The notes beneath the pieces were generated by a model. The model was not told where the DNA came from. It did no database searches and worked only from the letters and a program-made list of their open reading frames with translations. From the NCBI GenBank assembly GCA_021613535.1, contig CP075496.1, positions 6,076,001 to 6,140,000 on the forward strand: a stretch of DNA of 64,000 bases, written 5' to 3'. Every line of letters starts with the position of its first letter. The first letter of the stretch is position 1. Shown one piece after another: positions 1 through 64,000 of this stretch. The translations under genes were made by a program, and so were the position numbers. This stretch comes from Adineta vaga (lineage: Eukaryota > Animalia > Rotifera).

Positions 1-3000
1 AGGTTCATGTTTTATCTAGATAATCTTTCATGACCTAAATATGTTCTAATACATACAAAAAGAAGTGTTATTTAAACTGCTAATTTAAGGAGTTACATGG
101 CAAAAGAGTATTCTTTTAACCTAAGAAAAATTTTTCTAATACTCGATAAATATCATATTATCGGATAACATTCTATAATCGTTATACTTTTGGATAGAAT
201 TCTAAGCAAAACCTAGAAAAAATATATTTACCGATTAGTATTTTGTGGAAAGAATTGTGTCGTTTGATTGTCCATATTGAATTACACGAAAAATTTATTG
301 AGCAAAGCTTATCATTGCCTTTTTTCTTTCGAAGACGAGAATACGAAGGGAATGTTTTAATAATCGTAAGAATGATTGAGAAAATACTATCACTCAATAA
401 TGATAATAATGTAATGTCGATTTAATGAGATTTTTTTTCTTCTTGTAATCTCTCTATTCACAAGTTGCTTGTTGTTAATAAGGAATGAAAATAATTTAAC
501 GGAATGAAATGACAAAATATGTCTATACATGAACTTGTTTCATTGCTATTGTTTTGTCAAATAATGACTACTACACAGCAATGATCCTCACATCATATCC
601 AACGACAGAAGGACATTTCTCAGTAAAGGTTTTTCTTCTTCTTCTTTACATCTCTTTTCTATTTCTTTCTCTTTTTTTTCTCTCTATCTCTCTATCTTGA
701 TTTTAACATAATAATGGAGAAATAGAGGAGGAGGAATACGCATTGCTAGTAAAGAGAAGAGGAAATATAAAGCGTCTTTACGAACAAAGATAAAACAACG
801 GATGATGAATAGACTAAACTGTGTAACGATTTGCAGTAAATAAAAGAGAACAAAAACGAATGATCCACATGAGACAAAGAATGATAGATAAGAAGGTCTT
901 TTTCACATAACATCATCGACTAACTACCTCTCCATAGAGTTCTACTTATTAAAGAAAACGGAGAGAAATATAATAGATCATTTAAAATCTTGAACATGAT
1001 TCTTTTAAAATATATATACACCACGCACCATTGAAAACTTATTTGAATTTAATGAATTTCTTTTGAAATCATGTTTTTCTTAGATGATGTCGTGATATAA
1101 CTAAACATGGAAGTTTTGATTTCCTTTTGTTCTCTTATATTTACTAGACCAAAAGATGAATGTTAGCGAAAGGAAACAATTAGATTTCGAATTGCATCAT
1201 TAGAAAATATTGTTTTACATTTTCTTGATAATCATTTTATCGACGTGTGACTTGCATAACTAATATTCATGGTGAGAAAAACAAACCTCATGACATTCTC
1301 TTACATCAAATGACCAATAAAAGAAAAACAATCTTGAATCTAAAGAAATATAGATTTATGTCTGTCTACTTTTAATCTGATTGACAACAGAAGAGTCTGA
1401 TTTAATCCAGATATTCATGTTTATTCGTTATAATCGATAACTGTCTATCAATTTCATACCAACTGACGATACTGTCTTTTTATATTCTAATATTCTAATA
1501 TTCTATTGATAAAAAAATGAATCAAGCTGTATATTCTAATAGAAAAGAATGGGACAAAAATGCTAATATGCATATAGAAGAAAACAGATATTGAAATCTT
1601 ACATACTCGTTGTGCACCAATCTGCAAAAATATGATACTTTTGCTGAAGTATGTCTCTCTCTCTCTCTCTTTCCTTTTCTTTTATATCTGATGTAAACAA
1701 TAAAAAAAAATGAGAAAGCAATTCTTTGTGTACATAGAAAATCGATTGATTATTCCATCCACTAAAAACAAATGTCAAACAGTATTTCTATCGCTTCTTT
1801 ACTTCGACAGTAATACTGTATAATAAAATCGAATCAATATCAAATAAGTCTGTCTTGAATCTTCTAAATATACTTACATGTAAAGAAAAAGAAAATATGC
1901 ATTGCTTACTGCTTGTCTATCTGATGAAAAAAAATGACACTATGAAAGAAAGAAAAATCCTGGCTTGAAAAGTTTTAGCTTTTTTTAACCTGAAGAAATG
2001 TTAGTCATATTAAGGTATCCTGTTTGATGAGATTTATCTAAGAAAAGAAGAATAAGAAAAATATCTTTTGACTGTATACATGTAAATCAAGGATAGAGCA
2101 GGTGCGGAAACCGGAAATAAAATTCCAATGTCTCATTTGTTTTAACATTCATATGTCATTGACAATTATAAAGTGAGGGAAAAAAACAATAACAAAACTA
2201 TTGACGCATGTAAAAGATATTCACTTACTGTATTACGAAATGATGTTGTGATTGAAAAATTGACTTAGAAATTCTTTCGAAATAAACAAGATAGATGTCA
2301 AGTTGAGAATGATTTCTTCGTTAGAATTCTATCGATCAATCACCGACGTCAAACTGTGAGTAAATGACTAGTTCTATTTAAATATAGAATAAGTAGAGAG
2401 AAGAATAGATCTTGTTTCTATATAATAATAAGCTAAAGTAAAAGGAATGCTTGTTTTTTTTCTGTTAATATAAAATCATTTTCTCAAGAGCTTATCGATG
2501 GGAAAAACACAAATCTTTCATTTAATGAGGAAAAACTACACATGAGTTTTCTATTAAATCAATCAAAAATTGAACTGAATACAATAATGATTAGCTTCAA
2601 TCAGTTTACTATTTATCATTGAGAGAAAACTACATCTTTGTTTCCGTACAAATCTACTTACACAATTAATGTTTATATCTCTTCTTTACATTCAATGTTG
2701 ACAAAACATACAAGTCATATTAACTTAGATGAGCTAAAAATGATTTTCTTTCTCTGGAGCACGTCTTTTCACAAGATGTTCTAATAAGATACAAACCTTT
2801 TCAAACAAGCACGTCGAATTCCAATATGTTATCAAAGAAAGACGAATTAAATCAATAAAAATATGATGAATAGAAAACTATCGTAGATTTTATTATGTTT
2901 TCAATCATATAGATGCATATCAAATTACCAAGAACACCTTGATATGACATATATAAAACTTGCCTGTTATTGTAAGATTCACTAGGTAATGAATCCATGT

Positions 3001-4047
3001 TCATTGATTGATTTAAACAAACTTTCGAGGAAATATAAGGAATGCCAAATGAATACGAATACGAATACGAGATCGTTTTCTCTTGCTTTCTATGTTATTA
3101 TGTTATGTCAAATTGAATAACCACTTTAGCTTTCTATTGCGTAGAGTATCTGTCATCAAATGATTTGCATACGGATACTTCGAGAAAAGTAGCCGTCAAA
3201 CGATAATTTTTCCCGTTGAAATATGTCTAAGATAAATGTATTTGAGATCGACAGATGTATATATATATAGAGAGAGAAAGAAATGTTAGGGACTTGAAGA
3301 AACGTCTCATCAACAGTCAATAATCGTCATCAGATAAGAAAGATTCATTTGGTTTTTCTTTTCCATTAACTCGCTATCAATATTGCTTTAATTCATTAGC
3401 TTTCTAAACATGTATTTCGAATTAAAACTAACTAGGATATTATTCATCAATAATAATCATGCTATTTTCTTGTTTTTATTAGAAGAAACAAAAACAAGCT
3501 GTGCATCTTTCATATTTGAAATGATTCGTATCAAATCGATTTTCTCTATCAGAGAAGAATAGAAAAAGAACTTGATTGATCTTCCAAACAGATCATGAAC
3601 ATTACGATCTGTCTATTATCAATCTCATCTAATAACATTAGTCAGTTTTATTGAACACATTAATACATTCGTTAGACTTGGATTACTTTTGTCCTGTGCT
3701 TTTTTTTCCATACATGTACATGATCAATCAAGCGAAACTCAATGTGCCTTTTTTAATATAAATGAATCGAAGAATGATTCATTTTTTGTTCTTCTTGCTC
3801 ATTAAAAACAAGGAAAAATATATTCTACTATTTTTTTCGCGTTTTTTCTTCAAGTTTAAAACAAAGTATGTATCGTTACAAATGTATCTCGTATGAATTA
3901 ATGACGAATAACAGAAAGAAAAAAGAAAACAATCTTATTTTTCTATTTCGCCTAATAAATCAGATGAATAGATAATGATTGTTTCGAAGTTTTTCATATC
4001 TATGCTAATGAATCATTGGAATCTATAGATTGATTGATATTTCCAAA

Positions 4048-4873
4048 ATGGCTTCATCTAATAATCAAAATTCACAAACTGCTGCTCCATCAGCTCCATC
4101 AAAGAATTCTGAACAATTACGAAATACCAAATGTGTGACTGGTTTTGGTTTTATAAAAACAAAGTATGGATTATTGAATATCTTAACTCTCGTAAGTCAC
4201 TCGTTTATTTTGAAAAAAAGCGAAGCATAAGTATGAAAACTATTTTAGATTTCATTGATTTGCATATTAATTACTGCTGGTACATCTGACAAAGGTGATT
4301 CAAAAAAAGCGGATATACTTTCTTTTATGTCCAATGTTGAAATTAATGCTGTTTCTACACGAAATTCGATTATTGCCTTTGCAGTTCTTGGATTAATTCT
4401 AATGGTTATTGATACTATTCTTTATGTTTTCAAACTGATTTATCGTCTGTCAGCTAAATTTGATCTTATTGTAAGTAATCGACAACATATTATAAATGAA
4501 GAGATATATACATTATTTCTTATTAAGTAGTTTATTATTGTAATGCTTATCTTCGGTGTGATATACTTTATTCTAGCGTATGTAACGAAATTTCATAGGA
4601 AATAATTCGTTTATCTTAATCTGATTGATGTTTTTAATGAATAGATGCTGTGCAGCAGCGTGGGAGAAAAAACTGAATGATACTGTAGGTAAAATTGGCA
4701 CAGTAAAATATAAAGGTGCACCAGCAGCAGCTTCAGTAAGTTTATTTTCTTTTCTGATTTTTGAATTCGATCAACTATTTCAATTTTAGTTCTTTCTCTT
4801 TGTTACTACGGGTGTGATTCTTGCTAATTTTATCTTACGATTAATACGTCCGGAAATAATTCAATCAGAATAA
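4048..4873 (+). CDS. MARVEL/CMTM-like four-transmembrane protein (5 exons)
   Basis: Manual splicing (4048-4191, 4249-4470, 4531-~4577, 4645-4735, ~4790-4873) gives four hydrophobic segments. It starts with 'GFIKTKYGLLNILTLISLICILI' and has 'AAASFFLFV' before TM4, both typical of MARVEL domains. Confidence 0.6.
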
Positions 4874-7643
4874 TGAACATTTTTTATTTAAATCTATAAA
4901 ATTTTAAAAAGAGTTTTAATTTTATTTTAATAACATGTGGGAGGAAAAGAAATAGAACTATATAAATAGTTATAACTGAAAGGTACTTGCTTTTTATTCT
5001 AATTAGAAATGCTTCAAGGAGAAAAATGTACTTATCTATTTTCATTTCAAATGAATCTTTTTCTTCTTCCAAAATTTTCTTATGTATCAATGAACCAGAA
5101 AAGAAAGAACATCTTACTGATTTGTCAATAATCGCGAATAGAGAGATTCCTATGAAGTAATTTTCAATCAGATCAATCTATATAAAGAATGACGATAATC
5201 TCTGGAATCTCTATTTTTCGAATCATCTGTCATAATGAATCATGTCAGAAAATATCGAATGTGAATGTATAGAATTGAAGACGAAGAAAAAAAAATCGAA
5301 AAATTTATTAAATACGAATATCGATATTGACACGCGATGTTCTCAAAGTCTTTGTTTATTTACTAATGTCACGAATATATAATCGAATTAATAACGATAC
5401 TTACAACAAAATAAGTAATGATGTGTTAGAATGTCTAGTCTGAGAATTTTTTTCTTCGAAAGAATTACTAATATTGCATGAGAGTTGTTCGAAAGAAATC
5501 AGGATGACTATCATCGAGATTAATATGCTAAAACATCAAGTGAAGAATGGAAAATAATTGAATATACAATACAAGTTGAAGAGAACATCTTCAAATATAT
5601 TTCGATGGTATGAGTTTGCTTAAAAAATACAGGAAACAGAAATGAATTGATTGACGTCATAATAATGTTTAGAATGAACATATCTTTCTTATCAAACGAA
5701 CTCTAACTGATATTTCACATGATACAATTCTCATCTGACACTCGATTCCATCATCTCAGATATATAAATATATAGAATTGAATAAATGAAATAAAATCTT
5801 GTGTAGAGCAAAGTATCATGTTTGTATTTTTAATTCAATAAAGAATTAGAAAGGAAATGTATCACTATCATGTGAAGTAAGATCTTATTCTACCTTTCTT
5901 CGACATCTATTAAGAATAAATGAGAAAATCACTTACGTTGTTAACATTCTTATTGATTATCAGTCACTAAAACAGAATTTCCATCGTATTTTTATCAATA
6001 ACAGATTGATTATATATATATTTTCTTGTTACGAATATAAAATATAGCAAGAATCGTCATGAATAGAATTTACTCTTATAATAATTGGCGATTACTCGAA
6101 TAAAAGTAGTTCTTCTATATGTCAGTTATTGAAAAAACGTGCATGACATAATATTCTTCTCTATCACTAAATAGCAACAGTTCATTTCCGTGTTCGAAAG
6201 TACGATTTCCGTTGCAGTCTTTATATGGTATTCATTTTCTTTCACAGCAATGATAATAGAAAAAAAGAGGAAAAGGTGCATTGATGAGAGAGATATTTTC
6301 AAGTTAAATTAGTTTTCATCACGTGTGACTCTAATTTAGATTTTCCTTTTATGACGTTCGAAAAACTCTTCATTAGAAATAACATGACGAATCTCTATGG
6401 ATATATTGCAAAAAGCATTACACTCGTTTTCAAGTAGAGATTCATAGCAAAATTACTAGTGTGATTGAGTAAAACTCGACTTGTTGCTATATGTCTCGAG
6501 GGAATTTCTGTCTGATAATTTTCCTTTATTTTCATTTATTATTAATCATTATCGATGTATCTGATATATAGAAATATATACTCAGGAATTTTGCATGAAA
6601 ATGAAACGATTTAAAAGAGGATTTGTTCATCAAGAGAAAAGAAACGATGTTTTTTCTTATAAATAAGTCTATATCATTATTATTATTTGATGAACTAAGA
6701 TTAGTTCTACTCATTTTCAAAAATTAATAATGCATAAATTATTCGAACGAGTACATAAGATAAATTTCTTCTAAGATAGTAGAATAGTATAGTTTCTTTT
6801 CTTGTAATGAACACATCGAAATTTAAACGAATGAATTTTTGTTCTGTTCAGATCTTATAACACTTTTTCAAATCATAAGTACGTGATCTCGAATAGGCAA
6901 TGTCAACTTCGGATTAAATCTTCAATGATATCAATGAAAATAATCTTATTAAAAAAAACGAATCGATTAAACAACGTAGACATGATCATTGACAACGAAT
7001 GCTCATCGTTGATACTTTTGTTTGAAAAATTAATCGAAGTTTATTGAATTTCATTTTAAATGATACAATGAAGACTGTTCGTTGAGTTCAATACTCGTCG
7101 TATTATTAGAAACAATCGAACATCAAAATTGCTTTTCATCGGTTGATTTATAATTAAAATGTATGACGATCGATTCGTATCAAATCTTCTGACAAGCAAT
7201 TGTTTTAATAATTTTAATGATGTCATTATACGAACAAAAGCCTATTGACACTATTATCAAGTGAAAAATATGTGTGAAATAAAATCATGATTGAGTATGA
7301 AAACTACTGTGCTGATCAATCGTCGATCATTCATGTACATATATAACAGCTAACGCTATCTATCTATTGAAAACTGACACGTCCACATCATCATAGACGG
7401 TTAAATATGGAAGTTTTTGCATTTTCCTTTCGAAAAAGATCAGTTTTTCCTCGTTTTATTGACTTTCTTGTTTGTATTTCAATATTTAAACATAGCAATT
7501 GCACTCAATCATATCACATTATACATTAAATACACAGAACATTTCTTAAGTAAATAAAAGTTTTTACCTCTCTATAGAACAGGTATTATTGATTTTGTTT
7601 GAAAGAAATCATCACCGAAAAAGCAATAACATAAATTTTTTAG

Positions 7644-8650
7644 ATGTTTTTAAAACTAAATTACAATATTATTCTCTTCTTTCTTATCGTTTCAATTCTC
7701 CGTTTGCATGCATTTGATTTTGAATTAACTGTTTTAATTCAAGCAAATCAACGTGAATGTTTTCATCAAGTTCTTGAAGCTGGTCGAACTATTGAAGTTG
7801 AATATGAAGTATTAAATGGTGGTGATTTTGATATTAATTTTTGGTTTTATTCTCCATCAAATCGTGTTTTACAATCGGATTTTAAAAAACGTGATGGACA
7901 TCAAGTATTAAAACTAGAAGAAACAGGCGAATATCGATTTTGTCTCGATAATTCCATTTCACGTTTCCATCAAAAACAAGTTTATTTTAGTTTAAGACCT
8001 GTTAATGAACATGGACAAAGTGCTTTTGAACATACCACTGAATCATGGATGAAAACAATGGATGTCGATCAACTTGGTGATTTACAAACTAAAATTCAAG
8101 ATATTCGAGTAAGATTTATTTGAATGAGATATATTATCATTGTTATGATTAGTTAAAGTATCGAGAGAGAGAAACAAATACATCTTGTTTGAGGTCCAAT
8201 TACTCACTCTATCTAGTTTTCTTCGTTAAAAAGATTTAATGAAACGTGATATATTCACTAGTCAAGCTTTACACCTAACAATCATTTTTTAATAGAATAA
8301 TCTCACTTGTTCAATTGATCATCATAGATTAACATTCAATTGTCAAAATTGACTTGACATTATCAAAAGAAATGAAATCGAAAAAAACTAAACAATTTTT
8401 CATGCTATTTTAGGATACATTTCAACGTATATATGATCATATGGAAACCGCACAACATTATCAAAGTAATTTTCGAAACAATGAAGGACAAGATCGAGTG
8501 ATTTTAGAAAAAAATTACGAACGAATTAATTTTTGGTCGATTATTAATTTAACTCTTATGATTGCTGTAACTATTATTCAAGTTTTAACTATTCGTAGTT
8601 TATTTGAAAGTAAATCAGCATATGGTAAACTTCTCCGTGGACGAAAATAA
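7644..8650 (+). CDS. p24/TMED family cargo receptor (gamma subfamily-like; signal peptide, GOLD domain, coiled coil, TM)
   Basis: Exons 7644-8108 and 8414-8650. Motifs 'ELTVLIQANQRECFHQ', 'GGDFDINF', 'GEYRFCLDNSISRFHQKQVYF' and 'NYERINFWS...IQVLTIRSLF'. Confidence 0.92.
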
Positions 8651-10033
8651 CATCATCGAACAATTATAAAACATTCCTAATCTCATTTTGTTTTGTTGTA
8701 TTAGTCTTTTTTGTTATTTATTATTGTTTAGAAGAACAAAATATAAGAAGAACAATATTTATCAAATTCTCTCGATAGTATATCGTCAGTTTTTACCGAT
8801 TGTTGGAGAATGAAAGAAAGTGATAATACTTTAAAAGTTTTCTCTCTCTCTCTTTCTTTGTATTTTATGAATAGTTATTGGAAGTATGTTGTTATTTTGT
8901 ATTTTTCATGATTATCGTTCGTTCTCTCGTTCGTCGCTATTCATGTTGTGTCTATGTCTGAAGGAAGCATTTTTTCGTTTGCAGCTTTCAAAACAACATA
9001 TACATTCAAGATGGATTTTATTAGTCGTTTTGATTTTATTTTTATCCATCAATATCTTTCTCAATGATGCTCTTTCTCTCTTTCGATCAATGAATAGACA
9101 CAACGGCGCGTCGAGAGCATATAAAATTGTGTCGGTGTGTATATGTACTAAAAGTGAGAACAGCCGTTCTTCATCATCCTCTTCTTCTTTAATTTCGTTC
9201 TTCGTTCATCTATCTCTGTACATTTGAATATATGAACGGTAGAGACGTTTTATATTGTTGTGTTGTTCTCTTTTTCTTTTTCTATGTTGTTCGACCGGAC
9301 TCTCGATTGCAACTGGATAGAGTAGGAGGAGAAAGAGAAAACGGAGGAGGAGGAGGAGAAGAAGAGAAAGAAGAAGGAGGTGCCAACATCAACATAGACG
9401 ATTGAACATATTTGTATTGTAATCGTTCACGAGAGACATTCATTTGGCTCGTCAGTAGCTCGTCTTATATACAAAAGTAAAGTATTTTCATTACATGTAA
9501 TTTTACTGAATTCTTCTTCTTCTTCGTATTTTTTTCCTCTTTCAAAATCAATTGATTATTTATAGGAAGAAAAAAAAATGGTTAACTACTTTTCGTCTTT
9601 ATAAGAAACAGACAGCGAAAGTCAGTGAATAACAAATCAAATAGTATTCAACGAGAGGGGAAAAGAGAGAGAGAGAGAAGAAAAAAAACTAAGTATAAGA
9701 ACAGATCCCTTGTCGTAGTCGTCGTATTCGTCGTCGTCTTCGTCGTCGTTGTTGATGATCAATGTTGTAGAGTGAAGGAGAGCAATCGTTCTTATTCTCT
9801 ATTTGCTCTGATCAAAGCCTCCGCATCCGTACATGCACATATTTGTATCTGGATCGATCTTTGAATTGTCAAGTACACTCTTTTTATATTCATGTTCATT
9901 GACTGATTTTTCTTCTTCTTTTTCATATTCAAAAAGAACAACTGTTCGAATCTAATCCATTACAATTAGTACCTATCGAATTTTTCGTTTGTATTTGTAG
10001 ACTAAATAGGATAGGAAAATTTTGTTTTCTTCA

Positions 10034-11843
10034 ATGACAACTAACGGTGAATATGAAAATGAACCTCGACCACGTTTATGTCATCTACGACGATGGCCTA
10101 ATTTTGTTGGTTATGGATTTAATTTACATTGTGAAAAATCGAAGCCAGGTCAATATATTGGCAAAGTCGATCCAGATTCACCAGCGGAATCAGCTGGTTT
10201 AAAAGAATATGATCGAATTATTGAAGTTAATTATGTTCCAATTGGAAATGAAAATCATAAACAAGTTGTTGCAAGAATAAAAGAAGGTGTTTCAAGAAAT
10301 GGTACAAAATATCATGAAGAAGTTATTCTACTTGTACTTGATCCAGATGCTGATGCTTATTATAAAGATAAATCTCTTGTTGTTCGAAGTTCAAATTCAA
10401 ATGTTGATAAACGTGAAACAGAAATTCGTGATGGAAAAGGTTTGTTTAGTATTCGAAACAAAAAAGAAATTCTTGTATATTTCGATATATTTTATTCTAG
10501 AAAATGGTAATCAATCACCACAATCATCTGAACGAAGTATTGGAAAGATTGATTCACCTGTTATTCGAGAGATACCAATACGAACAACAACAGCTGAACA
10601 TACTCGTGAATATAAACATGTTACTGATTTTACCGGTCCAACCGTTACACATACGACAAAAGTATGTTATTCTGTTTTAATTTTCTTCTTAAATAGACGT
10701 CGCATTGCTACGTATTTTGAAGCAAAATGTCAACGCTTCTTGACATTATCTACATTATTTGCTTTTACCTTGAAAGATTTTAATATTCTATTGTTCGTTC
10801 TGTCTTCTTTACTTAGATCAAAGAAGAAAAAGTTTGTTTTTCGAAGCCTTATTACCCTCGAAGACATTGAAATATAATTGACTTGATTACTTTGATCAAT
10901 TGAATTTCAAGAAATTGATTTTCTTTTGTTTTTATTTTTATTTAACTAATAGAAGAGTGAATGATCTTTAACATCGAGTCTCTTCATTAGAATCACTGCA
11001 ATGTAGAATACAGATGTAATCTTATTTCTTTCGAGTAACATTTAGGCCATCTGTACTATATATATATATATCAGTGACTAAGATTCACCATTGTTATTCA
11101 TAACATTTGCTAGTTGTCTGACAGCTGAACAATATCAACTATGAAAATTTTCCGAAGAGTCTCAGAATTGACACTAAGATAAGGAAGGTGATATACGTAA
11201 TAACTGTTGTTATCGATTATCTCGCGAGAATAACAATAATCGATCGTATAATTATTTATAGAAGTTTCGATTAATTATTACTAGAGAGAATAGAAAGAAA
11301 AGAAACTTTACAGAAATAAATCATAGTGACTAAATAAATGAATCACACGGGAAATCACAATAGACAAATCTAATCTATTTATGATATTTTCTTTCAATGA
11401 GAATTGAAAATTTCTATTTATAATTTCGTTTTTAGGTTGATAGTTCACCAGCAATATCTCGTACATCTGATCATGAAAACTATCTTCAATCATCTCCTTC
11501 ATTAACTGATAAAGATAAACGTAAAGAATTTACATCTGTTGGTAATTCATCACCAAAATCTCCAATGAAAGATTCTCGTCTGAAATCAACTGGTACTGAA
11601 AGTTCTCGTCAAAGTGCATCTCAATCTTCGTCGTCGATAAATGAATCCGATGCTACACTTGAATTAAGTAAGAAATTAATTCGACGATTGAAAAATCAAT
11701 TTTTTCTTTTGGATTTCTTAATAGAAATGTCTGCTGCAGAATATCGAGAAAAATTAAAAGCACAAAATGCTCGTAAACGTGATTCACGTCAAGAACAACA
11801 ATTATCTATGAAACAAAAACATGATTTAATTGATCGTTTATAA
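10034..11843 (+). CDS. NHERF/EBP50 (Sip1)-like single-PDZ scaffold with C-terminal ERM-binding motif
   Basis: PDZ 'RPRLCHLRRWPNFVGYGFNLH...GKVDPDSPAESAGLKEYDRIIEVN'. The C-terminus 'LSMKQKHDLIDRL*' resembles the NHERF ERM-binding tail. At least 4 exons (10034-10439, 10501-10661, ~11436-11666, ~11725-11843). Confidence 0.85.
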
Positions 11844-12321
11844 ATTCTTATTGCAAAAGAATAAAAATAACAAATCAAACGAGAATGAAAACACAATAAT
11901 TCACAAAAAATAAAACTCAATTTTTTTTTCTTGCCAATGTTTAACATATTATTTTGTGTGTGTGTGTTTTTTCTCGTATTTATCGTTTTGCTAAAGAGAA
12001 ATTTTCCAGCACAAAATCTATAACAGTGAACATTGTTCAAAAACTGATTCATTCTTTGAAAAACAAAGCCTTTCGATTATAAATAAACAAAATTTTAGAA
12101 AAAGAACATCTGTATGCATTTGTATAGTGTGATTATGATTGTTTTGATCTTATTCCTTTATGTAATTCTTGTTTATGTTTTGATGTTCAAAGAAAAATAA
12201 CATGAATATATTATTTCCGTTCGTTGTTTTTTTTTCTAAATTTTATTGCCTAATTCAATAGACAAGAAAGAAAACAAAAAAAGATCCTGAGAGTTCATTT
12301 GCATGAGGAAATATTGCATTT

Positions 12322-13467
12322 TTATTTGACTATTCGTCGATATGTTGTTGGACGTCCTGGTCGTCGACAGAAGATTTTATTCGTAGGTAATGATCGGTTT
12401 GTACATTTTGTTGCTAGATCAGATAGCCATATGCCAATTGTCCAAATACGATTAGCTTCTTCTTGAGTAAATTCATTGGAAAGTAATTTCGCCATAATAA
12501 CATTATTAGTGTGTAAACATGGTGTTGTTGTTTTTGAACTTAGATTTAAATCATAACCTGTTTGCTGTTCAATTGATATTCGTACACCAAAAAATCGACT
12601 ATCCATACATGAATAATCATATGTACGAGTTTGTTTGATTTGAAAAAAGTCAAAATATGGTAGTAGATAGCGATTAAATTGAAAGATAACTTGTCCAGTT
12701 GGTGATATGGTTTCAAAAACACAATTTTCTAAATCTTTTATTTGGAGGAAATCACAATATTCATCATTGATATGTAATTCTTCTTCATCCAATGCTTTTC
12801 CAATTGATGTTCGAACATCGAATATGTCATCGAATGTTCGAGGATAATTTGTATTAGATTTCGATTTCACAACATCGATATGTGTAAATTTTGTGGAATA
12901 TCTTAATAAACGTTTGACAGAAAAATATCTTGAATCATCTACTGAACGTTTTAATTCAAGAATTAAACGTTTCTTTTGATAACATAAATATAATCGATAA
13001 GTTAATTGTTGAGATGTTGTTTGACGAAAACCAGTACATGTTAATTCATGTTCGAACATTTCAATATCATTAATACCTTTGTTTTTATTGAACGTTATAA
13101 GAAAATGTTTATCATCACGAGCACGTCGTTCTTCATTTCGAAGATCATTAGCACTTATATTTCGACGATAAAGACTATCAGGATATTGATTCTGTTGACG
13201 ACGATTTTGATAGGTATAAACTGTACCTAATCGAATCTCAACTGGTAAATTATCAATTTGTTCCATTTGACGAAATTCTTCTGATTTTCGATGGAAATCT
13301 TGTAGAAATAAGTCTTTTAAATATGTTGATTGATCATCGCCATTGACATCGTTATTTTCAACCATAGGTATACAATTCATTTGATTCATATGTTCAGGAT
13401 TGACCATTCCAGAGTAAGGTACCAATTGTACTTGAGCTTGTCCATCGTGAGCTTTTTCTATTAACAT
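12322..13467 (-). CDS. Intronless 381-aa protein of unknown function; possible degenerate CYTH/triphosphate-tunnel fold
   Basis: Long uninterrupted ORF with coding-like composition. Motifs 'LPVEIRLGTVY', 'FDVRTSIG' and 'IKQTRTYDY'. The fold call is a guess. Confidence 0.75.
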   Translation of the reverse strand: MLIEKAHDGQAQVQLVPYSGMVNPEHMNQMNCIPMVENNDVNGDDQSTYLKDLFLQDFHRKSEEFRQMEQIDNLPVEIRLGTVYTYQNRRQQNQYPDSLYRRNISANDLRNEERRARDDKHFLITFNKNKGINDIEMFEHELTCTGFRQTTSQQLTYRLYLCYQKKRLILELKRSVDDSRYFSVKRLLRYSTKFTHIDVVKSKSNTNYPRTFDDIFDVRTSIGKALDEEELHINDEYCDFLQIKDLENCVFETISPTGQVIFQFNRYLLPYFDFFQIKQTRTYDYSCMDSRFFGVRISIEQQTGYDLNLSSKTTTPCLHTNNVIMAKLLSNEFTQEEANRIWTIGIWLSDLATKCTNRSLPTNKIFCRRPGRPTTYRRIVK

Positions 13468-14880
13468 AGTTTTGTAATTATTTACCGAATGTCGCGATTA
13501 ATAATAACATAATGACAAAAAACGTTGGCCTTTTATATTTGAAACAAAATAGAGAGGAAGTCAAAATGTATATACTTTAATGACGTACGCTCTTTTTCTG
13601 TCCTCAACAGGTCTCGTAACCTACGTGTCATAGAATAGCAAAAGTCGATATCTACAATCACGCGCCTATCAGCTATGAAAGTCAGACAAATAATCATAGC
13701 TATTTCACGCGTCGTATTAGTCGCCAAACCGATTGTCGGTAAATATGAGAAAAATATCATGTCTAAAATCTGTTAAATATATTGTTTATATCAGGACTGG
13801 GTACATATGCAGTTCCGTGCGTGATTTACGTTTTATTAGAACATGTGCCCTATACATTTGCAATATACATATATATTATACAGATGGTTTGATACAATGA
13901 AAAATACATTTTTTCCGTGCATGATTTATCGTTTATTTATTTTACGTTGTTCCCCATCATTCTTTTCACCTTTGACTAAAGTACGAAGGATATGTTTTTT
14001 ATATGTGAAAGAAAGAATAATTGACTATTTCCTGTTAATTCGAATGTAAATCAATGAAAAATATTGTATTCATAAATTTATCACATTGTCATCGTAGATT
14101 AAAATTTAATTTCGATCCGTTGATTTAAAAGATAAATAGACTATATCACATGTGATTTTTATTGAAAATCATGTTGGTTTATATCTTGTGGTTTACAATC
14201 AGCAGATTTTGATACTCATCGAGTAGTGTGAGTATATCATTCGTCATTATTCGACAGTTTGCACTAGATATTTGCATTGTCTTATTCTTTCGTGAAAAGA
14301 ACATATCAGTCCAGGATAAATAATTATTTTCAGAAACAAAACGAACGTTGAATAACAAAATCAAATAGATGAAGAGTCAATATGGAATATATTGTTTTAC
14401 AAAGAATAACAATGTGATTGTGTAGACATTAATTCTAAAACAGATGATGAGCAAATATAACAGTGAATATAGTTAAAGGAGGAGGAGGAGGAAATACGAG
14501 AGTAAAACTCATATTTTAAAGATAATCATTTGATTAACAATAAAAGAGTAGGTGAGTTAGCATGAAAGTTAACATTGATCGAGACAAATGTGCGTAGGAT
14601 AATGACTTTAGAAATGATCGAATGTCATCTTGAAATAGGTTAAATATTTCCTAAGAGTAAAGTTATGTATACAGATATAAATGAATAATCTATCAATACG
14701 AAACTCATGTTCAACTTATTCTCAAATAATCTCAATCTCTGATCATGAGAATTTGAAAATGATCTTATGACGAAAGTGTGAATATATCAAAAATTCATTC
14801 TTTATACTACTACAACAACAGATGATTGTCATTTACTGACATCTATGCAAATCTACATTATTTCGACTAGTTCAAACAAG

Positions 14881-14896
14881 GTTTCTCCATAGAAAC
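14881..14896. promoter_or_regulatory. Candidate RFX X-box upstream of FBF1-like gene
   Basis: GTTTCTCCATAGAAAC is an inverted repeat (GTTTCT/AGAAC-type arms) with a 13/14 match to RTHNYYWTRRNRAC. It lies ~85 bp upstream of the ATG of a ciliary gene. Confidence 0.5.
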
Positions 14897-14979
14897 TGAT
14901 ATGAATTATGAAGAAAAAGAATTCCTTCAAGCATTTTTCTGTCTTCTCTTCCTATGAATAATCCTTGAATTTAATCAAT

Positions 14980-17900
14980 ATGAGTAAGATCATCGACTTT
15001 TTCCTGAGAAAAGATATATTAAATATTATGTTTTTTTCTCAATTATCTCACTCATAGACAGATCAACATTCGATGATATTCTTCAAGACTTAAATATTGG
15101 CATTAACGGTAAAATATTTAACGTCTAAAAACATCAACCTTACTCATTCTTTTGTTTATTTAGATAATAAAACTACCACAAATACGAAAAATCAAAGAGC
15201 TAATTTTGATCCTGATGATGATTGGTTGGCTACTCCCAGAGTATAATATATTTAACTACGAAAAAATTAGATTGAGTTCATAGTGCATATATTACAGGAT
15301 ACAAAAAAATCGACTACAAACATTGCAGCATCACGACAAAATGATTCTGATGATTTAGATGTTGACGTTGATGATAAATGGAATCAAACAGGCGGTTCCA
15401 ATTTTTCCTATGTACCAAATTTTGGTGGTACTGGAACTTTGACCAATACATTCTCTGGTACGTAGAATTTCATGACATACCATCGATTCATACAACTCGA
15501 TTTTATTTAAATATCTTTATATTATGAGAATATCATTCGAAAATGCATACTTCGATCGAACTGATATTCTTTCACACGAAGGATCTTAAGAAAATTGATC
15601 AGAACGATGAATTGACAAGTACATATATAAAAATATATCTAAAAATTGTTTCGTATAATCAAGTTTTCTTTACATTATAAGTCGATATTTCATTGTTATA
15701 TCTGTAAATTTTTATTATAAACATTATAGCTCAAGGTCAAGATACAATACAACGTATTGTAAATCAACCTCGACCAGCAACATCAAGTGGTACTCGAAAA
15801 TATGACGATTTATTTGGAAGTAAATATTTAGACTATAGTTTTGCTTTACTAGACTTTCATTATAGCTTCACCGCCGAAAACTACTATGACAAGTGATATG
15901 GATAAAAATAAGAAAACAGTCCGGTACGTTTCGAAAAAGTTGTCTCATAGAAACTGTTCATTTACTTGTTTATAGTTTCGATGAAAATGATTCAACACGT
16001 CCAACAACTGCGCCACCATCTTCGGATTTATTACAACATCGATCTGGTACAGGAACTATAGCAACCATGCGTACTGGCCTTGAACCAAATAAATCATTCA
16101 GTATGTCATCTCCTAATAAACCAACAGCAACAACTGAATCGAATAATTCGAACGATTGGCTTGGTTTAAAAGATGAATCAAGTGACGAAGATGAATTTCC
16201 TATACGTCCACCGCAAAAAACAGAACCAGTTACTACTACTCTAGCAAAAAAGACACCTCTATTATCAGTTCCAGAACCACCACCGAAGAAATCAGTCTTA
16301 GATGATTTACTTAACGATGATCGACGAGCATTAACAGAAAAAACTCCTGTTGTACCAACAGTAACATCTAAAATAACATCTCAAAATCTTTGGTTTGATG
16401 ATGAAAAAATATCTGATAAACGTTCATCTACTGCTAATACACAGAAAACGTTATTGTTCCAAGATACTCAACAAAACAAGCCATCTACCAAGACTCCATT
16501 AGACTCAAAAACTGATTTCTGTAATTTCTTTATTTATAATGCAAAAAAACGTCATTTCATCACATTTCATTTCTTTAGCTAATATAACTTTTAAAGATTC
16601 AGGAAAAGACTCTCTTTTTACTAATGAATCACCAATCTCAACAGCAACTAGATCAAATTCATCAGCAGTCAATGTAAGTGAAATTGAAAATAAGAATTTT
16701 CTGTTCATCGTATCATCTCCTTGATCGTTTTAGCTTGATATGAAACGACTTGAATACGAAAATAACGAACTTCGTATGACATTGGATCATGTAAAACGAC
16801 AATATGAAGTTGAACGAACTATGCTTGAAGAAGGTTATAAACATCGAATTGAATATGTAGAAAAATCATGTGAAAGAAGAGAATCAAGGTAAGATATTAC
16901 TAGTGAACACGTAAAATTAATTAAATTATGAATTGTCACGTTAGATTCAAAGAAGAAAATGAACATTTACTTCGTCAAATCAATGATCGTACACAACAAT
17001 ATGAAAATGAAAAATCTGCATTACTACTGGATCATCAACGACGTTTAGATGAATTACAAAGAGATCGAACCATAGAATTAGAAAATCTTCGGACATTACA
17101 AAGGTTTGTATTCTTTTCAATCTTCCAAAAATATCTTAATATCTGTATGACTTTTTTTTCAGACAAAATCTTGATCATTTACGTAGAGAACATGACCAAG
17201 CAATTCAACGTTTAAAACAACTTAAACAAGAAGAAATGTCTACAGCATTTGATGTCACAACACATACCGAGGTATAAATGAATGAATTAGTTGAAAATCA
17301 TAATGATGAAATCTTTCTTTAGAGCATTTGAATCTGTTGTGGATCATATGGAACAAAATGCAAAAAATATTGATGAACTTCGACTTAAAATTGAAGCAAA
17401 ACACAGTTCAGCATTATCCGACAAAGAAATCGAAGCACGAGCTAAAGAACAACAACTAAAAGGTATAATAGATGCAAGTTAAGTGACTTGATAACAATAC
17501 TTTTTCTTTTCTTTTTTTTTCTCAAGCTTACGAAGAACGTTTACATATGCAATCGAATGATTTCGAACGTGAACGTAAAAATTTACAAGAGCTCATTGCT
17601 CGATTAGAAGTTCATCTTTCTGAACAAACAAAACTTGTTGAAGAAGTAAAATTTTCACATCCTTCTAGAAAATATTTCATTTTTTGTTTTAAGGAACGAT
17701 GGAAAGCTTTACAAGCTCAAAAACGTATGGAAGCAATGCAAGATGCTTTGAATGGAGAACAACGTTTATTTACAGAAAAAATTGCACGTGATCGTTCGGA
17801 AATTCAACGTGGAAAAGATCTATTACTTGAGGATCAAAAAGTTGCTCTTGCAAGTGTCTATGAAAGTCGATCACAATTGGCTAATGAACGTGCAAAAATC

Positions 17901-18990
17901 GAAGCATTACAAAAAACATTTCAAGAACAGAAACAACGCGATATGTTACAAGCTGCTACTGTAAAATAGTTGCACTCATTTGCATTGTTTTCTATTATTG
18001 GAAGATTCTTTTGTCTTAGGTCGAAGCCGAAGCTCGTGCTCAACAAAAAGTTCTCTCTGAACAAATGGCACGTTTAGATAAACGTGAACAAGAAATAATT
18101 AAACGTGAAGAAACATTACTTATTGAACGACGTTCATTAACTGAATTGAAACAACGAGTTGAGATTGAACAATCAACTGTTAAGAATGATTATGAAGAAA
18201 TAAAACAGAAATTGATTGATATTGAACATGCTAATGATGCGATTAGAAAAGAAAAAGAACGTTTATCTCAATTATATTTTGAATTACATGCATTAGATGG
18301 TAAAAATACAGGTCGACTTCAACAACTGCAACAATCGATTCAAACTCTACGACATCAAGAAGAACATATGAGCGAAGTAAATTTTCTGATTAAGTCACTT
18401 AAAATATTTGATTAACTAATTCGAATGCTTTCGTTATGTATGATTCATCTCAGTTTTTCGAATCATTTTTTCGATATATTACTACTGAAATGATAAGAAA
18501 CTTAATTTCTTGCTGAATGCCTTCTATTTCTAGCAATATTCTCGAATGGCTGACGAACGACCAAATCGCAATCATCTTCGTTCAAGTGTTACACTTAGTT
18601 CTCAATCACCATTGAAGGATACGGGTTTTTCCAGTAAGATATCAATTTATATTCAAACATTTTCATCTCTAAATCAATATTTCCAATTAGCTATGCAACT
18701 TGTTTCAGCAACACCACTTTTACCTACGACATCTTCTCAACAATCAATCGAAGAAAGTGTTGCTTTACGAACATTACGAATGAATGCGCTACAGGTACGT
18801 TAAAATTAAATAAATGATAAACTATTCTAGAAATAACTTTTTTTCTGCTTAGGACCAATTATATATTCAAGATGAAATGTCATTTCTTAGTAGTTTACGA
18901 GCGGGAAATCCTCTCTTATCACGTACCGGAGCAAGTCATGGCAATCTTCATCGACTTACTGATTACAATTTACTTAGGACCAATCATTAG
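14980..18990 (+). CDS. FBF1: Fas-binding factor 1 (FBF1/DYF-19)-like ciliary transition fibre coiled-coil protein
   Basis: Multi-exon gene with N-terminal 'STFDDILQDL', a low-complexity region with 'DWLGLKD', and a long coiled coil ('ERERKNLQELIARLEVHLSEQTKLVEEERWKA'). C-terminal 'ALQDQLYIQDEMSFLSSLR' resembles the FBF1 terminal motif. Some 5' exon boundaries are uncertain. Confidence 0.72.
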
Positions 18991-20274
18991 TTTGACAGTG
19001 GCTACTTTTTCTAATGTATTTATAGATGTTATTGAAAAAATAGAAAGAAAGAAAACTGAAACAATGAAATGAACTTTAATTACTTCTTCGTATTTTATTT
19101 TTATTTTCAAATTTCTCTGCTTTTTATAATAAGAATGTTTGATAAAATCCAGTATTGAATGGTAGACTGTGTCATACGAATAAGAATAGAAATAAATTAA
19201 AATGATGAAAAAATGTCGAAATGAATGTCTGTTTCATATAAAACATGTTGCTCGAGGTGAACTAATCAAAAGAAGAGAAAAAAGGTTCCTTATAAACAAA
19301 AATTATTTGACAAACAGACAACATTAGTTGATATTTTTGTTTAAAGTGCAGTAAGTATACTCTTTTCAGGGTTATGTAAGACTGTCCCATATACAGTAGA
19401 GTCTTATTATCTTGAGTTCGTCTCTTCTGTCAAAGAATCATGAAAAGTGTCATTTGTTGACTTTATGATAACATATAGATGTGTAATTCTATTAAATATG
19501 TCCTAATATATTACCACTACGTGGTTTAAAACATAACTGTGATAGTCGATTTTGTTCAAGTGAATATTAGTAAGTTTATTTTCGATACAAAAAAGCAAAA
19601 CAGAAAAGAGTCAAAGAAGAAGAAAATGCGGAATATCTACAAATATCTGTACAGTCTAATGTGAGTTTAGTATAAGGAATACTACTGCTATTCGATGACG
19701 ATTCATCGAAATATGTAACTATTCTACATGTAAACTTGATAAATTGTAATTTACAAAGAAAGAGAAAGAAAAGAACATATCGATTATTTTTGATACTCCA
19801 CAACATTCATACCATACATTCCCACATTATTCAAGATTGAAAACTATTTGTCGAAAATATAGTCCAACATAGTATTGAAATCTAGGTAGCTTTACTCTGT
19901 GCGCATTGCGAGATTCCACGTGTGATTTGAATCACGTTTCTTCTTATTTATTTATTATAGAGTGAAAGAAAAGAAGAAAAAAAATGAATGGACACTAGTG
20001 ACGCCGAAGAGAAAAACACCAACAAAAGAAAGAAACAAGAAATATTCATAGAGAACAGATTAAAATCAAACTATTCGACCACGAAATAAATAATGTGATG
20101 TAGTTTTATTTATTGCATTTCATTCAGATGATTTTTCGAAAAAGAATTATAATAAATTGATGCAAGGTATTTATTCTATAGTAGAACAATAGTTTTTAAG
20201 CATATTGATATTTTCAAGTGATTAAATTAACCAACGATTATGATTTTTTCTATTTTAGGCGATAATTGCCTTCA

Positions 20275-23200
20275 ATGTCTGCAAATCCCGAGGATATTTC
20301 TGAAAAACGAACAGTTTCGCAGAAGTAAGTAATTCAATCACAAAGATATTTTAATTTAAATAATTCCATAATAAAGATATCGAATCGAATAAAAGATCTT
20401 CTATTTTATAAGTTTTATAAAACCACATACTTATCCATTTAGTCGCTCTTGTTAATTGTTTCAAAATTGTATTTTATGATGAATTTTCTTACTAAAAAAT
20501 GCATTTCACTAATGAGTTTCATATATCTGTACTTGAAAGAATGATCTAATTTGAGCAATCAGGAAATAGTCGAGTATTTTATTTCATAGCTTGAACGCTC
20601 ACAATTGTACTAATTTTAATGCAGATTAGAGAGAATAGTGTGAACAGAGATCTATAAGCGCACGCAATACGACAACATATTCTTACAATATGTGCTGTAT
20701 TATGTCAATGTAAGTTAACCAACATCAAAATGATTAAGAAAGTTTTTGCAGAAAGAAGGAAAATAGTGTATATCACTTTTCTATTTGAGACATTCTTTAT
20801 GTAGTTAAATTAATAGATGTAATATTTCTAGGCGAAACTTGTTCGAATATTTATTTATCAAATTCAATACTTTTTATGAAAATATCTTTTCAACAATCGG
20901 TAGACAACTTGGTCATCGACCATTCATATTCATTTTACTATCCTTTACTTTAACTGGTCTATGTTCATTGGGTTTCCTACGTTCAAAGATGATTAATAAT
21001 GCTGATGTTCTCTTTATTCCAACTGATGCTAGAAGTATTCGTGATCGTGAAATAGTCATGAAGAAATTACCAATGAATTATGATGATTATTATCTTCATC
21101 AAGATTATGATCTAGGTATATTTGGTGATGTCATTTTTCTAACAGGAAATTATGGAAATATTCGTCGTCTAAATATTCGTAATGAATTAAAACGTATTTA
21201 TACATTAATACAAAATATAAATGTTACATATGGTAATTCGACATATTTCTATAAAGATCTTTGTGCCAAGCGAGAAAATCGATGTGTAACTGAAGGTGAT
21301 ATTTTTTTTCGTGAATCATTTTGGCAACGTTTACGAGATAAAGAATTACAAAATCATATTGTTAATGATCTCTATACAGATGATGAGGGTGAATCGAATT
21401 ATTTACCATTTATATTTGGAAAAAATCTAACGAAAGATTTCGAAAAGCAGACATTTTTTGCACGAGTATTGAAATTACGTTTTAATTTACGAAGAACATC
21501 GATCATTAATGGGAAAATAGTCGATATAGAAATGATTAGTCGAATGTGGGAACAAGCTTTTTTACAATTCTTCGAACATTTTCATTCAATTATGGTTCAA
21601 GCTATATATTGTGTATCAACATCGATCGATCAAGAATTAGAAAAAAATATTCATCTAGGTAAGAAAATGATCGACTAGAATGTAATTTCTTCTATTGATT
21701 ATACTTCATGTATAGATTTGATGTTGGTTGTTCTCACATTTGTTGTTATGATTATTGTGGCAACAATTTGCTTGTCAATACGTAGTCCATTTGCTCAATC
21801 ACCAGTTTATTTATCTGGTGCAGGTGTTCTAGCAACGATGCTTGGATTAGTATCTGGTTTTGGATTTTGTCTATTAGTTGGCATACCAATGTGTTCGTTA
21901 GTATTTGTGACACCATTTTTAGTTATCGGTAAGATAGATGTTGGTTTTATATGCTATGTATACAAGAGAATAAATGATTAGGTGTGGGTACGGATGATAT
22001 GTTTTTAATTTATTCGGCATATCGACGAACGAAATCATCGGAAACAACTGTACAAAGATTAGCGGAAACATTTCGTATATGTGGATCGGGTATAACAATA
22101 ACATCATTGACAAATGTGATTGCTTTTCTTGCTGGAGCAACAACGAATTTTTATGGAATACGTCTATTTTGTTTTTATACAAGTAAGCAAATCTCACATA
22201 AATATAGAAAGTTAAAAAACTTAATATATTTATCTTTTATCTCTAGGCGCTTCACTTGCTTTTTGTTATATCTATCAAATAACATTATTTGGTAGTACGA
22301 TTGCTTTGTACAATGATTGTATAAATAATAATCGACATACTGTCATCCTATGTTAACTGATCGCACATCATCAGCAACTAGTCCGAAAAGTCGCCGCCGT
22401 AATCGTCAACAATGTTTACCATTAAAAGGAATGTTTATATACATTACAAAACCATTATTTACAACATTTGGTCAAATTATAGTCTGTTCAATCTTTATTA
22501 TCTATACAATATTTGCTATTTATGGAGCATTACAAATGCGAGATGGAATGAAATTAGGACAATTGTTAAATGATCAATCATATGCGAAACTATATTTTGA
22601 TACATTAGATAAAGAATTTGATATTCATCCGTTAGTACAATTTATTATTACGGAACCAATTCCGTATTGGAGACATTCTTATATGAAACAGATCAAAGAT
22701 TTTATCACAAATGCTAAACAAATGAAAGGTAAACATACAGAAATCAAATTTGTTCTTCAGAAAATCTTAAAAACAATTTTTAGGTATGGATGAAAAATTT
22801 GAAATTTCTTGGTTTACCTTATTAGATTATACGGGATATGAACATCCATTAGATAATGGAACATTTTTTATAGACAAAATTCATGGTTTTGTAAATTTAT
22901 TTCCTCCATTTGCTAATGATTTAGTATTTAATCAAACTCATCTATTAACTAGTCGGTTTTATTTAAAATTCGGACATGTTCATTACAATTCACATGATGG
23001 ACATTTAGTTAATCAATTACGTGCACTTGCTGAACAATCAAAACTACCAATCAAAGGTAGGAGAATTTCTGTTCATTACGTACGTTTTTTTTAATACTAA
23101 TTCTATTCCTTCAGAGTTGCTAAGAGATTTAGTTGATCTTAATAATAATTCAAATAAAAATTTCATCTATTTTGTTTAGTTTACAGTAGTCTTTTCAAAT

Positions 23201-23895
23201 ATTATGAACAAATGTATGAAGTAATACCAAATATCATTCAAACATTTCTCATTGCCATTGAAGCGATGTACTTAGCAACTTTATTACTCATTCCTGATTT
23301 AAAATCTGTTTTAATTATTATATCTACTATGGGAATGATCTTAACTAGTCTTGTTGCTACTTTACATGTTTGGGGTATTCAAGCATCATCGGTTATGATG
23401 GTAGAACTTGTTATGTCAATTGGTTTTTGTTCAGATTTTTGTGTACATATTGTTCATGCATTTTTAACAGGAACTGGTACAAGAAAAGAACGTGCACAAC
23501 AAGCACTGATTAATATGGGAATGCCAATCTTATGTGCATGTTTATCTTCAATTATTGGTGTACTTTTTCTAGGTTTAGCTCAATCATATTTATTTCGAAC
23601 ATTTTTTAAAACTATCGTTTCTATTATGATCTTGGGAGCTATTCATGCTCTATGTTTTCTACCGGTTATACTTTCTCTCATTGGTTCTCATTGGCCATCA
23701 CATATGAATAATAGAATCCAACATAATGATACACTTGAAATGACAACAACGAAGATGAATGATGCACAAATGAATGAACGTTTAAATGAAGACGTTCTTA
23801 TGAAACGAGAACAATTACAAAAGGCACAAAATACCATTGAAGAAGAAGATGATGATGATGATGAATTGATGTCAACAACGAAAAATATTGCTTAA
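20275..23895 (+). CDS. Patched-related (PTCHD3/PTR-like) RND membrane protein with sterol-sensing domain
   Basis: First coding exon 20275-20324 splices in frame to 20832. SSD 'VTPFLVIGVGTDDMFL' (GxDD), 'GITITSLTNVIAF', second repeat 'MSIGFCSDFCVHI', and 'FRTFFKT...HALCFLPVILS'. Confidence 0.92.
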
Positions 23896-26800
23896 AATAC
23901 ATTTCTTTTTTAATGAAGAGTTGATAATAATAATGATCTTTACTCAATTGAAATAAATCAGCTAATTAGAAATATCTTAATCATTTATTTTCAATGAATA
24001 ATATCAATTTTTTTGCACAAGTTATAATTCAATTGATTGTATGGCACTCTCAATTTCATATGTTATCGATCTGTATGATTTAATAAGCTTGTAGATTACT
24101 TCCGATACATTTATATTTTGCTAACTACCTAGAAGGATAATATCCATATTAGATGGAGTTTTAGGTACTATACCATTTGATTCCATTAGTTAAGATCATA
24201 AATTCCGGTTTACATATCAAATAGTCATTTGTATTGACGAAGCAGATTTTCTTTATGTATAGAAGAGAACGGATGTTTACAATTAAAAATCTGAATGTAC
24301 CTAAAGAAGTATTGAGTTCATGTTCGAGTATCATTCAGTTTTGAAGCTATTTCGTTCTTCGTTTTTAAATACACATACTCGAACAGACACAGAACTATTC
24401 AAAGACAATTATAATAACGAGAATTCGTTTTTAAACTCATTTCAATATATTCTCATCTCGTTTAAATCTCATTCAAGTTCTAAAAAAATCTCATATCATT
24501 ATCGTATAACAATGGTTTAATTCGGTGTAATTTGTACTATCTAGGTTTGTAATTCAAACTATACGACTTTATACTTTAATGTAATGACAAACCAGGAAAA
24601 GAAAATTTTCATGATGATTAGATAGATATAATGATACTATTGCTTTCACATGAACAACTGAATTATTTCTACTCTGTTGATTCGATTAGTTTTTCTCTAA
24701 TCAATAACATTCGAGAAAAGCAGAAGAAAAAAAATGCAGATTTCATTGAATAATATTCATTTAAAGTTATACCATGAGTATGTCTTTTCTTTTCTTCTCT
24801 TTCTCAATGAAGATATTTTTCTTCCGCGACATGGAATTTCTTTCATTAACAGTACTACGCTAATTAAATCGACAGATGAAGCAACTTTTTAAAGTATATA
24901 TATATATATAAGTTTTTTCTTTGAAAAATATCATGAAATAGCAATTACTTAGTTGATTTCATATCGTTTGAAAGATCTTATTATTTATTTCCGTTTCTTT
25001 TCTTACGCAACGATGTTCGCTTCTTCAATCAAATTAAACTAAACCATTCGTATTTTCTACATTCATCTAAATTTCCAATTCAAAAAATTCTACAGAATAT
25101 CAAGTTTTCTTGTATTTAATAAACAAAGAAAAACATCCTACTCATTGTATTTTTGATCTCAAACGCCAGTATAATATTGATTTTATTTTCAATATTTGTT
25201 AAATTTCAAATCATTTGTACATATTATTCTTTTGACAGCATCCTTAATCGAATCAATTACCAATCAGAATGAATGGGGTTTGTGTATGCTTCTATATATA
25301 TATATATACATATATATTCTGCTGGATTGATGACAGATGACATGTCCTTTTTTCTTTTCTATTGTGTTGTCGATATTCATTTGCACTTACAGATGTTAGC
25401 ATGTTTTCCTGTCATTCTTGAGAAGCTAGATGCAGTTCTTTCTTTTCTTTTCTTTTTTTTGTTTCTTAGAAGAATATATACATTTGTATTTAATCGGAGT
25501 TTCCTTTTATTAGATCTTCAAACGATAATCAATGTTCAATAAAGGTAATGATGTTTTCTTTAATGAGAAAATTTTATGTTTTTTCAATTACTTGTGGATA
25601 TCTCATTATTCTGTGCTTAAAAAAAGAGAAAAATAAAGGATTAAGTTATTTTTAATGCACTCGACTGAACTTTTTGAAACCAAAACTATCAAGGACAGAA
25701 ATAACTAATTCGTGTCAATATTTCTTTTCGATTATTGATGCATTGATCGACACCTTTATTTGTCAATGAAGAAGAAAAGAAAGATGAAAAAGTATTAAGA
25801 GAAAATGAAGAATCATTAGATCAGGACGAACTCATTTATAGACGTATTCAACATGACAGCGTATATCTCATATTAATGTTCTCTTCTAAGTGTTTCTGCA
25901 ACTTCCATAAACAAATGTACTTTTTATAATTATATGAGTTTATATATAAATAGAAGAACGTACGGATGAGTCATATCTATCGTTTTCAACGATCTTGTTT
26001 TTTTGTTGGTTAGTAGTTTTGTAACTGATCGTACTTTTAGTATATTGAGTATTTGATCGTACATGCTAATCATTATCGATATTATATTATATTATGTATG
26101 TTAGAAGAAAGATTTCGAAGGAAGAGAGTAGTTAAATGTAAGTATACTTTCGGTACACGCAGACGAATCATTGGAGATGGAAAGAAATACAAATAAAGAG
26201 AAGGCAAAGAAAAGAAAAATAGAAATGAAGAACGGAAGAAAAAACAACTATGGAATCTTAAGAACGACTCTTAGCAAAATGAGAGAAAGACCAATATGAT
26301 AGATGAGAGAAAGAAAGAGGTTTGAGTATGTCGCCTTAAGAATTATTCTGTTTTTCCTCTTTTCTAGTCAAACCAAATGAAAATGATGTGTAAGAAAGAC
26401 ATCGAGAACGAATAAAAATATCCTTTTACATATATGAACAACGTCCTTGACGCGGTCAATCTCCAATCATTAAATCGATCTGTTCTAGTTCTTTTTCTTT
26501 TTGTCGTATAGAGAATTACGAAAAGAAATATCTTCGATCAAACTCGGATCATATTCATGAGGTACTTAATCGAGCGGAACATTTTCCTTTCTTTCCACTA
26601 CATATATATTTTGTTTTCGTTGACTATGTATATGCATACATACATGGTTTATTTCGTATCTTCATGCAGAACGATTATTCGTTCGTTAAGTTTTCATTCG
26701 TTCTATACCACTAGTGTATATGTTGATATTTTTGACTCATTTCGATGAATGATGTTTATTACTACTGCTTCTTTCTTGTTTGTTTTTTAGACGATAATGC

Positions 26801-27220
26801 TCGTATGTTTATTATCGATTATTAAAATTAAACACGATGCGTTTTACTAATCCTCTATATACACGTACTTGGACAAAAATGTTTACACCTGTTTCAACAT
26901 TTATCACACAATTAGGTAATTATCTTGAGAAAACAACTGAAATATTCGAGGCAAAGGTCGTTTCCATTTGTCAGATTGTCTAAGAAAAACATAACCTGAC
27001 TTGACTATTATTATTTTTTTTTAATGAAAGCTAATGTAAATAGTCACCATATGTAGCTTCGATTAGTTTCATCATTCTTCTTCTATTTAATTGGAGTCAA
27101 AGAAACATACAGTTTATTTTTGTTTTTTTTTTAACAAAACAGAAATCTTTTCTAGGTAAACAACTTGGTTTACAGACAATTTCAGAAAAAAACTCCTGTG
27201 ATAATGATGTTTTAATCGAA

Positions 27221-28830
27221 ATGGATACAATGTCTAATGGAAACGTTAAACATGATAATGAATCAAATTCTTCAGAAAATATTCTTTCAAATTTTTTATC
27301 TAATCTTACATTTTCGTTTGGATCTCAAACATCATCGCAATCGAACTATGCCGATCAATCTCGCCAATCGCCATCTAAAACATTCAAATTTTATAAGAAA
27401 AAACAACGAAATGCTGATATTAAACATTCGGAAAAGAATACGATGTATCATCAACTTCATATTCAAACAACAAATGATGAAAATAATAATCAAACAAAAA
27501 CAGACAATTCAATTATTATCAATCTTCCAGCACAAACATCTTCCGAAACGAATGATGATATTGACAAATATGTTTTTACTCTTGAACATTTCCTTTGGAT
27601 AACTATTGTTACACTTTGTTATTTTGCATGGTTTATATTTATTGCAGGAATATCAATTGTACCTGTAATTATCTATTTAGTTCTTATCTCACTTTATGTT
27701 TTCTCAGATCGTACACGACGTTTTGCATTAGCTATTATAATTTATTTCACTTATTTACTTTTGTATGATGCATTACATTTAATACCAAATTATACAATAT
27801 CAAATGTTCATATTCTTGATGTTTATTTAATTGAAAAGAAACTTTTTGGAATCTATAAAAATGGACATTTAATGACATTAAATGAATATTTTCGATTAAA
27901 TCATACACCATTTTTCGATGTTCTATCGGGTATATGTTATCTTAATTGGTAAGAAATCCAATATTTATTTCGTGTTTCTTTGTCTTGTTTTTCTTTCTTT
28001 TTTTCAAATTAAAGAGAAAAGATATTTATTAACTTTGTTATTGAATATGTTTTCTCGAGTTTTTTTTCGATTACGATTATTTGCATTTGAGTTAAGAGTA
28101 ATACGACCTATTTGTTCAAAGATAATTGATTTCGATAGAATTTTTATATGAAATTCTGATTGTATTCTAGAAGAATGAAACAGATGGAAAATAATATTAA
28201 TCAAAAATATCTATCTAATCGATTTTTTTTTATTTTCTATAGGATTCCAATACCAATTGCATATAGCTTATATCTTTATCGGTATAAAACTAAACGAGAT
28301 TATATTGATTTTGCATTTACATTTCTTCTTACAAATCTTCTTGGTTTTGTTATTTATTATATCGTTCCAGCTGCGTAAGTCATTTCTTTTCTCATTCATT
28401 TCCCTGGGTTATCTTGATCTTTTCCTTTAGACCACCATGGTATGTAGAATTGTATGGTTTTGATATGAATATGAAAGCACCCGGTAGTCCAGCTGGTTTT
28501 ATTCATTTTGATCGAATTCTTGGATTGAAAATCTTTTCATCGATGTATTCGAAAAATGCCAATGTTTTTGCTGCTATTCCATCATTACATGCAGCTTATC
28601 CACTAATAACTGTTCTCTACGGATCTTTAAGTAAAAAACTTTGGCTTCATATCGGATTTGTGATATTTACATTGGGTGTATGGTTTTCCGCTGTTTATTC
28701 TGGACATCATTATGTTATTGATGTTCTAGCTGGTGGAACATGTGCTGTATCAGCTTTTATACTATATCGTCTTTTATCTCGTGTACCAACAATCAATCGA
28801 TTACTTGTTGCATACAGTAAATTAATCTAA
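27221..28830 (+). CDS. Aur1/inositol-phosphorylceramide-synthase-like PAP2 (PAP2_3) membrane phosphotransferase, bacterial-type
   Basis: Exons 27221-27948, 28243-28374, 28431-28830. Motifs 'YYIVPAAPPWY', 'PAGFIHFD', 'NANVFAAIPSLHAAYP' and 'SAVYSGHHYVIDVLAG', giving an intact His/His/Asp catalytic set. Confidence 0.88.
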
Positions 28831-31800
28831 ATGACTAACGTAATTGTAGCAAACAAACAAAAAACAAATCTTCTATATTTTACACTTATTTTCTGATAAT
28901 ATGTGAATGAAAATGTTTTATTCTTCACATTATAAGATGGTCAGATGAAGCTTTATGCAAAAACCAAACCAAACAAAATAGAAACCAAAATTATTCATTT
29001 GTTGCCCTTTTTGTTTTTGAAAAATAGAAATAAAATAAAGAAAGACGATGTTATGGATCTATTATAATCATATGACTTGATTGTCCTTTTAATTGAAATC
29101 TATAAAGAGAAGCTTTTACTACCTTTCATCTTTATAAACGTGATCTTTGTTAACCTTCATTATAGAATGACCTTAGTGTTTGATGAACCATAAGCAACGT
29201 GTAGATGAGATATTTTTAACTTGCTACTCTTACAAAAATTATGAAGAAGAAAAGTTGTTGATAGCATGAGTATCTCAAAGGTGAAGGATATTTATCTTCA
29301 AATGTATGATGATAAGTGTTATCATGGTGAGAGAATATGTAATTTGAAAGAGGAAAAAAAGAAATGAGTTCAAGTGATAATATATATATATATATTGTAA
29401 AAGATGATACTATAAATTAAAATTTTGTTTATTTTATTGGTAGATTTGATCAATCAATAAGTGCATTGAATGAAAGAATTTCCCATGAGTATAAAAACTA
29501 AATCAATATCATGTTATTTATTCGACATAATAAAGTTAATAGCATGATAATGTCATGAAATAGTTTGTTTTGTTTTACTTCGAAGAAATAAATCAAAACA
29601 GTAAAAGCATCGAGATTTATACAAAACGCGTGACAAGATCAGACTCCTGAGACTAAGCAATGGTGACAATAATCGTTTTTCAAATAGCAAAAAAATGTTT
29701 TCTTTTGTAAATTAAAACCATTCTTTGATTTCTTTCCATCGTGAAACCTCAATTAAATATGTTACACCTATTTTCACTGGTTATACTGATGTCCAATAGG
29801 TAAACGTATGTCATTTTATTTATTCTCTCGTTATTAGTTTTTTTTCTCTTGTTCTGTTCTATTTTTTTCTTTTACCTCTTGGAAAAGAAAATGTTTCTTT
29901 TTTTTTCTTTTGTGTTTTCGCTTGCTGACCAACTCCTTCATTTTTTCTCTCTTCTCTTCTTTTGTTAGTTTTCATCGGAGATGTTTATTTTGGCCTTCTC
30001 ATTATCCTTGTGTAACACAACAATCTTTCGTTCGATTGTTACAATCTACAAAAAAAATTGCTTTCGTTACTTGTGTAATAGTTTATTTGTCACAACATCT
30101 CGAAAGGGTACTCTCAAGCGAATACTTGAGTAGGCGTGTCATTTTTTTTCTTTAGCCAGAGACAAAGCTTCTATCGATAATCATGAGTTGATTTTCATAG
30201 TGACCTCTGTTCCAAGTGTATATCTTTATTAAAGATAAAGCAAGGTCGTATAGATGCATGTAGATTAAAGAAAAAAAGGATTGGGATTTTTAGTTCTGAA
30301 AGGATAAAAAATATGAAGAAGCTGTCAGTGACAGGGATGTTCTTTTTCCGATAGGTAGTCGTTATATTTTGTTTACTGCGCATGACTATTGAGTATTATT
30401 GTTAGAACAGTATTAGAAAGAAAGTGAAGAGAAAAAGTAGATAGGTAAAAGGTAAGAACAATGAAATTTTTGTCATTCTTTTCTGAAGAAAAATGGATGT
30501 TTTAGCTATTTACATCCTGACAATATGGTGAGTAATAGTAAACGATTTATAGGTCTCTTAGTGTACATGATTTTGAATAAGTTTGTTTCGTTTCTTTTTT
30601 TTGTTAGAATATAAAATCGATAAAAGAAAATGTATGATTCATGTTACTTGTCGGCTTACGACGTTAGTGGTTCCGTTTTTTTTTATTAATATTCTAAAAT
30701 GCATGTATTTGATTGTGTTTGCACTTATTCTCTCTGTTCTATGTTTCACGGTAGGTGTATTCATCTCTTTGTATTCATACAATCGTTCTACTAATTTAGT
30801 TTCATAGTAGAGAACTACATACATACGTATCATCAATGTTCGATTAAAAGTATAAAACAGTTCATATTTGCATGAGACTTTACTTTCTTTTTCTAATTAC
30901 ATGGTAAATATCGAATGATGATCAGCTTGTCGCTAGTCATCGTCCTAGACAGATTGCCGAACATTATCTATCTGTGTATACAAATCTTTTGTTCCATTCT
31001 TGTAGTCACATAGAGAATCTTTTGTTAAGTGCCTTCTGGGTAACACGTGCATGTATTTAGCACTTTTCTCATTCATCATTCCTGCAATCACCCACACCCT
31101 CATAGACGTTGTAGAGCAATTTTTTATAGTTCATGGTCTACCTATCTACAGGCTACATTTTTTTTACTTTCATATTCTTTTTTTCTCTCTCTTTCTCGAT
31201 GTTCGGTCGCATGTATTCATCTTTCATTAAATAAATGTGATGCAACCATCATAAAAGTTAGTAATTGCCAGACATGAACCCTTTTAGCAGATTAAATTCA
31301 AAGTACATGTTACTATTTTTTTCGAATGATGATATTTTCGTTTGTGATTATTATTGTTCTTATACCAATTGAACTTTATAAAACTTGGACAATTTGTCTC
31401 TTTGTTTGTCGGAGTGATTTTCTTCTTTTTTTCTCTCTCTCTCTCTTTCTCTTCTGTTCATTTTCTTTATTTGAACTTGTACATGTAGAAGTAAATGTAG
31501 GTAACATAGTTTCTTTCTTTTTTTCCTCTCCTATACATATACAGACGCATAGGTTGAACTGTCTTCAACGTGTCACAATAGAAGTCGAACTTTTCTTTTG
31601 TCGCATTCAATTTTTTTTTCTTGGCCATTCTTTTAATTGGCCTGCTGAATGGGCAGAAAAAAAGAGTCGAAGGAGAAGAAGGAGACGAGGAAAAGGTGAA
31701 GATTGCATCGTTAACATGTCCTGTCTTTTGAATAGTGTGTGTGCGTGTGATAGTAGATGAATATGACGTTGTGTGAATCTTTCTTCATTGATGAAAGTTT

Positions 31801-31888
31801 GTCGTCTTTTTCTTTTCAGATGTTTCTTTTACTTAACAGAGCATGATATTGATGTTTTCAATCAATCCAAAGATTGTTCTGAATTCAC

Positions 31889-34800
31889 ATGATGGATATC
31901 GACTTAAAACAAGTATTTTCTATTCTTGACGAAAACGACGAGGGTCAAATACAATTACGTCGTTTCGTTGACGTTGCTAATAATTATTATTCCGACGCTG
32001 AAGTAAGTTCATTTGAAATTTAAATCTCAACAATTATTCTCAAGTGAACTTTTGAAATCAGAAATATGAAACGAATTTAGAAACAAAAATTGCCCACTTA
32101 TGTTCAAAAGGCCATTAGATTATTTCATTTGCATTAATCTTCTGTATTATATTTAAAAATTTAGTTAATAGAATTTTCTATTTTAGCAACTTGCTCGTAT
32201 TACTAAAGCGTTAGATCCAGATAATACTGGTTTAATTAATTTCGATCAATTTTGTGACGGCATTGCTCAAATAAGTTCATTGCAAGGTTTAACACTCAAA
32301 GAAGTTGCATCCGATTTAACACGTCGTAGTCGAGAAAATTCATTAGTTGAAGATTCAGATCGACGAAGTTTGGTAAGAATAGATTCGAATTTTAAATATT
32401 CCGAATAAAAAACGAAATCAAAATCATTCAGCAAAAAAATGTTGAGAACAAAAAACACATTTTTGTCTTTTCTGTATTCTATAGAAAACGAATAATGGAT
32501 TTGATTTCTCTTCCCTATCTTCTTGGCCTAATCTTATCGGCGAAGAGGTGATAATCATATAGATTCTGCTTTTTCTTGCTTATTCTTTTTTTAGAATATT
32601 GTTCTCTTTTCAATTTTGAAACCATCTACTATTACTTTCTTTCAATGTTTCAGAATCAAGACGGGAGTACGACAACTTTTAACGAATACGACGTCGAAAG
32701 TGACGAAGCATTTCATCCTCCTAATCACAAATCACACACGTCTAACATTCGAACATCAACATTGACAAACAGTACAACGAATAGAAAGAAACCTAATCAT
32801 CATAATAACCGGAACAGTAATCGAAATAGTCAATCATTTTCACCAAGATTAGAATCACCATTGTAAGTTCAATATCATCTTATTGTAGATGTCTTCTTAT
32901 AGATTTGATCTCAAATTAGATTCTGTCAATGTTGACACTAAGTAGATATAGTTTAAGAACATGTGAGATAAATATAAAGATAGATTGAAATCCTTTGAGA
33001 GTAATGCTTTCTATTTGTTGAATCATTTGTCATCGAATGCTTGTTACGAATATTTTTGGTTGGATCAAGTTTATAAATGTTCTATTCTAGAGAAATTTGA
33101 GATATTCACAATAATTTTTGTTTGAGCATGAATGGAAGTAGAGAAGGATCAAATATTTGTTTCTAGTCTTGAACTTTGCTAACAGAAAAATCACGATAAA
33201 TGAACAGATTGCTTTTTCTCTATAACAAAATGGAACGATGAAATATTTCCATTGACATCAATTAATATCTCTGTTTGTTTAATATAGTTACGGTGACGAC
33301 GAAGAATTTACTGGTGTTGCTGAACCTACGTCCAGTGTTTATTCACCTGAAACAGTTTATCCACGAGCTCCATCACAACGTGTTGCGTATGTTTTATTCA
33401 TATTCTTCTTCATAACTTCTATCATGAATTTATATTTAGCCAAAATTTAAAACGAAATAGTTATTTACAACCAATCGTACCTTCAGAACAACCCGAACAA
33501 CAATTACAAGAAACAGTACGTACAACTTTCAATGAAATCTTTAGAACAAATGGTCAAATTATTTTCGTTAATTTAAGGTTGACGAATTACAGAAAACTGT
33601 TGATACTTTAGCAGATCAAAAACAAAAAACAACTGAACGTTTATCAAAAATTCAAAGTGAAAATACTGATTTAAGGAGCAGGTATAGAAATCTATCAATA
33701 CTCTAACACTAATTCGTTATCTGAAATTTCATTGATTCAGACTTTTAGCACTCGAAGATCGTTTTCACGATCTTGAAGGTCAACAAACTCGTACAGCACG
33801 AAGTGAACAACAAAAATACACGGAATTTATTGTAAGTGAAATTAGAAAACCTCTTCATAGATTTTCAAATTTGTATTCATATTTTAGAATCAAAAAGATC
33901 GATCATTTCTTCAAGAAAAAGAAATCTTACAATCAAGGTAATATTTTTTTTCAATTTTCCTTTTCTTTTTCTTTTATTTTAAAACATCATTTCCTTCGAC
34001 AAATAATTTTCTTAATTGATTTTTTCTTCTAGCGTTATGAGGTTTGTGTACTTTTTGGTTTCTATTTAGACCCTTATTTTAACCTTCTTCTCCTTTTGTT
34101 CTTCTTGTATATATATATGTGTGTATTGAAGTGAATAGTTTCTTATTATTTTAACTGTAGTACATCATTTATTGTTAGATGTTCATCGAATTTTAACACT
34201 TTAAAACTAACGATGATGACTATATGTGACACTCTACATCTTATTCTTGTTCATTTTTTTTAAAGGATCAACGCAATCGAAACTGAACTTAAACAAACGA
34301 CTCAAATCAATGGACAAATGAAAAAAGATGTTAAAGATTTACAAGAGGTAATTAGAAATATAGCATATCTCAGATTTGAGATTGATTCAAACATGTCATA
34401 CAAAAAGTTAAAATTAACTTAAAAATATAGAAATCTAATAAGCTTTTCGATGGTGATTTTAATTCTTGATTTTGTTTTTATAGAAACTTGAAGATGTTGA
34501 TATTCAATTACATGACAGTCAAATTCGATGCAATCATTTATCAGAAGATAATGAAAAACTCTTAGAACAACTTCGTCTTCAACGTGAAGAACTTGAATCA
34601 GAAAAGCTAACAAATGCACAAGTAAGCATTTTTTTTCGATTATCATTCAAATGTAATTACATACGAAAAATGTATTCTATTGTTTAGCTTGCAGAACAAT
34701 TAACACTGGAGTCATCACGTAAAACATTTGGTCGTACATTAACTCGTACGGAAAGTATTATAAAATCATCGGAAATACGTATTCAAGATCTTGATGCACA

Positions 34801-35893
34801 AGTTCAATCATTAAAACTAGTATGTATATCAATTCTTGTGGAAAATATCAAAATATTTCATATGAATTTTTTAGGAAAATCAAAAATTGAAATGTGAAAA
34901 TGAAGAACTACGTGAACGTGCTGTCGTTACGTATGTTTTCAGCGAAAGAGAAGAGAATTTTTAATTTTAATAAAAAGAATATTCTTTTTAGTGGTATTGA
35001 CGAAGGTCGACGATTAATGGCAAATCCAGATAGTCTTTCTTATGCTGCTGAACTTGAAGTTCTTTCCAAAGATGAGGTATGTAAATATTGCTGCTTAAAA
35101 CTTTCAAGAGAATTTTATATAACAATATCTAGTTCTTTCTATTCTTCCCTACTGAAAACTTTTTGGAAACGATTAAGTTTCTGTTATGCTCTAAGATGTA
35201 CTTTTGTGTTTTCTTTTTAATCTAAATCATTGCAGTTAATGAGCAAATTAAGAGATCAATTTTCCATAAATGATCGTTTACGAGAATACATCGAACGAAT
35301 GTTAACTGTTATCATCGAAAATAATCCTCAATTACTCGAAGTAACAACGAGTAGTGGTGTATCCATTGGTTCGATGAGTATGTCATCATTGACATCATCA
35401 GCACCTCCTCGCTCAAATTTACCATCAACTGACAATACAAAATCATTATCACAAACAACAGAAGTAATTCCAAAGGATTCATCGTCAACGACAAACAAAG
35501 AACCAACTGACAAGTATTGTCGCCTGTAACGTCGAATTCCTCCTTTATTTGTGTCTAATGCTTCTGTGATCTCTTCTAACACAAGCCATCCTATTCTCTC
35601 GTATGCGCTTTCTAGTGACGTCTTTACTATTGCTTCTATTGGGGATATTTTGTAGAGTATCTCTACTTTGTTTTATCTTGCATGCTTGTCGTCTTCTTCT
35701 ATACTTTGTCACTTTGTTATCATGCACATATGTTCTTTCACCTAATATGACACATTCATTTTAAACGAATATTTCAATATATTTTGTTTTTTCATTTTAG
35801 CTCATAAGTATGAATCGACGTCTTCGTGAATACATCGATACTTTATTAGTTCAAATTCTTGTCAATGATCCAACAATACTTGAAAAACAGTAG
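31889..35893 (+). CDS. Rab11 family-interacting protein class II (FIP3/FIP4, nuclear fallout-like)
   Basis: Two N-terminal EF-hands ('ILDENDEGQIQL', 'LDPDNTGLINFDQFCDGI'), a long coiled coil, and FIP-RBD 'SYAAELEVLSKDELMSKLRDQFSINDRLREYIERMLTVIIENNPQLLEV' (ORF ends 35529). A second RBD-like exon lies at 35801-35893. Confidence 0.88.
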
Positions 35894-36652
35894 AAAATAA
35901 ATTACAAAACGCTTGATAGTTTTTTTTTCTGTCTGTCTCTCTCTCTCTTTTTATATCTGTACAGTTGCCCTTTCCGAGAATGTTTGTGTGATTGAGAGCT
36001 TATTTAATTCTTTACCTTCAAAATTCATTTACTTCATCACTAATCACTCTCTGATTGAATTCTATCAACTCTATCGAAGAGTAATTATTGATTTCTTTAT
36101 CATGTCAATCTTATTTTGCATTCCGTCTAAACATTATGTTTTTTCGCTTTCTCTTCTTCTATCGATCAGTATATGAACATTCCACTGTTAATCAAAATAC
36201 GTCCATAAATATTATAGTTCTCTCATTGTGTGTGTGTGTGTTTTCTGAGAATCTTTATATGATTCAGAGATTTTGTTTTTGAAAAAGAAAAGCATTTTGT
36301 TATATCGCGTTTTGATTTTTTTGTTTTGTTTCAAAGCTATCTGTCCACTCCGGTTGTGTGCGTATATATCTTGTATAAAAGAAAATAAAAGAAGAGCTGA
36401 TTTTGATTTTTAACTATAATACTATTAGTTCTGTTGCGATATGAAGAAAAAGATGTCAGACGAATGAGATGAATGGATGAATTTAAAGAATTTGATTGGT
36501 AGGTTATATGACGTCAAAATGAGACGAGATTTTTCATCGATGAATCATTGTTTCCAGAAAATAAGCACTCTCTCACGTTCTTGTGTTCTTTATATAAATA
36601 TAAATATCTCGTCTTTCTTTTTTGTAATATACAAACTACAAAATATAAAATC

Positions 36653-37496
36653 ATGAGTTTTCTTGGTAACCTTGGTAAAAAGGCTGTAGAAAAAGCCTAT
36701 GATCTGGCCTCAAAAGTTGAAGGTGGTAGAGACTATTTAACTAGTGCTGCTAATACAGTTAATTCTTTGGTAAAAGGCAAAGATGCACGGTAAGGTTTTT
36801 CTATATTCGTTATCAAACTAATCTTTCTTTCAATATTTCAGTGTCTATCTGAAACCTGGTAATGTTATACAATTTGTATCACGTGCATCTGGTCGTTCTA
36901 TTCAAATTGTTGTGGCTAAAGATACTAATGAATTAATCTGTGATGCTATTGGTGGTACTGGACCATTCTTTCCCAATGCATATTGGCTTGTTGTTTGTGG
37001 TCCACATGGTCGATATTTTTTCCACAATAATTATAATTATTTAGCAATTAAAAATGGTACAATTGTTATCATTCCATCGTCAACTAGTGAAAAACCACCT
37101 GTTGAAGCTGAATTTCGTGTACAAGATGTCTTAGGTTCAGCTCAAGCTATTTATCTTGAATCTGTTCATATGCCAGGACATTTTATTAGTTTCGATGATA
37201 ATGGATCTATTGGTGATGAAATAAAAATAAAAACAAAAGAAAAATTCTCTCAATTCGAAATTCAATTGGTAGGAAAAATTTTAAAAAAACGTTTGCATCT
37301 TCATTATATACATCTATCTGTTTAGATTGCTTATGGACCAGGTATTCAACCTGAAAAAGATGATCATACACTTGAAACATCGAATGAAGCATCACCACCA
37401 TCTTATTGGGCTGCAGCAGCAGCCACTGGATCAACATCACCAACAGCAAACCGACAATCTCATATTGACAATGGTGTCACTTCACCCAAATCATAA
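36653..37496 (+). CDS. Single beta-trefoil (fascin/FGF/IL-1-like fold) protein with C-terminal PPxY
   Basis: Exons 36653-36789, 36842-37268, 37326-37496. Three pseudo-repeats ('VIQFVSRASGRSIQI', 'RYFFHNNYNYLAIKNG', 'IYLESVHMPGHFISFDDNG...SQFEI'). No signal peptide. Confidence 0.55.
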
Positions 37497-38177
37497 ACTA
37501 TTACAACGATTCCATTTCGAATATCTTTTTTTTATTATTATTCTATATTTCGTGTCGTATTTCATGTGCAAGACAAACGCTTCTTTTTTTTCCACTTTCT
37601 ATATAAATATACACATCTATGACTGGAAAGTATCTTATATATTTGATGGAAGAATGACAAAGTATTTTGTTCGATTTCTATTCATCGCAAGAATATATAT
37701 TTGTAAATCTAATTGAAAAATATCAATTAGTAAAATGTTTTCTTTTGTTAAAACTCGAATGTATTTGAGCAAAACCAAATTGCTTTAGAAACTACTTGAT
37801 TACAACTCAGAAACAAAGAAAGAAATTACAATTTACATGAAGTTGTGTCTGAAAGAGTTGTACAAAAATGATACTTTTCCGAAGTGATTTCGCTTTTGAC
37901 TCTTCGAGATGTAAGTGACAAGTCGAAGTTCTCTCACTTCTAACGTCATCTATTCTTATTTATTTTTTTCCATTGGTGCACATATTTTCCTTCTCTAACC
38001 AGTTGAAGACTAAGAAGAAAAAAGAAAGCAATCATGTTACGAGCAGATACATTTCAAACTTGTAGTTGGTTGACCTTTTTTCTCTATACGCTTAATCAAT
38101 GAAATCTTACTATTTTCTCCGAAGAATTCAGATGTTATTTCATATTTTTCTATATATTTCATCTGATTAATTAACTT

Positions 38178-40588
38178 ATGCAACGTTCAACAATAACCAA
38201 TCATGATAGTGATTATATTCAAGCGTCAACAACAACAATAACACATGAAATGAATAACAATAATAATAATAATAACCATCAATCCAAACGTTCATTAGAA
38301 GATTATGGTTTTCTAAGTAATTCAAAACGTCGACGACATCTTTCACCACAAAATGTTAATATTGATATGAATAATGATAATGATTCCATATCATTAACTC
38401 CTGTAAAGAAAAAAACAAGAACAAAATCAAAAAATCAATCAATATTAAATTCATCGATTGAAACACCCAACGAACATAATTCAATCAATGATAGTTATAC
38501 ATCTCGTGTAAGTTTCTCAAAAGATAATCATCATTACTCATATGTTTATTTGTGTTTTGAAAATAGTTTCTAGAGATACGTATGCTATGACCTATGATTG
38601 TTAATATCATGACTCATAAATGATTATATATACGATAATCATTGATAAAAAGCTTTCGAATCTATAGAAGTATATTTACTCTATTGATATGAGATTTTAG
38701 TATAAAAAGACTCAGATTTATAGTGTTTGATTGAGTGACATAAAATATTATTGAATAGAAAACTATTGAATGTAGCATTGAAAAATACCAATTAATTTTA
38801 TGTGACATTGTCAATAATTTACATAGAAAATAAAAACAAAATTGTCTGTTCATTGTTGATAATTAGGAGAAAAAAACACTACAATTTTTTTTCTTATTTC
38901 TTAATAGTCTAACGAAAAGACAGAATCATACGAATACGATAAAACTAAAGACATATGACAGAGATATAAGTAAAACACATGCTGTTTATGACAGCTTGTC
39001 TTTCGTATAAGTAACTTTTATAATTATCTATCTAAAATAATTATTCACATCGTTTAAGAATATCCTAAACATATATTTATTAAATAAGTATTTTCTAGAA
39101 AACATCATCTCGTCATGCAATATCATCTCAACAAATGACTGAAATCAATTTACCTAATTGGCAAAGTATGTGTCCAAATATAGATCAAATTCTCTCGAAT
39201 AAACATACACAATCGGGTGTCTTTGCACATGAAGTACAATTAGTTCAACAAGAATTAGAAGCACTTTTATCCATGGCAATCATTCGAGAAAATATTCTCA
39301 AAGATCTTTATAATCCACCTACAAATAATTCAGATAAAATACGTTCAAAGATTCGCAAACATCAAGAAGCTGAAAGAATTTATTCATCGAAAAAAATAAC
39401 AAAAAAACCATTACCATCATTAACAAATTCTCATCATCATCAACGACAGAATGCAACACATGTCTTACTTGATAGACAAGTAGCTATGCAGCCCATTCTT
39501 GGTGCACGTATTGATCACATATGGTCGGATATGAATACATATTATCGTAGAATATCATCAAATGATATATCTACAATCGAAAATCTAGTCGAATATCATC
39601 AGCATTTCAAAACCAAATTAGAACAATTCAAATCAAATTATAACGATCAATCAATCGAACAATCCAAGATAATCGAACAATTAAATGAAGAAAATTATGA
39701 ACAATTGGTAGAAATATCACAAACAAATCCATTAGTCACACATTATGTTGATCGAACAACATTAGGTTCATTTCAATCTAAGATCTATGAACATATGGGA
39801 CAAACATCACCTGTTTATCGTACGCCAATATCGAGTCCAATGCATGGAAGAATCTTAGGTAATAATTTTGATTTTAAAGATATCAATGCAGCATTACGTA
39901 TGTCACCACGATTGCATCCAAGTGATAATTCAAATAATCGAGTAGGATTATTTTCATTACCGAATGTAAGTTGAAAGAATAAACATATTTAATTGAAAAT
40001 AAAAAGACATTTTTTTTCTTTTAGATAAAACTTGAAGACGAGTCAGATGCATTGGTGTTATCATTAAAATCGAAAAAGAAAAGTAAATTGATACCTAGTC
40101 CATCATCAACAATAAAATTTCAACAACGATTACAATCTGTACAAAACTATTTGATTGATCAACATCCGATTTCTTCCGAAGCAGTTAAAAGACAATTATT
40201 TCATGAAATGAAATCAACTAAGAAACGTAAAACATCTCTCTCAATATCGATACCAATGACAATCAATAATCATGATCATTGTACAGATATATTTCAATCG
40301 AAATTATCCATGTTGATATCCTTAGTAAATGAATGTTCAACAATCACTTCTTGTGCATCAAAACGTGCACGTTTACAATCAGATAATGAACAAACGTGGC
40401 AAAAATTAACGACAATTGAACGTGATTTAGAAACGTTAATTAATAAACTTAAGACCACCGGTGGTTATACAAATCATTCAAGTATAGAAAAAGCATCTCA
40501 AAATCTTGCTCAATTGCTATCAGATTGGCAAAAATCTGAAGAAGAATTTGATCAACAATTAGAAGAATTATTATCTCTCGATCAATAA
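38178..40588 (+). CDS. Divergent ADA3/TADA3-like protein, copy A
   Basis: Exons 38178-38507, 39099-39965, 40025-40588. 'CPNIDQIL...EVQLVQQELEALLSMAIIRENIL' and 'DHIWSDMNTYYRRISSNDISTIENLV' match recalled TADA3 blocks (CPRY..., LQLELETLLS..., RFWASVEPYCADITSEEVRTLEELL). Confidence 0.6.
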
Positions 40589-40962
40589 TAGGCTAAGCCC
40601 GGTTGATTATTCTTCTCTAATTGTTTATTTGTTTGTGTTCGTTCGGTTTTTCTTGTCTTTATACAGATATATGTATAGTTTCTAGGAAAAAGTTCTTCTT
40701 ATATTGTATGTTCATCTATATTTCCTCTCCTGTCCTCTAGTTGATCGACATTTTCAGATTTTTTGAAAAATGAAGAAGAAAAACATACGTGTTTATCTAT
40801 TCTTCTCTATTTTTGTCAATAATTTTCTCTTCTCACTGATCATAAAGACATAATCTCTTTTATCACCTGAAGATATGTCCTATATAATACTCTATATAAA
40901 TCTTGTTTTTTTTTCTTCTTCTGTTTAAGATTTTTGCTAGTCGTTCCTCATCGAGAAGCAGA

Positions 40963-42446
40963 ATGTCAATTACTGCTTCTCGGTATGCGGATTACGGTTC
41001 GGCATGTCCACGATGTCAACAAATAATCAATACAATTGATATTACATTTCAACAAGGAATTTTTATCTATGATTTAACATTTATTCAACAAGAATTAGAA
41101 TCAGTTCTTGTTGCTGCTTTACAACGTGAAAAAGAACTCTTACAACAAGATGGACAGACTTTAAAATTACCATCTTCATCTATGGTACGATTAGCAAATG
41201 GTAAAAATCCTCGAGATTTCAAAGCCGAACGTGAACGAAGACGTAAAGCACTAAGTGGACAAGGTTCACGGAAACGTCGAATAAAGAAAACTTCTGCACA
41301 ATATCTTTTAAAAACAATTAAATGTGAACGAAAATCCAACGGATCCTCACCATCAAAAAAAGATTCTTGTTATGCAAAAATACGTTCCGATAACAATGGA
41401 CATTCAACACGTCCAATTCGATCTTATCGACCAATGAATTTTACATTTCCATCTTGTTATGAATCGAATTATCGTAATGGTAATCATTCGAATTTAAATG
41501 GAAATAAATTACATTCAAATAATATTCCAAATCCTGATCAACTTTGGAGAAAAATTCTTACAAATCAACATGAATTTCTCAAAGAAATTGATTTTAATGA
41601 TATTGAAAAACTCTTGGATATTGATCAATCTTTATTGAAGAATTTTGATTATGAAAAAGAATTTGATCAACATAAAGAAACAATTAATTCGAATGAATAT
41701 CTTTTATCCAAAGACAAATATCTTCATCCCGAATTAGAATATGCTGTTGTGATAAAGCAAAATACTCATTTATATAATTTAGTTGAAAATATGATGAATA
41801 ATACTCAACATAAAAATGGTACAACAACGAATAATCATCGATTGAAAAGAAAATATTCGACAATGTCGAATAATCAAAACTCAATGGACATTGATGAATC
41901 TATTTTGGATTTATTTCAACGAGAAAATAAGTAAGAGTTTCAAGACGTGTAATCTATTTGAAGGAAACTTATAACTGTATGTTCGTACACTAAGATGACA
42001 ATCTTGAAATTTGAGAAAATCTTTATTGAATTATTTTTTTTGTTATTTCTAGTCAATTTTCATCGAAGTATGCGGAACTTCAACATCGTCTCACTGAATG
42101 TATTAGTTTAGAAAGTTTAGCTCTTGATCGTGCTAAAAAACAATGTAAAGTGGATACGATTCAAATTGAATTGAATATAATCGATGAAAAAATTCTTGAA
42201 ATAACCAATTCTATTCGTCAACGTAAACGACCGAGTGAAAGTGCGATTTCCTTATGCAAACCAATAAGTCCATTGGATAATAATTCTAATCATCATCATT
42301 ATCATTCAAATGGAACTAATGAAAGTGAAGCATGGCGAAAAGGACGTCGTCAATCAACACTTCGAGTTTATGATGAATTAGCACGATTAGTTGATGAACG
42401 AATTGATCTTGAAAAACATTTGTTAGATACATATCCATTTATATAA
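40963..42446 (+). CDS. Divergent ADA3/TADA3-like protein, copy B
   Basis: Exons 40963-41929 and 42053-42446. Blocks 'ACPRCQQII...GIFIYDLTFIQQELESVLVAALQREKEL', 'PDQLWRKI...IDFNDIEKLL', and C-terminal 'IQIELNIIDEKILEI...RQRKR...LARLVDERIDLEKHL'. Confidence 0.65.
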
Positions 42447-42882
42447 TTCGAACATCTTTAGTCAGATTCTTTTCATTAATGTACAAACGAAAGAATGGTG
42501 CTCAAAAGACTTACAATAGATAATTATCAATCGTAGTAATTTATCAAGAAAAGAAAACACTCAAGATTTGACATTAATTCCATTGGAATCTCAGTTTCAT
42601 TTCTCTTTTCAGTTGAATGTCAGATTTGTGTTGTATGTGTGTGCACATAGATATCCTTTTTTTTCTGTTTTCTTCTTGTTGTTATTATTATTATATTATT
42701 TCGCCATTTGTTTTAGTGTGTCATATTTAATTGATGTTGTATAATTCTAGGAAATTTGTTTTTTTTGCATTATAACCATTATTTATTTGTCTTCTAGATT
42801 GAGTTTCGATTTTCATTAATGATTGTAAAGGTAAATGGTATTCATCGACAGTTTAATTAGAATGAATGCTATTTGAATTCTT

Positions 42883-44208
42883 ATGGCTGAAAAACAGAAA
42901 CGTGTAAAAAACTATTCATCTTTACAACAATTAATGGATGAACAAAATCAAAATTTCAATTCTCATTGCCAACGACCGATTCCTTTTTCAATCAATCATT
43001 TAACTTCATCAACTCCAATTTCAAATAAACGACGTTGTTCTCCTATTATTCACGAACCAATTGATCTGTTCTCAAATAATCAACATTCAATATACAATCA
43101 ATATCTTCCCCCGATATCGACAAGAACGACAACAACAACAACAACAACAGCGACAACAAATCGAAAGCGATCTCTAGAAGATGATTCTCATATTCAATCT
43201 TCTAATCCATATATAAAACGAACACGATATGAACATAATATTGAATTAGAAAATCAGCCACCATCTACAGCAATAAAACGTCGTTCTCTATTTCTATATC
43301 ATCCAGGACAAGATTGGAATCATTTACAAATGCAAAATGACTTCCCATCTTTCTCCAATCCATCGATACCATCATTATCAACTACACATGAATATGAACA
43401 AAATCTATCGAATCAATTTTTTCCTTCAAATTTACATACGGAACATTTCACAAATTCACATTTACATATGTTTGGAAACGATTCATTGATTACTTCTGGT
43501 CACAAAGGTAAGTGTATAGCTAACAGTTTGATTGTTTTATCACTAATATCCTCCAAGATATTAATTGAGTAGTTTTACGCTGAGCAAAACCATTAAAATT
43601 CCTTCTATGATAGCAAATAAATTGTTCTTTGAATTTTAGATACCTTTCCAAAATCAACAAAGAATACAGTTACAAATAATATACGTTTATTTTCACCACA
43701 ATCAAATATTACTAGTCCATTACGTACTACAAACTTCGTTGTTGATAGCAAACAACAAGCAATGAGTGCAACAATAATGCGAACAGGAAATATCTCACCC
43801 GCTCATTCAGATACTTCAACTGAATCAACATCCACATGTTCATCGGATGAACAACAATTTCATTTAAATTTTCCATCATTTCATTATCAACCATCACGTT
43901 CCTATCGTGAACGTGAAAACTATGAACAGTTATTGGATCTAGCAGAAAAATTATCCGATCCAAATCGTTTTAATTCAGTGGACATTGAACAATTCTCTTC
44001 CTATCGTTATAAATCAACAATAACAGCAGAAATTTTATCTTCAAAACAAACAGCTTGTGTTATATGTATGTCTCATTTTAAAACTAATCAACGTATTCGT
44101 AAACTTCCATGTCAACATGAATATCATTCCAAATGTATTGCAAGATGGTTTACAATGAATTCATCATGTCCTATATGTCGACGAGATAATTTTTTCTCAA
44201 CTTGTTGA
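42883..44208 (+). CDS. RNF38/RNF44-like RING-H2 E3 ubiquitin ligase
   Basis: Exons 42883-43507 and ~43640-44208. 'ENYEQLLDLAEKL...DIEQFSSYRY' precedes the C3H2C3 RING 'CVIC...CQHEYHSKC...CPIC'. Confidence 0.85.
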
Positions 44209-44986
44209 TCCTTACATACATAACTCGACACATTAATTGAAAGTTCTTCGTTTTTCGTTTTCATTTATGTACAACAGTAAAAATGTTTTATATACTTATA
44301 ATATTAACAACTTACAAGAAAAAACAAAATTTGTCAATGTTTGTCTTGTTTCCTCTTCAATCTTTTTCTCTTCTCTCTTTTATGTATGTATGCTTTTTTT
44401 TCTATGTAAGTATATTTTTCTTAAGAAAAAAAAATTAATCATCAGCTAAACATGTTTCTCTGAGGTCACTTTTAAAAATGAAGTTTCTTCTTGTACTTTC
44501 GAAGTTTTTTTATTAATAGCATTAGTACGTGATGCTTTACAACGATTTTAACCTGAAGGGAAAAGAAAAACTAGACTGTTCAAGTGAAGGAAGAGAGAAT
44601 ATCGACAAAAAAAAGATAGCCTAGGTCCATTTCCATTGCAAGCAAAAGAAGAAGAGAAAAACTACGGACAGAACGAAAAAGAATCGACTGTATAATTAAG
44701 AGGGGAAAAAAGACACGACGAACATCGTTCTCGCCCATGTTCCTATTTTTTTCTCTCTCTCTCTCGCTCGTTTTCATTCTGTGAAAAAAAATTTTTCTTC
44801 ACACATTCGCTTGTTCTGAACGAACAAACGTCTGCTCTTCACATTCAGAGAAAGCACATAATATTCATACAGTCGTCGTCACGAAGTAGGTCTGCTGCTT
44901 ATTTTTTTTATTTATTTATAATGAACAAACATATATACACAAATAGATTTCATACAATTATTCGTGCCGTTTTTCTTTCTTTCTAG

Positions 44987-46893
44987 ATGATGACACGAAA
45001 AGATAATAATATGAATCCTAGCTCTCAATCATTGAGTATGTTAAATGAAAACAAAACTAGAGTTTATTTTTAGTAAAGAATTTGATGATTGTTTAGATTA
45101 TAACACCTATTCAGCATTTGGTCATGATTATCATCATCATAATCCTTGGGAAAAGCCGAATTATTCAACATTTGCGTATCAACAAACGCCGTATACAATT
45201 GGAATGCTATCTTCTACCGGTGGTTTAATAAATAAATCCAGTGATTCTCATTTACCATTTGATATCACATCGAATCTTAATCATTCAACTTCAAGTTTTT
45301 ATAGACGTCATAGTATGTAAAGAATTAGTTTCGTGTAATACGGTATTTAACAATATTCTTCTTTCAGCTGAATCAGCCTTGCCAACATCGACCTCAATTT
45401 ATTCCTCATCCACAACGAATCATTCATCATCGAATCCATTTCATTACTCACATATGCCAACAAATTATCATCCATCGGAATTATTTTTTGGATGGAATAA
45501 TGGACCATCGCTAATGCGTACACATAGTGCTTCTTATCATGATTATCCACAATCAAGTAATTTTCATTAGTCTTTCTTTCTAAACGAAGATAGTAAAACG
45601 AGTTGATTCAAGTTAACTAAGTCAAAAATCTATTTATTGTTCTACTTTGCATCATATCGATCATGACTGACAAATATGCAATGATTTAGAGGGACTGTTA
45701 TTTGCTTTAATAAAATATTGTACATGGCAAATCATGCTGTTGATAAGTGTGTTCGTATATGGTTTCAGTTCGAAGAATATAGATTATACATTACAATTTC
45801 TATTGACTGATCCCTTAGGAATCTAAGCTGACGAGAGCTTCGAAATATGATTGCTAGCCGGAATTCTCTTCTCGTTAAAATGAACAAATAGTGTAAGGAT
45901 TAAGAGACAGAGAACGAGAGAAAGGATAAGTTTTCATATTCAAGAGGAAAATTGCTATTCAAGTACTACTCGTCTAATCTATCCATTAGCAAAACTCAAA
46001 TATTTATAGATTAATCGAGAACATTTCTCATGAAATGATAACGTATTTAGATCCTTTATAGACAAATCTGTAGGTGTTCCATAATTTATTTATGTACAAA
46101 TATTTCAGCTCCATTTCCACACTACAATCCAACCGGTTCTTCAATTTCGCAATCAACAATAAATACCAAATCAGCCGAGATTCGATCAACTGCACAACCA
46201 ATAAATACACCTTTAAACCATAATTATTCTCCGTTTCTAAATATTCTTCCACCAATACACTTTTCTCTACCACCATTACCACCTACTATTGTTCCTTCGA
46301 AATCCAAACGTTCTATTCCAACCAGCAAAAGACGTCCTCGTGTAACTCCTCGACTACGTTATGAAATTCTTAAATTAAAAGCTAATAAACCCACGATGTT
46401 CGTTTGGGAAATTCAGCAAACTTTATTAGAAAATGGTATTTGCACCAGTCAAACATTACCAAATGTAAATTTTAACTTTTTGTTTATATTTCGTTTTAAA
46501 TCAATATTGTTTTTTCATTAGACAACAACGATTCAACGTATTCTTAATGAATCTCCAACATTTAGTACTATTATCAAAGATGAATATCAATCCCACTCAG
46601 ATTTAGCAATATCAACAACATTGAATGATACTGTTGAAACAAAAACTTCCTCATCATCATCATCATCATCAGTTACAATTTGTTTATCTCCGTCACAATC
46701 TGATACTGAATCCACATCTGAATGTTCAATTTGTCTTGAAACATACCGTAGTGGACAAGAAGTTAGTATTCTTTCATGTTCCCATGAATATCATTCGTCA
46801 TGTATAAAAGAATGGATGATGAAAAATCGTTCATGTCCAATGTGTCGAAAAGATATTCATAATCAACCACAATTTGTTACTTTACTCATTTGA
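44987..46893 (+). CDS. Chimeric protein: low-complexity N-terminus + paired-domain RED subdomain + RING-H2
   Basis: Manual splicing (44987-~45035, ~45079-45311, 45368-45556, 46109-46464, 46522-46893) keeps one frame. RED-like 'RPRVTPRLRYEILKLKANKPTMFVWEIQQTLLENGICTSQTLPN|TTTIQRIL'. RING-H2 'CSIC...CSHEYHSSC...CPMC'. The first exon junction is least certain. Confidence 0.8.
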
Positions 46894-49800
46894 TTTGTTA
46901 ATGATTTATTTTTGTCTGTTGTTGTTTTTTTTCTTCCTTCTCATTCATTTTCTCGCTCATTTTTCCATTGTAAATACGAATGTGTATGAATATAGCATTC
47001 TATTCAAAGCAAAATTATGAATTTCTACGGATAATTTTTGTAATCTGAAGATTCAAATGCGTATATATTGAATGTTTGGTTGGTTTTTCATGTAAAAATT
47101 TTGCAAAAAAGAAAACTAACTTCAGAATGAAGGGGAAATTAGTTTCTGAAAAGAGGAAAATGAAGTAATATAATAAACTTTGCGTTTTATATGAAGAAGA
47201 ATAATATAATAAATTCTAAGATATGTTTCAAAGGAAGAAACATAAAAATTTCAATAAAGTCCATGATTCAAAAGTTGCTCAATGCTTAGAAATAGAATTA
47301 AAGAAGTTTTACGATAATTCTACAAAGAAGATTGAAATGATTTCCTTGAATTGTAAACAAAAAACAACAACAAAAAATCATGAAAAAAATCAAAAGTACA
47401 GATAACCTGAGTTCTCCTATATAATCTGAATGTTAATGATTCTAAATGTTTTCTAGCTATTTTAAATCGTTTTTAATTTTCTCTGTAAGTTCCTGAATAT
47501 CTCATGGAAACGGTTGATGTTTTACATAAAAGTCAGTTTCTTTTCCTCCTGGTCAGTGTTTATGAATTGTCGCTTTCTACAAATGAATGAGTGAAAATGA
47601 TTAATAAGATGTTAACCTCTATCAAATCTACATGTAAATTCTCACTAAATTTTACACATACAATTAGTAATTTAGATAATAATGTTTCATCAGAACCCGC
47701 TGTTTTCCTAAAGCTAATCATGATAAAATAAGGTGTCGGAGTTTTAAAACTAGCGACTATTCTAAAAAAAAGTACTTAATTGAAATTAATTAAATATTTC
47801 TACATCGTATTTCGATGCATTAACTATAAAAGGTTAAAAGATCATCTACGATCTGAACGATAAATAAATCATTGAAAGTATAGTTTCAGTTGTAGAATGA
47901 ATAGTTCGATATAAATTGACTAAAAAATAAAAATCAGGTCATTTTAGAGCAAACGTCAAATGAACTATTTTTCAGTTGAAAAAAGTCATTAATCATTTAA
48001 ATAGAATGTATTTCATGATAATATCTTGAGTTAAAAAAAGATCTGATAAAAACGAACGGTTTTATTCATGATAAATAAACAAGAAAGAAGTATATTAATC
48101 ATACTCTATTAGTATTTTATGATATTTATAGAAATATAAAATGATGAGAAATAGAATCACTCAAGTAGAATAATGGATTGCAAAGAAATAAACTATGATT
48201 TTCATGTTGTAATATTTACATAATTGAAACAAGTTTTCTTCGTAATTAGAAAAGATTTTATTTCATTACTATTCTAATAAACATCTACAAAATAGTTAAT
48301 TTGATCTATAGAAATAGTACTGTTTTGTTTTGTTTTGTTTTGTTCTTTTTGTAATCGAAAATATTAAAGAAAAACATGACTTTTTTATGTACCCAAATCA
48401 AGTAAAACATATCAGGCATTATCATAGGAGATTTTCAAGTAATACGATGAAGGAAAAAAATCAGTTTGATTATATTTCTTTACCAGAGAAATTATACATT
48501 TGATGTCGAAAGAATTTGTTGAAAATATATTAATACAAAAATAGTTAATCATCAAGGACAAGTTCCACAAAAGTTCTTTCACTTGTTATAGTTCGATGAA
48601 TTAATTGTACGGAATCATTTTGGCTTTTATTTGTTATCTACGCTTGAAATACATAGAATGTAAAATCTTAATGTATATCAATTTCCGTCTTAAATGTCTT
48701 TAAATAATATCATCCATGCGAAACTAAATCTCTTTGTTTTCTATAATTCTAAAGTTAGATAAAGAAAGAAAATGCAGGAAAGACTAATGGATGAAAATGG
48801 AGATAGTTTTGTTTTATTAGAATAGTCCTTTTTCCCGTTATTTATATAGTTATTATTTGAGTACCATTCTATTTAGTTTTATCTTTACAAAACTATCGAC
48901 AATCTAGGTAAGTAAAGTTTAATAGCCTAAAGCGAATCTTCAAAAATACAAAGCTGAAGACGATTGTCATCTTCCGCTCATTTCGTTAGTTTTCTCTTTT
49001 CTTGTATCGTAGTCAATTGTCGATTCTCTTCTTATAAATTTATGTACTCGTTTCTCTCTGTCTTTCTGATTGTGCGACCAATTGTATTGTCATCAATCGG
49101 ATCAGATCATATTCGTTCCAGTGAACACACTCTAATGAGAAGATGAATGACATTTGAATTCTGATTTTATTCGATATTTGTCTGTCTATTAATATTCAAA
49201 ACTTTTCGTTTGATACTTCGATTTTTAATTTCAACAAATAAGAAAGAAAGAGAGAGAGAAAATTTACTTTATAAAGTACGCCAATGTCAATGCATGTTTT
49301 TATCATACTAAATCAATCAGATCTTTGATTGAAGATGTGTGATGTGTATATGGCAAGCGTTCATCTTGTCGGTCCCTTATTTTATCATTAATGTTCGACA
49401 CTGATTGCGATCTTTCTCTCTTTGTCCTATTAAAGAGTGTATGTGTGTGTGTGAGCGTACATTTTTTTTGTCGTCGCTCAATAATGATAAGTTCTTTGTA
49501 ATTAGCTACATACATACATACACACACTATCTCCTTTTTCTTTCCTATTGATAGGCATAGGGCAGACATGCAGAGGCCCTAAAGGAATGCAATACTAATT
49601 TTACTTTGATCATTTTAGCGGAATAACTGACGGTGACAGCGACAAGCAAGAACAAGGCAAATTACATTGCGTTAACACCTCGTCCTTTTCTTTCTTGCTC
49701 GTTGTCTGTTGTATTTTTTGAACATCATCAATGAATTGTTGACGAGATTTTCTTGGACTATGAAAAAGTGCTCGAGAAAGGAAGATAAGAGAGAGAGCGA

Positions 49801-51167
49801 GCGAGAGAAAATCTATTTCGTAGGCGGACATCATTACGCTTGAATGCTGATCAACCTCATCAGGATGAGTGCAGAAGCACGAAGCTTTTTTCCGACATGT
49901 GTATGTCTCTTTTCTAATTTCGAAGTCTAGTTAGTGTAAATGTATGTCGGTTCTTGTGAACAGAAGAAAAGAAAACCAATAGAAATAACATTTGTCCTGC
50001 TTTCTTCTAGTTGTTTTTATTCTATCTGTTATATATTGTAACGATTGTTAATCAGATGGAAATGAAGATAATTACGGAAAAGAAGGAAGAAAAAGATTGA
50101 CTAAAAACTATCCTCATTATCAGAAGAATGTGTACCTGCTGTGTTTGATCAATGATATACAATATTTATTCTGATGAGAGACGAAAATGATAATTGTTTA
50201 GATCAAACTACACTTGTTTATGGCGTCAACTAATCAAGAACGATGTATTTATTTAATTGCACCTGCTGTTTCTAATGATCAAGAAGAAGAGAGATGTATA
50301 CACTAGAGGATTTCAGAATCTTTCGGCTATTTAATAACAATAATAGAGAAACATTGGGCAAAGAAAATATTGATATTTATGGGAGAAATAAAGCAAGCGA
50401 GATAGAATGTAATGAGCGTAATAAATGGAAATTTTCATGATTTTTCTACAATAATGACCGTTACCCTAAAGAAATACCCTTTAAAGGTTTCTGTCGTTTT
50501 ATTAAATTTTTCAAATAAAAGAAAAGTCGACAAAACATCATGTTTTCGTCTAATAAAAGAATACATATGAGTTATCATCAAAAGTGCATTCTGTTAATAG
50601 AAACAGATATTTCTTTGAATTTAGAAGGTATCTTTTGTTATGTAAATCTACTAAACAAAAATATACAAATATCTATTAGATAGATGAGAAAACATATTTC
50701 AAATAATCAAATGATTATTTCATCTTAAGAGTATTTAGATTCAATCCAATCAGTTGTGTTTCTTTTAATCCTAATTTTTTTCGATTGTTGTTGACTTTCT
50801 CATTTGGCGACAATAACAAACGGATCGTTTTCTTTTTCTTTTGTTTTTCTTTTTAATTAAAAACTTCGAGGCGTCGTATGTATTTCTTTTCATTCTCTTT
50901 TTCTTCGTGTCCGAGAATATCAAGCATGGATATATACAGAGACATCAGGAGAATATAAAACGATTTAATACCGACTTGACAAATGTCATAAGATCTTTTC
51001 ATGCAGAAATTATGAGATGATAATAACCGACGAAAAATAATTGTCGTTCTTTTTCTTCCGTTGGGAATTGGCACTGCTGACCAATGTCCTTGTCTAACTA
51101 TGTGTGTAATCAGGCATAATTTCTCTCTTGGTGGTCAGTAATAAGTCTCAATGAATAGAAGACGGAA

Positions 51168-51236
51168 GAAGCAGAAGCAGAAGCAGAAGCAGAAGCAGAA
51201 GCAGAAGCAGAAGAAGAAGAAGAAGAAGAAGAAGAA
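51168..51236 (+). repeat. Compound microsatellite (GAAGCA)7(GAA)9
   Basis: Read directly from the sequence upstream of Pax6. Confidence 0.9.
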
Positions 51237-51759
51237 GGAATCTTAGATTCAGGTAGACGAAGGAAAAAAAGAAAAAGAATAGCAAACTAAAAATAAGCAA
51301 CCAATCATTAAACGACCCGAGAAGAAAAAGAAATCATCCAACCAATGATTAATTTGTTCTCTTCTTTTCTTCGCCTACTTGATTGCAACAAAGTGCTTAG
51401 GCGTCGTCGTTGTCGATATGACTGACAGAAATGAAAAGAGAAAAAAAAGGTAGCCAGTCAGAAGAGAGGAAGACGAATATGTTAATTCGAGCAGAAAAAA
51501 TGAAGAGAAAAAAGAAAAGAAAAAGACCGACAAACAATCGGATTTGCTGCCGGTAGAGTTTCTTATGGCATTTTTTCTCTTCATCGCTCGCTCTCTTTCC
51601 CTCTTCCTCTCTCTCTCTCACTCTGTCTTATCCTTTCGCGATCTATTTCTCTTTTTCTTGTCGTTATACGCTTGCCCGATTTTTCTCTTGTATATGTGTT
51701 TTGTCTCGATGCTTTCAGTTGTAAGCGCACAAATCGAGCGTTCACACGAGGCTAACTAA

Positions 51760-51836
51760 CCGAATCCGTGCGAGCGTTGTCCGCCCGCCCGCCCGTGTGT
51801 GATCCGAAACAAGTTCCAACCCACTGAACTGTAAGT
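51760..51836 (+). promoter_or_regulatory. GC-rich promoter / non-coding first exon of Pax6
   Basis: Locally GC-rich island with CCGCCCGCCCGCCC, ending in a consensus donor GTAAGT at 51831. Two CCAAT boxes lie near 51301 and 51342. Confidence 0.45.
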
Positions 51837-52237
51837 TGTTACTAATATTCTCAATATAAAAAAAAGGAAAATCAAGAGGAAAAAAGAAAAGGAACGGAAA
51901 ATGTATTTTTCAAAGATAATCAAGATATTCGATTGTATCCTTAGATTTCTTCCTTCTTTTTTTTCGGATTGTTTTATTGAAAAGAAAACATACGCCCCAA
52001 TGAATGACTGTTGATGATCAATAAATATATGATTCAATGAACATTAAATATATAGTTGAATAAATCACAATTAGAGAAATAGAGTCATAGAAGAAGAAGA
52101 AAAAAAACGACAGACCAAAGCAGACATTCAGATAAGATTAGTTTGAAAACATGTCGGGGTAAATAAAATTTGTTCGAAATCTATCTTTTCATTTGTACAT
52201 TATTGTTTTTTCTTGTTCATTCTAGTTCACCGATACA

Positions 52238-54745
52238 ATGGATATTCATAATGATCTATCAATGTCTCATAAAGGTTAGTTATCCTTACTTGAGTAGAAG
52301 ATCAAACATAAGGAGTGAAATATAAAAAAACATGCCCGTGAGGATATTGTTTATATATTTAACAATTTCATTTATTCCAATACAGATATCGTTAGAAGAA
52401 ACATGTTATTGTTGTTGTTTTGATAAGAAATTAGAATGTGATCAATCACCGCCGGTGATCACAATCTTATACGGTGCAATGCATTTCAAGTGTTTTTACT
52501 GTTCCCTTCTTCATCTACTTTTTTTTCTTCTTCAAATACTAATATTAATCATGAATATGCAATGAGAAATCTATATGTATATATGTATATTTTTCTAGGA
52601 CATTCAGGAGTTAATCAACTTGGAGGTTTATTTGTTAATGGTCGACCATTACCGGATAGTACACGAACACGTATAGTCGAACTAGCTCATAATGGCATGC
52701 GTCCATGTGATATTAGTCGATGTTTACAAGTGTCGAATGGTTGCGTATCAAAAATTTTAGCACGATATTATGAAACAGGTTCAATTAAACCACGCGCAAT
52801 TGGTGGTTCGAAACCTCGTGTAGCAACCAATGATGTTGTACAGAAAATAGCTCAATATAAACGCGAAACACCATCAATCTTTGCTTGGGAAATACGAGAT
52901 CGTCTTTTAGCTGAAAATGTTTGTAATTCGGAAAATATTCCAAGTGTACGTATCAGACAGCAGAAAAAAAGACACCCATATCTATTGAATGAAAATTTTC
53001 AATATTTAGGTTTCATCAATTAATCGAGTCTTAAGAAATCTTGGTTCGAAATCAATGGATTCAATGACCAATCATGAAACATACTATTCTGTGGATAGTA
53101 AATTACGTGTTTTACATAGTCAACCATGGCCATCATCATCCTCATCATTCTATGCTCATCCTCCTGGTACACAACCATCATCAGCAACATATTCAACAAG
53201 TGGAGATTCAAATTCGGAATATAAACATCAAGGAAATGATGGAAATCATGGACATCATCAAGATTTAGGAGGTAAGAAAAAAGAGCAAAGCATTACTAGA
53301 TTGTCTTTTTGAACAACATTCCGATACTTATTTCCATTCGAATTCTTTACTAACAGCTCAGATTGAAGTAGGTTCGGCAAGTGTTTGATTTCGAACTATG
53401 CTCTATTTAATAAATAGACCACCTGTAGATGAGACGATCGATTGATTAAAAATAAACTGCTCATGCCCTCAGGATACAGAATCTCTTTTTCCTTGAAGAC
53501 AAAAAAACATAACAAAATGATATTCCTATTCTCGATTCGTGTAATTATTCCATGAATCTGATTGGTGGAAATTCTAAAGAAGAAGGAAAAAAAACTTGTC
53601 ACTATTTTACAGATGTTCAATCTTTTCTAATCCGTAGTTTTCCACATCGTTGATTAACATTGTTTTTCTCCATTGAAATGTGAACGATAAGAAGAAAAGA
53701 AAAGATTTTTTTTCTTTTGTCTTTAGATTTATCTGATGCAAGTAATGATAGCAAATCAGCAATACGAGATAGTTTAAATGAGAATGAAGAAGCTGTACAA
53801 GAACGATTGAAATTAAAACGTAAATTACAACGGAATCGAACATCATTTACTCAAGAACAAATCGATGCTTTAGAGCAAGGTATTTTATAGGACAAAAAAA
53901 ATGGCTTGTTTCTAAAAGAATTTATTTTATAGCTTTTAATGGAACACATTATCCGGATGTTTACGCACGAGAAAAACTGGCACAAAAAATTAATTTACCT
54001 GAAGCAAGAATTCAAGTAAGACAGTGTATTGAAATAAAAATAGAATTCCATGATAATTAACTATAGGTCTGGTTTTCTAATCGTCGAGCTAAATATCGTC
54101 GAGAAGATAAAGTTAAAGGCCGACGTCAACATCAACAATTAATGAATGATATGGGAGAAAATCTTCGTCCATCAGGTTCAACACCACCTCTTCCAACATC
54201 TCAACAAACTCAACCATCATCTTCGTCAGTTTCACTCTATCCGCCCGTACTTCCAAATAATGATCAACATCTTCATCATCATCATCATCATCAATATGGA
54301 GCATTTAGTTCAGGTTTTACTGGACAAATGGCTGCAGCTGTTGCATGTAGTTCAACAGGATATCCAACTTTTTTTCCTAGTAAGTTATCTCATCATGATA
54401 ATTCAATTGTATTCCAATATGAATGTCTATACCCTGAAGAGATCTTTTCGTGTTATATAGAAAATAATTGACACATAACTCAATTTGTTTTTTTTCTAAT
54501 AGATTCAACACGTGGCTATGACGGACTAAGTCCATTTAGCACACCTTATAATCGTTCTTGTCCAAATTATTCAACAGGTATATCAACTAATCTCTCATCA
54601 GGTATAAAAAAAATATATTTTATTCATCATATCATATTGATTAACACAATCACACTCTTTAGATTTAGATCATATGAAAAATATGCCGTCAATGTCATCT
54701 TATGGTGGTGCACCACATATTTGGTATTCCCCAATCTTACCATAG
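52238..54745 (+). CDS. Pax6: Paired box protein Pax6 (paired domain + S50 homeodomain)
   Basis: Paired domain '[23 protein letters not shown]...[12 protein letters not shown]...NIPS|[10 protein letters not shown]'. Linker '[12 protein letters not shown]' resembles MYDKLRMLNGQ. Homeodomain '[17 protein letters not shown]...[13 protein letters not shown]...IQ|VWFSNRRAK'. Intron positions are Pax6-typical. Confidence 0.96.
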
Positions 54746-54997
54746 AAAAGAAAAAGTAAGATATGCTTTAATATATCTCTTGAGAATAAGTCGCTTGTTA
54801 AAATGAGATGCTAGTTTGAAATAAGTGTGAGATTGTTTTGATCGGAAAGGTGTCGATCATTCGGTGATATGTGTTATGAAAAAAACAATCACATTTTTTT
54901 CTCTTGTTTTGTTTTAGAATGGAACAATTAATCAACATTGGAATTTGGTCATCGGATTTTTTTTTGTGAACATTTATGGATTGTATCATATTGGTCG

Positions 54998-55034
<37 letters not shown>

Positions 55035-55408
55035 TCTGTATTGTCGTGTCTTTTTCTTTTTATATTTTCAATTAAACAGACATATAAGATCACCTGAAAA
55101 TAAAGACATATTCATATGAAAATGTTATTCAAATTATTTAAATGCTAACTAGTAATGTAACGAGAAAAAATAGAAGTTGATGCAGGAGGTTTTCGCTATA
55201 GATAATATCAATAACAGTGGGCATGAGCAGATAATACGAATACATAATTTCTTTATATAAATCTTATGTTTTCAAGCGCTTAATGCTGTTGGCGAAAGAA
55301 CTCAGCATGCCGATGGACATCTTTAATACTTACGATCGAGATATTTTTCGCGGGAAAGAATTTTTCAATATTAATTTACCAATTTAGTTCATAGATCTAT
55401 CAAGATCA

Positions 55409-56323
55409 ATGCATGAAATAAAAAGGATTCAAAATCTTCATTGTAAAAAATGTCAAAGTTCTTTTCACCATGAAGAAAATGTGGCTTTTTTCAAACAAAA
55501 TCAATATCATTTTCATTGTTTCCTTTGTATTAATTGTCAAAAACAACTTTCACATGAATCATTTTATCATGATGAACAATTTCAATTCGATGTATTCTAT
55601 AATAAAACAATGAAAAAAAAATGATTTGCGATATATTTCTATGATTTAGATATCAAATCCACAAATTTATTGTGAAACATGTTATCTCCAACGATGTCCA
55701 TTATGTTCTCATTGTCATCAGAATTTTACTCCAACATCGATCATTATTGAATTACAAGGGAAAATTTATCATAATGAATGGTAAAATAATATAAAACATG
55801 TTTAAATAGACGAAATATATGATTTTAATGTAGTTTTATCTGTTCAAAATGTCAATTACCGTTACGAAATGAAATCTTTTACTCGAAAAATAAGTTTTTC
55901 TATTGTCATCAATGTATGACTCAACAAGAACCATGTTTATTGACTTTAAAATCTATGCAATTATTAAATGAACAATGTAAAATATGTGGCAAGAATTTTC
56001 TTTCTGGTGAACCAATTTCTATGTATTATGAAGATTATTATCATACGGATTGTTTTCGTTGTGTAAATTGTCAAACTCTTCTCATTAATCAAGGTTTTTA
56101 TCAGAACGAGAATGGATATCTCTCTTGTTCGAATTGTCATACTGATCATGGTTTACATTGTAGAATTTGTAAAGAACCATTTTTAACTGGAGAAATTCTC
56201 AGTCAATTTGATGATAGATATTTTCATCAGACATGTTTTCTATGTAACGTTTGTAAACAATCGATAGAAATGAAAAGATTTCAATATGAAAATGGAAAAG
56301 TAGTGTGTGAGAAGTGTTTTTAA
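55409..56323 (+). CDS. LIM-only protein with four LIM domains
   Basis: Exons 55409-55591, 55650-55780, 55834-56323 give four CxxC...HxxCFxCxxC...CxxC units. Confidence 0.85.
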
Positions 56324-56614
56324 GCAATAAATAATGAATTGGAAGGTAACACACTCTATCGGATATAGAATTGAATACTGATTGGTACGCGTCATAATAT
56401 TCATGAGTCATCAAGAGAAGTCCAACTGATGTGAAGACGAGAAACGGCTAACCAACGATCTACTTGCCACGTTTTATTTCTTCAGAATTTGGTGCATTGC
56501 TGTGCTGTCGTTTCAACTTTGTTTCTTATATATAAAATAGAACGACTTTATTCAGTTCAATCTAAATTATTTCACCCACAAATACAACTTTAATACAAAC
56601 GATATACGTAAAAT

Positions 56615-58782
56615 ATGTTATTTCATTCATTTTCTACCATATATGTTTCAATTCTCATTCTTTCAATAACATGTGGTTCATTATCATCTGTTCCAATACG
56701 AACAGAACATTCAGAAAGTAATGAAATCTCGATCATTTTCTTTTATATTTGAACTCTTCTTTTATAGATAGTTTCATTAAAAATAAAGAAGAATTTGTTC
56801 CTACAAATGAATGGCAAATTGTTAAAGAAGGTATTTTGATTGAAAAATTCTTAAATTTATATATTCAATTCTTGTTTTCAGGTCAAGCAATTCCGCCAGG
56901 ACTTCATGTTCGATTGAATTTACAAACTGGTGCTCGAGAAGCGAAATTACTTGACAATAATGTCGAACAGAAACCATCAGCAAATGATCTTATTCCACTT
57001 TCGAATAATGATGATGTTCAAGAACAAGAACGAATCAGTAAACAAAATCTCGAACGAGCATTTGCTAATTTTGATTTTAGTAAAGATGATGTGGTTACAG
57101 ATAAAGTATGTTGACGTATATTTTGAGAATTTCATATTCATTATTGTGTGTTTTTATTAAGAAACATGAAGAAGAAGTGAAAGCTAAATTTCGTGCATAT
57201 AATGAATTAAAGAAAGATTTCGATGAAATGAATATAAAAGTTCAAACTGATCTCGAAATTTTAACGGATCTTTTAAAAAAATTGAATACAACTAATAATA
57301 ATGAAGATCGAAAAACAATTTTAACTGATTTAGAATATTATCTTCATCAAGTATGTAGACATGATTGTATTGAAAGAGGAATATGTGATATCGATGCTTT
57401 GTTTTTCATCTTTAGTATGATAATGCAATTTTATTTGCTGATATGCATGGACTTGAATTATTGTTACAGTTATTCAATTCAGCAGATGTTAATAATGATA
57501 TACGGCATTTAATCTGTCTGGCATTAGGTGCCGCTTTTCAAGGGTAAAATTAAGAAATTCTTTTATTTAATGAAATACACAATAAACAGGTATTCTGTTT
57601 TGTATGTTTTAGAAATCCAAAAGTTCAATTAGCAGGATTCAATCTTGGTTATGTCCAACATTTATTACGTTTATTAAATGTCGAAAAAGATGATAATATT
57701 GAATTTCGTCTTCTTTTTACATTATCAACTTTATTGAGAAATTTTCCACAAACACAACGAAATTTTCTTGAATATGGTGGCATAGAAACAATCGTGAAAA
57801 TTGTCGATCAAACAGAACCAACTAGTAAAATACAAATGAGAGTAATTGAATTAATGAATGATCTAATTACTGAAAAAGTAAGAAAAAGAAATCGAAATTC
57901 CAAGCGATTGAATGTACAAACTTTTCAATTATTTAGGATCAAGCAACAGATGACAATCGCCAAGCTTATGAAAAGTAAGTTGACAGAATCATTGACAAAT
58001 AGTAATTCTAACAATGAAACTACTTTCGAGTCTATTGAATTTATGTAGTTTCGATTAGTATTGTAAAAACGAAAGTTTGTATGATCTGAATTCTAGTTGC
58101 GATCAGAGAAATATAGATGCGCACTCGAATGATATTTATCAGTTCGAAAAATACGTCTGTTTTCTTTTTCTTATAGAATTTGTGGTATTAGAAAATCAAA
58201 GGTTATCGGAGAAGAGAAATAGTTCTCAGTTGATTATACTATTGCATAATAGCTCGATGAACATCATTCCAAAACGTAGAGAGAATATTTAGGATAACGC
58301 ACATCTTTCGAGATAAGTAAGGAAAACAATAATGTTCCATAGATTTTATGAAATATAAATGTCAATAAATCAAATCCATCGCGAAATAATTAAGAAATTC
58401 CCATATGATTTCTAGTAGTTTGCCTCAACATCCAACTAAACATCATTTATCTTCGATAAATCTACTTCTCTCTTTTTTCTTTTGTAGTATTGATATTCGT
58501 GATCGTCTGGTGAAACATGATTGGTGCACAAAGATATCGCATCGTTTAACCTCAATTGATACAGACAATTCTGATCATATTGAAAAGACGCTTATAGCAA
58601 TGATACCATTAGCAGATGCGTGTCGAACGAATTTTCTATCTTTACTTTCAACGCTCGACAAATTCAATGATGTTTATACAAAAACAAATCTCAATGAAGA
58701 TTCTTTAGATACAAATATCTTAACTAATATTGAAAGTCTTCGTATGAAACTACAGCAAACAACATCATCAAATGATTTATAA
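56615..58782 (+). CDS. SIL1: Nucleotide exchange factor SIL1 (BiP co-chaperone)
   Basis: Signal peptide, signature '[35 protein letters not shown]', '[14 protein letters not shown]', armadillo-like body, and C-terminal KDEL-like 'SNDL'. Confidence 0.93.
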
Positions 58783-59281
58783 ATCTGTTCATAGTTGCGT
58801 TGTATGAAATCATCAATCTTTTTCTTTTGTCAGATATTTAGTTTCTTTTTTTGCTTTCTATCTTAATTGTTTTTTTTGTCTTCTTTCTTATTTAAAACAA
58901 AGAAATTGGTATAAGTTCTAATTATTACAACAAATAGTATTATCTCATTTGAAGAATAATAGAACGCTACTGGAGATATTGACTCGCTTTTTTTTCTCTC
59001 TCCGATGTCAGACGAGCAATATGTATTATTAGCCTTGAATATATGCTTGATTGGAATTGTAACGACAAAAAAAACGGCAAATGTGACATGAGAAGAAAAA
59101 AAACTAGGCTTATGTTATTGCATGATGCTAACAGCTATTCTATCTGTTCTGAGATGCATCATTCATTCGCTTTTTATCCTTCTTTTGTCTGCAATATTTA
59201 AGACCAATAATATGGCAAGCAATGGCTATGTCTAGAATAATATCACCACGAGAAAGAACACACACATCTTTTTTGCTACCA

Positions 59282-59523
59282 CCATATTAGGCCTCTTTCT
59301 CTATTAATATACGCGCGGTTAGTAGAGGAAAGATGAGATCGATTTAGAGTTGAGATGCATCCGCGTTTTCCGTCGGAGAAGATGTATATATGTTCGAAGT
59401 TAGATATACGTTAACATATCTCCTGCAGAAGAAAAGAAAAGAACTGCGTTAATATCCGCAGCGGTTATCCGTTTTTTTTCTCTTCTTCTCATACATTTGG
59501 TGTAACACAGCACCCAAAATAGG
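59282..59523. promoter_or_regulatory. Two perfect CArG boxes (SRF sites) upstream of the myosin RLC gene
   Basis: CCATATTAGG at 59282-59291 and CCAAAATAGG at 59514-59523, both CC(A/T)6GG and within 430 bp of the ATG. Confidence 0.6.
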
Positions 59524-59707
59524 CAATTTCTTCCACAATAACAACAACAACATCAAGAAATAACGAGAAAAAAGCGACAGAGAGAGAGAGAGAAAGATAG
59601 AAACTGAGTGTTTCTTTGCTTGTAATCTTCATCAAGAATAAGTTGCTTGTGGTACCATATCCAACATCAAATCAGAATTCTTCTCGTAGACTTTTCCAAA
59701 CACCAAA

Positions 59708-60912
59708 ATGACCGATGTGAGTGTTAATTAAGAAAATATTTCTACATGATTTTTTTTCATCATAAATCTCAACTATAAATAAGTTATTTATCTAAAACTC
59801 CTCTTAATTATTTTTTGTAGAAAGACGACGTAAGTTTTATCTGACAATTGTATTATTCACATCCCCTATCTTTCCACACATATTCGATATTCTTCCTTTC
59901 GCACATTTCAAACCTTAATTATCGTTTTTGTTTCTCCTTTTCTCTCTCCATTGTCTTTTTCAAGCATGTTGAATAATTTGATTTTTTCAAAAGTACATCA
60001 TGCTCATACCTCACATTCTTTCCTAATACCATTCACCGTATCACTTCCAAAGGAATATGATGAAAATGATTTTTCATTGTTTGAAACAAAAAAATTTTAT
60101 TCTTTCTTTATAATTAGAAAAAAGCCAAGAAAAAGGCCCAACGTGCCACCAGTAATGTCTTTTCAATGTTTGATCAAAAACAAGTACAAGAATTTAAAGA
60201 GGTTAGATCTTAAAATTGCTTGAGAGGTTTTCGAAACCAAAGATATCTTCTTCTTCTATTCTAGGCATTTGGTCTTATGGATCAAGATCGTGATGGTACA
60301 GTTAGTTTGGATGATCTCAAAGAAGTTTATGCTTCACTTGGTAATAATCACAGGAAAAAAATGAAGAATTTCCATTGAAAAAATGCTCTTTTCTATGTTA
60401 GGCAAAGCACCAAAAGATTCTGAATTGAAAGCTATGCTTGAAGAAGCTCAAGGTCCAATCAATTTTACCATGTTATTAACATTATTTGGAGATCGATTAA
60501 ATGGTACCGATGAAGAAAATGTTATTTTAAATGCATGGAAAAATTTTGATCCTGAGGCAACTGGATTTATCAACACAAAAAGGTTAATTGATTTTTCAAT
60601 CAACAACAAAGAAGTTCTCATCTACTTTTTCTCTTCTAGTTTACGTGAAGTTCTTACAGGCGAAGGACGTCCGGATGATCGTAAGTGCTACTTTTCTTAT
60701 TGATCTAATTACTTATTTTTATTTCTCATTTCAAAGGATTATCTGATATGGAGGTAAGAAGAAATTTTGGAAATCAATTTATTCCATTCTTTTTCTTTTT
60801 AACAAAATTTTAGTTCAGTCAAATGCTTGAGGGTGCTCCAGTTGATCCAAAAGGAAATTTAGATTATGCTGCCTTTACACGACAGATCAAACGTGGTAAA
60901 GAAGATGAATAA
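59708..60912 (+). CDS. Myosin regulatory light chain (EF-hand)
   Basis: '[36 protein letters not shown]', '[20 protein letters not shown]' and '[19 protein letters not shown]'. Eight short exons including micro-exons. Confidence 0.95.
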
Positions 60913-62037
60913 AACAAATAATATTAGTTCAAGAAAAAGACCTTTTGTGTTTTGTTTAATCACTTTCTTCTTAACAACAGAAGCAAATAAAATTCACGCT
61001 CAGCCTTTTCTCTCTCATTTTTTTTCTTCTTTCTACCCTCATCAATAACATACCTTTATTTCATATCTCATTCTTATTTTTTTTGTCTTCATCTGTTTTA
61101 ACAACAAATAAAACCAAATAATTGAATTGATATAATCATCTTCTTACTATTACTTTTTCAGAAGAAAGAATTTTAATCGTAAGAAGAAAATAAATGCGAT
61201 CTATTCAACTATTGTTTCTTTTACAAAGTAGTAAAACGTGTTTTTTCAAGTGTGAAACTGCAACGAATAAATACGGAACGACAAGAAATACGTGTGCTCG
61301 ATTATATCAACAGTAACCTATCAGTATAATTAACCAAACCAAAGAATAATACTACCTATTCATCATAAACATATCAACAGAATTCTAAACTCTTGTCATT
61401 GGACAATAGTGAGAAAATAATAGAAAAAAATCAGTAATAGTGCGTATTAACACGTCTATAAACTGCTCTTTATACAGAAAAGATTTAGCTGAAAATTGTT
61501 CTACTCATACAGTGAAAAGGTAAAGTAAGTAAATCCTATGGATAGACAAATGCAGATTTTCGAAGATAATAGTTTTCTTCTTACGAAAGATTAATGATTC
61601 TGAAAGATAAACCTCTCCATAGCATAAGATAGATGATCAATTAATACTCTTACAAGAAGATATCGAAACAAGATGCGGAAAACTTTGCAAAATATTAGAT
61701 AGCATTGAAGTCTAATTCTAAATTTTCGTTCACAAAAATCGATCGATAGTATATAGTAAGATGAATAGATTTAATAGATTATCTTTCCTATTAAATTTCT
61801 ATATGACACAGCATTTTGTGAAAGTTGACTTGTGCGAACACATTTTCTTTGTTTGCTGAGTCATCATCTCACATCAATGCATTGTTTATGTTAACAATCG
61901 AACTCTTAAAAGGAAAGAAAATGATTACCTTCCCTTCATAATATTTATATAGAAGTAAACCGAAAAAAAATCAAATCAAATGCGCCAATTGAAATAGTTA
62001 AAAATATTAACGTTCAAAAAAAGAAGAAGATCAATCT

Positions 62038-63937
62038 ATGCCGATATCAAGTGGTTTTGGTTATTATCCCTATAATTATCCTACAACGAAAACAACACGT
62101 ACTTTACCACCCGTACGTTCGACACAAATTATAGCACGTGCTCCCAAAGTAAGTTTTTCATCTTCTTCAGTTTTAGTTTCATTTCTGTTTGAAACAAACA
62201 AAGAAAGAGAATAATGTCCTTATGCCACAAACTTGAAACATACTATTTTGTTAGATGAGTAAAGAAAAAAAATTACGTACAAAAAAAGGTTAGGCAATTT
62301 TTCGACTTTCAAAGAATTATAGAAAGCAAAAGAAAAGAAACGAGTAAGACGAAAAGAATATTTATATGTCACAACATTATTATGTACAGTTACCACCGGA
62401 AAAATATTACAATTCAAAGACTACAACGATAAAATCCACAAAATATCCAGCAATATCAACACGAAGCACTGTTGTCAAACGACCATCGATACGTTCGGAT
62501 ACTTTCCTATTAGCTAAAAAAGTCAATCAAACGAAGCCTAAAGTCCAAAAACAATATTCAGTTCGTACCGATATTCGAAGATTACCACCCATACAAATTC
62601 CTATTCGAAGTAATTCAATACCTTCACGAAAGAAGCGTGTAACAGCAGTTCAAAGTACTATTGCCGCTCGACCAAAACCAAAATATGTAAGTTCATTTAC
62701 TTATCAACGCGATCCTGTTCAAAAGCCTGTGTATATTCCTGAACGACGTAATAGTGTTCATTATGTTTCTACTCGTCCTGTTTATCATCGAAAATTGACT
62801 CCTCCAGCAAAAGATACTTCAGATGTGAATCGACGTATACGAATTGGTAAACATGATTATATAGTACAACGAAGAACAGAAGCAGCTGATGTTCTGCACA
62901 ACGATCGTCAGACTGTAAGTAATACAACAGTTCATACTCATCGACTAATTCAAAAAGATACGTTTATTTTATCCTTCTATGTATTCTAATCAAAATAAAA
63001 CAATAATGCTCTGATATTTATGGATCCTTTGTGATTAATCTTAATATAACGTGATCTATCATAAGGCTCTATAAATGATAAGATTTCTTTTCATTTATTT
63101 GTCTTATTTAACTTAAGAATTGATTATTCATATAATGTTATTTTCCCATTCATTCAGGAAACTATCGTTGAAGAACGAAGACCTAAACGAGTTGTACGTG
63201 TCTTACGGGAATCTCCACGTCGAGAAGATGATGTTTATTATGTTAAACCTGTATCACCACCATTACGTCGACAAACAGTAATTCGAAAATCTACACCACC
63301 AGTAGAATATATTCGTGTAAAAAAAACACCACCACCACCACCTATTCGTTCTCGTCGTTCACCTCGTACTGAAACAATTTATCTTGACAAAGATCAATCT
63401 ATACCACATAATGATGATTATATATATATTGATGAAGATGGTAATGAAGTTAAATTTATAGATGAACAAAGTGCAACACCTCGGTATGTAGAATATACTT
63501 ATGAAGATGATCGAGATAAACGACGTGAACGAAAAGTTATCTATATTGATGAGATAGAAAAACAGCCGACACCCGAACCTCAAATTATTGTTGTTGAAGA
63601 TAGAGAAAAACGACATGTACCCGAATCTGAAGTTATTTATGTCAAAGAAGCAGAACCTCGTCGATCACATCAACCTGACGTAATTTATGTCGAAGAAAAA
63701 GAAGAACGACATTCACATCAACCAGAAGTGATTTATGTTGAACAAGAACAACAAGAACAACATTCATATCAACCAGAAGTGATTTACGTTGAACAAGAAC
63801 AACAAGAACAATATGTCAATGAACCTAATGTCATTTATGTTGACGATACGTATCGAAGTTCACATCAACCTGATGTCATTTACGTCGAAGATCATGATGA
63901 TCGAGATCTATATGAACCTGAAGTTATTTATGTATAA
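62038..63937 (+). CDS. Low-complexity protein with basic N-terminal half and acidic P-[ED]-V-I-Y-V repeats; probably truncated by window end
   Basis: Exons 62038-62148, 62390-62914, ~63158-63931. The final GTATAA may be a splice donor rather than Val-stop. Confidence 0.75.
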
Positions 63938-64000
63938 GATCAATGACATGACAAAATGATATATGATCAACTATCATCAAAGAGATATTCTATTTTCATG

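Follow-up and report, generated by a model that had tools for sequence, protein, structure and literature searches.

The window analysed here is a stretch of 64,000 nucleotides of Adineta vaga DNA. A five-exon gene lies on its forward strand at 44987-46893, between a separate gene for a RING-H2 protein and a gene of the Pax6 class, as the original prediction had placed it. Its exons, joined as the RNA joints indicate, give an uninterrupted 393-aa ORF identical to P0040, which public databases list as 'hypothetical protein I4U23_018948 [Adineta vaga]'. The ORF carries the RED subdomain of a paired domain and, near its end, a RING finger, so we call it the RED-RING gene. The features are as follows.

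42883-44208, + strand: upstream neighbour, a distinct RING-H2 gene of two exons that codes for 397 aa, with its intron at 43506-43637, from Pfam and RNA contigs
44987-45035, + strand: exon 1, with the start codon (MMTRKDNNMN...), ending in phase 1; joint 45035>45097 in run X1, ORF as in P0040
45097-45312, + strand: exon 2, predicted disordered (pLDDT <50), no Pfam family; conserved NPWEKP and FYRRH(TES) in alignment A1
45368-45556, + strand: exon 3, predicted disordered; conserved FFGWNNGxSLMRTHSAS in alignment A1; both flanking joints RNA-supported
46109-46464, + strand: exon 4, 356 nt, phase-1 start and phase-0 end; Pfam PAX and PDB profile match
46465-46521, + strand: RED intron, 57 nt, phase 0, GT..AG, between ..LP[SN] and helix 6; skipped in runs X1, X5 and X7, not in X11
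46522-46554, + strand: start of exon 5, RED recognition helix 6 (TTTIQRILNES), aligning with the PAX6 helix; I274, R276 and L278 invariant
46555-46722, + strand: Ser-rich disordered linker (pLDDT <50), ending in a conserved VTICLSPS...S-D/E right before the RING (alignment A1)
46723-46845, + strand: RING-H2 finger, C338-C378; zf-RING_2 match and invariant columns
46846-46893, + strand: C-terminal tail RKDIHNQPQFVTLLI and stop codon (alignment A1)
46894-47209, + strand: 3' UTR; RNA contigs stop near 47165-47209
52599-53069, + strand: downstream neighbour, part of the Pax6-class gene, with paired-domain exon 52599-52945, intron 52946-53009 and the beginning of the exon that follows; Pfam PAX E 9.3e-64

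Transcription and gene structure

The original prediction held that exons 46109-46464 and 46522-46893 splice in frame, and transcripts from three studies bear this out; the translations of both exons agree with those given there. Contigs from three RNA-like runs (X1, X5, X7) contain the GT..AG joint 46464>46522, and those of the DNA-like run X11 lack it. The upstream exons are joined to it by RNA as well, at 45035>45097 (X1), 45312>45368 (X1, X5, X7) and 45556>46109 (X1, X5), and the same data place a first intron at 45036-45096, a boundary missing from the original prediction. There is no RNA depth over 44568-44731, the stretch that separates the upstream RING gene from the RED-RING gene. Within exon 4 the contigs show a gap at 46148-46200. 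Similarity searches were carried out first with single exons and then with the database protein P0040, the joining of exons being used for the reading-frame check.

The RED subdomain

The first 73 or so codons of exon 4 are of low complexity, and its last 46 or so (46330-46464) encode the basic linker arm and helices 4 and 5 of RED. Exon 46111-46464 alone matches Pfam PAX with an E-value of 8.3e-8 and 32.7 bits (cut-off 22) over positions 66-115 of the 125 in the profile, and with helix 6 included (P0040 residues 215-300) the match reaches E 3.8e-11 and 43.4 bits (cut-off 22) over positions 66-124 of 125. The HMMER check suggested with the original prediction found both families, the second being zf-RING_2 (exon 46522-46890, E 2.4e-14). 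A profile of the family compared with the PDB matched PAX6 (6pax) at 1.4e-14, PAX8 at 3e-12, PAX5 at 1.3e-11 and Prd at 3.8e-10, with PAX6 residues 71-128 aligned. The AF2 model of RED consists of three helices with pLDDT of 86-92, and its top five Foldseek matches are Pax6, Pax5 (two chains), Pax8 and Prd.

In BLASTP, the RED region is identical to the paired exon of the adjoining Pax6 at 20/52 positions (E 1e-9), where 19/54 had been counted by hand. The shared phase-0 intron that had been pointed out, 46465-46521 in the RED-RING gene and 52946-53009 in Pax6, does fall at the homologous codon (..PS before VSSINR). The same paired-box intron occurs in the Pax6-like genes on C2 and C5 and is lacking in three other A. 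vaga Pax types. Judged by its sequence, the RED is of the Pax6 class. A separate A. vaga gene, at C1:15.137 Mb (L034), has a RED plus homeodomain layout.

Paired domains and the HTH domains of Tc1/mariner elements are distant relatives, and Tc3 and SETMAR do occur far down the Foldseek list, as would be expected had the HTH come from a Tc1/mariner-type transposase and not from a Pax gene. However, the Pax structures rank higher (best Pax E 8.6e-4 to 5.7e-2 versus E 2.4 for Tc3), PAX is the sole Pfam family above cut-off (HTH_32 has E 0.09), and the RED-RING gene has the Pax-specific phase-0 intron. We disfavour a transposase origin and consider its probability to be slight in the extreme.

The PAI subdomain and homeodomain, whose absence was part of the original prediction, were not found. 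In hhalign comparisons of the family's exon 4 with Pax paired domains, both local and global, no PAI remnant was seen upstream of paired-domain position 72, the local alignment covering 72-116 only, and no part of P0040 or P0034 matched a homeodomain; the precomputed Pfam lists hold PAX and RING families only. What the protein contains is a RED subdomain, not the complete bipartite paired domain (PAI plus RED) of Pax transcription factors, and it is without the downstream paired-type homeodomain expected of the Pax6 class. Pfam gave no further domain in the N-terminal 224-320 residues, where the full-length AF2 model is disordered; most of the protein is predicted to be disordered, RED being the sole part modelled with confidence.

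The RING domain and tail

The C3H2C3 RING is intact, as had been claimed: its ligands C338, C341, C356, H358, H361, C364, C375 and C378 are invariant and canonically spaced in the 16 sequences of the alignment. Equally invariant are Ile340, Trp368, Pro376 and Arg379, which align with the same residues in Arkadia and ZNRF3; the first three we take, from known RING-E2 complexes, to be E2-contact positions, and Arg379 follows the last Cys. The nearest solved RINGs are those of ZNRF3, Arkadia, RLIM, RNF126, RNF165 and RNF38, so that its closest matches are active RING-H2 ligases. In the full-length prediction the RING is badly modelled, with pLDDT of 40-56, no zinc and a shallow alignment. The tail RKDIHNQPQFVTLLI is the same in the majority of members and strongly conserved in the others, with a few differences in D. 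carnosus and P0053. Just before the RING, a VTICL core with a Ser/Asp/Glu stretch looks by eye like a possible phospho-SIM (cf. RNF4/Arkadia-type SUMO-targeted ligases).

No other RING in the genome is a closer paralogue of the one in the RED-RING gene than that of the upstream gene. The HEYHS-x-CI motif noticed earlier is indeed common to the two, and local BLASTP against P0040 gave 48% identity over 44 residues, a likeness confined to the RING. Pfam yields RING families only for the upstream gene, and the label 'RNF38-like' given to it covers the RING alone.

A conserved bdelloid family

The RED-RING gene is not a private chimera but a conserved family, so far known from bdelloids only. The ohnologue on contig C1 has the same architecture, five exons and phase-0 intron, and all three are also found in Adineta ricciae and Rotaria; Didymodactylos has the architecture and the RED intron common to the family, and in A. 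steineri the architecture alone was seen. The RED intron is at one position in all family members examined, and the ORF is uninterrupted in the two A. vaga ohnologues as well as in no fewer than seven named species. Members of the family are already present in public protein sets, uncharacterised, with precomputed PAX and RING Pfam matches. The gene order of RING gene, RED-RING gene and Pax6 is kept in Adineta and Rotaria and, in Didymodactylos, at least the upstream RING gene is kept. Relatives were sought by an exhaustive HMMER search with exon 4 and by word-indexed searches whose queries were the family profile, P0001 and residues 305-390 of P0034, neither kind extending directly to monogonont, seisonid or acanthocephalan genomes. 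The matches with a species name, as opposed to those from Logan, ENA and JGI that carry no taxon, are all from Adineta, Rotaria or Didymodactylos, and none of them is from outside the bdelloids. The original prediction would have been refuted by an architecture that is already widespread, and among the named matches it is found in bdelloids only.

In unsaturated pairs dN/dS was 0.09-0.17 for RED and 0-0.08 for the RING and tail (the C1 row of this alignment was built from joined exons 4 and 5). Among the variants within A. vaga, the sole one in RED is synonymous, the RING has none, and all seven nonsynonymous variants (7/7) are in disordered parts. The identity to Pax6 is low, about 38-40%, and could be taken to mean that two genes, a pseudogene or a chance HTH likeness had been mistaken for a fusion. 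Such an artefact has next to no probability and is refuted by the spliced RNA of three studies that joins RED to RING, the ORF intact in at least seven species, the purifying selection and the PAX6 profile match at E 1.4e-14. The structure of the gene, its expression, the identities of its domains, its conservation and the purifying selection acting on it are in our judgement practically certain.

Origin of the fusion

The original prediction derived the gene from its neighbours by local duplication and exon shuffling. A chimera of both neighbours made by tandem duplication agrees with the order and orientation of the genes, with the phases and length of the exons and with the RING that is nearest; exon 4, with 356 nt, and the Pax6 paired exon 52599-52945, with 347 nt, a phase-1 start and PAX6 as best solved match, have equal phases and similar length. 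By sequence, however, the RED has higher scores against a second Pax6-class pair, on C2 and C5 (45.7/43.1 bits), than against the adjoining Pax6 (35.5/32.1 bits). In a tree of a 46-column RED block the family is monophyletic and is set beside the C2/C5 pair, and its stem is long, at 0.96 substitutions per site; a RED that is sister to the neighbouring Pax6 is not rejected (p-AU 0.073). On these sequence comparisons, descent of the RED from the adjoining Pax6 specifically is neither shown nor rejected. The homeodomain of the downstream Pax6 starts near 53830 and is split over exons. For the N-terminal region no source was found in the window, where the tblastn matches (E up to 50), those upstream of Pax6 among them, were all at the level of chance.

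We propose that the 3' portion of a RING gene, with its RING, would have captured the 5' portion of a Pax6-class gene, with its paired domain, the capture preceding the bdelloid genome duplication and the PAI half being lost afterwards. A more specific version, in which a tandem duplication was broken inside the RING gene and Pax6, the chimera has been kept beside Pax6 since before the bdelloid genome duplication, RED still recognises Pax6-type (5a/RED) sites or the Pax6 homeodomain, and the ligase acts on Pax6 or on proteins at its targets, is improbable when all its parts are taken together. If it were true, bdelloids would have a ubiquitin ligase of their own for which Pax6 itself, or proteins at its targets, would be direct substrates; regulation of Pax6 or of its targets by the RED-RING protein, which the original prediction also put forward, is speculation. 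If the RED-RING gene is a chimera of its neighbours, it would be a clean case of new-gene birth, because both candidate parents still flank it.

Function of the RED-RING protein

The protein is most likely a nuclear E3 ligase that RED steers either to DNA or to partner proteins with homeodomains. Its RING would recruit a charged E2 and serve as the ubiquitin ligase, and RED would be the targeting module. RED subdomains are able to bind DNA independently (PMC3174178). The RED of this protein has a net charge of about +6 (counted by hand), and its basic arm and Arg276, the equivalent of PAX6 R125, are invariant in the family; the KRRPR of the arm, which is NLS-like too, and this retained helix-6 Arg make it most likely that DNA binding persists, with the changed residues of helix 6 suggesting a specificity different from that of Pax6. 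If RED does bind DNA, the proteins on which the ligase acts would be those bound at such sites or in their vicinity. The statement as a whole, that a transcribed five-exon gene of a bdelloid family codes for a DNA-targeted RING ligase working by this mechanism, is in our view somewhat likelier to be right than wrong.

Two positions bear on how RED would meet DNA. Asn124 of PAX6 is given as a major-groove contact in PMC7056646, and Arg128 is placed at the DNA interface in PMC3945805. In the RED-RING family, Gln takes the place of Asn124 in 15 of the 16 members and His does so in Didymodactylos, and the Arg128 equivalent is Asn in most members, Arg being retained only in Didymodactylos. DNA binding may thus have changed or disappeared, and an isolated RED without PAI or homeodomain may in any case bind DNA weakly. 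These replacements, together with the fold-forming residues of RED, which are invariant across the 16 sequences, would also suit a RED that is a protein-binding substrate receptor for paired-class homeodomains (possibly that of Pax6) or for Smad-type MH1 domains, which the RING would ubiquitinate with no need for DNA binding. The account in PMC3174178, citing Bruun 2005 and Mikkola 2001, has the Pax6 paired domain bound by the Pax6 homeodomain and by other homeodomain proteins, and the binding of Smad3 MH1 to the RED sub-domain of Pax6 makes RED a documented protein-binding surface (PMC1807973). The conserved linkage with Pax6 points the same way, although it may be a relic of origin and uninformative on function, and the invariant basic arm and Arg276 are what DNA binding predicts. 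We regard a receptor of this kind as a minority possibility.

RED-only Pax proteins that act via the RED subdomain exist, namely eyegone and Pax6(5a), and they are a precedent for a protein that mainly competes at RED-type (Pax6-5a/eyegone-like) sites, with a RING that is structural or used for dimerisation and is not a ligase. Sites of the 5a type are described in PMC3945805. However, the RING, with its E2-contact positions (dN/dS 0-0.08; Ile340, Trp368, Pro376 and Arg379 invariant), is the most constrained part of the protein, which fits catalysis, and pure competition appears very unlikely.

Comparison with known systems

The original prediction knew of no fusion of Pax and RING, and we found none described in the literature that we searched; to our knowledge, paired domains have almost exclusively been seen in Pax transcription factors. 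In the RED-RING family, purifying selection has maintained half of such a domain in all the named bdelloid genomes, inside a protein of the RING ligase type.

PAX6 is the best solved match of the RED by both sequence and fold. The two have in common the linker arm and three-helix HTH seen in 6PAX, the core P-x-x-F-x-WEI, LL, C, P and I-x-R-x-L, and the codon of the phase-0 intron. In contrast to PAX6, the RED-RING protein is without PAI, homeodomain and octapeptide, has a one-residue deletion in helix 4 and has WEIQQxLL in place of WEIRDRLL. Like eyegone/twin-of-eyegone and Pax6(5a), it would depend solely on RED, PAI being absent or out of action; those proteins, however, are transcription factors that retain a paired-type homeodomain, whereas the RED-RING protein has none and ends in a RING. 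The gene is a natural experiment on the capabilities of a RED subdomain standing alone, of relevance to the biology of Pax6(5a) and eyegone.

With the RING-H2 ligases Arkadia/RNF111, RNF165, RNF38, RLIM and ZNRF3 the protein shares the C3H2C3 spacing, the Ile after the first Cys, the Trp in the central helix and CPxCR, as well as a RING near the C-terminus behind long disordered regions. None of these ligases has a paired-domain fragment, and the likeness is restricted to the RING; compared with C-terminal RING-H2 ligases, the conserved QPQFVTLLI tail is specific to the RED-RING family.

RING ligases that carry their own DNA-binding module do exist, MSL2 with a CXC domain and UHRF1 with an SRA domain being examples. 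Both combine a nucleic-acid-binding module and a RING in one polypeptide, as proposed for the RED-RING protein, although their DNA-binding folds are unrelated to RED. If its RED still reads DNA, the RED-RING protein would be a rare natural case of a sequence-reading module of the transcription-factor type wired to ubiquitin transfer.

Gene structure and transcription

The A. vaga genome comprises 100.8 Mb in six contigs, and the window has a G+C content of about 30% and introns of 55-60 nt. The exon translations originally proposed for the RED-RING gene (44987-46893, +) were reproduced for both exons concerned (46109-46464 and 46522-46893). Contigs from RNA-like runs of three studies (X1, X5 and X7) and from a DNA-like run (X11) were aligned to window 42600-47500. 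The RNA-like contigs contain GT..AG joints at 45035>45097 (X1), 45312>45368 (X1, X5, X7), 45556>46109 (X1, X5) and, backing the predicted splice of the RED to the RING exon, 46464>46522 (X1, X5, X7), while X11 reads through all of the gene's introns unspliced. Since RNA depth is zero at 44568-44731 and past ~47209 in X1, X5 and X7, the transcript is distinct from that of the upstream RING gene (42883-44208, +), whose intron at 43506-43637 is likewise backed by RNA contigs. The whole mRNA is covered by no single contig, there being a gap at 46148-46200 in which three heterozygous sites lie. The joined five exons form an open 393-codon frame identical at every residue to the database entry 'hypothetical protein I4U23_018948 [Adineta vaga]' (P0040, whose numbering we use).

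Two irregularities were seen in these alignments. The intron of the upstream RING gene (window 43505-43640) is joined at 43505>43638 in X5 and X7, whereas X1 has the joint 43506>43640 and one additional A; two alleles, or a choice between splice sites, could explain this. Upstream of 45077, contigs of X1, X7 and X11 (the DNA-like run included) depart from the window with the loose end ..CAATTACAACAAAAACTTCG, and loose ends of like kind occur at 43878 and 46899; these could represent the other haplotype, the ohnologue on contig C1 or a structural variant.

Identity of the RED and RING domains

Exon 46111-46464 alone matches Pfam PAX (E 8.3e-8, 32.7 bits, curated cut-off 22), but only within the half of the profile that represents linker and RED (positions 66-115 of 125). 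When helix 6 is included (P0040:215-300) the match reaches E 3.8e-11 and 43.4 bits over positions 66-124, as against E 0.09 for the second-best family, HTH_32. A profile built from 16 RED-RING members retrieved paired domains only among solved structures (PAX6 6pax, E 1.4e-14, residues 71-128; PAX8, 3e-12; PAX5, 1.3e-11; Prd, 3.8e-10). An AlphaFold2 model of the RED region alone forms three helices (block pLDDT 86-92) whose closest folds are 6pax (rmsd 1.7 Å, 56 columns), Pax5 (0.5-0.6 Å), Pax8 and Prd, with Tc3 transposase and SETMAR appearing only at E >2. RED is also the sole confidently folded part of a full-length model, which predicts disorder for residues 1-225 and for the linker between RED and RING. 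As predicted, Pfam searches of the exons and protein found neither a PAI subdomain nor a homeodomain, nor any domain besides PAX and RING, and hhalign detected no trace of PAI in the first half of exon 4. Because PAI and homeodomain were tested for and are absent, the protein is not a Pax family member.

The other predicted half is present too, exon 46522-46890 encoding a RING-H2 domain (Pfam zf-RING_2, E 2.4e-14), and the observation of a Pax RED-RING fusion is confirmed. All eight C3H2C3 ligands, as well as Ile340, Trp368, Pro376 and Arg379, are invariant in the family alignment. The RING, which is poorly modelled in the full-length AlphaFold2 prediction without zinc, is most similar to those of ZNRF3, Arkadia, RLIM, RNF126, RNF165 and RNF38.

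Distribution and conservation

The RED-RING architecture is unusual and conserved, and its known range is the bdelloids. Exhaustive and indexed protein searches recovered PAX+RING proteins from A. vaga, A. ricciae, A. steineri, Rotaria socialis, R. sordida, Rotaria sp. Silwood1 and Silwood2 and Didymodactylos carnosus (two copies), along with metagenome and read-assembly proteins; no named match fell outside Bdelloidea in these protein searches, which did not directly cover monogonont and other gnathiferan genomes. A. vaga has a second intact copy on contig C1, with 56% identity to the copy studied here (contig C4) in exon 4 and 79% in exon 5. The two copies share the intron position, and the C1 copy too is preceded by a RING gene and followed by a Pax6 paralogue, so C1 and C4 look like ohnologous segments.

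Adineta and Rotaria keep the five-exon structure and phases (exon 4 326-362 nt, always 2 mod 3), and the Didymodactylos RED intron lies at the same codon. Invariant RED residues are R229, T231, E237, I238, P246, F249, W251, E252, I253, Q254, Q255, L257, C263, Q266, P269, I274, R276 and L278. The RING is conserved as well, as are the tail that ends the protein (QPQFVTLLI, unchanged in most members) and the short motifs YRRHTE, SLMRTHSAS and VTICLSPS in disordered parts. For unsaturated pairs, Nei-Gojobori dN/dS was 0.165, 0.164, 0.09 and 0.152 in RED (57 codons), 0.077, 0.017, 0 and 0 in RING plus tail, and 0.14-0.30 in the flanking low-complexity parts. Of eleven variants found in A. vaga reads, seven are nonsynonymous, and every one of these falls within a disordered segment; RED holds a single variant, which is synonymous (Pro246), and the RING holds none.

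Neighbourhood and other Pax-type genes

The downstream neighbour (paired exon 52599-52945, +) proved to be Pax6-class as proposed, its paired exon scoring 213.5 bits against human PAX6 versus 196 against PAX5, and a paired-type homeodomain is present. The order RING gene, RED-RING gene, Pax6 on one strand recurs on C1 and in A. ricciae, and in part on a 3.3-Mb ENA contig. Rotaria has the same order, but with a DEAD-box helicase gene inserted between the RED-RING gene and Pax6; Didymodactylos has the RING gene upstream and no Pax within the 9 kb left before the contig end.

L028 11909-17025, L029 11909-16878 and L032 12296-20783: helicase gene interval in retrieved Rotaria loci, counterpart of window 46894-52598.

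The A. vaga equivalent, a 5.7-kb gap, contains no long ORF. Beyond Pax6, ORFs at 55409-56323 (+) are rich in C-x2-C...H-x2-C pairs (e.g. CKICGKNF...HTDCFRCVNCQ) and look like LIM-domain exons of a further gene.

The genome holds other Pax-type loci:

C1:15136956-15137730 (L034 ~4457-5230), +: RED-only PF00292 gene, the third such match (31.9 bits).
C2:3565382-3566660 and C5:13878767-13879225 (L035, L005, L006): second Pax6-class pair.
C2:9761712-9761936, C5:8845120-8845374, C5:8929950-8930248 and C2:10017631-10017914: PAI-half-only PF00292 matches.

In the first, an exon coding for ..IFEYKRENPSIVGWEIRNRLSKEMNCKLEDFLS precedes an intron at the Pax position, after which comes VLSINEVLKNL; exons further downstream supply a paired-type homeodomain (..HYPDLFEREEVALELNVSEPRIQ / WFYNRRMKYRE), and no PAI match lies nearby. 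This gene, whose layout of RED plus homeodomain is like that of eyegone, has diverged strongly and may be decaying. In the C2/C5 pair the paired domain spans three exons, with an intron after ..LPS as in the RED-RING gene, and a Pax6-type homeodomain; within the genome, the family profile matches the RED of this pair best. The PAI-half matches cover profile positions 1-75/85 and 1-83, with no RED match listed nearby. Counted together with the RED-only genes, they suggest that A. vaga has several half-paired-domain genes.

Origin of the fusion

RED very probably came from a Pax6-class gene. The predicted sharing of the intron after ..LP[SN] with the neighbouring Pax6 was borne out; this intron also occurs in the C2/C5 pair and in the RED-plus-homeodomain gene on C1, and is missing from three further Pax types of A. 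vaga. If a tandem duplication broke within both neighbours, it would join the 5' part of the downstream gene to the 3' part of the upstream one, and would leave the chimera flanked by its two parents, both intact. Where the RED-RING gene lies and which way it points fit this origin, and so does the single exon that carries both linker and RED, uninterrupted by the additional introns seen in the C2/C5 genes. Exon 4 also starts in phase 1 and ends in phase 0, its length of 326-362 nt is similar to that of the Pax6 paired exon (347 nt), and the neighbour's RING is the nearest in the genome (E 5.8e-13 and 1.8e-11, versus 1.9e-10 for the next best). Sequence similarity, however, speaks for the C2/C5 Pax6-like genes and against the adjacent Pax6, since with the family profile the C5 and C2 genes reach 45.7 and 43.1 bits, and the neighbouring Pax6 genes 35.5 and 32.1. 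A 46-column RED tree places the monophyletic family (100/98), on a long stem (0.96), beside the C2/C5 pair (91/79); a tree constrained to make the family sister to the neighbouring Pax6 is worse by 3.2 log-likelihood units (p-AU 0.073). No parent of exons 1-3 was detectable within the window. The original prediction of a fusion born by local duplication beside Pax6 therefore stands in part: the fusion, the identity of RED and RING and the shared intron hold, but descent from the adjacent Pax6 is close to evenly balanced.

Discussion

Our results establish that the RED-RING gene is an expressed protein gene in which a RED fold and a canonical RING-H2, both under constraint, are combined with long disordered regions. 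A UbcH5-type E2~Ub is the most likely partner of the RING, whose E2-contact and post-Cys8 Arg positions, as these are known from RING-E2 complexes in general, are invariant. The conserved hydrophobic tail looks like that of RNF4 and other dimeric C-terminal RINGs, and the conserved VTICL with its Ser/acidic stretch before the RING looks like a phospho-SIM and is a candidate for one.

RED would be the sole candidate targeting module of the ligase. When helix 6 is placed on PAX6, S121 corresponds to a position variable in the family, N124 to Gln275 (His in Didymodactylos), R125 to the invariant Arg276 and R128 to Asn279 (Arg retained in Didymodactylos only). In PAX6, N124 is a major-groove contact and S121L abolishes binding (PMC7056646), and R128 lies at the DNA interface (PMC3945805). 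The basic arm SKRSIPxxKRRPR, homologue of the minor-groove linker GGSKPRVAT, is kept and even more basic, and resembles a nuclear localisation signal. Because the helix-6 contacts are partly changed, Arg276 is invariant and the basic arm is retained, we favour DNA binding with altered specificity, which would bring a ligase to chromatin. In the chief alternative RED has become a protein-binding module, as the Pax6 paired domain binds homeodomains (PMC3174178) and the Pax6 RED sub-domain binds the Smad3 MH1 (PMC1807973).

Public databases already contain RED-RING proteins, with PAX and RING matches assigned automatically and the labels 'unnamed protein product' or 'RING-type domain-containing protein'; no paper describing a paired-domain-RING protein turned up in literature searches. 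These proteins form a lineage-specific family of probable RING ligases, with a candidate targeting domain undescribed in the literature found. Their way of working would be like that of other RING-H2 ligases, but they carry a Pax RED subdomain besides, and the RING is the only part that they have in common with RNF38 and Arkadia.
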